From Clostridiaceae bacterium (GTDB taxonomy: Bacteria > Bacillota > Clostridia > Clostridiales > Clostridiaceae): DNA of 48,079 bases. A model generated the notes under the pieces. That model did no database searches and was not told the origin of the DNA. It saw nothing but the letters and a program-made list of their open reading frames with translations. Below, one piece after another: positions 1 through 48,079 of the stretch. Both the position numbers and the translations under genes were made by a program. Where the stretch lies: contig JASDTM010000116.1 in the NCBI GenBank assembly GCA_041891535.1, positions 9,473 through 57,551 of the forward strand. Direction: 5' to 3'. Each line of letters starts with the position of its first letter. Position 1 is the first letter of the stretch.

Positions 1-1382
1 AGATACTGATTAAAAATGGATTGTTGGTATATGAGGGGAAAGAGGAGAAGGGAGATATCCTGGTTGAAGATGAGAAGATTGTAAGAGTTGGATCTGGAAT
101 TGAGGCTGAGGCTGATGAAGTTATTGATGCTGAAGGGCAGATAGTTATCCCTGGAGGCATTGATCCACATACTCATATGGATCTTCAGCAGTCTGAGAAA
201 TTCCGTTCCTGTGATGATTTTTATACTGGAGGGGTTGCTGCAGCTAATGGTGGAACTACCACAATAATTGATCATATCGGGTTTGGACCTTCAGGCTGTA
301 ATCTCAATTATTCCATAAATGAATACAAGGAAAAGGCTTTAAAATCCCCCATTGATTATTCCTTCCACGGGGTTATTCAGCATGTGGATGATAATATTTT
401 AGAGGAGCTTTCTGAAATTGTTAAGAATGAAGGGATAACAAGCTTCAAGGCGTATACCACATATGGATATAAGGTTGGAGATAGTGATGTTTTCAGGTTA
501 TTTGAAACACTGAAGAAGGCTGGGGGTATTTTGACTGTCCATTGTGAGAATGATGAAATTATTGGATTATTAAGATCGAGGTCTTTGGCTGAGGGCAAAA
601 CAGCTCCTGTTTGGCATGCTAAGACCAGACCGCCTGAGACAGAGGCTGAGGCAGCAGGGTCAATTATGGATATTTCAAAGCTCTGTGGAGATGCTCCATT
701 CTATATTGTCCATACCTCAGCAGGCTATACCATCGATAAGGTAAGGCAAGCCTTTGATTTAGGGCTTAAAAATACCCATGTTGAAACCTGTACTCAATAT
801 CTTTTGTTGACTGAGGATAAATATAGTGATGGTGGCAATGAAGAGGGTATTAAGTATTTAATGTCACCTCCTTTAAGAAAGATTGAGGATGTTGAAAAGC
901 TTTGGGATGGTATTTTCGATGGTACAGTGGAGACCATTGGTACGGATCACTGCCCATTCCTCTTAAAGGATAAAATGGAGGGCTTGGAGGACTATACAAA
1001 AGCTCCTGGAGGAGCCCCCGGTGTTGAAGAAAGAATAAGGGTAGTTTACACAGAAGGAGTTGTTAAAAGAGGACTGTCCTTATCAAGATATGTGGATTTG
1101 GTAAGTACCAATGCAGCTAAAATCTTTGGACTATATCCAAGAAAAGGTACTCTGAGTCCGGGAAGCGATGCAGATATAGTTATTTTAGATCCAAATATGA
1201 GTGAAATTTTAAGAGCTGAAAGCTTGAAGAGCAGCTGTGATTACAGTCTATATGATGGGTATGAGTCAGAATGTACAGTAAGGCTTGTCATGCAAAGAGG
1301 AAAGATCTTGAAAAATGGAGATAATATTTTTGCTCAAAGCGGAGATGGTAAATTCATTAAAAGGCTACCGAAAGTAAATTGA
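1..1382 (+). CDS. hydA: Dihydropyrimidinase / D-hydantoinase (amidohydrolase), 5'-truncated by the window edge
   Basis: Motifs PGGIDPHTH, SFKAY (carbamylated Lys), VHCEN, YIVHTS, MSPPLR, GTDHCPF, GSDADIV. The frame stays open upstream of the TTG at 21 (ILIKNG from nt 3), so the real start lies before the window. Confidence 0.85.
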   Translation, partial: ILIKNGLLVYEGKEEKGDILVEDEKIVRVGSGIEAEADEVIDAEGQIVIPGGIDPHTHMDLQQSEKFRSCDDFYTGGVAAANGGTTTIIDHIGFGPSGCNLNYSINEYKEKALKSPIDYSFHGVIQHVDDNILEELSEIVKNEGITSFKAYTTYGYKVGDSDVFRLFETLKKAGGILTVHCENDEIIGLLRSRSLAEGKTAPVWHAKTRPPETEAEAAGSIMDISKLCGDAPFYIVHTSAGYTIDKVRQAFDLGLKNTHVETCTQYLLLTEDKYSDGGNEEGIKYLMSPPLRKIEDVEKLWDGIFDGTVETIGTDHCPFLLKDKMEGLEDYTKAPGGAPGVEERIRVVYTEGVVKRGLSLSRYVDLVSTNAAKIFGLYPRKGTLSPGSDADIVILDPNMSEILRAESLKSSCDYSLYDGYESECTVRLVMQRGKILKNGDNIFAQSGDGKFIKRLPKVN

Positions 1383-1477
1383 GAGGATAAATGATATAAA
1401 TATATAACTTATTTTAATGAGAAAAATATACTTTAATGCAAGGAATCTTGGAAGTATTTTTTCAGTTCAATAATAAA

Positions 1478-1519
1478 AACCCGTTTTTATGTATTCTATG
1501 CATTAAACGGGTAATTTTA
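1478..1519 (+). terminator. Possible intrinsic terminator after hydA
   Basis: ACCCGTTT...AAACGGGT stem with an imperfect inner stem, followed by AATTTTAT. Confidence 0.4.
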
Positions 1520-1653
1520 TGCGATTTTAATCATTTTCACCTTGAATACCATGATAAAACCGGTTGCTGAATAGAATGAGAATGACAACAAATAAACAGT
1601 AGTGTAGCTAAATCAACACTGTATTTATAAAGTGCTTCCTATATCAATAATTC

Positions 1654-1683
1654 TTGACAGTACATGGTGTGGCTTTCTATAAT
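1654..1683 (+). promoter_or_regulatory. Sigma-A promoter of the opp cluster
   Basis: Perfect TTGACA (1654-1659), 18-nt spacer, perfect TATAAT (1678-1683), 65 nt before oppA, which has a GGAGG SD. Confidence 0.8.
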
Positions 1684-1748
1684 ATGCATAAGTATTCGTA
1701 TTCTAAAAGAATAAACAACACAATCTTTAAGGAGACTGGAGGAAAAAA

Positions 1749-3623
1749 ATGAAAAGATTCATCGCATTGGGCATGGCATTATTAATGCTTGCCGGCTGTT
1801 CGATGGGCGGAGAAACTACCACAGCTGGCAAAGGCTCAACAACCACCGGAACTGTAGTAGAAGAGAAGGAATACAGGGTCGCGTATCCTGCAGAAGCAAC
1901 TACTCTGAATTACCTGCTTTCATCAACCACAAATGAATTTGCCCTGGCTGCAAACTTCATCGACACACTAATCGACTATGACAAGTATGGAGTTGTAAAA
2001 CCTGCACTTGCAGAGACCTGGTCAAAATCACCAGACGGAAAAGTATGGACCTTCAACCTGAGAAAGGGTGTCAAATGGGTGGACCATACAGGTAAGGAAG
2101 TAGCTGAATTAAAAGCACAGGATTTCGTCGATGCAATGAAATATATCCTTACAAAGACAAATGAATCCGCTACAGCTAACATTGCCTATTCTGTAATTAA
2201 AAATGCAGAAAAATACTACAACGAGGAAATCAAGGATTTCAACGAAGTAGGAGTCAAGGCAAAGGATGATTATACTCTGGAGTACACTTTAGAGAAGGAA
2301 ACCCCTTATTTTGAGTCAATGCTTACCTACGTTTGCTTCTTCCCTGCAAATGGAAAATTCCTTGAAGAGAAGGGCAAGAGCTTCGGAACTACAAATGATA
2401 CATTACTTTATAACGGTGCTTACATACTGGAATCCTTCGTTCCACAGAGCGAAAGAATCCTTACAAAGAACCCAACCTATTGGGATAAGGACAATGTATT
2501 CATAACTAAGCTCAATTACAAGTACAACAAGGAAGCAGCTACACTTGCTCCTGAAATGGTAGTAAGAAACGAACTCGACTATGCTGATGTTCCATCAGAC
2601 ATCATCGATGCATGGTTAAAGGATCCTGCTAAGAAGGATTTGGTAAGACCTAACCGTACAAACTACTATTCATACTTCTACGCTTTCAACTTTGACCCTC
2701 AGTTCCCGGCAGAATATGAGCCGGACAACTGGAAAGTAGTTGTAAACAACGTAAACTTCAGAAAGGCAATGTTCCATGCACTGGACAGAAAACAAGCCAT
2801 GATCACCATGGAGCCTTATGATCCTGAATACAGACTGTTAAATACAATCACTCCTAAGAACTTCGTAGATGACAAGGGTCTTGATTACACCTTGATCGGA
2901 GGCCTTAAGGCAATAACAGAGGGTAACTCCTTCAACGAAACTCAGGCTAAGGAATTCAAGGCAAAAGCAATGGCAGAGCTTGCCGGAAAGGCAACCTTCC
3001 CAGTTAAAGTCTATATGCCTTACAACACTGGTGTTGCAAACTGGGCTAAGAGAGCACAGGTTATTGAGCAGCAGATGGAAGGTGTTTTAGGAACAGACTT
3101 CATCGATATCCTGGTTGTTGCAAAGCCTTCAACTGGATTCTTAAAGGAAGTCAGACGTAACGGAAACTATGCATTCTTGGAAGTTAACTGGGGTCCTGAC
3201 TATGCTGACCCAGAGACCTTCACAGATCCATTCACACCTGATTCAAACTACAACTTCCCACATAAAGCTGAAGGCTATAAGGAAGCAAACGGTAAGAACA
3301 AGTATGAAAATATGGTAGACGCTGCAAAGGCTGAAACTGCAGATACAAGCAAGAGATACAAGCTATTTGCTGATGCAGAAGCATTCTTCATAAATGAAGC
3401 ATTCGTAATACCATTCTTCGTATCAGGCGGAGGATTCTCAACCTCAAGACTTAACCCATTCGATTCACCATACTCACCATTTGGTGTTGCAAGTGAAAGA
3501 TTCAAGGGTCAGAAGCTATTGGACAAGCCGATGAATACAGAAGAATTCAAGGCTGCACAGGAAACCTGGAATAAGGAAAGAGCAGAAGCATTGAAGAATG
3601 CTCCTGGGACAACAGTGAAATAG
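1749..3623 (+). CDS. oppA: Oligopeptide ABC transporter substrate-binding lipoprotein (family 5, AmiA/OppA-like)
   Basis: Lipobox LAGC; family-5 signature PALAETWSKSPDGKVWTFNLRKGVKW; WGPDYADP; lies upstream of oppBCDF. Confidence 0.93.
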   Translation: MKRFIALGMALLMLAGCSMGGETTTAGKGSTTTGTVVEEKEYRVAYPAEATTLNYLLSSTTNEFALAANFIDTLIDYDKYGVVKPALAETWSKSPDGKVWTFNLRKGVKWVDHTGKEVAELKAQDFVDAMKYILTKTNESATANIAYSVIKNAEKYYNEEIKDFNEVGVKAKDDYTLEYTLEKETPYFESMLTYVCFFPANGKFLEEKGKSFGTTNDTLLYNGAYILESFVPQSERILTKNPTYWDKDNVFITKLNYKYNKEAATLAPEMVVRNELDYADVPSDIIDAWLKDPAKKDLVRPNRTNYYSYFYAFNFDPQFPAEYEPDNWKVVVNNVNFRKAMFHALDRKQAMITMEPYDPEYRLLNTITPKNFVDDKGLDYTLIGGLKAITEGNSFNETQAKEFKAKAMAELAGKATFPVKVYMPYNTGVANWAKRAQVIEQQMEGVLGTDFIDILVVAKPSTGFLKEVRRNGNYAFLEVNWGPDYADPETFTDPFTPDSNYNFPHKAEGYKEANGKNKYENMVDAAKAETADTSKRYKLFADAEAFFINEAFVIPFFVSGGGFSTSRLNPFDSPYSPFGVASERFKGQKLLDKPMNTEEFKAAQETWNKERAEALKNAPGTTVK

Positions 3624-3646
3624 CATTCTGTTCCAATAAATAATTC

Positions 3647-3685
3647 AAGGATAAAAGTCTGCTTTTGGCAGACTTTTTGTCCTTT
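3647..3685 (+). terminator. Internal hairpin/terminator between oppA and oppB
   Basis: AAGGATAAAAGTCTGC-TTTTG-GCAGACTTTTTGTCCTT. Confidence 0.75.
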
Positions 3686-3820
3686 ATCCGATGGTGAATC
3701 GTAAGTCACTAAAAACACATCAATGGTGTTAAAATTAATAACATACCAATATCATGAATTAGTTCATGATTCCAACTGCGATTTATTATCGGAGTTTTTT
3801 CTAAAAGGAGGACACTTGAC

Positions 3821-4765
3821 TTGCTGAAATATACTTTAAAAAGACTTGGTCAATCACTTATAACTCTATTTATCATTCTTACAGTGGTTTTTCTTCTCAT
3901 GAGGCTCATGCCTGAAGAGGGCTATTTCGGAGCAAACTATGAAAAGCTAGATCCGGCTCAAAGAGAAGCCATATTGACTGGAATGGGCTTAAGAGACCCT
4001 ATTCCAACACAGCTGTTCAGATTCTATACACAGACTTTATCAGGTAACCTTGGTACCTCCATAACCTACAGACCAAACGTTGCCGTAGCAGATATTATAA
4101 AAACCAAAATACCTTATTCACTTAATTTCGGACTCATGGCAGTGGCAATATCTTTAGCTATTGGAGTACCACTTGGATCTCTCATGGCAGTTTTTAAAGG
4201 AAAGCTATGGGATAAATTAGGTACGGTATACATTGTATTTATCAGTGCTGTTCCTTCCGCCATATATTATCTGTTTATTCAGCTTTATGTTACTAAAGCC
4301 TTTAACCTGCCCACATTGTTCAATGCAAGGCGGCCGATAAGCTGGGCCTTGCCAGCTATTTCCCTGGCGCTGGGCTCCATTGCATATTACGCCATGTGGA
4401 TGAGACGATACATGGTTGATGAGTCCAATAAGGACTATGTCAAGCTTGCAAGGGCAAAGGGGTTTAAGTCAGGGGAGATTATGAGGACACATATTTTAAG
4501 GAACGCAGCAGTTCCAATGGTCCAGTATCTGCCTTCAACAATTCTATATACAATTTCAGGTTCCATATTTATAGAATCTCTGTATTCCATACCTGGAATG
4601 GGAGGTCTTTTAGTTGACGCCATTCAAAGGCAGGACAACCCATTGGTTCAGGCACTTGTGCTGATTTATGCCTCCATAGGAATAGTTGGTTTATTCTTGG
4701 GTGACGTATTAATGGCATTGGTGGATCCTAGAATCAAGCTACAAAGAAAGGAGGGGTCAAGATAA
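3821..4765 (+). CDS. oppB: Oligopeptide ABC transporter permease
   Basis: TTG start with AAGGAGG SD; DYVKLARAKG..HILRNA loop motif; C-terminal DPRI. Confidence 0.93.
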   Translation: MLKYTLKRLGQSLITLFIILTVVFLLMRLMPEEGYFGANYEKLDPAQREAILTGMGLRDPIPTQLFRFYTQTLSGNLGTSITYRPNVAVADIIKTKIPYSLNFGLMAVAISLAIGVPLGSLMAVFKGKLWDKLGTVYIVFISAVPSAIYYLFIQLYVTKAFNLPTLFNARRPISWALPAISLALGSIAYYAMWMRRYMVDESNKDYVKLARAKGFKSGEIMRTHILRNAAVPMVQYLPSTILYTISGSIFIESLYSIPGMGGLLVDAIQRQDNPLVQALVLIYASIGIVGLFLGDVLMALVDPRIKLQRKEGSR

Positions 4766-5736
4766 TGGCAGGAGTAAATTCAGAAAAATTACTGCAGCAG
4801 GCTGTTAACGACGATCTTTTCACCTTCGCTCAATATGATGAAAAGGAAGCTGAAAGAGGGGGCTACTCCAATTATTCCTATTGGAGATCCACCTGGAATG
4901 TGTTTGCAAAAAATAAAATGGCATTGTTTTTATTGGTATCAATAGGACTGTTGCTGTTTTTTACCATAATACAGCCCTATTTACCAGGGCAAAGATCACC
5001 CATACACATAAATATCGACCCATCAACAAAAATGCCAATATCAAACCTTAAACCATCCTCTGAGTATCTTTTCGGTACAAACTCAATTGGGCAGGATTTA
5101 TGGGCAAGACTATGGTCCGGAACAAGAACATCCCTTTTCATAGGAATAGTGGTTGGTATCTGGGAGCTTGTAGTAGGTGTTATTATAGGAGCCTTATGGG
5201 GCTATGTTCCATGGCTTGACAGACCAATCACAGAGATATACAACGTTTTGGACAATATTCCTGTTACCATACTTCTTATACTTTTGACCTATATCATGAG
5301 ACCGAGTCTGTCCACCATGATATTTGCCATGTGTCTGACAGGCTGGGTACAAATGGCTAGATTCATAAGAAACCTTGTTATCATGTTAAGGGACAGGGAG
5401 TATAACCTGGCATCCAAGTGTCTTGGTACACCAACTGCAAGGATAATATCCAAAAACCTTCTGCCTTACCTGGTTTCAGTAATCATGCTTAGATTTGCAC
5501 TTTCAATTCCACAGACCATAGGCTATGAAGTATTCCTGACATATATTGGCTTAGGACTTCCTTTGTCCGTACCTTCACTGGGTAACCTGGTACAGGAAGG
5601 AAGAATACTTATGATGGTGCCTGACTACAGATACCAGCTCATATTACCTTCAATAGCCATATCATTCATCACCATTTCCTTCTATATTCTGGGCAACGTA
5701 TTCTCTGATGCAGCTGACCCTAGAAACCATGTGTAG
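4765..5736 (+). CDS. oppC: Oligopeptide ABC transporter permease
   Basis: FGTNSIGQDLWARLWSGTRTSL and REYNLASKCLG motifs; TAATG overlap with oppB. Confidence 0.93.
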   Translation: MAGVNSEKLLQQAVNDDLFTFAQYDEKEAERGGYSNYSYWRSTWNVFAKNKMALFLLVSIGLLLFFTIIQPYLPGQRSPIHINIDPSTKMPISNLKPSSEYLFGTNSIGQDLWARLWSGTRTSLFIGIVVGIWELVVGVIIGALWGYVPWLDRPITEIYNVLDNIPVTILLILLTYIMRPSLSTMIFAMCLTGWVQMARFIRNLVIMLRDREYNLASKCLGTPTARIISKNLLPYLVSVIMLRFALSIPQTIGYEVFLTYIGLGLPLSVPSLGNLVQEGRILMMVPDYRYQLILPSIAISFITISFYILGNVFSDAADPRNHV

Positions 5737-5745
5737 GAGGTCCTT

Positions 5746-6807
5746 ATGAAAGAGAGAAACAAGCTGAACAATGGCGATAAAATAATGGAGATTAAGGATC
5801 TCGTTGTAAAATTCAACCTAAGAGGTCAAAAGCTTACAGCAATCAGGGAGGCATCCCTGGAGATATTCAAGGGAGAATCCCTGGCAATTGTAGGAGAATC
5901 CGGTTCAGGCAAATCTGTGTTTACAAAGACCTTCATGGGGCTTTTAGATGCCAATGGTTGGGTTGAAAGCGGTGAAATCATCTTCGACGGGATTGACATA
6001 GCAAAATACAAGACTGAGCGTGACTGGCTCAAAATAAGAGGCAAAAGGATTGCCATGGTTTTCCAGGATCCCATGACCTCCCTTAATCCATTGAAGACCA
6101 TTGGAAATCAGACAATGGAAACAGTATTGAAGCACAGGGATGTATCAAAGGAAGAAGCAAGGAAAATAACAGCAGAGCTCTTGGCTGATGTTGGTATTTC
6201 CGATCCTGAAAGAAGGATGAAGCAGTACCCACATGAATTCTCAGGCGGTATGAGGCAGCGTGTGGTCATAGCAATAGCCATGGCCTGCGACCCAGAGATA
6301 CTTATATGTGACGAACCCACGACAGCTTTGGATGTTACCATACAGGCACAGATACTTCAGCTTTTGAAAAACCTCAAAGAAAAATATGACCTTACAACCA
6401 TATATATAACCCATGATCTTGGAGTAGTTGCCAATGTTGCGGACAGGATAGCAGTCATGTACGCAGGAGATTTTGTGGAGGTTGGAACTACTGAAGAAGT
6501 GTTCTATGACCCACAGCATCCTTATACCTGGGCACTTTTATCCTCACTTCCGCAATTAGGTAAAAAGGGAGAGGATTTATACTCTATAAAGGGAACACCT
6601 CCAAATCTGTTCCTGGACATTAAGGGTGATGCCTTTGCGCCTAGAAATCCAAGGGCACTTAAAATAGACTTTATTGAAAAGCCTCCTTATTTTGAGGTTA
6701 CACCAACACATAAGGCGAAGACCTGGAGACTTGACCCAAGATCCCCTAAAATAGATCCGCCTGAATTTTTAGATACATTAAGAAACCAATGGGAGGGCAA
6801 TAAATAA
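5746..6807 (+). CDS. oppD: Oligopeptide ABC transporter ATPase
   Basis: Walker A GESGSGKS; [12 protein letters not shown]; DEPTTALD; HPYT C-terminal domain. Confidence 0.95.
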
Positions 6808-7757
6808 TGAACGAAAAAGAAAAACTCCTTGAGGTAAAAAATATTACTGTTGATTTCGGTAGGGGAAGAAAGAAATTCAGAGCAGTCAAGGATGTAAGCT
6901 TTGATATATACAAGGGAGAGACCTTCGGTTTGGTAGGTGAATCCGGCTCAGGTAAAACCACCATTGGCAGAGCCATAGTCAGGATAAATGAAATATCTGA
7001 AGGTGAGATACACTTTAAAGGAGAAAAGATATCAGGCAAGATATCCTCAGCCACTGATAAAATGGTGACCCAGAATATACAGATGATATTCCAGGACCCC
7101 ATGGCATCACTGAATGAAAGAGCCAAGGTTGAGTACATTGTGTCTGAAGGTCTGATCAACTTAAATACTCCGGAGGAAGAAAGAAAAACAAGGGTGGTCA
7201 AAGCAATAAGCGATGTTGGCTTATTACCTGAATTCCTGTCAAGATTCCCCCATGAGTTCTCCGGTGGCCAAAGACAAAGAATCGGAATTGCAAGATCCAT
7301 GGTTTTAGAGCCTGAGCTTATAGTTGCAGACGAACCAATATCAGCATTGGATGTATCCATAAGAGCGCAGGTATTAAACCTGATGAACGACCTTAAAAAG
7401 AAAAAGGGATTGACCTACCTGTTCATAGCTCATGATTTGTCAGTTGTAAGATTCATAACTGACAGGGTTGCAGTTATCCATTTAGGAAGAATAGTGGAGC
7501 TTGCAGAAACAGAGAAGCTATTTGAACATCCGCTTCATCCATATACAAAATCACTGCTGTCTGCAATACCCCTACCTGATCCGAGGCTGGAAAGAAAGAA
7601 GGTACTTCAAAAGTATGACCCAAGTGTACATAACTATGATGCAGACCCACCAAAATGGGTTGAGATAGAGCCGGGTCATTTTGTACTTGCAAACGCAGCT
7701 GAAGAAAAAGCCTATATTGAAGAGCTTAAAAAGCTTGAGGTTAAAAATGGTCAATAA
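6807..7757 (+). CDS. oppF: Oligopeptide ABC transporter ATPase
   Basis: GESGSGKT; [12 protein letters not shown]; DEPISALD; HPYT. Confidence 0.95.
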
Positions 7758-8739
7758 CACCTATATATACAACGCAAAAGAGCTCCTGGAGCTGAAATTA
7801 ATAAATATCTCCGTTGATGAGACCGGTGGTTTAACCACAGGAGCTTATGGAGACACAGGAATAATTGAATCAATTGTTATAGAAACCGCTGATTTTGTAA
7901 ATCTTGTACCCTCATGGAATGCAGTTGCAAAAAACGGAGCAACAATTGAGGTTTTAATATCTGCGAGAATCAAGGGAAATTTCACAGGATTTTTCTCTGC
8001 AGGTACCTGGAGCAGGGATGTAAGAGGTAGTATTGGAGGGCAAAGAGAAGAAAACGCCCTCATGGATATTGACACTTTGAAGATTAAGTCAGGTAACACT
8101 GCCGATGCCTTTATTTTCAAGCTTGTTTTGAAAAAGGGAACAGATGATGGAAAGCTCAGCTTTAAAAGAGCAGCATTCACTTTAAAATATGCTGTTGCCC
8201 CAATAATTAAAAGCAGCTCCGAATATCCTGACTTCATGGATATTAAAGTGCCAAAAAGGGAGCAGATGACTGTACCTGAGGTTGGAAATATAATATGCTC
8301 GCCGACTTCGCTTTCAATGATTCTGGATTTTTATGGATCTTCAGATGATACAAGAGCCATTGCCGAGCTTGCGAAGGACCAGGGTGCAGAAATATATGGA
8401 AATTGGCCATTCACCGCAGCAGTAGCAACGGAGTTTGGCTTGAAGTCCTATGTCAAAAGACTCCATGATTTAGAAGAAGCAAAGGAATATATAGTGAAGG
8501 GGATACCCCTTGTGGCATCAGTCGGCATAAAGGATAAAAACGAACTTAAAGGAGCGGAAAGCTCCTATCCTGACGGTCATCTGCTGGTAATCAGGGGCTT
8601 TAAGAAGGTGAATGACAAGGAGTTTGTTCTGGTAAATGACCCAGCAACCTCCAAAATGGATAACATCTACAGGGAATATGACTATAATGAATTTAAAAGA
8701 GCGTTCTCAGGAATTGTTTATGTGGTTGAAAAGCCATAG
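7747..8739 (+). CDS. Peptidase C39-like family protein with an N-terminal accessory domain
   Basis: Q(x)nICSPTS (catalytic Cys), GHLLVIRG (His), VNDPA (Asp). Start revised from 7681 to ATG 7747 (GAGG SD, overlaps the end of oppF). No signal peptide. Confidence 0.75.
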
Positions 8740-8846
8740 GATTCTGATTCAGACCTTCTTAAGGTTTAAGGATAGTAAGTAATAAGATTTTTCGTTTAAA
8801 TTAAACGTAAGAATAAAACTAAAAAGTATAAAGTGAGGGATTTGCA

Positions 8847-9785
8847 ATGATTTATCCGGACAAACTTAAAAAAGGAGACAAGGTGGGAATTGTGTCACCT
8901 TCTTCGCCGACACCAAAAGAGAAGATAGAAGCATCCTTCAAGGTAATTTCCGATATGGGCTTTATACCTGTACCCGGAGAAAGCTGTTACCTGGATACCT
9001 ATGGAGAAAAAAATTACCTGTCAGGCTCAGATGAAGTCAGAGCAAGGGACATTAATGAGATGTTCAAAAACCCTGACATAAAGGGAGTCTGGTGTATCAG
9101 AGGCGGCTATGGTGCCGCAAGGATATTAGACAAGCTTGACTATAACACCATAAGAAATAATCCAAAGGTATTCGTGGGCTATTCAGATATTACTGTACTA
9201 CACACTGTCTTCAACGGACTTTGTAACTTTTCTACAATCCACGGACCAATGCCATCTACAGATCTTTTAAACGCATCAGAATATACCTGGGAAAGTCTTA
9301 ATGCTTCCTTGAATAATTCTGAGGAAGGTTTAAGAGAAATAAAAAACCCGGAGGGTGAAGCCCTGGAGTTTTACGGAAGCGGTACTGCAGAAGGAATTTT
9401 GACAGGTGGCTGCCTGAGTCTTCTGGTTTCTTCTTTGGGAACACCCTATGAGGTGGATACAAAGGGTAAAATTTTATTTTTGGAGGACACTGATGAGGAA
9501 CCATATAGAATAGACTCCTTCATGACTACCCTTAAAAATGCAGGAAAGCTTGAAGACGCGGCAGGATTCTTAATCGGAACCTGGTCAAATTGCACATACA
9601 GAGACGGCAGAAAAAGCATATTAACTGAAGACCTGTTGAAAGAAATGATACTACCCTACAAAAAACCCTCAGTATTCAATGTAAGAGGAGGCCACACCAA
9701 ACCTGTTATTTCCTTGAATCTCGGAGCTGACTTTAAAATAGACAGCGAAGAAAAAAGGATCTTCACGGGGAGGGGAGTAAAATAA
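8847..9785 (+). CDS. ldcA: Muramoyl-tetrapeptide LD-carboxypeptidase (peptidase S66, LdcA/YkfA-like)
   Basis: RGGYG; GYSDIT (Ser nucleophile); FLEDTDE (Glu); GGHT (His). Confidence 0.88.
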   Translation: MIYPDKLKKGDKVGIVSPSSPTPKEKIEASFKVISDMGFIPVPGESCYLDTYGEKNYLSGSDEVRARDINEMFKNPDIKGVWCIRGGYGAARILDKLDYNTIRNNPKVFVGYSDITVLHTVFNGLCNFSTIHGPMPSTDLLNASEYTWESLNASLNNSEEGLREIKNPEGEALEFYGSGTAEGILTGGCLSLLVSSLGTPYEVDTKGKILFLEDTDEEPYRIDSFMTTLKNAGKLEDAAGFLIGTWSNCTYRDGRKSILTEDLLKEMILPYKKPSVFNVRGGHTKPVISLNLGADFKIDSEEKRIFTGRGVK

Positions 9786-10606
9786 AACCTTTTATAGAAA
9801 TAAGAAAACAAATAGCTGAAGCTTTAAGAGAAGAGAATCAGAAATATCCTTCCTTCAACTACTCCATATACCTTAAGGATCTGACCAGGGGTGAAGAGCT
9901 TTTAAAGGTTGATTCTGATAAAAAGATTGTTGCTGCCAGCATGATAAAGGTCCCCATAATGCTTGCTGCCGTTATGGCATCAGAGCAAAAGACTCTGTTT
10001 CTTGATATGAAAAAGGATATTAAGCACAAGGATAAAATTCCATGGAGCGTAATTACTGACCTTACAATATCAAGGTACAGCATAAGGGATTTAATCACTT
10101 TAATGATTTGCTACAGCGACAATACTGCAACAAACAGAGTAATAGATATCATCGGGATGGATGAGATCAACTGCTCCATAGGCTTTGCAGGATTGACTGA
10201 TACGGTTCTGAGAAGGCACATGATGGACACAGAAGCGAGGAAAAAGGGTCTTGAAAATATGACCACACCACAGGACATGGCAAAGGTATTTGAAATAATA
10301 TATGAGACAGCTCTTGGTAAGGATAACCTTCAGGGCAAATTGTCCCAGGCTTCATCTGTCTACATGATGAACACCCTAAGAAAGCAGAAGGATAACAACT
10401 CACTTAAAAGATTTTTAAGTGAGGATATCAAGGTTGCACATAAAACCGGAGGACTTGAAGGATTAAATCATGACATGGGTATATTCAAGACTCAAAATGG
10501 GGAATACCTTCTCGGTGTTTTCACCTGGGGTGCAAAAAACAACTATGAAACAAAGGACTTCATCGGAGAAGTTTCCAGGAAGATTTATAATATATATACA
10601 AGTTAA
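9782..10606 (+). CDS. Class A beta-lactamase-like serine hydrolase (penicillin-recognising fold), probable ATA start
   Basis: SxxK (AASMIK, Ser codon 9938-9940, upstream of the ORF-track ATG), YSDN and HKTG. The frame is open back to ATA 9782, which has GGAGG 8 nt upstream. Confidence 0.8.
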   Translation: MKPFIEIRKQIAEALREENQKYPSFNYSIYLKDLTRGEELLKVDSDKKIVAASMIKVPIMLAAVMASEQKTLFLDMKKDIKHKDKIPWSVITDLTISRYSIRDLITLMICYSDNTATNRVIDIIGMDEINCSIGFAGLTDTVLRRHMMDTEARKKGLENMTTPQDMAKVFEIIYETALGKDNLQGKLSQASSVYMMNTLRKQKDNNSLKRFLSEDIKVAHKTGGLEGLNHDMGIFKTQNGEYLLGVFTWGAKNNYETKDFIGEVSRKIYNIYTS

Positions 10607-10652
10607 AAAATACTTTAATGGATATTCGTATTGACTTTATTCGGAGGTAATT

Positions 10653-11489
10653 ATGGAGAAAATCAGAGCAGTTGTCCATGAGACGGTTTGCCCGATACAG
10701 CTTAAAAGTATTGTAGAAGGTGAAATGGCTGATGAGGCTGTATATGGAATGACAGTTACTATAGTGGATTATGAGGGTGAGTTTGCCTTTGTGGAAACTG
10801 ACTATGACTATAAGGGATATATTTTAAAGGACTATCTGGAAACAGATCCTGATAAGGTAAAGACCTGGGAAAATTCAGAAAAAAGTGTTGTATGGCATTC
10901 TTTTGCTGACTGCCAGCATGAGCCAAGCTATAAAACCTGGCCTGTGGCGAAGGTTGTACGGGGCTCCTATGTTGTTTTAACAGGCAAAACTGAAGGAGAC
11001 TGGTCAGAGGTTAAGCTGGTCAATGGCGAAAACGCCTGGATAAAATCAGAGTATGTAAGACCAATTAAAAAGGTGTCTGATTATGGCAATGAGGTTGAGC
11101 TGAGAAATGCTCTTGTTGATACAGCAATCCTTTATCTTGATACACAGTACAGATGGGGTGGCAGAAGTCCACTTGGAGTTGACTGCTCAGGCTTATGCTC
11201 CATGTCCTATCTTTTAAACGGAATCAAAATATACAGGGATGCACATTTAAAACCGGAATATATGGATGAAATAACACTTGAAGAAGCCAAGCCCGGAGAT
11301 TTATTATTCTTCCCGGGTCATGTTGCAATGTACCTTGGAAGCTTAAGATACATTCATTCATCATCCTCTGTATCAGGGGTAAAATTTGGAAGCCTTAATC
11401 CTGAGGACTTAAATTACAGCCAGAAGCTCCATGATACCTTGGAGGCTTGTGGCACTGTATTCAAGGGAGACAGGTTGAAATGGAAATAA
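10653..11489 (+). CDS. ykfC: NlpC/P60 (C40) peptidase with SH3-like domains, YkfC-like gamma-D-Glu-diamino acid endopeptidase
   Basis: YRWGG..GVDCSG, RDA, GHVAMY, IHSS; GDWSEVKL..AWI SH3b-like segment; no signal peptide; adjacent to the epimerase. Confidence 0.8.
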   Translation: MEKIRAVVHETVCPIQLKSIVEGEMADEAVYGMTVTIVDYEGEFAFVETDYDYKGYILKDYLETDPDKVKTWENSEKSVVWHSFADCQHEPSYKTWPVAKVVRGSYVVLTGKTEGDWSEVKLVNGENAWIKSEYVRPIKKVSDYGNEVELRNALVDTAILYLDTQYRWGGRSPLGVDCSGLCSMSYLLNGIKIYRDAHLKPEYMDEITLEEAKPGDLLFFPGHVAMYLGSLRYIHSSSSVSGVKFGSLNPEDLNYSQKLHDTLEACGTVFKGDRLKWK

Positions 11490-12568
11490 CTAAATTTGAT
11501 ATCGGATTAATCAGTGTACCTTTAAAAAGACCCTTTAAAACTGCATTAAGATCTGTGGACTCCGTAAATGACATAATAGTAAGGCTTGAGACTAAAAGCG
11601 GAATAGTAGGATTTGGCGAAGCACCTCCAACAGGAGTTATAACGGGGGATACAAAGGGAGCCATAATCGGAGCTCTCCAGGACCACATCAGTAAGTCAAT
11701 CATGGGAGTTTCTGCAGATAATCTTGAAGAAATAATGGGAAGATTGGATGCCTCCTGTGTACATAACACCTCTGCCAAGGCAGCAGTGGACATGGCAATA
11801 TATGATATCTTTGCAAAATCCATGAATAAGCCTTTATATAAGGTATTGGGTGGCTACAGAAACAACATAGAAACAGACATTACAATAAGCGTGAATTCAC
11901 CTGAGGAAATGGCAGCGGATTCCATTTCAGCCGTGTCTGAAGGCTATAAGGTGCTTAAGATAAAGGTAGGCAAAGAGCCTGCAAGAGATATTGAAAGAAT
12001 CAAAAAAATCCGTGAAGCCATAGGCTATGACACTTTGATCAGAATAGACGCAAACCAGGGCTGGAAACCAAAGGAAGCGATAAGGATATTAAGGTCGATG
12101 GAGGATGCCGGACTTCAAATTGAGCTTTGTGAGCAGCCGGTCATCGCCCATGATGTTGAAGGCTTAAAGCTTGTTACGGATAATTCAGGTATACCGATAT
12201 TAGCGGATGAATCCTTATTTTCCCCAATGGATGCTATGAAAATAATCCAGATGAGAGCTGCAGATATGCTTAACCTTAAGCTAATGAAAACCGGTGGTAT
12301 TCATAATGCTTTGAAGATAATTTCCATGGCGGAAACAAACGGCATGGAGTGCATGATGGGCTGTATGCTTGAGGCGAATGTTGCAGTGTCAGCTGCAGTA
12401 CACCTGGCCTGTGCGAAAAAGGTTTTTACGAAAATTGACCTTGACGGCCCCGTTCTTTTAAAGACAAACCCTGTAATCGGAGGAGCATTCTTCAACTACA
12501 GGGACATAACCTTAACGGATGCACCTGGACTCGGTATTACAGATATCGAGGGAGTTACGTATCTTTAA
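11480..12568 (+). CDS. ykfB: L-Ala-D/L-Glu epimerase (enolase superfamily)
   Basis: KIK, DANQ, EQP, ADES, NLKLMK and DLD motifs. Start revised to ATG 11480, overlapping ykfC. Confidence 0.9.
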   Translation: MEITKFDIGLISVPLKRPFKTALRSVDSVNDIIVRLETKSGIVGFGEAPPTGVITGDTKGAIIGALQDHISKSIMGVSADNLEEIMGRLDASCVHNTSAKAAVDMAIYDIFAKSMNKPLYKVLGGYRNNIETDITISVNSPEEMAADSISAVSEGYKVLKIKVGKEPARDIERIKKIREAIGYDTLIRIDANQGWKPKEAIRILRSMEDAGLQIELCEQPVIAHDVEGLKLVTDNSGIPILADESLFSPMDAMKIIQMRAADMLNLKLMKTGGIHNALKIISMAETNGMECMMGCMLEANVAVSAAVHLACAKKVFTKIDLDGPVLLKTNPVIGGAFFNYRDITLTDAPGLGITDIEGVTYL

Positions 12569-12686
12569 TAGAGAATTGATCATAAAGTAGTTTTTATTCA
12601 ATCAAAATAATTGTCCAACTTGTTATTGCAATATAGGAAGTTAAAATTTACAGATAAAATAATTTTTACAGCAGCTGGAGGAGCAG

Positions 12687-13484
12687 ATGAAGGTTTTTAT
12701 TAGTGCGGATATAGAAGGAGTTACCGGGATTAATACATGGTCAGAGACCACTCTTGGGAATTTTGATTATGTTAGATTTCAAAAGCAGATGACGAAAGAG
12801 GTTGCAGCAGCATGCCAGGGTGCATTAAAAGCTGGTGCAACAGAGATATATGTAAGAGATGCCCATGATTCTGCAAGAAATATTATAGGAGAGGAGCTTC
12901 CACAGGGAGTCAAACTCATCCGTAACTGGAACGGACATCCACACCAGATGATGTTCGGTCTTACTGAGGAGTTTGATGCAGCCATCTTAATTGGTTATCA
13001 CTCTGCAGGGGGCTATGGCTGGAATCCATTGTCACATACCATGAATACCTCAAGGGTCTTAGAGGTACTGCTAAACGGAGAAAGACTGAGTGAATTTGCA
13101 ATAAGTGCAATGACTGCAAAATACATTGGAGTATCACTTGTATTTGTATCTGGTGATGTGGGCTTGGGTGAAGATGTAAGACGTTTGGACCCAGGAATTG
13201 TATTTCATGGTACAAATGAGGGAATCGGACAAACCACCATATCAAAGCATCCATTGGATTCTTTAAGGGATATTGAAATAGGTGTGGAAAAAGCCATTGC
13301 TCAAAAAGATGAGCATGATTTTGAGCTTCCTGAATTCTATGAATTGAAGGTTAAGTATAAGTCACATACAGAAGCCTACAGAAACTCCTTCTTCCCAGGT
13401 GTAACAACTGAAGGCGAGAGTACCTTGGTTTTTGAAACAGATGACTTTTTTGAATTTTTAAGAGCGGTAAAATATATTATTTAA
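12687..13484 (+). CDS. dppA: D-aminopeptidase (peptidase M55)
   Basis: Zn ligands in SADIEG, RDAH, IGYH, LSHT and SEF. Confidence 0.9.
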   Translation: MKVFISADIEGVTGINTWSETTLGNFDYVRFQKQMTKEVAAACQGALKAGATEIYVRDAHDSARNIIGEELPQGVKLIRNWNGHPHQMMFGLTEEFDAAILIGYHSAGGYGWNPLSHTMNTSRVLEVLLNGERLSEFAISAMTAKYIGVSLVFVSGDVGLGEDVRRLDPGIVFHGTNEGIGQTTISKHPLDSLRDIEIGVEKAIAQKDEHDFELPEFYELKVKYKSHTEAYRNSFFPGVTTEGESTLVFETDDFFEFLRAVKYII

Positions 13485-13510
13485 TAAATACGGAATCTAG
13501 GAGGATTGCC

Positions 13511-14809
13511 ATGATTAAGGAAGTCAAATACGGCAAACTTTATTATGATGGCTGTGACGTTATTTCCTTAAAAGAAACCTACGGCACTCCACTCTATGTT
13601 TATTCACTTACTGACATCAAGCTCAGAATAAAGGAGCTTAAGGAAGCCTTTACCAAAAAATATGAGAATACAAGAATAGCATACGCAGGGAAAGCCTTTT
13701 TAAATTCAGCCATGGTAAGGTTGATCCAGAATGAGGGGCTTTGCCTTGACTTAGTATCAGGCGGAGAGTTAATAACAGCATTAAAGGCCTTATTTCCTGC
13801 AGAAAGAATCGAGTTCAACGGCAACAACAAGCTTCCATGGGAAATTGAGGTTGCAGTTAAAAGTGGTGTGGGCAGAATCATTGTTGATGGTCTTAATGAA
13901 ATTGAAATGATATCTCAATATGCTAAAAAATACAGAAAGACTGTGAAGGTGCTTCTAAGAATAACTCCAGGAGTTGCAGCTGATTCCCATGACTACATCG
14001 TAACAGGTAAAAAGGATTCTAAATTCGGCTTTACCTTAAGCGAGGATGGAGTAGTCAAAGCAATGGAGGAGGTATTCAAGAGGAAGGAAATAGAGCTTTT
14101 AGGCTTCCATTTCCATCTTGGTTCCCAATTATTCCAGAACGATGTCTACTTAAATGCCCTGGATATACTGTTTAATCTGATCCTGGACACAAAGAAGAGA
14201 TTCGGATTTGTTCCAACTGAGCTTAATATTGGTGGTGGATATGGTATTAACTATCTATCCACAGACAACAGAAAGCCATACTCCTACTTTATTGATCCTG
14301 TAATGGCAAAAATAAATACATTTTTTGCAGAACAGGGTATTACAAGGCCTGAGATAGTAACAGAGCCCGGCAGAAGTATTGTTGGAGAAGCCGGAATAAC
14401 CCTATACACCATAGGCAGTATAAAGGATATACCGGGGGTCAGAAAATACGTTTCCGTTGACGGAGGCATGACTGACAATATAAGACCGGCTTTATACGGA
14501 GCAGTATACGAGGGGCTTAATGCAAGCAAGCCTGATGCTCCTGCAAAGGACCTTGTAACGATAGTCGGAAAATGCTGTGAGTCAGGGGATATCATAGCAA
14601 AGGATACCTACCTTGCCGAACCACAAACAGGGGACACTCTTGTCATATTCTCAACTGGTGCCTATGGTCACTCAATGGCATCGAACTATAACAAGCTGCC
14701 AGTACCTGCAATTGTATTCGTCGAAAGAGGAAGGCATGAGCTTGTAACAAGAAGACAGAGCTATGAGGACATGAACAGGAATGATATTATTCCTGACAGC
14801 TTAAGGTGA
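13511..14809 (+). CDS. lysA: Diaminopimelate decarboxylase
   Basis: YGTPLYVY, YAGKAF (PLP Lys), SKFG, HFHLGSQ, EPGRS, CCESGD, GAYG..ASNYN. Confidence 0.93.
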   Translation: MIKEVKYGKLYYDGCDVISLKETYGTPLYVYSLTDIKLRIKELKEAFTKKYENTRIAYAGKAFLNSAMVRLIQNEGLCLDLVSGGELITALKALFPAERIEFNGNNKLPWEIEVAVKSGVGRIIVDGLNEIEMISQYAKKYRKTVKVLLRITPGVAADSHDYIVTGKKDSKFGFTLSEDGVVKAMEEVFKRKEIELLGFHFHLGSQLFQNDVYLNALDILFNLILDTKKRFGFVPTELNIGGGYGINYLSTDNRKPYSYFIDPVMAKINTFFAEQGITRPEIVTEPGRSIVGEAGITLYTIGSIKDIPGVRKYVSVDGGMTDNIRPALYGAVYEGLNASKPDAPAKDLVTIVGKCCESGDIIAKDTYLAEPQTGDTLVIFSTGAYGHSMASNYNKLPVPAIVFVERGRHELVTRRQSYEDMNRNDIIPDSLR

Positions 14810-14813
14810 TAAT

Positions 14814-15680
14814 ATGAACGAGATTTATAAAAACAAATGCTTTAAAGCAAGTAAGTTTCAGGCAGCAGGCAATGATTTCGTCTTGATAAACAACATGGAA
14901 GAAAAGCTGGATGAGAAAGTTTTACCTGAGCTTGCCAAAAAAATATGCCACAGACGCTTCTCCATGGGAGCAGATGGCTTGATTCTGGTTGACAAGGCAA
15001 TTGGTAAGGATACTGATTTTAGAATGGTATTCTTAAATGCAGATGGGACCTATGGTGAAATGTGTGGAAACGGCGCAAGATCAATTGCCAGGTTTGCCCA
15101 TGAGGAAGGAATAGCCGGTGTGTCCATGGTATTTGATACCCTGGCAGGACCTGTAAGTGCCGTAAGGTTGGACGAGAACACCTATAAGATCAAGCTTAAC
15201 CGTGTATCCGTTTATAAAAAAGCCATGGAAGTCAAAATAGGGGATGTAGTATATACAGGTGACTATATAGAGCTTGGTGAGCCTGGACTGCCCCATTTTG
15301 TATTGGAGCTTAAAGATTTAGAACCGGAACTTTCAAGGGAGCTTTTCAATCTTGGAAGGGCGTTAAGATACGCTCCTGAATTTCCAAAGGGAGCCAATAT
15401 CAACTTTTATAAAATGACAGATACCAACGAGCTTAAAGCCATAACCTATGAAAGGGGAGTGGAGGATTTCACCTATGCCTGTGGCACAGGGGCAGGCTCC
15501 ATGGCTTACTCAGTAAAGCAGGGCAATAAAATTGATGGTGATAAGGTCAGCATAAAAGTTCCGGGTGGAGTATTAACCATTGAGCTTGAGGATAAGGTTC
15601 TGTACCTTACAGGAGACGTCAAAAGAGTTTATGACACAAGCTTGAATCTTGATGCAGTGTTAAACAGCCAGCCCAAATAA
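14814..15680 (+). CDS. dapF: Diaminopimelate epimerase
   Basis: GNDF, GADG, NADG..EMCGNG and ERGV..TYACGTG (both catalytic Cys present). Confidence 0.92.
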   Translation: MNEIYKNKCFKASKFQAAGNDFVLINNMEEKLDEKVLPELAKKICHRRFSMGADGLILVDKAIGKDTDFRMVFLNADGTYGEMCGNGARSIARFAHEEGIAGVSMVFDTLAGPVSAVRLDENTYKIKLNRVSVYKKAMEVKIGDVVYTGDYIELGEPGLPHFVLELKDLEPELSRELFNLGRALRYAPEFPKGANINFYKMTDTNELKAITYERGVEDFTYACGTGAGSMAYSVKQGNKIDGDKVSIKVPGGVLTIELEDKVLYLTGDVKRVYDTSLNLDAVLNSQPK

Positions 15681-15682
15681 AT

Positions 15683-15765
15683 AAGAACTATCCCGGTAAA
15701 GCTAAATTGATGTGTACAAAATTTTCATGTACGTATCTGATTGCTTACTTGGGATAGTTCTTTTT
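15683..15765. terminator. Long imperfect hairpin between convergent genes (bidirectional terminator-like)
   Basis: Perfect outer stem AAGAACTATCCC/GGGATAGTTCTT and inner stem GATGTGTACA/TGTACGTATC, followed by a T run. Confidence 0.6.
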
Positions 15766-15766
15766 G

Positions 15767-17092
15767 TTACTTATATAGTGATTTAAAATTTACTTCAAAG
15801 ATATTTTCGTTTTTGACTCTTCCATTAATAATGTCATTCATATATTCCAAGGTTCTTAAGCCCTGTCCGTATTTTTCCCAGAGCTTATAGCCCTCTTCAT
15901 TCTTGATATCCTTGGAAACTGTGTCTCCCCTTCCCTGGAAGTAGGTAAGGTTTAATCTCGCAGCAATTTCAGTCATCTTGTCCAGCTCCTCATCTGGTAT
16001 ATCAATATCCTGGTTTAAAAGCTGCTTTATTGTTCTGTTTACTGAGGTTTTCAAGAAGAACTGACTTGAATAATTTTGAAAATCAAGAAGGTTTGCATCC
16101 TGTGATCCAAGCTTTTTAGCGAAGCCTGCAACATCAATCATCTTTGTATAGTACTTAAAATCATCATCCTTACTTATCTGGATTACGGCATAGCTGTTGT
16201 CTGCCACAGCCATGGAGCCAGTATCTATTTCAATCATTCCCGTGTCATTGTCAGATACATCCTGTACATGTATATGGCCGGAGAGGTTGATATAGGTCTT
16301 TCCACGCTGGAGTATATTTAAGGCTTCCTCAGAATTATTAACCTTATATCCATCAACGATTCTGTTGTTATGGGTCAATAAATTCTGATGGGTTGAGCTG
16401 ATAAGCTTTATTCCTTTTTTGGTGGCAGAATCAATAACCTCGTTAAGCCATTTTGTGGTAGAGGTTGACATGGTATCAGGGCTGTCGGCAGTATTGACAT
16501 CTATCATGACAAGCCATAAGCCATCATTCAGCTCTGTTACATAGGAAAAGCTCCCGGGATCCTTCATAGTGGATTCATCATATCCAAAATCCTTATACAA
16601 ATTCTTGAACTCTTCGTCCGTAACAGAATCTGTGTAATATGCCTTCTCACCTTCAAAGGAATAGGCAAATGGGATTCTTATATCATGGTTACCAGGTATG
16701 ACGGACACCTTTATACCTGATTCTTCAACCTTTTTAAGCTTTGATGCAAGATCCTCATGGCTTGCCAATTCCCCATTGTAGGTAAGGTCACCGGTAAGCA
16801 CCAGAAAATCTGGCTTTTGGTCAATGACCTCTTCAATAAAAGCATTTGTTATCTCCGGTGTATAATGGGTAACCTTGCCATCACCCTTTTCAGTGACCTT
16901 CATTATTGATGCACCCTTATCCATTATCCTTGGAGAAATAAAATGAAGATCCGTTGCAGTGATTATTTTGACTCCTGAATCCATGGTCCAGACTGATTTC
17001 TCATTTGCTTTCGCATCTATTGCCACAGTTGAAAAACAGCCTGTAAGCACAAAAATTGCCGAAAAAAATATCGGCAAAATCTTTTTGAACAT
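15767..17092 (-). CDS. Calcineurin-like metallophosphoesterase, lipoprotein
   Basis: Lipobox LTGC; TDLH, TGDL, PGNHD, THQN and SGHIH motifs. Confidence 0.85.
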   Translation of the reverse strand: MFKKILPIFFSAIFVLTGCFSTVAIDAKANEKSVWTMDSGVKIITATDLHFISPRIMDKGASIMKVTEKGDGKVTHYTPEITNAFIEEVIDQKPDFLVLTGDLTYNGELASHEDLASKLKKVEESGIKVSVIPGNHDIRIPFAYSFEGEKAYYTDSVTDEEFKNLYKDFGYDESTMKDPGSFSYVTELNDGLWLVMIDVNTADSPDTMSTSTTKWLNEVIDSATKKGIKLISSTHQNLLTHNNRIVDGYKVNNSEEALNILQRGKTYINLSGHIHVQDVSDNDTGMIEIDTGSMAVADNSYAVIQISKDDDFKYYTKMIDVAGFAKKLGSQDANLLDFQNYSSQFFLKTSVNRTIKQLLNQDIDIPDEELDKMTEIAARLNLTYFQGRGDTVSKDIKNEEGYKLWEKYGQGLRTLEYMNDIINGRVKNENIFEVNFKSLYK

Positions 17093-17304
17093 AAATAATA
17101 CCTCTTATAATTATTGTAAGTATATCTTACATCTTTTTTTAGATGTTTCAACAAATTTTCAGTTTTTTGCACATTGTTAGGCATACAGTGAAGAATAATG
17201 AGAAACAGCATATTATGAAAATTTATTACACCTTGAATGTATCCAAAATTTCAATTTTTGATTGAAGATAGGGAGTATAATTAGGAATATAGGAGGTAGA
17301 GTCA

Positions 17305-18342
17305 ATGGATAATTATTTAAACACTATTTATGACAATATATGTGATGTCCAAGGAGTTAAGGTTGGTCATGTTACTGTTACTGAAAAAGGTTCAAATACC
17401 GGTGTCACAGCGATAATTCCTCCGGGTGGGAATCTTTTTGATGATAAGCTTTTAGGTGCCTGCCATGTTATAAACGGCTATGGAAAATCTGCCGGGCTTA
17501 TCCAGGTTGAAGAGATGGGAACCGTAGAAACTCCCATACTCATGACAAATACCCTTGCTGTGGGAAATGCTATGACAGGATTAATAGAATATATGCTTAA
17601 AATATCTCCTGATATAGGAACAAATGCAGGGACAGTTAATCCAATAGTATTAGAATGCAATGATGGATATATCAATGATATAAGAGAAATTGCAATAACA
17701 TCGGAACATGTTGAAAAAGCCATTGAAGCTGCAAAGGAAGATTTCAGCCAGGGCTCAGTGGGAGCCGGCAAAGGCATGAGAGCTTACGGCTTAAAGGGTG
17801 GAATCGGCTCTGCATCTGAAAGTGTCATTATTGAGGGCAACAGGTACACCATAGGAATAATACTTAACTCAAACTTCGGATCCCTGTCTGATCTTTTGAT
17901 TTATGGTGAGTCTGTTGGTGAAATGATTACTGAATCAGAGAAGAACACTGATGTAACTGAGGATAAGGGTTCTTTGGTTGCAGTTCTTGCAACAGACCTT
18001 CCAATCTCATCAAGACAGTTGAAAAGAGTCTTAAAAAGAGTTCAGAATGGAATAGCAAGAACCGGATCCTATACAGGTTCAGGTTCAGGAGATATCTGCG
18101 TAGGCTTTACCACAGCCAACAGAATCAACAGAAAAAGAAAGATAAACAATCACAGCTTTTTAAGTGATGACGTCTTGAATGCTGCATTTAAAGCTACGGT
18201 TCTTGCAACGGAACGGGCAGTATTAAAATCCATGGTTGCTGCAGAAACCACGGAAGGCATAAACGGGACAGTCAAATCACTCGAAGATAAATTAAAAGAG
18301 CTTGGACTTAAATCCAAGGCATTGGAATCCCTCAAAAAATAG
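17305..18342 (+). CDS. dmpA: DmpA-family aminopeptidase (peptidase S58/P1)
   Basis: GVKVGH, TGVTAI, NGYGK, ECND, VGAG, KGGIGSAS, autocleavage site DKG/SL, GSGD. Confidence 0.88.
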   Translation: MDNYLNTIYDNICDVQGVKVGHVTVTEKGSNTGVTAIIPPGGNLFDDKLLGACHVINGYGKSAGLIQVEEMGTVETPILMTNTLAVGNAMTGLIEYMLKISPDIGTNAGTVNPIVLECNDGYINDIREIAITSEHVEKAIEAAKEDFSQGSVGAGKGMRAYGLKGGIGSASESVIIEGNRYTIGIILNSNFGSLSDLLIYGESVGEMITESEKNTDVTEDKGSLVAVLATDLPISSRQLKRVLKRVQNGIARTGSYTGSGSGDICVGFTTANRINRKRKINNHSFLSDDVLNAAFKATVLATERAVLKSMVAAETTEGINGTVKSLEDKLKELGLKSKALESLKK

Positions 18343-18371
18343 TATGAAGGATTGAAATTCAAAGGAGAATC

Positions 18372-19655
18372 ATGATTAAAAACAACAAAATGATCAGAAG
18401 AATCATAGCGACAATGGGAGGATTGATGATATTTTCATCCTGTTCACTCTTGCCGGGAAAAATAGAGCCTGCAACAAACACCTCAAAGGGTGATACAACT
18501 GCAGCACAGAACACAACAGGTGATACTAAGTCCGGAGAATCAAGTACAGACAGTAACAGCACCGCTGGAGACAGTACAACAACGACTGCCGGTACAACAA
18601 CACCAGCTACAACAGCAAGTACCACAGCAGCAACTACGACTCCAACAACAACCTCGGGCGATCCTAAAAATGCCATGGCAGAGGAATTAATGGCAGGAAT
18701 GACCTTGGAGGAGAAGGTGGACCAGATGCTGATTGCACATTATTCTGAGGGTATGGAAAACAGTCATGTGCCATGGGGAGGAGTATTATTCTTTTCGTCT
18801 GCTTTTGAAGACAGGTCTGAATCCTCAGTCAGAACACTTATGACAGATTTACAAAAGAACAGCAAGTATACCTTGATTACAGCTGTAGACGAAGAGGGTG
18901 GAACAGTTTTAAGAGTAAGCAGATTCCAGCAATATGGAGCAGACCCATTTAAATCACCTTCTGAAATATTGAATGCATCAGGTCTTGATGGTGTTTATGA
19001 TGATGCTGTGACAAAATCACAGTTTTTAAGGAATCTAGGTATTAACTTCAATCTTGCACCGGTGGCAGATGTATCACAGGATTCAGAAAGCTTTATATAT
19101 GAAAGAGCTTCACAGCTTGATTCCAAGGGTACAGCTGACTATGTAAAAAATGTTATTAAAGGTATGAACAGTGTTGGTGTAGGAAGCTCACTGAAGCATT
19201 TCCCGGGATATGGCGATAATGTTGATACGCATACTGACATCGGAACCGATAACAACTCATTGGACTATATAGAGGAAAGGCTTCTTCCATTCAAGGCGGG
19301 TATTGCTGCCGGAGCTGATTCAGTCATGGTATCTCATCTAATAGTTAATGCGATAGATCCAGACTACCCTTCTTCAATATCAAAAAAGGTCCATGATGTA
19401 TTGAGAAACGAATTGGGCTTTGACGGTGTAATTATGACTGATGATCTTGAGATGCAAGGAATAGTTCAATTTTCACAAAATCCTGAGGTTGCAGCTGTTT
19501 TAGCAGGAAATGATATGCTGATAACACCAGATCCTGAAAAAATGGCGGCATCAATACTGGCTGCAGTTTCTGACGGGACAATTTCTAAGAAAGCCATTGA
19601 TGATGCAGTGATGAGGATTCTTACAATGAAGCTGACCGCCGGACTTATAAGATAA
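18372..19655 (+). CDS. GH3 beta-N-acetylhexosaminidase (NagZ-like) lipoprotein with a Thr-rich linker
   Basis: Lipobox-like FSSC; AVDEEGG, NLAPVAD, KHFPGYG..DTH, VMVSH, IMTDDLEM; Thr-rich residues at about 34-96. Confidence 0.85.
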   Translation: MIKNNKMIRRIIATMGGLMIFSSCSLLPGKIEPATNTSKGDTTAAQNTTGDTKSGESSTDSNSTAGDSTTTTAGTTTPATTASTTAATTTPTTTSGDPKNAMAEELMAGMTLEEKVDQMLIAHYSEGMENSHVPWGGVLFFSSAFEDRSESSVRTLMTDLQKNSKYTLITAVDEEGGTVLRVSRFQQYGADPFKSPSEILNASGLDGVYDDAVTKSQFLRNLGINFNLAPVADVSQDSESFIYERASQLDSKGTADYVKNVIKGMNSVGVGSSLKHFPGYGDNVDTHTDIGTDNNSLDYIEERLLPFKAGIAAGADSVMVSHLIVNAIDPDYPSSISKKVHDVLRNELGFDGVIMTDDLEMQGIVQFSQNPEVAAVLAGNDMLITPDPEKMAASILAAVSDGTISKKAIDDAVMRILTMKLTAGLIR

Positions 19656-19711
19656 AAGTTGGGAATAACAAATCTTGTAAATAATAATTATTATCGATTA
19701 TCCTTAGAAAG

Positions 19712-19720
19712 TGGTATAAT
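19712..19720 (+). promoter_or_regulatory. Extended -10 promoter for the small ORF at 19750
   Basis: TG-G-TATAAT about 30 nt upstream of ATG 19750. Confidence 0.6.
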
Positions 19721-19749
19721 ATACCTGTATTAAGAAAAGGGTGATAAAA

Positions 19750-19884
19750 ATGTTGGAAAAGCTTAAGAAAAAACTGAATGATAAAATTGAGAAGATGGCT
19801 AAGAATAACGAAAAGAGATATGCAGGAACTCAACCTTCCTGATGCTCAGTCAACAGGCAGGTGCCTGGAAAATCGAATAAATAG
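19750..19884 (+). CDS. Putative 44-aa selenoprotein MLEKLKKKLNDKIEKMAKNNEKRYAGTQPS(U)CSVNRQVPGKSNK
   Basis: SD AAGGGTGAT; in-frame TGA 19840-19842 directly followed by TGC; SECIS-like hairpin at +11; TAG at 19882-19884 followed by a terminator. Confidence 0.7.
19854..19867 (+). promoter_or_regulatory. Candidate bacterial SECIS element
   Basis: CAGGC-AGGT-GCCTG begins after an 11-nt spacer following the TGA and has a G-containing apical loop. Confidence 0.6.
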
Positions 19885-19892
19885 CCTTGAAT

Positions 19893-19932
19893 AAAAATTT
19901 CCATCCTAAATTTATTTTAGGGTGGATTTTTT
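19893..19932 (+). terminator. Intrinsic terminator after the small ORF
   Basis: TCCATCCTAAA-TTTAT-TTTAGGGTGGA followed by TTTTTT. Confidence 0.8.
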
Positions 19933-19958
19933 CAAACATTATTTTTGGAGGGATATTA

Positions 19959-20351
19959 ATGGAAAAGCCAGTTTTTGACATTGGGAATAAAATGAATGAA
20001 GAAATGGAGAAGAACTTTGTAGGTCAGGCATATATAAACAGATTGACTGATATTGGTGTCGGTATAAGTAACGTAACCTTTGAGCCTGGCTGCAGAAATA
20101 ACTGGCATATACACCACATTGGCGGACAGATTCTTTTGGTAACCGACGGTGAAGGCTGGTATCAAGCCTGGGGTGAAGAGCCAAGAAGGCTTAAAAGAGG
20201 GGATGTTGTCAATATACCACCTGAGGTAAAGCATTGGCACGGTGCGGCAAAGGACTCCTGGTTTACTCATCTTGCAGTTGGAGTACCAGCAGAGGGTTCG
20301 TACTATGAATGGCTAGAGCCTGTATCTGATGAGGAATATGGCAGGCTTTGA
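19959..20351 (+). CDS. Cupin domain protein
   Basis: NVTFEPGCRNNWHIH..GQIL and IPPEVKHWHGA. Start revised to ATG 19959 (GGAGG SD). Confidence 0.85.
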   Translation: MEKPVFDIGNKMNEEMEKNFVGQAYINRLTDIGVGISNVTFEPGCRNNWHIHHIGGQILLVTDGEGWYQAWGEEPRRLKRGDVVNIPPEVKHWHGAAKDSWFTHLAVGVPAEGSYYEWLEPVSDEEYGRL

Positions 20352-20419
20352 TATTTATTTACATAATCAGTCCCAATGATTATCATTGATTGTGTAAGTA
20401 AATAGAGTGAGGAATTAAA

Positions 20420-21340
20420 TTGGAAATCAGACAAATCAAGGGCAATACTTATATTATAGAAACGAAGGTTATAACTATACCCTTCTATAAATTAAATGAA
20501 ACAGAGGTTATTCTATTGGACTCCGGCTGGAGAAAAGACGGGGATGAAATCAGAAAAACCTTGGAGGACAATGGCTTTAAGGTGAAGGGAATTCTAAACT
20601 CCCATTCTCATCCAGATCATTTGGGGAATAACGAGTTCTTCAGAAAAATGGATGGAGCTGTAACAGCTTTATCTGAGGTGGAAGCCTGGATTTATGCGTC
20701 CATATCAAATTTGAAGGTCTTCTACAATATTCTGACCATTCAGGAGATTGAGGAGGATTTTGCAGATATTATACACACTCCGGATATCCTGATTCCAAAG
20801 GGTGCAGACAGCAAAAGCTTTCTAGGGGTCGATTTTAAGCTATACCATTTCCCTGGTCACAGCGATGACCAACTGGCAATCAGAACACCTGACAACGTAG
20901 TATATCTCGGGGACCTTATACTGTCAGAGAAAACTCTAAGAGGTTCCAAAATCCCCTATGACTTTTATTTAAAGGAAGATTTGGTCAGCAAGGAAAGGGT
21001 AAGGTCACTTTCTGCTGATAAATATATTCTGGCACATGATGGAGTTGTGGACAGCCAGGAGGAATTAAAAGAGCTTTCTATTAGGAATGTAACCTTCTTT
21101 AAAAACAAAGCGAGACAAATCTTTGATTTGGTTGAAGAAAACTCCACCATGGAGGATATATTCAAAAAGGTCAAGGAAAGCTTCAATCTATATATAACCA
21201 CTCCGAAAAGATATGCAGTAGTCATCAGAATGCTGAGAAGTAACATTGAGTATCTGGAATACCGCGGTTATTTATATAAGGTCATGGACGACAGCTACGT
21301 CAAATACAGAAAAAATGTTCCTGATTGGGATAATTTTTAG
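20420..21340 (+). CDS. MBL-fold metallo-hydrolase
   Basis: LLDSG, HSHPDH, PGHS, GDL, LAH. Confidence 0.85.
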   Translation: MEIRQIKGNTYIIETKVITIPFYKLNETEVILLDSGWRKDGDEIRKTLEDNGFKVKGILNSHSHPDHLGNNEFFRKMDGAVTALSEVEAWIYASISNLKVFYNILTIQEIEEDFADIIHTPDILIPKGADSKSFLGVDFKLYHFPGHSDDQLAIRTPDNVVYLGDLILSEKTLRGSKIPYDFYLKEDLVSKERVRSLSADKYILAHDGVVDSQEELKELSIRNVTFFKNKARQIFDLVEENSTMEDIFKKVKESFNLYITTPKRYAVVIRMLRSNIEYLEYRGYLYKVMDDSYVKYRKNVPDWDNF

Positions 21341-21366
21341 AAATTACAACTAAGAGGTAAATATAA

Positions 21367-22710
21367 ATGACACAAGTAAAAAGAACAAATGAGGAGAAAA
21401 CAGCACTCCATAATAAAATAATCGTGGTTGATACCCATAATGACACCATGTCCAGGGTGATAAACACTGAAACCTGGCTTCCTGAGTTTGATTTAGGAGA
21501 AGATACCACCTTTCATATTGATATGAACAAGGCTAAAAAGGGTGGACTTGATGTGGCTTTCTATGCAGCTTTCACTGTTTATAAGGGTGAGGGTGATGAA
21601 AGATTTCCAAAGACAAACAGCAGAGTATTAGCCATGCTGAATGCACTTTATCATACAGAGAGACAAAATCCAAAGACCTTTAAAATAGCTAAGAGTGTTT
21701 CTGAGATTAAAGAAGCAGTGAAAAAGGGGTTACATGCTGCAGTTCCGGCAATGGAGGGTGGCTATGCTTTAGAAGAAGACAATGCAATGGAGCTTTTGGA
21801 GCAGTACTATGATTTAGGTGTAAGGTATTTAACCCTTGTTTGGAATTTTGAAAATGAGCTTGGATATGGAACTGCAACAGTAGAAGAAAAAGGACTTAAG
21901 GATCTCGGTCGTAGGGTAATAGATAAAATGGAAGAGCTTGGAATGATGGTGGATGTTTCCCACATGAATGAAAAGACCTTCTGGGATACTGCAGCCCATG
22001 CCAAGGGACCTCTTCTTGCCTCCCATTCCTCCTGTTCAGCCTTAATACCTCATGTGAGAAACTTAACTGATGATCAAATAAAAGCAGTTGCAAAGTCAGG
22101 GGGAACAATAAATGTAAATTACTGGGATGAGCTTTTGGCTAATCCTAAGAATACAGCCACTATCTCACATCTGGTAGACCATATAGATCATATTGTTAAC
22201 TTAGTCGGAGTTGATTATGCAGGACTGGGCTCAGATTTTGACGGAACAGACATCCCCATAGATTTAAAGGACTCATCAGAGCTGCCTAAAATTACAGCAG
22301 AGCTCGTAAACCGTGGCTATTCAGATGAAGATATTGAGAAAATCCTTGGTGGAAATACCTTAAGGGTATTTGGAGATGTGGAATCGAGAAGAACAAATCT
22401 AACAAAGACCATTCCAGGAATTTCAATAGTATCAGGTGTTAGGATGGGAGACCTCCTTAATGATTCAAAACCCACCTTTACAGCAGGAGTCACAGGTTTA
22501 AAAGCTGGTGGTGGTTATAAACTCAAGGTAATCCTGGATGGAAAAGCATTTGATGGAATCCTGGATCAAGCAGAAGGAGAGATAAGCTTTAAACCAAGCT
22601 TCGATCTTTTTAAAGGAGTTTTCCACGTACTGACCTTTGAATTATCAAACGGATTAAATGAAAAAACCAGGGAGACCATTATCTTCTACTTAGAAAATTC
22701 TGAAGTATAA
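21367..22710 (+). CDS. Membrane/renal dipeptidase family (M19) with a C-terminal extension
   Basis: DTHND, MEGG, VDVSH, ASHS, RNL, GLGSDFDG, KILGGN; about 105 extra C-terminal residues. Confidence 0.88.
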   Translation: MTQVKRTNEEKTALHNKIIVVDTHNDTMSRVINTETWLPEFDLGEDTTFHIDMNKAKKGGLDVAFYAAFTVYKGEGDERFPKTNSRVLAMLNALYHTERQNPKTFKIAKSVSEIKEAVKKGLHAAVPAMEGGYALEEDNAMELLEQYYDLGVRYLTLVWNFENELGYGTATVEEKGLKDLGRRVIDKMEELGMMVDVSHMNEKTFWDTAAHAKGPLLASHSSCSALIPHVRNLTDDQIKAVAKSGGTINVNYWDELLANPKNTATISHLVDHIDHIVNLVGVDYAGLGSDFDGTDIPIDLKDSSELPKITAELVNRGYSDEDIEKILGGNTLRVFGDVESRRTNLTKTIPGISIVSGVRMGDLLNDSKPTFTAGVTGLKAGGGYKLKVILDGKAFDGILDQAEGEISFKPSFDLFKGVFHVLTFELSNGLNEKTRETIIFYLENSEV

Positions 22711-22794
22711 AGAGCATTATTAGAATTATTTGGCATTATCTAGAATTACAGGATACTTAAAAGGAATAAGTATTTTGAATCAAATATGTTAATC

Positions 22795-22835
22795 AGTGAA
22801 ACACTCCGTTGCAAAATCCAACGGAGTGTTTCACT
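22795..22835. repeat. Perfect 17-bp inverted repeat (terminator or activator site)
   Basis: AGTGAAACACTCCGTTG-CAAAATC-CAACGGAGTGTTTCACT; no clear U tract. Confidence 0.7.
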
Positions 22836-22873
22836 ATGTTAACTGCCAATGCAAAGACTGGGTGTTGTATGAA

Positions 22874-22890
22874 TTGGCATGACATTTGCT
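22874..22890 (+). promoter_or_regulatory. Sigma-54 (-24/-12) promoter
   Basis: TTGGCATGACATTTGCT, with GG at 22876-77 and GC at 22888-89 (N10 spacing), in intergenic DNA and correctly oriented. Confidence 0.78.
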
Positions 22891-22940
22891 TAATAATTGG
22901 TTAATGAACCAGTAATACAATGCTTAAATATAGGAAGGGA

Positions 22941-24155
22941 GTGAGTATTATCAGTATTTTAGTTAAAAATGTAAAAAGACTTTTGAAAGATGGAATAGGT
23001 AATGGAGATTTAGCAGTTGGTGAGCAAATTGAGAATACATTTGAAGGGAAAGAGTACTCTGCCATATTCGATGGTGATGGATTGACCGCAATTCCGGGAC
23101 TGATTGATATGCATGTGCATTTCAGAGATCCAATGGATGTGGAAAAGGAGGATGTTATATCAGGATCAAAAGCAGCGGCTAACTCAGGACACACCTTTGT
23201 GAATTTGATGTACGACTCTGTACCTGAGCTTTCAATTCCGGAAACCTTGGATTATGTCCTTGAAAAGGTAAAGGAAGTGGGCTTGGTGGATGCTGAGCAA
23301 AGTGTATTTATAGGAAGGAAAAAGGGAGAACCAATTAAGGATTTTCTCATTAAGCTGGATAAAAGAGTCAAAACCGTAGTCATTGAAAGAAGTGCAAATC
23401 TTACTGGGGAAGAGCTTTTACTTGCTATGAAGCACTGCCATGATAATAACCTCCTACTTATGATTCAGGCTGAGGACAGAACAATATCAAACAATTATAC
23501 AGATATCAGTGAATACATAGAGTCAGTAAGATGCTGTGATATAAGTATGATCGGACCATATCCGATACACTTTACACATGCAGCAAGCTCAAGAGCAATT
23601 GAAGCCATGGTTGAATACCGGAAAATGGGAGGGCTTATAACAAGCGATATAACTCCTCACCACATACTTTTGGAGAATAATTCATTCAAAGTAAATCCAC
23701 CTATAAAGTCATCTGAGGAGAGGAAGAAGCTGGCTGACTTGATTTTAAACAAGGGAATTGAGGTTATAGCCACAGACCATGCGCCATTGTCCGAGGAGGA
23801 TTTGAACAGTGGCAAAACCGGAATAGTGGGGTTGGAGACAGCTTTTGGATTGATGTATGGAAATTTTGTGGATAATAGTCTTATTACACTCAGTGATTTA
23901 GTTGATTTAATGTCCTTGAATCCAGCGAAGCTTTTAAAGCTTAACAAGGGAAAGCTTGAAGAGGGATTTGACGGCGATGTATTTATTTTTGATCCAAATG
24001 TTGAAACTGTGGTAAACCCCGAAAATTTCCAATCAAAGTCAAGGAACACTCCATTCGTAGGGTCAAAGATGAAGGGACTTCCCGTATTGGTAATCAAGGG
24101 AGGTAAGGTTACTTATTTAAACGAGGCATATAAGGACAGACTGTCTGTAGTATAG
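22941..24155 (+). CDS. Dihydroorotase-like amidohydrolase with a divergent active site
   Basis: PGLIDMHVHFRDP, TPHH, KVNPP, IATDHAP, GIVGLE, SKSRNTPF. Start uncertain (ATG 22920 or GTG 22941). Confidence 0.75.
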   Translation: MSIISILVKNVKRLLKDGIGNGDLAVGEQIENTFEGKEYSAIFDGDGLTAIPGLIDMHVHFRDPMDVEKEDVISGSKAAANSGHTFVNLMYDSVPELSIPETLDYVLEKVKEVGLVDAEQSVFIGRKKGEPIKDFLIKLDKRVKTVVIERSANLTGEELLLAMKHCHDNNLLLMIQAEDRTISNNYTDISEYIESVRCCDISMIGPYPIHFTHAASSRAIEAMVEYRKMGGLITSDITPHHILLENNSFKVNPPIKSSEERKKLADLILNKGIEVIATDHAPLSEEDLNSGKTGIVGLETAFGLMYGNFVDNSLITLSDLVDLMSLNPAKLLKLNKGKLEEGFDGDVFIFDPNVETVVNPENFQSKSRNTPFVGSKMKGLPVLVIKGGKVTYLNEAYKDRLSVV

Positions 24156-24386
24156 GCTGTTTCCTATTTCTGATGGGAAAAAATAAATTACCAGGTTAAC
24201 TTCCAGTCTCTTCTGCATATTAACGGTGTATTGCTATATTGTTAATAAATACAATTTTATAGTATTGAACATCAGTAATCTTGGTACAATAATTTGAAAT
24301 AAATTAGAGTTGGACTGGATAGTTTGATTAAATATCAAAACACTTAATCCTAAAACCGAATTTTAAACCATCAGTGAGGAACGACC

Positions 24387-25730
24387 ATGAAAAAAATAGA
24401 TGAGTATTTAGTTGATATAAAAAAAGGGAATGAGTCCCAGTCTGAATTTCTTCAGGCTGTTGAGGAGGTAATCCATTCAGTTGAAGGGATTCTGGAGAGG
24501 GAACCAAAATATGAAAAAGCTTCAATAATAGAGAGAATTACAGAGCCTGAAAGACAGATTATATTTAAGGTGTCCTGGGTGGATGACTCAGGGAAAATAA
24601 GAGTTAACACAGGATACAATGTTCAGTTCAATGGTGTTTTGGGGCCATTTAAGGGAGGAATCAGATTTCATCCTTCAGTGAATCTTTCAATAATAAAATT
24701 CCTGAGCTTTGAACAGACCTTTAAAAATGCCCTTACAGGTATAAATATGGGTGGGGCCAAGGCTGGTTCAGACTTTGATCCAAGGGGGAAATCCGACGGT
24801 GAGATTAAAAGGTTCTGTGAGGGCTTCATGTTTGAGATGTTCAGACATATCGGTTCGGATATTGACGTCCCAGCAGGGGATATTGGTGTAGGAGGCAGAG
24901 AGATTGGATACCTCTTTGGTACCTTCAGAAGATTGACAGGAGAATTCGACAATGGAGCTATCACAGGCAAAAGCGTGGAATACGGAGGCTCAAGCTTCAG
25001 ACCGGAGGCTACAGGCTATGGCATAGCCTACTTTGCTGACAGTATTTTAAAGCACTTTGACGATTCTTTTAAGGGAAAGACCATAGCAGTTTCAGGGTAT
25101 GGCCAGGTTGCAGCTGGAGTAATAAAAAAAGTTTCTGATCTTGGCGGAAAGGTTTTGACCATATCCGGATCAGATGGCTATGTCCTTGACAAGGCTGGTA
25201 TAAAAGGGGAAGAAAAACTGAGCTTTCTAAATAAAATGAAAGACAATAAGAGTATAAGACTTAAAGACTATGCTGAAACCTTCGGTGCAGAATTCCATGA
25301 AAAAAAGAAGCCCTGGGAAGTACGGGCAGATATAGTTATTCCTGCGGCAACTCAAAATGAAATCGGACTTGCTGAAGCGGAGTTGATCATAAGTAACGGA
25401 ACAAAATATGTCATAGAAGGTGCAAACATGCCTTGTACAAATGAGGCAGTCAATCTTTTCGTAAAAAGCGGCTTGATTGTTGCCCCTGCAAAGGCTGCAA
25501 ATGCCGGTGGGGTAGCTATTTCTGGAATGGAAATGGCACAGAACTCCAGAAGGCTTTCCTTCACTGATGAAGAAATGGAAGATATGCTAAAAGACATCAT
25601 GTCAGACATCCATTCGGGCATTGTCAAAACCTGCGAAGAAAATGACATGGGATATGACTTGGTCAACGGAGCAAATATTCTTGGTTTTCAGAGGGTGGCT
25701 GATGCCATGATCAGTCAGGGAGTTTATTGA
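24387..25730 (+). CDS. gdhA: Glutamate dehydrogenase (NAD(P)-dependent)
   Basis: GPFKGGIRFHPSVN, FKNAL, GGAKAGSDFDP, DVPAGDIGVG, RPEATGYG, EGANMP, KAANAGGV. Confidence 0.9.
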   Translation: MKKIDEYLVDIKKGNESQSEFLQAVEEVIHSVEGILEREPKYEKASIIERITEPERQIIFKVSWVDDSGKIRVNTGYNVQFNGVLGPFKGGIRFHPSVNLSIIKFLSFEQTFKNALTGINMGGAKAGSDFDPRGKSDGEIKRFCEGFMFEMFRHIGSDIDVPAGDIGVGGREIGYLFGTFRRLTGEFDNGAITGKSVEYGGSSFRPEATGYGIAYFADSILKHFDDSFKGKTIAVSGYGQVAAGVIKKVSDLGGKVLTISGSDGYVLDKAGIKGEEKLSFLNKMKDNKSIRLKDYAETFGAEFHEKKKPWEVRADIVIPAATQNEIGLAEAELIISNGTKYVIEGANMPCTNEAVNLFVKSGLIVAPAKAANAGGVAISGMEMAQNSRRLSFTDEEMEDMLKDIMSDIHSGIVKTCEENDMGYDLVNGANILGFQRVADAMISQGVY

Positions 25731-25792
25731 TTAGTTAAATTATTAGCTATATCGTTATGAAATAGTAAATAAAAGAAAATTGTATAATTTAT

Positions 25793-25838
25793 GAAAGACG
25801 GTGTATTTCTGGGGAAATATTGCTGTCTTTCCTTTTTT
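25793..25838 (+). terminator. Intrinsic terminator after gdhA
   Basis: GAAAGACGGTGTATTTC..GAAATATTGCTGTCTTTC followed by CTTTTTT. Confidence 0.7.
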
Positions 25839-26390
25839 AACCATAATTAATCTAACAAATTATCGTTTATAAAGTGAACATCATAATCAATAATATAATG
25901 TCATTGATTAATAGTTAAATAATTAACATAGAATTAAAACGGTTTATATGTCCATATTGAAATATAAAACAGCATAATATTTCATTTAAATAAAATATCG
26001 ATATAATCCGATTATATTATCGTCCTAAGAAAAACAGCAGATCAATAAACTGAAAAGTTGTTAGTATCAGCTAAAAAATGCAAACAAAAGCTTTAGTTTA
26101 ACCTATGGTATTAGCTAAAACTGAACAAGCTCAGATTGAAAGTAAAAAAGCCTTCACTATCATAACAATTCAAAAGGTTACAAAACGGAAACATTGATAG
26201 AATCACATTTTATGAAAAATTTTTTAAAATAAAATAACCATTGGTACATGGTGGAAAATAGAAATATGACGCGAAATTACAGCTAAGATATTAACAAATT
26301 ATTATGATAAAACACAAACAATAGTTTACAATATATCGTTTACTCCTGTAATATTAGTAGTATAACAAATACTTAATGTTGGAGGTTATG

Positions 26391-27821
26391 ATGTCATTAT
26401 TTTTATCTTTTGCAGACACCATTAAGGAAATCAACGATTTCTTGAACGGTATAGTCTGGGGACCACCGGTTCTAATTCTTATAATCGGAGCTGGTCTGAT
26501 TTTGGCAGGAGTCACAGGACTCGTAGTTTATGGAAAGCTTGGATACATCCTTAAAAACACATTTGGAAAAATGTTCCAAAAGTCTGAGCAATCAGAGTCA
26601 GGTGTAACACCATTCCAGGCAGTTTCAACTGCACTTGCAGCTACAGTAGGTACCGGAAATATCGCCGGTGTTGCTACAGCAATAGTTTCAGGCGGACCTG
26701 GAGCAATATTCTGGATGTGGTTTGCAGCAATAATCGGAATGACAACTAAGTTTGCAGAGGTTACTCTGGCAGTTGCTTACCGTGAAAAGAACGAAAAGGG
26801 TGAGTACTCAGGCGGACCTATGTACTATATCAAGAATGGTCTTGGATTAGGCTGGATGGCAAAGCTGTTCGCATTCTTCGGAGCAATTGCAGCATTCGGT
26901 ATAGGCTGTATGACTCAGTCTAACTCAATAGCAGCAGCAATGAATGAAACCTTTAAGATTCCACAATGGATGATGGGACTTGGACTTGCAATAGTTGCAG
27001 CGATAATCCTTATAGGTGGAATAAAGAGAATTGGTCAGGTTGCAGAGAAAATAGTTCCTTTCATGGCAGTTTTCTATATCGTCGGTGCATTAATAGTATT
27101 ATTCCTAAACGCTGACAAGATACCTGGAGCATTCTCATCAATATTCTCAAACGCATTTACTCTTGATGCAGCAGTTGGTGGTGGACTTGGATTCACTATG
27201 ATGCAGGCAATCAGATTCGGAGTTGCAAGAGGAGTCTTCACAAATGAAGCTGGACTTGGATCCGCTCCAATAGCACATGCTTCAGCAAACACAGATCATC
27301 CTGTAAGACAGGGTATGTGGGGAGCATTCGAAGTTTTCGTTGACACTATCCTTATAGCTTCAATGACAGCTTTAGTTATCTTGACTTCAAATCTTAACGC
27401 AACTACAGACCTTAAGGGTGCAGCGCTTACAACAGCAGCATTCAACAATGGTTTTACTGGCGGCGGATACATAGTTACCTTCGGAATATTATTGTTTGCA
27501 TTTACAACAATAGTCGGATGGTGCTTCTATGGTGAGAAGTGTATGGAATACCTATTTGGTTTAAAATCCATACTTCCTTACAGAATAGTATTTATAGTAC
27601 TAGTATTCGTAGGTTCAATAACAAGCCTTGACCTTGTATGGGGAATATCCGATACATTCAACGGTTTGATGGCAATACCTAACCTAATCGCTCTTATAGC
27701 TCTTGCGGGAGTTGTACAAAAGCTTGTCAGAGATTTCTTCAAGGATCCGGATAGAATCAGAACTTCTACAGCGGAATACCATGACATGCTTAAATGGAAA
27801 GGACCGGGCAAACCCCTGTAA
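26391..27821 (+). CDS. alsT: Sodium:alanine/glycine symporter (AGCS family)
   Basis: TPFQA..ALAATVGTGNIAGVA, GGPGAIFWMW, GGPMYYI, RGVFTNEAGLGS, MAIPNLI. Start revised using GGAGG at 26381. Confidence 0.9.
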   Translation: MSLFLSFADTIKEINDFLNGIVWGPPVLILIIGAGLILAGVTGLVVYGKLGYILKNTFGKMFQKSEQSESGVTPFQAVSTALAATVGTGNIAGVATAIVSGGPGAIFWMWFAAIIGMTTKFAEVTLAVAYREKNEKGEYSGGPMYYIKNGLGLGWMAKLFAFFGAIAAFGIGCMTQSNSIAAAMNETFKIPQWMMGLGLAIVAAIILIGGIKRIGQVAEKIVPFMAVFYIVGALIVLFLNADKIPGAFSSIFSNAFTLDAAVGGGLGFTMMQAIRFGVARGVFTNEAGLGSAPIAHASANTDHPVRQGMWGAFEVFVDTILIASMTALVILTSNLNATTDLKGAALTTAAFNNGFTGGGYIVTFGILLFAFTTIVGWCFYGEKCMEYLFGLKSILPYRIVFIVLVFVGSITSLDLVWGISDTFNGLMAIPNLIALIALAGVVQKLVRDFFKDPDRIRTSTAEYHDMLKWKGPGKPL

Positions 27822-27850
27822 TTAAATATTGTAATACACCAAAATTTAAA

Positions 27851-27890
27851 CACAGACCCCCCCGGTTCTCCCCGGGGGGTTCTGTGCTTA
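27851..27890 (+). terminator. GC-rich terminator after the symporter
   Basis: CACAGACCCCCCCGG..CCGGGGGGTTCTGTG. Confidence 0.75.
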
Positions 27891-27974
27891 TAAAATAAAT
27901 AGCAAGACATTAACTTTCCTGATGGGAGTTACTTGATTTTTATTTTTCACAATCAGATAATATTAAGGAAAATA

Positions 27975-28020
27975 AAAAGCTGAACCCTTGATATACAGCT
28001 ATATCAAGGGTTCGGCTTTT
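27975..28020 (-). terminator. Terminator downstream of tRNA-Ser
   Basis: AAAAGCTGAACCCTTGATATA-CAGC-TATATCAAGGGTTCGGCTTTT. Confidence 0.75.
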
Positions 28021-28032
28021 AATGTATTCATA

Positions 28033-28121
28033 TGGCGGAAAGACAGGGATTCGAACCCTGGGATAGTTGCCCATCGCCGGTTTTCAAGACCGGTGCCTTA
28101 AACCAACTCGACCATCTTTCC
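28033..28121 (-). tRNA. tRNA-Ser (anticodon UGA)
   Basis: Reverse complement GGAAAGATGGTCGAGTTGGTTTAAGGCACCGGTCTTGAAAACCGG...GGTTCGAATCCCTGTCTTTCCGCCA; long variable arm, G discriminator, encoded CCA. Confidence 0.97.
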
Positions 28122-28139
28122 AAATCGAATGACTAAATA

Positions 28140-28169
28140 ATAATACCATTGAGGTTGCAAATATGTCAA
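28140..28169 (-). promoter_or_regulatory. Sigma-A promoter of tRNA-Ser
   Basis: Minus strand TTGACA-N18-TATTAT with a TG extension. Confidence 0.75.
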
Positions 28170-28409
28170 CATCTTTTTTGAATATATCTGCCTTCCGGAT
28201 TACAGTATTAGGTGTCGCACTCGCATTGTAACTTGATCATGTTATAACGTAGGTGTTTGTAAGTTGAAATAAAAACAATTTCTCCTTACAGATTTTTCAA
28301 AAAGAAGTACAGTGTCATCCTCTTAAACCGAATTATTGATTTGTCCTTTGATATAATTAGTAAGTATTTTAAAGAATTGATTCATCAGAACTGAAAGGGG
28401 GGAACAGAA

Positions 28410-29738
28410 GTGTTAGAGGGAAAGATTTCCAAATCCATTATTTTATTTGCATTACCCATATTTCTGGGGAATTTATTCCAACAGCTTTATAATGTTGTGG
28501 ATTCACTTGTTGTAGGAAATGTCCTGGGTGATACAGCGCTTGCTGCCGTAACCTCCACAGGGAGTCTCATATTTCTTATGGTCGGGTTCATACACGGTAT
28601 CTTTGTGGGATCGGGAGTTACTATAGCAAATTACTTCGGAGCCAAAAACCATAAGAAGCTAACAACTGCTGTCCATACCACTCTTGCCTTTGCATTTTTG
28701 ACCGGCCTGATTCTTACAGTTGTAGGAGTCGGACTGACTCCTTGGGCTCTTAAAATGATGGCTGTTCCTGACAATGTTTTTCCCGCTGCTTCAGAGTATC
28801 TCCGTATTTATTTTTTAGGCGGTATTCCCATTGTTCTTTATAATGCCTGTGTCGGTATATTCCAGGCAGTGGGAGACAGCAAAAGACCTCTATATTATCT
28901 TATAGCGGCTGCAGTTCTTAATGTAGTTCTGGATATATTGTTCGTAGCCTTTTTAAATTTAGGTGTGGGTGGTGCAGCATGGGCCACTGTCCTTTCTCAG
29001 CTTCTGAGCGCTGTCCTTGCTTTCTTTAAACTTACCCGTGTTGACGGGGTATACAAAGTTGATATCAAGAAGATAGGCTTTAATATTCCCATGCTGAAAA
29101 AGCTGCTTAGGATGGGCATTCCCTCCGGAGTTCAGAACTCGGTTGTTGGCTTTGCAAATGTAATAGTCCAGTCAAACATAAATGTCTTCGGATCAATTGC
29201 AATGGCAGGAAGCGGAAGCTACACCAAGCTTGAAGGCTTTGCGTTCCTTCCCATTACGAGCTTCAGCCTGGCGCTGACTACCTTCATCGGTCAGAATTTA
29301 GGTGCAAAGCAATACGACAGGGCGAAAAAAGGTGCCGGGTTCGGAATGATTTCAGGAGTAATTCTGTCGGAGGTCATCGGAATAGTCATTTTTGTTTTTG
29401 CTCCGGTATTTATACGCTTCTTCAATGACAATCCGGATGTTATAGCCACAGGTACTGAAAGAGCCAGGATCATTTCCTTGTTCTTTTTCCTCCTGGCCTT
29501 CTCACATCTTATTTCAGGTGTATTAAGAGGAGCAGGCAGAACCAAAATACCTATGATCGTCATGCTTATGAGCTGGTGTATCATCAGGATTGCCTATATC
29601 ACCATAACCTTGAGGTTCATACCCGATATCAGAGTTGTATTCTGGGCTTATCCTTTGACTTGGACTCTAAGCAGTATCGCCTTCATATGGTACTTTAAAA
29701 CTTCAAATATTTTCAGGGTTAAGGATTCTGTTACTTAA
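28410..29738 (+). CDS. MATE family efflux transporter
   Basis: FALPIFLGNLFQQLYNVVDSLVVG, GDSKRPL, NVVLDILFV..GAAWAT, GQNLGA. Confidence 0.92.
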   Translation: MLEGKISKSIILFALPIFLGNLFQQLYNVVDSLVVGNVLGDTALAAVTSTGSLIFLMVGFIHGIFVGSGVTIANYFGAKNHKKLTTAVHTTLAFAFLTGLILTVVGVGLTPWALKMMAVPDNVFPAASEYLRIYFLGGIPIVLYNACVGIFQAVGDSKRPLYYLIAAAVLNVVLDILFVAFLNLGVGGAAWATVLSQLLSAVLAFFKLTRVDGVYKVDIKKIGFNIPMLKKLLRMGIPSGVQNSVVGFANVIVQSNINVFGSIAMAGSGSYTKLEGFAFLPITSFSLALTTFIGQNLGAKQYDRAKKGAGFGMISGVILSEVIGIVIFVFAPVFIRFFNDNPDVIATGTERARIISLFFFLLAFSHLISGVLRGAGRTKIPMIVMLMSWCIIRIAYITITLRFIPDIRVVFWAYPLTWTLSSIAFIWYFKTSNIFRVKDSVT

Positions 29739-29788
29739 GAGATATAAAGTTAATTTCTTTTGAAAGATAATGTAAGAAAAAGTTTTTT

Positions 29789-29821
29789 GAGTTGATATGT
29801 AGATAGTATCAACTCCTTTTT
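29789..29821 (+). terminator. Terminator after MATE
   Basis: GAGTTGATA..TATCAACTC followed by CTTTTT. Confidence 0.7.
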
Positions 29822-29918
29822 ATTTGATTGAAAACAGGCATTGAATTTGTAAATAATCAATTATATTCGCATATTGGATTAAAATATATAAATAGTAATA
29901 AAATAAAGAACAATAAAG

Positions 29919-29951
29919 AATATTCAGAAAATATCGAATATGCTGAAATTC
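29919..29951. promoter_or_regulatory. Tandem CodY-box-like sites
   Basis: AATATTCAGAAAATA (2 mismatches to AATTTTCWGAAAATT) and AATATGCTGAAATTC (4 mismatches). Confidence 0.5.
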
Positions 29952-30018
29952 ATTGAAATATGATCTTTGAGGTGTTAGGATAAGCTTGAGATTTAAAAGA
30001 AAAAGAGAGGGAATCTAG

Positions 30019-31122
30019 ATGAAAAAGGGATTAATATCTGCAGTTCTCGCAACGGGAATGATGTTGACCTTGGCGAGCTGTAGCACACCGCAGACACCGG
30101 GTACTGCTGCAGGAACTCAAAATACAACTTCCGCAGCAGGCACTACAGCTCCGGCAACTGATTCAGAGAAGCCAAAGCTGTCAGGAACAATGAAAGTAGT
30201 GGCAACCAGTGAAGACTATGTCAAGCTTTTTGAAGACTTTACAAAGGAAACGGGAGTAAAGGTTGAACTTCTGTCCATGTCATCAGGTGAGGTTTTATCA
30301 AAGCTTAGGGCAGAAGGTGGATCACCGACGGCTGACCTATGGTTCGGCGGCGGTATAGATGCATTTATGAGTGCTAAAGAGGACAACCTTCTTGAAAAAG
30401 TAACCTTTGATGCCACAAAAGATATTTCACCGGATTTCTTAGACAAGGATGGTTATTGGTTCTCCAAGGGAATTACAATTGTCGGATTCCTTGTTAATGA
30501 CAAGCTGTTGAATGAAATGAAATTGGAAGCACCTAAAACCTGGAAAGACTTGCTCGATGAAAAATACAAAGACGAAGTTATAATGTCAAACCCTGCGGTT
30601 TCAGGAACTAACTACGCCGTTGTCAATGCCGTTCTTCAAACATTGGGTGAGGAAGAAGGGTGGAAGTATTTTGAAGGATTGAACAACAATATTGCCTACT
30701 ACGGAAAGAGAGGTTCCGACCCTTTAAACAAAACCATCTCAGATGAGTTTGCAGTGGGTATCTCATATATCGACAGAGGGGTTGAAGCTCTGACAAAAGA
30801 ACATGAGGTTTCCATCGTATATCCTACAGACGGTATTCCGTGGGTACCTGAAGGGGTGGCTGTATTTAAAAATTCAGACAATGTAGAAGCTGCCAAGTAC
30901 TTTGTAGAGTGGTTGTTCAGCAACGACGACAATTTAAGAAAGCTTGCCGAAATTGATAAGAAGGATGGTATTAAAATAATAAAGCCATCTATAGAAGGGA
31001 TTAATGTTGGATTTGACAAGAATATCCTGATGACGGAAGACTTGTCGAAATTTGGTTCCCAGCGTAAAACCATATTAGAGCGCTTTGAAACGTTGATGGG
31101 TGAAAAAGCAAAAAATGACTAA
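30019..31122 (+). CDS. ABC substrate-binding lipoprotein (FbpA/AfuA-like)
   Basis: Lipobox LASC; MSSGE, ADLWFGG, PKTWKDLL, MSNPAVSGT, VYPTDG. Confidence 0.85.
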   Translation: MKKGLISAVLATGMMLTLASCSTPQTPGTAAGTQNTTSAAGTTAPATDSEKPKLSGTMKVVATSEDYVKLFEDFTKETGVKVELLSMSSGEVLSKLRAEGGSPTADLWFGGGIDAFMSAKEDNLLEKVTFDATKDISPDFLDKDGYWFSKGITIVGFLVNDKLLNEMKLEAPKTWKDLLDEKYKDEVIMSNPAVSGTNYAVVNAVLQTLGEEEGWKYFEGLNNNIAYYGKRGSDPLNKTISDEFAVGISYIDRGVEALTKEHEVSIVYPTDGIPWVPEGVAVFKNSDNVEAAKYFVEWLFSNDDNLRKLAEIDKKDGIKIIKPSIEGINVGFDKNILMTEDLSKFGSQRKTILERFETLMGEKAKND

Positions 31123-32812
31123 AAATGTAAGGACGGAATATTCTAAAAGGGCATCAACTGATGCCCTTTCCGTGATTAATTCAAAATTCGGAGAGAAATT
31201 CATTTACCTGTTATTGGTTGGCTCCGTAATGTTGTTTATTTTATTCCCCATGATAAAACTATTCACTCAAAGCATATTGGGTGAAGACGGCTCATTGACA
31301 ACATCCTATTATACTCAGGTATGGAATCAATACAGCGTTTCTTTGAAGAACAGTATTTTTGTAGCTGTTCTAACAGCTTTATTAAGTACCTTTCTGTCCC
31401 TAGGGGTGGCATTTATTCTTGCTATTTCAAAGGGGTGGATCAGAAGATCAATAATGGGGATGGTGTTGGTTGCAATGGTTTCACCGCCGTTTGTATCATC
31501 CCTTGCCTATATTCAGCTCTACGGTAAAAGAGGATTGATCACCCACGGACTTTTGGGATTATCATTGGACCCATATAACCAGTGGGGGATAATATTGATG
31601 CAAAGTATATCCTTCGTTGCTTTGAATGCTGTTTTTTTGGAAGGGATGCTTAAAAAGATTGATGCAAATGTAGTTAAATCTGCCCGGGATTTGGGGGCTG
31701 ATGCATCCTCTGTTATACGGGACGTAATACTACCCATGTTAAAACCGGGAATTCTGGTTTCCCTTTTATTATCCTTTATCAGATCCATGGCGGATTTCGG
31801 AACTCCAATAATTATCGGAGGACGATACAGCACACTGGCTTCTGAGGTATACCTTCAAATAGTAGGTTACTCCAGCATTGAAAAAGCTTCGGCAATGAAT
31901 ATGTTTATTTTAATCCCCTCCATTGTCGCTTTTTTTCTTTACAGGCTTTTGATGAAAAAATCCGATGATTTGATGAAAACGGGAAGAGGAAGGCAGGATC
32001 GCCTGAACATTGGAATTAAAGGTACCGGTATTTTTGGCGGAGTTTCGGTATTAATCACTTTAGTTGTATTTATAGTTATATTTTTACAATATGCCTCAAT
32101 TTTATTGAATGGCTTTTTGAAAAACGGAAGAAACGGCTACTACCTGACATTATCCAATCTGGAAAAGCTGATAGAGTTGGATGCCGCCACCATAACCAGG
32201 AGTATAGGTTATGCACTCATAGTTTCCTTTGTCGGAACTTTATTTGCCATGGTTTTCGCGTACTTCATGGACAGAAGGAAGGTGAAAGGAAGACATGTAC
32301 TGGATGGTATTGTAACTCTTCCCTATGTCATTCCGGGTATTTGCTTCGGAATTGGATACATACTTGCATTTAACAGCTGGCCTCTTAAAATCACCGGTAC
32401 AGCAGCAATAGTATTGTTGAACATGCTTTTTAAACAGCTGCCCACTACGACGAAAATATGCTCGGCGGCATTGACCCAGATACCGGAATCATTGGAGCTA
32501 GCTGCAAGGGATCTGGGAGGCAATCAAGGAGCAGTAATTAAGGATATTATCATCCCCAGTATGAAGCCTGCCTTTGTCAGCAGTTTTGTATATAACTTCT
32601 CAAGCTCCATGACTACGGCAGGTGCAATATTGTTTTTGGTAAGTCCCAGTCGGAAACTGGCAGTTTTCAAGCTTTTCGATTCGGTTTACAGGGGGGAATA
32701 TGCAATGGCATCCCTACTGGCGACTGTGATAATTTTAATTGTCCTTGCTGTTGAAGCAGGAGTCTATTCTATTTGGGGAAGTGAGGTTGGTATAAATGTT
32801 TTTAGAAATTAA
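31115..32812 (+). CDS. ABC permease with two fused domains (FbpB/AfuB-like)
   Basis: Two EAA-like loops (KSARDLGA, ELAARDLGG); ADFGTP. Start may be GTG 31100. Confidence 0.88.
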   Translation: MTKNVRTEYSKRASTDALSVINSKFGEKFIYLLLVGSVMLFILFPMIKLFTQSILGEDGSLTTSYYTQVWNQYSVSLKNSIFVAVLTALLSTFLSLGVAFILAISKGWIRRSIMGMVLVAMVSPPFVSSLAYIQLYGKRGLITHGLLGLSLDPYNQWGIILMQSISFVALNAVFLEGMLKKIDANVVKSARDLGADASSVIRDVILPMLKPGILVSLLLSFIRSMADFGTPIIIGGRYSTLASEVYLQIVGYSSIEKASAMNMFILIPSIVAFFLYRLLMKKSDDLMKTGRGRQDRLNIGIKGTGIFGGVSVLITLVVFIVIFLQYASILLNGFLKNGRNGYYLTLSNLEKLIELDAATITRSIGYALIVSFVGTLFAMVFAYFMDRRKVKGRHVLDGIVTLPYVIPGICFGIGYILAFNSWPLKITGTAAIVLLNMLFKQLPTTTKICSAALTQIPESLELAARDLGGNQGAVIKDIIIPSMKPAFVSSFVYNFSSSMTTAGAILFLVSPSRKLAVFKLFDSVYRGEYAMASLLATVIILIVLAVEAGVYSIWGSEVGINVFRN

Positions 32813-33566
32813 GAACCTTACAAAAAAATTTGATGAAAAGACTGTAGTTGATCATCTCGATCTGAATATAGAAAAAGGTGAGCTGGTATGTATACTTGGC
32901 GCTTCAGGATGCGGTAAAACCACTACTCTTAACATGGTGGGGGGATTTATCGAGCCTGATTACGGAAATATATTTCTGGATGGCGAAGAAATAACAAATT
33001 TCCCTCCCGAAATCAGGCCTGTCAGCACGGTGTTTCAAGCTTACAGTCTATTTCCCCATATGTCAGTCATTCAAAATGTGATATACGGTTTGAAGTTCAA
33101 GAAGATTTCAAAAGCAGAATCTATTGAAAAAGGTAAGAAGTTTCTGGAGCTGGTGGGCTTAAGCGATCATATTGATAAAAGAATCCATGAATTAAGCGGG
33201 GGACAGCAGCAAAGGGTTGCTCTTGCAAGAGCCCTCATTGTGGAGCCAAAGGTTTGTCTTCTTGATGAGCCATTTTCGAATCTTGATGCATCCTTAAGGA
33301 TAAAGCTGAGGAGTGAGCTTAAAAGGATTCAGAAGGAGCTTGGTACCACAATGGTGTTTGTAACTCATGACCAGGAAGAAGCCTTGGTTATAGCAGACCG
33401 AATAGCAATAATGGATAAGGGGAAATTAATAACCTTTGATACACCGGATAATATTTTAAAATCTCCGGCAAGCGGGTTTGTTTCCGAGTTTTTGAGAATG
33501 GATGAACTAAGATGGGGCGAATCAGGGGAACTGTTAAGACTTGTTAAAAAGGAAGGAGGTAAATAG
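32796..33566 (+). CDS. ABC ATPase (FbpC/PotA-like, short)
   Basis: GASGCGKT, LSGGQQQRVALARAL, LLDEPFSNLD, VTHDQEEA. Confidence 0.9.
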   Translation: MFLEIKNLTKKFDEKTVVDHLDLNIEKGELVCILGASGCGKTTTLNMVGGFIEPDYGNIFLDGEEITNFPPEIRPVSTVFQAYSLFPHMSVIQNVIYGLKFKKISKAESIEKGKKFLELVGLSDHIDKRIHELSGGQQQRVALARALIVEPKVCLLDEPFSNLDASLRIKLRSELKRIQKELGTTMVFVTHDQEEALVIADRIAIMDKGKLITFDTPDNILKSPASGFVSEFLRMDELRWGESGELLRLVKKEGGK

Positions 33567-33568
33567 AA

Positions 33569-34195
33569 TTGTTGGTAGATATGCATTTACATGAAAGCAC
33601 ACATTCAAAAGATAGTTTTATTACTCTGGACCAAATTGTAAGACGTGCTAAATACAGAGGCCTGGACGCCGTGTGTATAACCGATCATGACAGCATGGGC
33701 CTGAAGGAGCAAGCTGAGGAATACTCAAGAAAGACAGGATTTCCTATTTTTGTAGGAGTTGAATACTACTCTCTTAAAGGAGACATTACCGCATGGGGTA
33801 TAGATACATTTCCAAAGGAAAGGATTGATCCCCAGAAATTTATAGATTTTGTACATTTTTCAGGTGGTTTTACAGTATCCTGTCATCCTTTCAGGAATAA
33901 TAACAGGGGATTGGAACACAACTTACTGAATATTAAAAACCTGAACGGGATAGAAGTCTTAAACGGAAGTACTACCTTAACTGCCAACAGACAGGCTTTG
34001 GCATACTGCAGAGAGCTCGGATTAAAGCCCATAGGGGCCAGTGACAGCCACAGAATGCATCAGATCGGGAAATATGTAACCTGGTTGCCTGAAATGGTCA
34101 ACAACCTGAAAGACTTCGTTTCCCAGCTGAGGGAAAGGCCTACTCTGCCTGCAGTCTGGAACGGGATACATTACGACGTAATTGAAGTATTTTGA
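33569..34195 (+). CDS. PHP domain metal-dependent phosphoesterase
   Basis: DMHLH..SKDS, ITDHD, GVEY, CHPF, GASDSH. Confidence 0.87.
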   Translation: MLVDMHLHESTHSKDSFITLDQIVRRAKYRGLDAVCITDHDSMGLKEQAEEYSRKTGFPIFVGVEYYSLKGDITAWGIDTFPKERIDPQKFIDFVHFSGGFTVSCHPFRNNNRGLEHNLLNIKNLNGIEVLNGSTTLTANRQALAYCRELGLKPIGASDSHRMHQIGKYVTWLPEMVNNLKDFVSQLRERPTLPAVWNGIHYDVIEVF

Positions 34196-34266
34196 TGCTT
34201 CTGCCGTTAACTAAAAACATTTGAAAAAACATATCGGAATAAAAACAATTGAATAAAAACAGAAAA

Positions 34267-34302
34267 TCTCCCTGTTAACCTAAATTTTGGTTAACAGGGA
34301 GA
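34267..34302. terminator. Terminator hairpin between convergent genes
   Basis: TCTCCCTGTTAACC-TAAATTTT-GGTTAACAGGGAGA. Confidence 0.75.
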
Positions 34303-34389
34303 AAGCTTTATCCCATACTAAATAGTTTATATTGGATATATTGGGTTTCAAATAACCCTGATCTGAAGAGCAGGTGTTACTATATTGGA

Positions 34390-34791
34390 CTACCCAATGT
34401 TTTGACTGTTTCTGTCAAAGTCCAAATACCTCGTTCCTTGGAAGGTTAAATCCCCTGTGTCATCTTCTGCAAGCATGCCATATTCTGAGCCCGATACAAG
34501 GAATTCAATACGTTCTCCGTTTTCATCCTCAAAAGTAACATAGTAGGAGGTTGACCTGTGCTGCTGTCTTCTTCTGTCTTCCGATCTTTTGGAAACTAAA
34601 GTGACAGGCATAGTGGCAATAGGAGAGTTATTGTTGCGGGTCCATTGAACAAGAGCTTTGATTCCTACCACAGTTATGATTGAAATTAATAATATTCCTA
34701 CAAGTGATTGCATTGTCAGAATAAATTTCAAATTTCCGTCCATAGGCCGGTCCATAAATGGGAAGAAACGTATAGGTTGCATCAGATACAT
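34390..34791 (-). CDS. DUF2500-like small membrane protein
   Basis: One TM segment, then QWTRNNNSP..VSKR..YYVTFE..EFLVSGSEYGMLAE.D.G.LTFQGTRYL; AGGAGG SD. Confidence 0.8.
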   Translation of the reverse strand: MYLMQPIRFFPFMDRPMDGNLKFILTMQSLVGILLISIITVVGIKALVQWTRNNNSPIATMPVTLVSKRSEDRRRQQHRSTSYYVTFEDENGERIEFLVSGSEYGMLAEDDTGDLTFQGTRYLDFDRNSQNIG

Positions 34792-34828
34792 TCTCTACCT
34801 CCTTTTAACAAAATTAAAGTTGACTACA

Positions 34829-36847
34829 TTATTTCACAGTCTTTTCTACATGTTTTTCAAACCAATCTGTTATTTCAGTAAGTCTTCTTACTCTATGCTT
34901 TGGTTTACCGCTTCTTGAAAGCTCATGCGTTTCTCCGTGGAACAGGCAAAGCCTGGCTTCCACACCGTGGTACTTCAGTGCTGTGAACATCTGATATGCT
35001 TCAGGGGTCCAGCAGCGATAATCTGCGTCCGAATGTATGAACAGTGTAGGTGTTACTACCTTATCAGCATATTTCAAAGGAGACTGCTCCCACATTCTTT
35101 CATGGTCAGACCAAGGCGTAAAGCCCGTCTGGTCATCTGCAAAGTAATAACCGATATCCGAGGTGCCAAAGAAGGAAATCCAGTTGGATATGCTTCTTTG
35201 TGATGCAGCTGCTTTAAACTGAGTGTTATGTCCTATTATCCAGTTGGTCATGAAACCGCCGTAGGAACCACCGGTGACACACAGGTTTTTGACATCTATA
35301 TCTGGATAGGTATCCAAAACCTTGTCTGTAAAATCCATTAAATTGTCGTAATCTACCGTACCGTATCTTCCTCTGATATCTGCAAATTCATTTCCCTTAC
35401 CATCAGATCCCTTTGGATTACAGAAGAATACGAAATATCCCTTGTTTGCCCAGATTTGCATTTCATGGACAAAAACATTGCCGTAAGCTGTTTTGGGACC
35501 GCCGTGAACCACAAGTATTCCCGGGTACTTTGTCCCTTTTTTGTATCCCACCGGCTTTAACACAAAGCCTTTAATGATATCATCGCCTTCACCCTGACAT
35601 CTTAAAACCTCAGATTTGGATACAGATCTGGATTTTAAATAATCATCATTGAAGCCTGTCAGCTTTTTACCCTTAAGACCGGTAACCGCATAAAGCTCCT
35701 GAAGAGAGTCCTTCTTCATAATTACAGCCAGGATATTGCCTTTGTTATCCACATCAAAGGCATCAACGCTGCCCTCATCCTCCACCAAAATTTCCACATT
35801 GCCCTTATAGTCCATTCTTTTTAAAAGTGCATCCGTATCGTTGGTTTCAACGTAGTATACGTGGTTTTTTGTCACCTTCAGAGACCTGCCGCCTCCATAG
35901 CGCATGTCGGAGTTTATGGATGATCCTACGGAAAAATCTTGAGTATCCGAGATTTTTACAAGTTCCCCCGACTTTAAATCAAAGGTATGGAAGGTTGCAT
36001 TCTCATTGAGTCCGAAGTGCAGATGTTCATTTATGTTTAAGAATACAAGATCATCTTTTATGAATTCTGCCTCGTATTTATAGCCTTTTCCCGTATCAAG
36101 CTTTTTAAGCTTTTTTGTTTTAATGTCCAGGAGGTGGATTTCATTGATCAGTTCTTCCTTCCCCTTATTTTCAGAAACCATGACCAAGGCTCTGTTTTTA
36201 CCCTCGTCCAGGCTGACATCCTGAACGTTTAAGTCAGATGGAGTAAGCTCCGTAATTTTGCCTGTTTTTATATCGAAGTGACAAAGAACAGACCTTTTTT
36301 TGGAGGTAAAGCCTCCCCCGTTTGACCAGAAAGGAATCTCCTCGAAAACCTCATAGTCCTTTTCTTCATCTTTTTTTGCCTGTTCATCCGCTTTTGCGCT
36401 GTCCTTAAGCTTGTACATGGGTTTTTCGCCTGCTCTGAGGCTGTGGGTGAAGAGTAGTGAGGTTTCATCAATGAACCAAAAGGCTTCGACTGAAGCAGGT
36501 ATTTCGAAAATCTTTTCTGCTTCGCCTCCGTTTATATTTATCTTCCAGAAAGGAGTAAACTCCTCTTTCTCTCTTTTTTCATCGTTTTTATTTTTTCTGT
36601 TGGTAAAAACAATGTTCTCATTGTCCATCCATTTAAATGAGCCCTCTTTACCGCCTGAGGTCAGCTTTCTCTCTTTTTTGGTTTTCATGTCCATGATATG
36701 GATATGGGATATATACTCATTGTTTTTTATATCTGCTTTTGATCTTACAAAGGCAGAAAAGGAGCCATCCTTGTTGAAGTCAGGATTTGACAGGAAGGAG
36801 ATTTGATCCAAGTCGTTAATCTCGATCTTTGATTTTTCGTTCTTCAT
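34829..36847 (-). CDS. S9 family peptidase (acylaminoacyl/prolyl oligopeptidase-like)
   Basis: VHGGP, GGSYGG nucleophile, DYRC (Asp), ETHELSRSG (His); propeller-length N terminus. Confidence 0.92.
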   Translation of the reverse strand: MKNEKSKIEINDLDQISFLSNPDFNKDGSFSAFVRSKADIKNNEYISHIHIMDMKTKKERKLTSGGKEGSFKWMDNENIVFTNRKNKNDEKREKEEFTPFWKININGGEAEKIFEIPASVEAFWFIDETSLLFTHSLRAGEKPMYKLKDSAKADEQAKKDEEKDYEVFEEIPFWSNGGGFTSKKRSVLCHFDIKTGKITELTPSDLNVQDVSLDEGKNRALVMVSENKGKEELINEIHLLDIKTKKLKKLDTGKGYKYEAEFIKDDLVFLNINEHLHFGLNENATFHTFDLKSGELVKISDTQDFSVGSSINSDMRYGGGRSLKVTKNHVYYVETNDTDALLKRMDYKGNVEILVEDEGSVDAFDVDNKGNILAVIMKKDSLQELYAVTGLKGKKLTGFNDDYLKSRSVSKSEVLRCQGEGDDIIKGFVLKPVGYKKGTKYPGILVVHGGPKTAYGNVFVHEMQIWANKGYFVFFCNPKGSDGKGNEFADIRGRYGTVDYDNLMDFTDKVLDTYPDIDVKNLCVTGGSYGGFMTNWIIGHNTQFKAAASQRSISNWISFFGTSDIGYYFADDQTGFTPWSDHERMWEQSPLKYADKVVTPTLFIHSDADYRCWTPEAYQMFTALKYHGVEARLCLFHGETHELSRSGKPKHRVRRLTEITDWFEKHVEKTVK

Positions 36848-37065
36848 TATTTTCCTCCAAGATGTGAAGCGGATGCTTCCATAGACTTTATACTTTAATT
36901 ATAACTGAGTATCAGTCCCTTGGCAGATAAAACAAACAATGTTTATAAATAGAAAATCAAAAGTAAATAATTATATATATTCAAATTGAAAACTGACTTT
37001 TGGGGTATAGTAAAAGTATGTTGATAAACAAGAACAAAACTATAAATTACAACGGCGGTGAGAAA

Positions 37066-37929
37066 ATGAAAATCGATAAATACAGAGTGGACTCCAAGGA
37101 TTTTAAACTTAAGAAGTACGAAACCAATGATTCCGGAGATTTTAAATCAAAGGATGAGGCAGCCGATGATATGGAGAAGAACATTCAAAAGATGGCGGTG
37201 TTGCAGGATAAGCTATATGCCTCCAATGAGTTCTCCTTGTTAATCATAATCCAGGCCATGGATGCTGCAGGCAAGGACGGCGCTATAAAGCATGTCATGA
37301 GCGGAATCAATCCTCAGGGAACCCAGGTAGTGAGCTTTAAGCAGCCTTCCTCTGAAGAGCTTGACCATGATTATCTTTGGAGGATAAATAAGAACCTGCC
37401 TGAAAGAGGAAGAATAGGTATCTTCAACAGATCCCATTATGAGGATGTGCTTGTCGTCAGGGTACACAACCTGGTACACGGTTCACAGGTTCCTTCCGTG
37501 ATGATAAATGATGATATTTGGGAAGAGCGCTTTGAAGATATCAGAAACTTCGAAAAATATCTATTCAGAAACGGTATTATCCCTATAAAGCTTTTTTTGA
37601 ATGTTTCAAAGGATGAGCAAAAAAAGAGATTCTTGGACAGGATAAACGACCCTACAAAGAATTGGAAGTTCTCAGCAAGTGATGTCAAGGAAAGGGCATA
37701 CTGGAACGACTACATGAATGCCTATGAGGATGCCATTAAAAATACATCCACGAAAGAAGCACCCTGGTACGTCATACCGGCTGATAAAAAATGGTTCTCA
37801 AGATATCTTATTTCCGAAATTATTGTGCAGACTCTTGAAGACCTGAAGCTTGAATATCCTGTTTTAGAGGATTCAGCCAAGGCATCTCTTGAGGATGCAA
37901 AGCAGTTTTTAATGAATGAGGATAACTAA
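37066..37929 (+). CDS. ppk2: Polyphosphate kinase 2 family phosphotransferase (class III-like)
   Basis: QAMDAAGKDG, FKQPS.EE..HDYLWR, FNRSHYE, WKFS..D, APWYVIPAD. Start revised to ATG 37066. Confidence 0.92.
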   Translation: MKIDKYRVDSKDFKLKKYETNDSGDFKSKDEAADDMEKNIQKMAVLQDKLYASNEFSLLIIIQAMDAAGKDGAIKHVMSGINPQGTQVVSFKQPSSEELDHDYLWRINKNLPERGRIGIFNRSHYEDVLVVRVHNLVHGSQVPSVMINDDIWEERFEDIRNFEKYLFRNGIIPIKLFLNVSKDEQKKRFLDRINDPTKNWKFSASDVKERAYWNDYMNAYEDAIKNTSTKEAPWYVIPADKKWFSRYLISEIIVQTLEDLKLEYPVLEDSAKASLEDAKQFLMNEDN

Positions 37930-37934
37930 ATCCT

Positions 37935-38747
37935 ATGTCAAAATTTAAGCTTGTTGCCTTGGACATGGACGGAACCTTGACCAATGATGAAAAACTCATC
38001 ACTCCGAAGACCAAGGCAGCGTTAATAGAAATACAGAAACAGGGTGCCGTTGTTGTACTGGCATCGGGAAGGCCCACAACGGGGCTTTATGAGGAAGCCG
38101 CAGAGCTGAGACTTCATGAATTCGGAGGCTATCTTCTGTCCTATAACGGAGCGAGAATATCCAAGGCAGTTGACAGGGCTGTTATCCATGAGGACAGATT
38201 GCCGAGACATATGATACCGGGACTTGTGGAGCATGTATCAAAATTTCCCGTATCAATGATTTTTGACGACGGGGTAAGTCTTTATACCACAAACAGGGAT
38301 GGATATGCCGTATCCGTTGAAAGCAGGATAACTCATCTTGATATAGTTGAGATAACAAATTTAAACAAGGTATATGAGGTGGCACCTGTAAAGCTTCTGA
38401 TGTCAGCTGAGCCATCTGTTTTAAGGGGAATAGAAAAAGAAATAGGGGCACCGTTTCCTGAACTGGAATTTGTAAGATCGGCTCCGTTTTTTCTTGAAGC
38501 GGTGAATAAGGGAGTTTCAAAGGGAGCGGCTCTAAAGCTTCTGGCGGAAAGTCTCGGAATTAAAAGAGAAGAAATCATGGCTTTCGGTGATGAACATAAT
38601 GATATCCCCATGCTGGAGTATGCAGGATTGGGAGTAGGTATGGAAAACGCCTGCGATGAGATATTGGAAATGTGCGATGTGGTGACCTTAAGCAACAATA
38701 ATGACGGGGTTGCACATATACTTGCAATGTATTTTGAAAATATTTAG
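37935..38747 (+). CDS. Cof-type HAD-IIB hydrolase
   Basis: LDMDGTL, LASGR, YNGA, VSKG, FGDEHNDIPML. Confidence 0.92.
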   Translation: MSKFKLVALDMDGTLTNDEKLITPKTKAALIEIQKQGAVVVLASGRPTTGLYEEAAELRLHEFGGYLLSYNGARISKAVDRAVIHEDRLPRHMIPGLVEHVSKFPVSMIFDDGVSLYTTNRDGYAVSVESRITHLDIVEITNLNKVYEVAPVKLLMSAEPSVLRGIEKEIGAPFPELEFVRSAPFFLEAVNKGVSKGAALKLLAESLGIKREEIMAFGDEHNDIPMLEYAGLGVGMENACDEILEMCDVVTLSNNNDGVAHILAMYFENI

Positions 38748-38780
38748 CAGATAAATTCAGGGATAATCGGAGGATAATAG

Positions 38781-40061
38781 ATGTACAATTTCAACCTTAC
38801 AGAGGATACGGCAAAAAAACTTGACTATGAAGATCCGCTTAAAGCCTTCAGGGAAAGGTTCTATGTGGATGAGACAAGAATATACATGGACGGAAATTCA
38901 CTGGGACTGTGCTCCAAGGATGCCGAAAAACACTTACTTGAGGTGCTTGAGGTGTGGAAAAAGGATGCCATAGAAATTTGGGGAGCTAAAGGCGGTAAAT
39001 ATTTAAATTACTCCCAGTTCCTTGCCGATAAGATGGCCTTTTTACTGAATGCCGACAAGGATGAGGTTGCGGTTGTGGGAAGTACAACGGTAAATATTCA
39101 TCAGACCATTGGTACTTTTTATAAGCCTACTAAGGACAGGTATAAGATTCTGGTTGATGATATAAATTTCCCCACTGACAGATACGCCATAGAGAGTCAA
39201 ATCAGGCTCAAGGGCTTGGATCCGGATGAAGTGCTGAAGGTCATCGAAAGCTCGGACGGATCCCTGATTGATGAGGATAAAATCATTGAGGGAATGACTG
39301 ATGATGTGGCAATAGTATTCCTGCCTTCTGTACTATACAGAAGTGCCCAGCTCCTGGACATGAAGAAAATATCGGTAGCTGCCAAAAGTAAAGGGATTTT
39401 GATTGGCTGGGATCTGTGTCACTCAATAGGAGCGGTACATCACGACTTCAGAGCTATAGACCCTGATTTTGCAGTGTGGTGCACCTATAAGTATCTTTCT
39501 GCAGGACCGGGAGCCAATGCCGGACTATTCATAAACAGGAAGCATTTTGGTATGAAATCAGCCCTGGCAGGATGGTTTGGAAATGAAGCGGAGACAAGAT
39601 TCAAGCTAAGCAACGAGTTTAAACAGGATAAAACTGCCAAGGGGTGGCAGATAGGAACCCCAAGTCTTTTATCCATGGCACCACTGGAAGGAACATTGGA
39701 TATATATAATGAAGCGGGGATGGATAGAGTCAGGGAAAAGTCCCTGAAGATAACGAGCTACCTGATGTACCTCATAGACAGTGAGCTAACTGATTACGGC
39801 TTCGGAATAGGAAACCCCAGGGAAGACGATAAAAGAGGCGGCCATGTTTGCCTGACCCATGATGATGCATACAGAATAAACATTGCAATGAAAGAGAAGG
39901 GGATAATCCCGGACTTCCGTGAACCGAATGTCATAAGGCTGGCACCCATTGCACTTTATGTCTCCTATATGGATGTTTATAAAATGATAGGGGTAATAAA
40001 AGAGATCATGGATAACAAAGAGTATGAGAAGTTCTCCGATAAAAGAGGCTTGGTTGTTTAA
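38781..40061 (+). CDS. kynU: Kynureninase
   Basis: YMDGNSLGL, NFPTDRY, GWDLCHSIG, DFAVWCTYKYLSAGPG, GWFG, RGGHV, PDFREPNVIRLAP. Confidence 0.9.
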   Translation: MYNFNLTEDTAKKLDYEDPLKAFRERFYVDETRIYMDGNSLGLCSKDAEKHLLEVLEVWKKDAIEIWGAKGGKYLNYSQFLADKMAFLLNADKDEVAVVGSTTVNIHQTIGTFYKPTKDRYKILVDDINFPTDRYAIESQIRLKGLDPDEVLKVIESSDGSLIDEDKIIEGMTDDVAIVFLPSVLYRSAQLLDMKKISVAAKSKGILIGWDLCHSIGAVHHDFRAIDPDFAVWCTYKYLSAGPGANAGLFINRKHFGMKSALAGWFGNEAETRFKLSNEFKQDKTAKGWQIGTPSLLSMAPLEGTLDIYNEAGMDRVREKSLKITSYLMYLIDSELTDYGFGIGNPREDDKRGGHVCLTHDDAYRINIAMKEKGIIPDFREPNVIRLAPIALYVSYMDVYKMIGVIKEIMDNKEYEKFSDKRGLVV

Positions 40062-40074
40062 TTCAATAAAATAT

Positions 40075-40118
40075 AAAAAAGTCAGCCCCGGTGATGTGCT
40101 CCGCGGGCTGAACTTTTT
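40075..40118. terminator. Bidirectional terminator
   Basis: AAAAAAGTCAGCCCCGG..CCGCGGGCTGAACTTTTT between convergent genes. Confidence 0.75.
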
Positions 40119-40136
40119 AGTTGAATCAATGGGATA

Positions 40137-40664
40137 TTATCTTCTAACAGTATCTGCCGTTTTGTTAAAACCGGCTTTTTCCAGAGCCATTACTACAATG
40201 GGAATGAAGATAAGTTGTATCAGCATACCAGGGATACCGTTGATCAATGCTCCGGTCATATAAACCTGAGGTGACAGCTTAAGGCCCAGCATTGGCTGAA
40301 TTGTAAATACTGCGGCGGCCAATATCAATCTGCCGATAATCATAGCCCCCACCAGGGATATATACACGTTCAGCTTCAAGGTCTTATAAAGAAAACCTGC
40401 TGCGAAGCCATAGGCTGCCAATTCAAACATCATGAAGTAGGTTATTGGAACCTGTGGCATTCCTGTCAATGCTGCGCTTAAAAGAACAGTTATAACTCCT
40501 ACAAGTGCACCTGAAGGAGCACCAAGGAAGAAGCCTGCCAGCAATACCGGGATATGCATCGGTAAAAAGATCGGTCCTGTTCCTCCGAACATATGAAATG
40601 CCTGGGGAAGCAACAATCCAAGAGCAATAAATACTCCTGAGAATACTAGTTTTTTTGTGTTCAT
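40137..40664 (-). CDS. ECF transporter S component (substrate unknown)
   Basis: 175-aa hydrophobic protein; GVFIALGLLLP..GPIFLPMHIPVLLAG; PGMLIQLIFIP. Confidence 0.8.
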   Translation of the reverse strand: MNTKKLVFSGVFIALGLLLPQAFHMFGGTGPIFLPMHIPVLLAGFFLGAPSGALVGVITVLLSAALTGMPQVPITYFMMFELAAYGFAAGFLYKTLKLNVYISLVGAMIIGRLILAAAVFTIQPMLGLKLSPQVYMTGALINGIPGMLIQLIFIPIVVMALEKAGFNKTADTVRR

Positions 40665-40696
40665 ACCTTCTCCTTTAAAACTGCATGGATTCCATG

Positions 40697-41131
40697 CTAT
40701 TTTTTCTGGAGACTACTCGAGTTGTCATAAAGTGATGATAATTCGTATATCACACCGTCCAATAGCTCAGACATCTTCCTGTCATTTATACATGGGATAT
40801 ATACATTACACCTGTTCAAGGGGATAAGAATCTTTGGTACATCGGCATTACCGATTGCAAATGCAATCTCCGGAGTTATTTCACCCATTACGGAGTTTGG
40901 TATGACTATGGCCATAGGTCCTACAATGGCATCTACCTTAGGTGCATTGATTATTATAGGATTCGTTCCTGTTGCACCCTTGTCTGCACCTGCCTTAAGC
41001 ATTTCCGATGTGGCAATAGAATTGGTTCCGAGCGCAAGTATCTCAATCTCTGAGAGTTTGCTTTTTCTGATTTTCTCAACCAGGTTTTTACCTATTCCTC
41101 CACCCTGACCGTCCACTATGGCGATTCTCAT
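40697..41131 (-). CDS. DUF3842 family protein
   Basis: IVDGQGGGIG, ALGTNSIATSEMLKAGADKGATG, SVMGEITP, KILIP. Confidence 0.8.
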   Translation of the reverse strand: MRIAIVDGQGGGIGKNLVEKIRKSKLSEIEILALGTNSIATSEMLKAGADKGATGTNPIIINAPKVDAIVGPMAIVIPNSVMGEITPEIAFAIGNADVPKILIPLNRCNVYIPCINDRKMSELLDGVIYELSSLYDNSSSLQKK

Positions 41132-41268
41132 TTTTTGCCTCCGCTTGATTCATGTTCCATGCATAAATATACTATACTGTAAATAGAGCTATGCTTAATT
41201 ATATCAGCAAGTTCTTTTAATAACCATATGAAGAGGTTTCCGTTTGTAACATAAATTGGAGGTGTATT

Positions 41269-42042
41269 ATGGATATTTTGAAAATGGCAGGTATTTTAAA
41301 AGCTGCTGAGGATGGGAAGACTCCTGTGGACCCTGTGACTTCCTTTTGGGAGGATATTGATTTATCCGAGGCTTATGCAGTCCAGGTGGAAAACATAGAA
41401 GAAAAGATCAAGGAAGGAGACAGGATCACCGGCATGAAAATCGGCTTGACAAGCCGGGGCATGATGGAGCTGGTTGGAGTAAATGAGCCGGACTTCGGTC
41501 ACCTTTTGGAATCCATGGAGGTATCAAACAGGGGAGAAATCAAACGTGCTGACCTTTTACTGCCAAAGGCGGAGGGGGAGCTTGCTTTTGTTCTAAAGGA
41601 GGACCTCAAAGGTCCGGGTCTGACCTCTCAGGATATTATAAATGCAACGGCTTACGTTGTACCCTCAATCGAAATAGTGGATTCAAGAATAAAGGATTGG
41701 AAAATAAAGCTTTTGGATACAGTGGCCGACAACGGATCAAGCTCAAGATATATTCTGGGGGATACTAAACATAATCCAAGGGAAATTGACATGAAACTTA
41801 CCGGAATGCTCATGGAGAAGAACGGAAAGTTGATAAATTCCGGAGTACTTGCCGAGGTATTTGGCAATCCTGTGGAATCAGTTGCCTGGCTTGCGAATAA
41901 GCTATCGGAATTCGGTATAGTCCTGAAAAAAGATTATGTCATTCTGTCCGGGGCAGTTACTGCAGCAGTTCCTGCAGATAAGGGTGATACCTTCAAGGTG
42001 AGCTTCCAGGGTATGGGAGAAGTTGAGGTAACTTTTATTTAG
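41269..42042 (+). CDS. 2-keto-4-pentenoate hydratase-like protein (MhpD / FAH superfamily)
   Basis: AYAVQ, GMKIGLTS, EPDFG, PKAEGELAF, EIVDSRI, DTVADN, GNP..SVAWLAN. Confidence 0.82.
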   Translation: MDILKMAGILKAAEDGKTPVDPVTSFWEDIDLSEAYAVQVENIEEKIKEGDRITGMKIGLTSRGMMELVGVNEPDFGHLLESMEVSNRGEIKRADLLLPKAEGELAFVLKEDLKGPGLTSQDIINATAYVVPSIEIVDSRIKDWKIKLLDTVADNGSSSRYILGDTKHNPREIDMKLTGMLMEKNGKLINSGVLAEVFGNPVESVAWLANKLSEFGIVLKKDYVILSGAVTAAVPADKGDTFKVSFQGMGEVEVTFI

Positions 42043-42057
42043 ATAAAAATCATTAAC

Positions 42058-42111
42058 AAAAAACAGACTCCCCGAATTTGGATAAAACCAAATTCGGGGG
42101 AGTCTGTTTTT
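42058..42111. terminator. Bidirectional terminator
   Basis: AAAAACAGACTCCCCGAATTTGG-ATAAAA-CCAAATTCGGGGGAGTCTGTTTTT. Confidence 0.85.
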
Positions 42112-42128
42112 AATCTTCTAAGCTTTCA

Positions 42129-42836
42129 TCAGTCTGCAAGCCTGCTTTTTCTATAGGCATAAACGAAGAAGATTATGAATATTATGATATTTATGAATAT
42201 AATTGCAAATTTATCCGGTGTGAAATTTGAAGGGGTAAGATCCTGCAGCAGGCTATAAATCTGCTGTGTAAAGGAAAATTTTGCAATACTCTCAATAGTT
42301 TTATTGAACATGGAAAGCATGGGTAAAAATGAGAACAGGAGCATGAAAGGAGTTGCAATTGATGTTGCACTCATTTGATTCTGTGACATTATACCTATAC
42401 CGCAGCCTATGAAGTAGGATGCAAAAGAACCTAAAATCATGACTCCCATGTACATAATAAGCTTCATGCCTGAAATCCCCCCAATCAATGCCATTGCAAG
42501 TGCACCCAGGGAAGATGCGAAAACAATAAACAGTGCAATACCTATCAGATACTCCATTGGCTTAACATTTGCCATGATAAGTGTTCTCAGGGTGTTTTTT
42601 TCCTTCTCTTCTCCGATGATTGCAGCTGAATTCATAAGCGGGATCATACCCACATACATGGCTGAGAACATTATTACAAAATAGTTGTCAGGCATCTCGG
42701 ACAGGTTCTTGCCCATAGCCTGGGTCAAGACGAGAGTCATTAAAGGGAGTAATATGAAGTTTGCCAAAACAGTTTTGTTTTTCAACGTATCCTTAATCTG
42801 CTTTGTAAAAACGGCTGAAATTCTTCTTATTTTCAT
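42129..42836 (-). CDS. ABC-2 type exporter permease
   Basis: About six TM segments; EEKEKNTLRTL motif; follows the ATPase. Confidence 0.85.
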   Translation of the reverse strand: MKIRRISAVFTKQIKDTLKNKTVLANFILLPLMTLVLTQAMGKNLSEMPDNYFVIMFSAMYVGMIPLMNSAAIIGEEKEKNTLRTLIMANVKPMEYLIGIALFIVFASSLGALAMALIGGISGMKLIMYMGVMILGSFASYFIGCGIGIMSQNQMSATSIATPFMLLFSFLPMLSMFNKTIESIAKFSFTQQIYSLLQDLTPSNFTPDKFAIIFINIIIFIIFFVYAYRKSRLAD

Positions 42837-42838
42837 GA

Positions 42839-43693
42839 TTACACCAACTTTCTTCCGGTTAAGGAAATAAACACGGTTTCCAGGTCAGGCTCCGAGGAAT
42901 GGATGGAATCTATTTGATTTGTTTTAATAAAATCGGAGAGTATATCAGCCGATTTTTCATCCATGGACAGTACTTCTTCTTTTCCGTTCTTTAAAAAAAC
43001 GTGGATCTTCTGATCGGTGTTGTACTTTGAACAAAGGGCTTTTGGAGTATCCAGTTCTATTATTTTACCTTCATTCAACAGGGCTACTCTGTCACAAAGG
43101 TTGGTTGCCTCTGTCATGTTGTGGGTGGTAAGGAAGACTGTTGCTCCCCGGTCTCTTAAATCAAATATTATTCTGTGGATTTCCTGTGCCGTTGCCGGAT
43201 CCAGGCCGCTAGTGGGCTCGTCCAAAAACAACAGTGAAGGATTGTTGATAATTGCCCTTGCAAATACAAGTCTTTGAGTCATACCCTTGGAAAGCTTTGA
43301 AACAACCTTCTTTGAAGAATCCTCAAGCTGTACTGCCCTCAACGACTTTCCGATTTCTGATTTGTTTATACCGAATATATCGGTGAAGACCTTCAGGTTA
43401 TCGTAGGCTGTAAGCCTTGTATATAAACCTGTGGTGTCTAAAACCATACCTATTTTGGCGTATACTTCATCAGGGATTCTTTCTGTATCATATCCGAATA
43501 TAGATGATTCCCCTTGAGTTGCATTCAGCTGGCCTGTAAGAATTTTGATCATGGTTGTCTTACCTGCTCCGGAGGGTCCCAACAGTCCGAAGATTTCCCC
43601 CTTCGGAACCGTAAGGGATACGCCGTCCAGGGCTTTTTTGTCTCCGAAAACCATTTGGATATTTTCCATAAAAATGATTTTTTCGTCTGTCAT
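42839..43693 (-). CDS. ABC exporter ATPase
   Basis: GPSGAGKT, LSKGMTQR, FLDEPTSGLD, TTHNM, EPDLETVF. Confidence 0.9.
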   Translation of the reverse strand: MTDEKIIFMENIQMVFGDKKALDGVSLTVPKGEIFGLLGPSGAGKTTMIKILTGQLNATQGESSIFGYDTERIPDEVYAKIGMVLDTTGLYTRLTAYDNLKVFTDIFGINKSEIGKSLRAVQLEDSSKKVVSKLSKGMTQRLVFARAIINNPSLLFLDEPTSGLDPATAQEIHRIIFDLRDRGATVFLTTHNMTEATNLCDRVALLNEGKIIELDTPKALCSKYNTDQKIHVFLKNGKEEVLSMDEKSADILSDFIKTNQIDSIHSSEPDLETVFISLTGRKLV

Positions 43694-43822
43694 AATATCT
43701 GCTCCTGTCTCAAAGATGAATAGTCTTAGGTTTTATAGGTTTTAATTTAGCACCGGCAGATTAAATGAACGTTAAGCATTTGTCATTTAAAATGAACATT
43801 TTCTTACTTTTTTGCATAAAAT

Positions 43823-43849
43823 AAAACAGCCGGTTTTTACCGGCTGCTT
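43823..43849 (-). terminator. Terminator after the CofE-like gene
   Basis: Plus strand AAAA-CAGCCGGT-TTTT-ACCGGCTG, giving a U tract on the minus strand. Confidence 0.7.
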
Positions 43850-43908
43850 CTCAAAAAATTGATCTTTATTAATTGTTGTATCCCGGCTTACTGACCCGAT
43901 ATTGCCAA

Positions 43909-45099
43909 TTAAATACTGTAGTTATCAAAGTAACCCTGGATGTATATAATAGGTGTTCCCTTATCTCCTGAGCCTGAAGTCAAATCACAAAGTGAGCCTA
44001 ATAAATCTGTAAGCCTTCTTGGTGTTGTACCCTGGGCTTCCATTTTACCTGTCAGGTTTGCATCCTTGTCATGTATATGCTTTTCTATGGCATGCTTTAG
44101 TTCGTCTCCTGAAAGGTTGCTGAAATTATTGTCTGCAAGGTATTTTATTTTAACTTCATTAGGTGTTCCTTCAAGTCCTGAAGTAAAGGCTGGTGAAACC
44201 ACAGGGTCTGCAAGCTCCCAGATTTTTCCTACGGGATCCTTGAAAGCACCGTCACCATAAACCATGACTTCTATGGTTTTACCTGTCGCTTCCAAAAGCA
44301 TACCCTGAATCTTATAAGCAAGCTCTTTACAATCCCTTGGGAACAGCTTTACTGATTCTTCAGTTGCCTTGTTTGTACCAAGCAGGCCGTAATCTTCATT
44401 ATATCCGTGCTCATCTGTCTTTTCGCAAAGGATGTCGTCCAAGGAGTAAATCTTCTCTCCGCCTGCTGCAATGAGCTGATTCTTCGTTCTTTTCCTTGTA
44501 TGAATATCACAGTTTATGACATTTTTTGTGAATTTTAATATCTCTGTGGGATTGTTTGCGAAAATTACCTCGCATTCGGCACCCTCAGCCTTAACAAGTT
44601 CCTTATAGTAGTCTATATAGTCAATTCCCGTAAAGGTGTGCTTCTCATAACCAAAAGCTGCCCTGAATTTTTCCTCTGTTAACACATCTGCCCAGGGATT
44701 GATGCCTGACTGATCAAGCTTATCCAGGTATATCAGATGGTTTCCGACCTCATCAGCAGGGTAGGATAGCATGAGGATAATCTTTTTTGCTCCTCTCGCA
44801 AAGCCCTTTAGGTTAATAGCGAATCTGTTCCTGGACAAAATAGGATGTATAACACCGATAGTTTCTTTGCCAAACTTCTTCTCGATATCCTTGGCAATAT
44901 CATCAACTGAAGCATAGTTGCCCTGTGCTCTTGCAACTATTGATTCTGTTATTGCAACGATATCCTTGTCATTAGGCTTAACATTCTCAAGCTTCAGAAA
45001 ATTTTCAACTGTATCAGCGGTGATTTTCGCTATATCATCACCTTTTCTGATAATTGGAGCTCTTAAACCTCTAACTGTAGTTCCGACGATTCTTTCCAT
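43909..45099 (-). CDS. Coenzyme F420-0:gamma-glutamyl ligase (CofE)-like protein, long Firmicute type
   Basis: PIIRKGDD, ITESIVARAQGN, KLFPRD, VYGDG, GSLCDLTSGSGDKGTPII.IQGY. Confidence 0.75.
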   Translation of the reverse strand: MERIVGTTVRGLRAPIIRKGDDIAKITADTVENFLKLENVKPNDKDIVAITESIVARAQGNYASVDDIAKDIEKKFGKETIGVIHPILSRNRFAINLKGFARGAKKIILMLSYPADEVGNHLIYLDKLDQSGINPWADVLTEEKFRAAFGYEKHTFTGIDYIDYYKELVKAEGAECEVIFANNPTEILKFTKNVINCDIHTRKRTKNQLIAAGGEKIYSLDDILCEKTDEHGYNEDYGLLGTNKATEESVKLFPRDCKELAYKIQGMLLEATGKTIEVMVYGDGAFKDPVGKIWELADPVVSPAFTSGLEGTPNEVKIKYLADNNFSNLSGDELKHAIEKHIHDKDANLTGKMEAQGTTPRRLTDLLGSLCDLTSGSGDKGTPIIYIQGYFDNYSI

Positions 45100-45133
45100 T
45101 ACTTTGACCTCCGGGGATTAAAATAAATTTGTT

Positions 45134-45931
45134 TTACATGAACATAATTAATGATACTGCCATCAGCATCATACCAAATACAAAACCATAAACTGACAAA
45201 TGATGCTCTCCGTATTCCCTTGCAGAGGGCAGCAATTCATCGATGGAAATAAAAACCATGATTCCTGCCACGGCAGCGTTTACCATTCCCTGTAATGCCG
45301 GTGTGATAAAGGGCATAAGGATCAGGTATCCAAAAAGCGCGCCGATGGGTTCGGCAAGACCTGATGCAAAGGAATAATAAAATGCACGTCTTCTTGAGCC
45401 TGTGGCATGATATATAGGGACCGACACAGATATACCCTCGGGTATGTTATGTATGGCTATGGCTATTACGATAGGTATTGCCAGTCTTGGATTGTTTAAA
45501 GCTGTAAGGAATGTGGCCAATCCTTCTGGAAGATTATGTATTGCAAGTGCCAATGCTGTTTTTATACCGGTCCTCATCAGCTTACCATTTCTTGTTTCCT
45601 CTTCATAGGTGTCAGGGTTTTTGACATCATGGGGATTGTCCTTCTCGGGTATGACCTTATCAATTATGGCGATAAGAAGCATACCGATGAAAAAAGCTGC
45701 TACGGCTTTGATATTAGCAAGCCGCGGTGTTGAACCAACAGTAAGCTGAGCCACTGCTGAAGGAAATATCTCTATCATGGATATATAAATCATGACTCCT
45801 GCAGAGAATCCCAAGCTGATGGACAAGAACTTTGTATTGGTTTTTCTTGATATCAGAGCAATAAGACTACCTATTCCGGTTGACAGGCCTGCTATGGCTG
45901 TGAACATGAATGCAGTAAAGATATTGTTCAA
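45134..45931 (-). CDS. zupT: ZIP family zinc transporter
   Basis: AGLSTGIG, GFSAGVM, HNLPEG, HNIPEG, SGLAEP, DELLP. Start revised to TTG 45931 (AGGAGGTG SD). Confidence 0.92.
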   Translation of the reverse strand: MNNIFTAFMFTAIAGLSTGIGSLIALISRKTNTKFLSISLGFSAGVMIYISMIEIFPSAVAQLTVGSTPRLANIKAVAAFFIGMLLIAIIDKVIPEKDNPHDVKNPDTYEEETRNGKLMRTGIKTALALAIHNLPEGLATFLTALNNPRLAIPIVIAIAIHNIPEGISVSVPIYHATGSRRRAFYYSFASGLAEPIGALFGYLILMPFITPALQGMVNAAVAGIMVFISIDELLPSAREYGEHHLSVYGFVFGMMLMAVSLIMFM

Positions 45932-46028
45932 ATATTTCACCTCCTGTTCTTTAACATACATATTGTATCACTTTTCAGAATATGTAAAAGAAAAATGTAA
46001 ATACTAAATGTAAATCTTTTTGACTTTT

Positions 46029-46055
46029 TTCAGAGCAGGCTCTGAATGCTATAAT
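46029..46055 (+). promoter_or_regulatory. Extended -10 promoter with an adjacent palindromic operator-like site
   Basis: TTCAGAGC-AG-GCTCTGAA (46029-46046), then TGC-TATAAT (46047-46055). Confidence 0.55.
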
Positions 46056-46086
46056 GAAAGAGACTCACAATTGAAGGGAGCTATAC

Positions 46087-47751
46087 ATGGAAAGAAACTG
46101 GTGGAAGGAAGCTTCGGTTTATCAAATATATCCGAGGAGCTTTAAAGATACAAATAATGACGGAATTGGAGATCTCAGGGGAATAACCTCTAAGCTCGAC
46201 TATATAAAGAATCTGGGGATAAACGTGATTTGGATATCACCTTTTTTCGCATCCCCCAATGATGACAACGGCTATGACATAAGTAACTACAGGGAAATTC
46301 ATCCTGATTTCGGAACCATGGAAGATTTTGATGAATTACTCAGCGGAATACACGAAAGAGGTATGAAGCTTCTTGTGGACCTGGTGGTCAACCATTCTTC
46401 GGATGAACATCCTTGGTTTAAAGAATCAAGAAAATCCAGGGATAATAAATACAGGGATTACTATATATGGCGAGACGGGAAGAATGACGGTCCACCCAAT
46501 GACTGGGGCTCAGTCTTTTCAGGTCCTGCTTGGGAATATGATGAAAATACAGACCAATACTATCTTCACCTGTTCAGTAAAAAACAGCCTGATTTAAACT
46601 GGGAAAATCCGGTTCTAAGAAATGAAGTCTACGATATTATGAGATTCTGGCTGGATAAGGGTGTTGACGGATTCAGAATGGATGTCATAAACCTTATATC
46701 TAAAAAGCTGAATAAACCGGGTGAGGAAGGACCTGAAGTCAACCACATGGGCCCGAGACTCCATGAGTTCCTTCAGGAGATGAACCGGGAAGTATTAAGA
46801 AAATACGATATTATGACAGTGGGTGAGTGTCCGGGGACCACCGTTGAGGATGCAATAAAGCTTACCTCCCCGGACAGGAACGAGCTCAACATGATATTCA
46901 TCTTCGAGCACATGGATCTGGACAACGGACCATCAGGCAAATGGGAGCTGAAAAAGCTTGAATTAAAAGAGCTTAAGAAGACCCTTGGAAAGTTCCAGGA
47001 GGGACTGCACGGCAAAGCCTGGAATTCGCTTTATTTGAACAACCATGATCAACCCAGGATGGTTTCCAGATTCGGGAATGACAGTGAGAAATACAGGGAA
47101 GTATCTGCAAAGATGCTGGCTCATATCACCAACTTCATGGAGGGAACACCGTATATTTACCAGGGTGAAGAGCTGGGAATGACAAACCTGGATATTGAAT
47201 CAATGAAGGATATCAGGGATATAGAGAGTATTAATGCATATAATGCTTTAACATCCTCAGGAAAGATGACTGAAGAGGAAATGTTAAAGGCAATCAGAGC
47301 CAAGGGCAGGGACAATGCAAGAACTCCGATACAGTGGGATGACTCAAGAAATGCCGGATTTACTGAAGGGATTCCATGGCTGAAAGTAAACTCAAACTAT
47401 AAGGAATTGAATGCAAAAGCCCAGGTGAACAACCCTGATTCGGTGTATTCATACTATAAAAGGATATTAAGCTTAAGAGCGGAGCTGCCTGTTATAGTGT
47501 ATGGAAGATATGAACCTGTTTTTGAAGACAGTGAAGAGGTTTTTGCCTGGACAAGGTCCCTTGGAAGAGAGAAGCTTATCTGCCTGAACAACTTCACGGA
47601 CAAATCTGTTGAATTGGATATTGATTCAGTGGTTGTTCCGGATAAATATGAGCTATTAATTTCAAACTACGGGGATACAAAATACACCGGAGATAAAAAG
47701 CTGACTTTAAAGCCCTATGAAGCCGTAGTACTTTACTCAGAGGATATGTAA
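46087..47751 (+). CDS. malL: GH13 oligo-1,6-glucosidase / alpha-glucosidase
   Basis: YQIYPRSF, DNGYD, DLVVNH, QPDLN, GFRMDVIN, VGE, NHDQPR, YQGEE, RDNARTP. Confidence 0.88.
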   Translation: MERNWWKEASVYQIYPRSFKDTNNDGIGDLRGITSKLDYIKNLGINVIWISPFFASPNDDNGYDISNYREIHPDFGTMEDFDELLSGIHERGMKLLVDLVVNHSSDEHPWFKESRKSRDNKYRDYYIWRDGKNDGPPNDWGSVFSGPAWEYDENTDQYYLHLFSKKQPDLNWENPVLRNEVYDIMRFWLDKGVDGFRMDVINLISKKLNKPGEEGPEVNHMGPRLHEFLQEMNREVLRKYDIMTVGECPGTTVEDAIKLTSPDRNELNMIFIFEHMDLDNGPSGKWELKKLELKELKKTLGKFQEGLHGKAWNSLYLNNHDQPRMVSRFGNDSEKYREVSAKMLAHITNFMEGTPYIYQGEELGMTNLDIESMKDIRDIESINAYNALTSSGKMTEEEMLKAIRAKGRDNARTPIQWDDSRNAGFTEGIPWLKVNSNYKELNAKAQVNNPDSVYSYYKRILSLRAELPVIVYGRYEPVFEDSEEVFAWTRSLGREKLICLNNFTDKSVELDIDSVVVPDKYELLISNYGDTKYTGDKKLTLKPYEAVVLYSEDM

Positions 47752-47793
47752 CACAAATTTAGATTATCATTTTATTTTTTAAAGGAGGTCAAG

Positions 47794-48079
47794 ATGCAAA
47801 ATAAGATAGGATTGGAGCAAAAGCTTGAGCAAAGGCTTAATCTCACCCAGGAAATGAAGATGAGTATTGAGATCCTGAAGCTTAACGGAGCAGAGCTCTT
47901 AGAATATGTTATGGATGAATCACAAAACAATCCGGCTGTAGATTCCGATCACGTTGTTTCGCAGGTTGAAAAGCTGAATGAAAACTACAATCTTCCTGAT
48001 TTAGTAAAGTATCTTGATACTCCGGGAACAAGCTATACAACCTATGAACCCTCAGACAATGAAATGCCGGAGTTCAATA
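47794..48079 (+). CDS. rpoN: RNA polymerase sigma-54 factor, N-terminal part (3'-truncated by the window edge)
   Basis: AAAGGAGG SD; MQNKIGLEQKLEQRLNLTQEMKMSIEILKLNGAELLEYVMDESQNNPAVD matches the Region I activator-interacting pattern; open to the end of the window. Confidence 0.82.
   Translation, partial: MQNKIGLEQKLEQRLNLTQEMKMSIEILKLNGAELLEYVMDESQNNPAVDSDHVVSQVEKLNENYNLPDLVKYLDTPGTSYTTYEPSDNEMPEFN

What the first reader, a model, noticed from the sequence alone, without database searches (positions are those of the whole stretch)
19750..19884. Hidden small selenoprotein gene: in-frame UGA in a S-U-C motif with a SECIS-like hairpin at +11
Seen: a complete transcription unit missed by the ORF track. 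It has an extended -10, SD AAGGGTGAT, ATG 19750, 30 codons of Lys-rich helix-like sequence, then TCC-TGA-TGC, 13 sense codons after the TGA up to TAG 19882, and a terminator immediately afterwards. The hairpin CAGGC-AGGT-GCCTG starts after an 11-nt spacer. Established: the E. coli fdhF SECIS minihelix lies 11 nt after UGA and contains GCAGGU at its apex. From memory (unverified), the peptide resembles small Firmicute proteins with the pattern 'KLAKxNEKxFG..LDCC', so the TGA would align with the first Cys of a CC pair. Inference: a 44-aa Sec-Cys protein of unknown redox or metal-binding function.
Basis: partly seen in the sequence, partly recalled or inferred. Interest (0 to 1): 0.85.

Follow-up and report, generated by a model that had tools for sequence, protein, structure and literature searches.

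The report
Recent selenium form of LDCC peptide
A tiny bacterial gene has a UGA stop codon exactly where its relatives have an invariant cysteine, and two related species keep the reading frame and a hairpin behind it, so the UGA is likely read as selenocysteine, giving a selenium form of a putative copper-binding peptide that the selenoprotein lists checked do not include.

Summary
ORF 19750-19884 belongs to NCBIfam NF040898 (LDCC putative metal-binding protein; 34.2 bits, cut-off 30). Its TGA aligns with the first Cys of a C-C pair present in all 265 listed homologues. It is no sequencing error: contigs from six other studies hold it. A congener (G002, 98% complete, with selA and tRNA-Sec) has the syntenic orthologue with the same TGA and hairpin, 12 synonymous against 1 non-synonymous codon change, and 3:0 after the TGA. 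The nearest Cys-form relative (G001) lacks the hairpin, so UGA and SECIS likely arose together. This 83%-complete genome shows no selABCD, but contig ends bracket the gap where G002 has them, and it keeps five UGA selenoprotein genes. The UGA form was found in only these two species. Family context (csoR/copper ATPases in 18 of 41 loci; fusions to a CopZ-fold domain lacking CxxC) points to soft-metal binding; here the gene stands alone behind a Fur-type box. Selenium incorporation and function are untested. The scan earlier noted LDCC-like CxxU forms in Desulfobacterota (not checked by me); this U-C form differs. Verdict: likely real, narrow, recent Cys-to-Sec variant.

The parts
19682..19696 (.). 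Fur-family-type 7-1-7 inverted repeat over the expected -35 region; likely a repressor site
   Evidence: 12 of 14 to the 7-1-7 core of the Fur box (19-bp box and 7-1-7 view in PMC11353095). Also 12 of 14 in G001 and G002, while none of the other 35 upstream regions scored exceeds 10. One of 39 sites at 12 or more in the genome; feoA-like gene has two 13/14 sites. Which regulator binds is untested.
19712..19720 (+). Extended -10 promoter element TG-n-TATAAT
   Evidence: Seen in sequence; kept in G001 and G002; not listed by the scanner
19737..19745 (+). Shine-Dalgarno-like sequence
   Evidence: Seen in sequence; related purine-rich stretch in G001 and G002
19750..19884 (+). 44-codon gene, NF040898 (LDCC) family member with U31-C32
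   Evidence: syntenic orthologue in G002; stored in databases as a 30-aa protein cut at the UGA
19840..19842 (+). In-frame TGA, likely selenocysteine 31, aligned with the first Cys of the invariant C-C pair
   Evidence: same TGA in G002 and in contigs of six other studies
19854..19867 (+). SECIS-like hairpin, 5-bp stem and AGGU loop, 11 nt after the UGA, inside codons 35-39
   Evidence: identical in G002, absent in the Cys-form relative G001 (pair probabilities 0.0); fits the four constraints of the bacterial SECIS model (PMC13188914 Fig. 2 legend), two at the margin
19900..19932 (+). Intrinsic terminator-like hairpin and T run
   Evidence: hairpin plus T run kept with changed sequence in G002 and G001

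Best explanation
This is a stand-alone 44-codon gene of the LDCC family whose in-frame UGA is likely recoded to selenocysteine by SelB bound to the hairpin 11 bases downstream, giving a peptide predicted to be one amphipathic helix followed by a Sec-Cys pair that would bind Cu(I) or a similar soft metal. Shown: ORF anatomy, family membership, alignment of the TGA with an invariant Cys, purifying selection on both sides of the TGA, the hairpin in the UGA forms and not in the nearest Cys form, and Sec machinery in the sister species. Inferred: SelB-dependent insertion (about 0.85); a single recent Cys-to-Sec change with the hairpin built from substitutions in codons 35-40 (about 0.8); soft-metal binding, as a small cytoplasmic buffer or a hand-over partner of HMA domains of CopA or CopZ (about 0.5); repression by a Fur-family protein (about 0.5). 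When selenium is short, translation would stop at the UGA and give a 30-residue helix with no metal ligand.
For: NF040898 34.2 bits over cut-off 30. C-C present in 28 of 28 aligned Cys homologues, 120 of 120 listed database homologues and 145 of 145 further representatives. G002 orthologue in a syntenic locus: 9 synonymous and 1 non-synonymous codon changes before the TGA, 3 and 0 after it, no indel, same stop; chance that three random tail changes are all synonymous 0.011-0.021; both flanks carry indels. G001 forms a supported clade with the two UGA forms (97/89) among Cys forms, has TGC there and no hairpin. G002 has selA (612 bits), tRNA-Sec (65.5 bits) and selB- and selD-like ORFs recognised by sequence; selA is in 7 of 8 congeners. 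In this genome contigs C155 and C84 end at the two borders of the 30-kb block that holds them in G002, and grdA, two grdB, prdB and fdhA carry in-frame TGA at their Sec positions. A GG(U/A) starts at +18 or +19 in four of those five genes and at +18 here. Function: csoR-like or copper-ATPase genes within about 1.5 kb in 18 of 41 family loci; 7 of the 150 listed representatives are LDCC peptides fused behind a domain without CxxC that matches CopA metal-binding domains (E 1.5e-8) and folds like CopZ (rmsd 1.3 A); helix 2-24 at pLDDT about 90.
Against: No selA, selB, selD or tRNA-Sec in this assembly. Only two species carry the UGA: 2 of 80 matching genomes among 389 of the family, none new among 399 of the class, and the pattern scans of GTDB and JGI metagenomes added only G002 and two chance hits. 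With two identical hairpins there is no covariation, and five unchanged hairpin codons are not significant alone (P about 0.095). The tail test rests on three substitutions. The hairpin is at the lower spacing limit and passes the energy limit only in context. T is the commonest base after true TGA stops here (84 of 162), so termination would compete. The family's Asp before C-C is Ser here. This copy is not in a copper operon: the genome's csoR and copA lie 42 bases apart on C161 with no LDCC gene between them. The 41 loci are kin-rich, so 18 of 41 overstates independence. No expression or metal-binding data.
Confidence: 0.8

Rival explanations
1. The TGA is a true stop fixed in the ancestor of two close species; the gene makes a 30-residue helix or is decaying, and the tail is left over.
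For: Only two species have it. One base separates TGC from TGA. Databases call a 30-aa product. No sel genes in this assembly. The tail test rests on three changes.
Against: Synonymous divergence in six neighbouring genes is about 0.375 per codon and their amino-acid divergence 7.6%, yet this gene changed 1 of 43 residues and none in the tail. No listed homologue lacks the C-C pair. The hairpin is absent from the nearest Cys form and sits at SECIS spacing.
Confidence: 0.1
2. The recoding is real but the peptide serves iron or peroxide stress rather than copper: a Fur- or PerR-controlled gene whose vicinal Sec-Cys pair cycles as a selenyl-sulfide or binds iron.
For: A Fur-type box over the promoter is shared by G000, G001 and G002 and by no other scored homologue. 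The gene has left the csoR-copA operon. Cys-to-Sec changes are mostly seen at redox-active Cys (PMC1794560 passages).
Against: Family context and fusions point to copper. No redox fold: one helix and a flexible tail. The box is one of 39 such sites in an AT-rich genome. C-C and C-U pairs are read as heavy-metal sites in the SAO system (bioRxiv 10.1101/2022.07.06.499078 section 29).
Confidence: 0.3
3. The UGA is read through at low level by a near-cognate tRNA (Trp or Cys), without selenium.
For: Would also keep the tail under selection; tRNA-Trp(CCA) is present.
Against: Does not explain a new hairpin at SECIS spacing. TGA ends 162 of 1,143 long ORFs, so the code is standard. Trp would remove an invariant ligand.
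Confidence: 0.04
4. The TGA is a sequencing or assembly error.
For: The genome is an incomplete assembly (82.8%).
Against: Same TGA in G002 and no change listed there in contigs of runs X2, X4, X5, X8, X10, X11 and X12, six studies other than the possible source.
Confidence: 0.01

Closest known systems
NCBIfam NF040898 CC_mini_metal, 'LDCC motif putative metal-binding protein'
   Same: Passes the cut-off when U is written as C; same length, basic N-terminal helix, N-x3-aromatic-small motif, C-C-x-x-N.
   Different: First Cys codon is TGA with a SECIS-like hairpin; P-S-U-C instead of L-D-C-C; stand-alone behind a Fur-type box. None of the source names shown mentions selenium, and the family is absent from the 119-family table of PMC13188914.
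Bacterial SelB/SECIS-decoded selenoprotein genes (E. coli fdhF archetype, recalled; this genome's fdhA, grdA, grdB, prdB)
   Same: In-frame UGA at a conserved Cys, hairpin in the coding region, G-G-U at +18 to +20.
   Different: No bulged U, 5-bp stem, loop one base nearer than in fdhA and grdB; very small gene; only two species.
Small vicinal-Cys/Sec selenoproteins: SaoC (NF040734), KCU-star (NF033934), Csac_0668 CopZ-family forms (C-U and GxUC), CC/Se motif family (NF041239)
   Same: Sec next to Cys, read as a heavy-metal site (table of PMC13188914; bioRxiv 10.1101/2022.07.06.499078 section 29).
   Different: None of these models matched the peptide at E up to 0.1; NF040898 was the only hit.
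CopZ / HMA-domain copper chaperones and the csoR-copA operon
   Same: Family members sit in these operons and some are fused to a CopZ-fold domain.
   Different: The peptide itself has no HMA fold and no CxxC; it may work like the ligand loop of a chaperone but is not one.
LDCC-like CxxU selenoproteins of Desulfobacterota
   Same: By those notes, the same or a related family has also acquired Sec.
   Different: CxxU there, U-C here; another phylum; would be an independent origin.

Membership tests
NF040898 LDCC family | Score above the curated cut-off (30 bits) | tested here: met
   34.2 bits with C written for U; 21.6 bits when the TGA is scored as a stop
NF040898 LDCC family | Vicinal C-C pair followed by x-x-N | tested here: met
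   U31-C32-x-x-N35 aligns with invariant columns; met only if the TGA is recoded
NF040898 LDCC family | L-D before the pair (name-giving, not invariant) | tested here: not met
   P-S here; 7 of 120 listed homologues also lack the Asp; G001 has P-D
NF040898 LDCC family | Small protein with a basic N-terminal helix | tested here: met
   44 aa, predicted helix 2-24
NF040898 LDCC family | Metal binding | not testable with these tools
   Putative for the whole family; only context and fusions
Bacterial selenoprotein gene | In-frame UGA aligned with conserved Cys of homologues | tested here: met
Bacterial selenoprotein gene | Coding conservation beyond the UGA | tested here: met
   3 synonymous, 0 non-synonymous, no indel against G002, P 0.011-0.021; tail homologous to G001
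Bacterial selenoprotein gene | SECIS: stem 4-16 bp, loop 3-9 nt, G in first two loop bases, 16-37 nt to the loop, MFE at most -7.5 | tested here: met
   5 bp, 4 nt, G second, 16 nt, -8.4 in context but -6.8 isolated; two criteria at the margin
Bacterial selenoprotein gene | Covariation in the SECIS stem | tested here: inconclusive
   Only two alleles with a readable hairpin, identical there
Bacterial selenoprotein gene | selA, selB, selC, selD in the same genome | tested here: inconclusive
   Not found in the 82.8%-complete assembly; gap at the syntenic place; five other UGA genes; present in G002
Bacterial selenoprotein gene | Selenium found in the product | not testable with these tools
   Needs 75Se labelling or mass spectrometry
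CopZ/HMA copper chaperone | Ferredoxin-like HMA fold with CxxC | tested here: not met
   Single helix, no Pfam hit; not filed here
SaoC, KCU-star, CC/Se motif and other catalogued vicinal Cys/Sec families | Match to their NCBIfam models | tested here: not met
   Only NF040898 matched at E up to 0.1

The most novel reading that the evidence does not exclude
A selenoprotein caught just after its birth: in one small clade a metal-ligand Cys of a 44-residue peptide became Sec while a working SECIS was written into five downstream codons, with a living Cys-form sister for comparison. The LDCC peptide would be a detachable metal-ligand module for HMA domains that has taken up selenium more than once (U-C here, CxxU in Desulfobacterota by unchecked earlier notes), making it a tiny Sec-based soft-metal carrier whose length is switched by selenium supply.
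Probability: 0.35. Interest if true: 0.7.

Novelty: new variant of a known kind. Interest (0 to 1): 0.52.

Why it matters
It adds a family to the bacterial selenoproteome that gene callers cut to 30 residues and that the lists checked do not hold. More usefully, it is a close Cys/Sec pair in which the codon change and the hairpin-forming substitutions can be listed one by one, so the open question of how a UGA and its SECIS arise together inside a coding sequence can be tested with a few reporter constructs. It also gives the uncharacterised LDCC family its first functional leads here: copper-operon context and fusion to a CopZ-fold domain that lacks its own cysteines. Limits: two species, no experiment, known mechanism.

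Tried and rejected
Own-genome searches for SelA, SelB, SelD and tRNA-Sec gave nothing over cut-off; ARAGORN found 23 tRNAs, none Sec, and the tRNA-Ser(tga) in this contig reads UCA and is unrelated. More UGA alleles: one protein search returned only the 30-aa truncated product; U-C pattern scans gave G002 plus two chance hits with in-frame stops; the Cys version of that pattern finds 34 of 39 Cys loci, so some forms could be missed, and C-U forms were covered only by the profile searches of sampled genomes. A 197-base contig in run X2 is a third allele (Gly before the codon, longer tail) with 8 of its 14 differences listed; the third base of codon 31 and the hairpin lie too near its end to read, so it counts neither way. 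No RNA holder listed; run X20 laid nothing. No Rfam match, no Pfam match, no meaningful PDB sequence match for the family. My first hairpin background used an isolated-energy limit of -7.5 that the target itself misses; I re-ran it at -6.8; the count of 0 of 36 Cys homologues comes from the stricter limit. A binding prediction between an LDCC peptide and a CopA metal-binding domain was not available, and no language-model look-alike search was obtained, so both questions stay open. The 'ldcC motif' paper concerns an unrelated RNA. Alternative genetic code rejected. The tree has only 49 columns and is used for one supported clade only.

Full report
1. Observation. Everything described is at the stated coordinates: ATG 19750, TGA 19840-19842 as codon 31, 13 further sense codons, TAG 19882-19884, an 11-base spacer and the hairpin CAGGC-AGGT-GCCTG at 19854-19867. 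A terminator-like stem with T run follows at 19900-19932. The extended -10 and SD are visible by eye and kept in two congeners. The gene lies between a glycoside hydrolase family 3 gene and a cupin gene on the same strand; no terminator was found upstream, so some transcription from the upstream operon is possible. The hairpin alone is only modestly unusual (13 of 200 and 3 of 200 shuffles; 9 of 5,981 sampled TGA triplets at matched stability, spacing and loop; 276 of 78,410 under a looser rule).

2. Family. With C written for U the peptide scores 34.2 bits against NF040898 (cut-off 30), its only NCBIfam match at E up to 0.1. In an alignment with 28 Cys homologues and the G002 orthologue the invariant columns are N20, C31, C32 and N35, so the TGA sits on an invariant Cys and a family-invariant residue lies beyond it. 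All 120 listed database homologues (of 151 found) and all 145 further representatives (from the best 150 of 519) have the C-C pair. Databases hold this gene and the G002 gene as 30-residue proteins ending at the UGA.

3. Not an error. Contigs of runs X2, X4, X5, X8, X10, X11 and X12, from six studies other than the possible source, cover the codon with no change listed. The holders are soil, bioreactor, digester, sludge and wastewater metagenomes. G002, labelled a Clostridiaceae bacterium in its record title, is another species of the same genus.

4. Selection. G002 has the orthologue in a syntenic block (neighbours 80-98% identical). Across the gene 12 codons differ synonymously and one non-synonymously; after the TGA three differ, all synonymously, with no indel and the same stop, while both flanks carry indels. 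Three random tail changes would all be synonymous with probability 0.011-0.021. Six neighbouring genes show 37.5% synonymous change and 7.6% amino-acid change over 2,100 codons. The five hairpin codons are unchanged, which alone is not significant (0.095).

5. Direction and origin. G001, the closest Cys form (64% identical), shares the promoter and upstream box, has TGC at codon 31 and no hairpin. The two UGA forms and G001 form a supported clade (97/89) with Cys forms outside (49 columns only, midpoint root). Comparing tails codon by codon, the hairpin region differs from G001 by synonymous changes at codons 35, 37, 39 and 40 and by K-to-R at 36 and H-to-V at 38. By the logic used in PMC1794560 (passages) this is one Cys-to-Sec conversion; that G001 shows the ancestral tail is inferred. 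The UGA form is rare: 2 of 80 matching genomes among 389 scored in the family (12 not scored), none new among 390 of the order or 399 of the class, and GTDB-wide and metagenome pattern scans added only G002 and two chance hits.

6. Sec machinery. None of selA, selB, selD or tRNA-Sec is in this assembly (82.8% complete). This is the strongest result against. However, selA is in 7 of 8 congeners. G002 holds selA, tRNA-Sec and selB- and selD-like ORFs (recognised by sequence) in one cluster, and this genome's contigs C155 and C84 stop at G002 positions 16,653 and 46,712, on either side of that cluster; housekeeping-type genes in the block are missing too. The genome keeps grdA (257.8 bits, one TGA), two grdB, prdB and fdhA with in-frame TGA; the last four were recognised by recalled motifs. 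G001 (81% complete) likewise lacks selA and tRNA-Sec in its assembly but has a TGA-containing grdA, so its Cys form probably lives in a Sec user.

7. SECIS. The hairpin meets the four constraints of the bacterial model (PMC13188914 section 5), spacing and energy at the margin. G-G-(U/A) starts at +19 in fdhA and both grdB, +18 in grdA and here, +14 in prdB. No covariation can be shown.

8. Likely function. The model is one helix (2-24, pLDDT about 90) and a low-confidence tail. Of 41 family loci of up to 3 kb, 18 hold a csoR-like or copper-ATPase gene (families checked for 24 chosen neighbours), often as csoR-LDCC-copA; these loci are kin-rich. Seven of the 150 listed representatives carry the LDCC peptide behind a 70-residue domain without CxxC whose profile matches CopA and ATP7 metal-binding domains and whose model matches B. 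subtilis CopZ (E 5.8e-4, rmsd 1.3 A). This suggests that the peptide supplies a soft-metal ligand pair to HMA domains. In this clade the gene has left the copper operon and sits behind a Fur-type 7-1-7 box over the -35 region, shared only with G001 and G002 among 38 scored upstream regions. I commit to: SelB-dependent Sec insertion (0.85), product a soft-metal, most likely Cu(I), buffer or carrier (0.5), with an iron or peroxide-stress role as main rival (0.3). Binding to a partner was not modelled.

9. What is known. NF040898 and 'LDCC' do not occur in the 119-family table of PMC13188914 (sections 5 and parts 1-2 of 3 of section 7 read, plus term search), in the main text or the one held spreadsheet of BSepDB PMC13326102 (term searches only; the store of supplements gave no answer), in deep-Sep PMC12013277 (term search) or in bioRxiv 10.1101/2022.07.06.499078 (term search and section 29; supplements not available). 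Full-text searches for the family found nothing relevant (PMC5737381 passages concern an unrelated RNA). Haft and Tolstoy 2025 is not held; I saw only the families that the review's table lists. PMC11353095 and PMC1794560 were seen as passages. RefSeq and the BSepDB database itself could not be queried, so absence from print is limited to these searches.

10. Verdict. Observation confirmed, interpretation supported. Likely a real, narrowly spread, recent Sec variant of a known putative metal-binding family, decoded by a known mechanism. New variant of a known kind; interest 0.52.

Noticed in passing
L081:3787-4554 (G000 contig C14, TGA at 29954-29956) and L083 (G002): A PrdR-like sigma-54 activator gene near prdB has an in-frame TGA in C-R-D-TGA-D, kept in G002 (95% identical over 255 residues), followed by a 6-bp hairpin with an AGG loop. 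The TGA does not obviously align with a Cys; three other congeners match only downstream of it. Candidate Sec in a regulator, or a shared truncation.
   Followed up: partly
Proteins P0198, P0208, P0223, P0240, P0252, P0254, P0259: LDCC peptide fused behind a CopZ-fold domain that has lost its CxxC; apparently unnamed.
   Followed up: partly
window 19682-19696: Fur-type 7-1-7 box over the -35 region, kept in G001 although the flanking genes there differ.
   Followed up: partly
window 19780-19872, run X2 record 3: A third, more distant allele with Gly before codon 31 and a longer tail; codon 31 third base and hairpin not readable from the table.
   Followed up: partly
window 19823-19845: A second predicted hairpin encloses the TGA itself in G000 and G002; listed as a minus-strand terminator-like site. 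Role unknown.
   Followed up: no
G000 contig C126, TGA at 10931: Formate dehydrogenase alpha-like gene with R-L-TGA-H and an fdhF-type SECIS after an 11-base spacer.
   Followed up: partly
G000 contigs C155 and C84: Contig ends bracket a 30-kb block missing from this assembly that in G002 holds the sel cluster and a second grdA/grdB set.
   Followed up: yes
L016, L044, L045, L048, L049: A second family context: LDCC gene directly behind a sensor histidine kinase, in two loci ahead of small membrane proteins and a His-rich copper-type ATPase.
   Followed up: no
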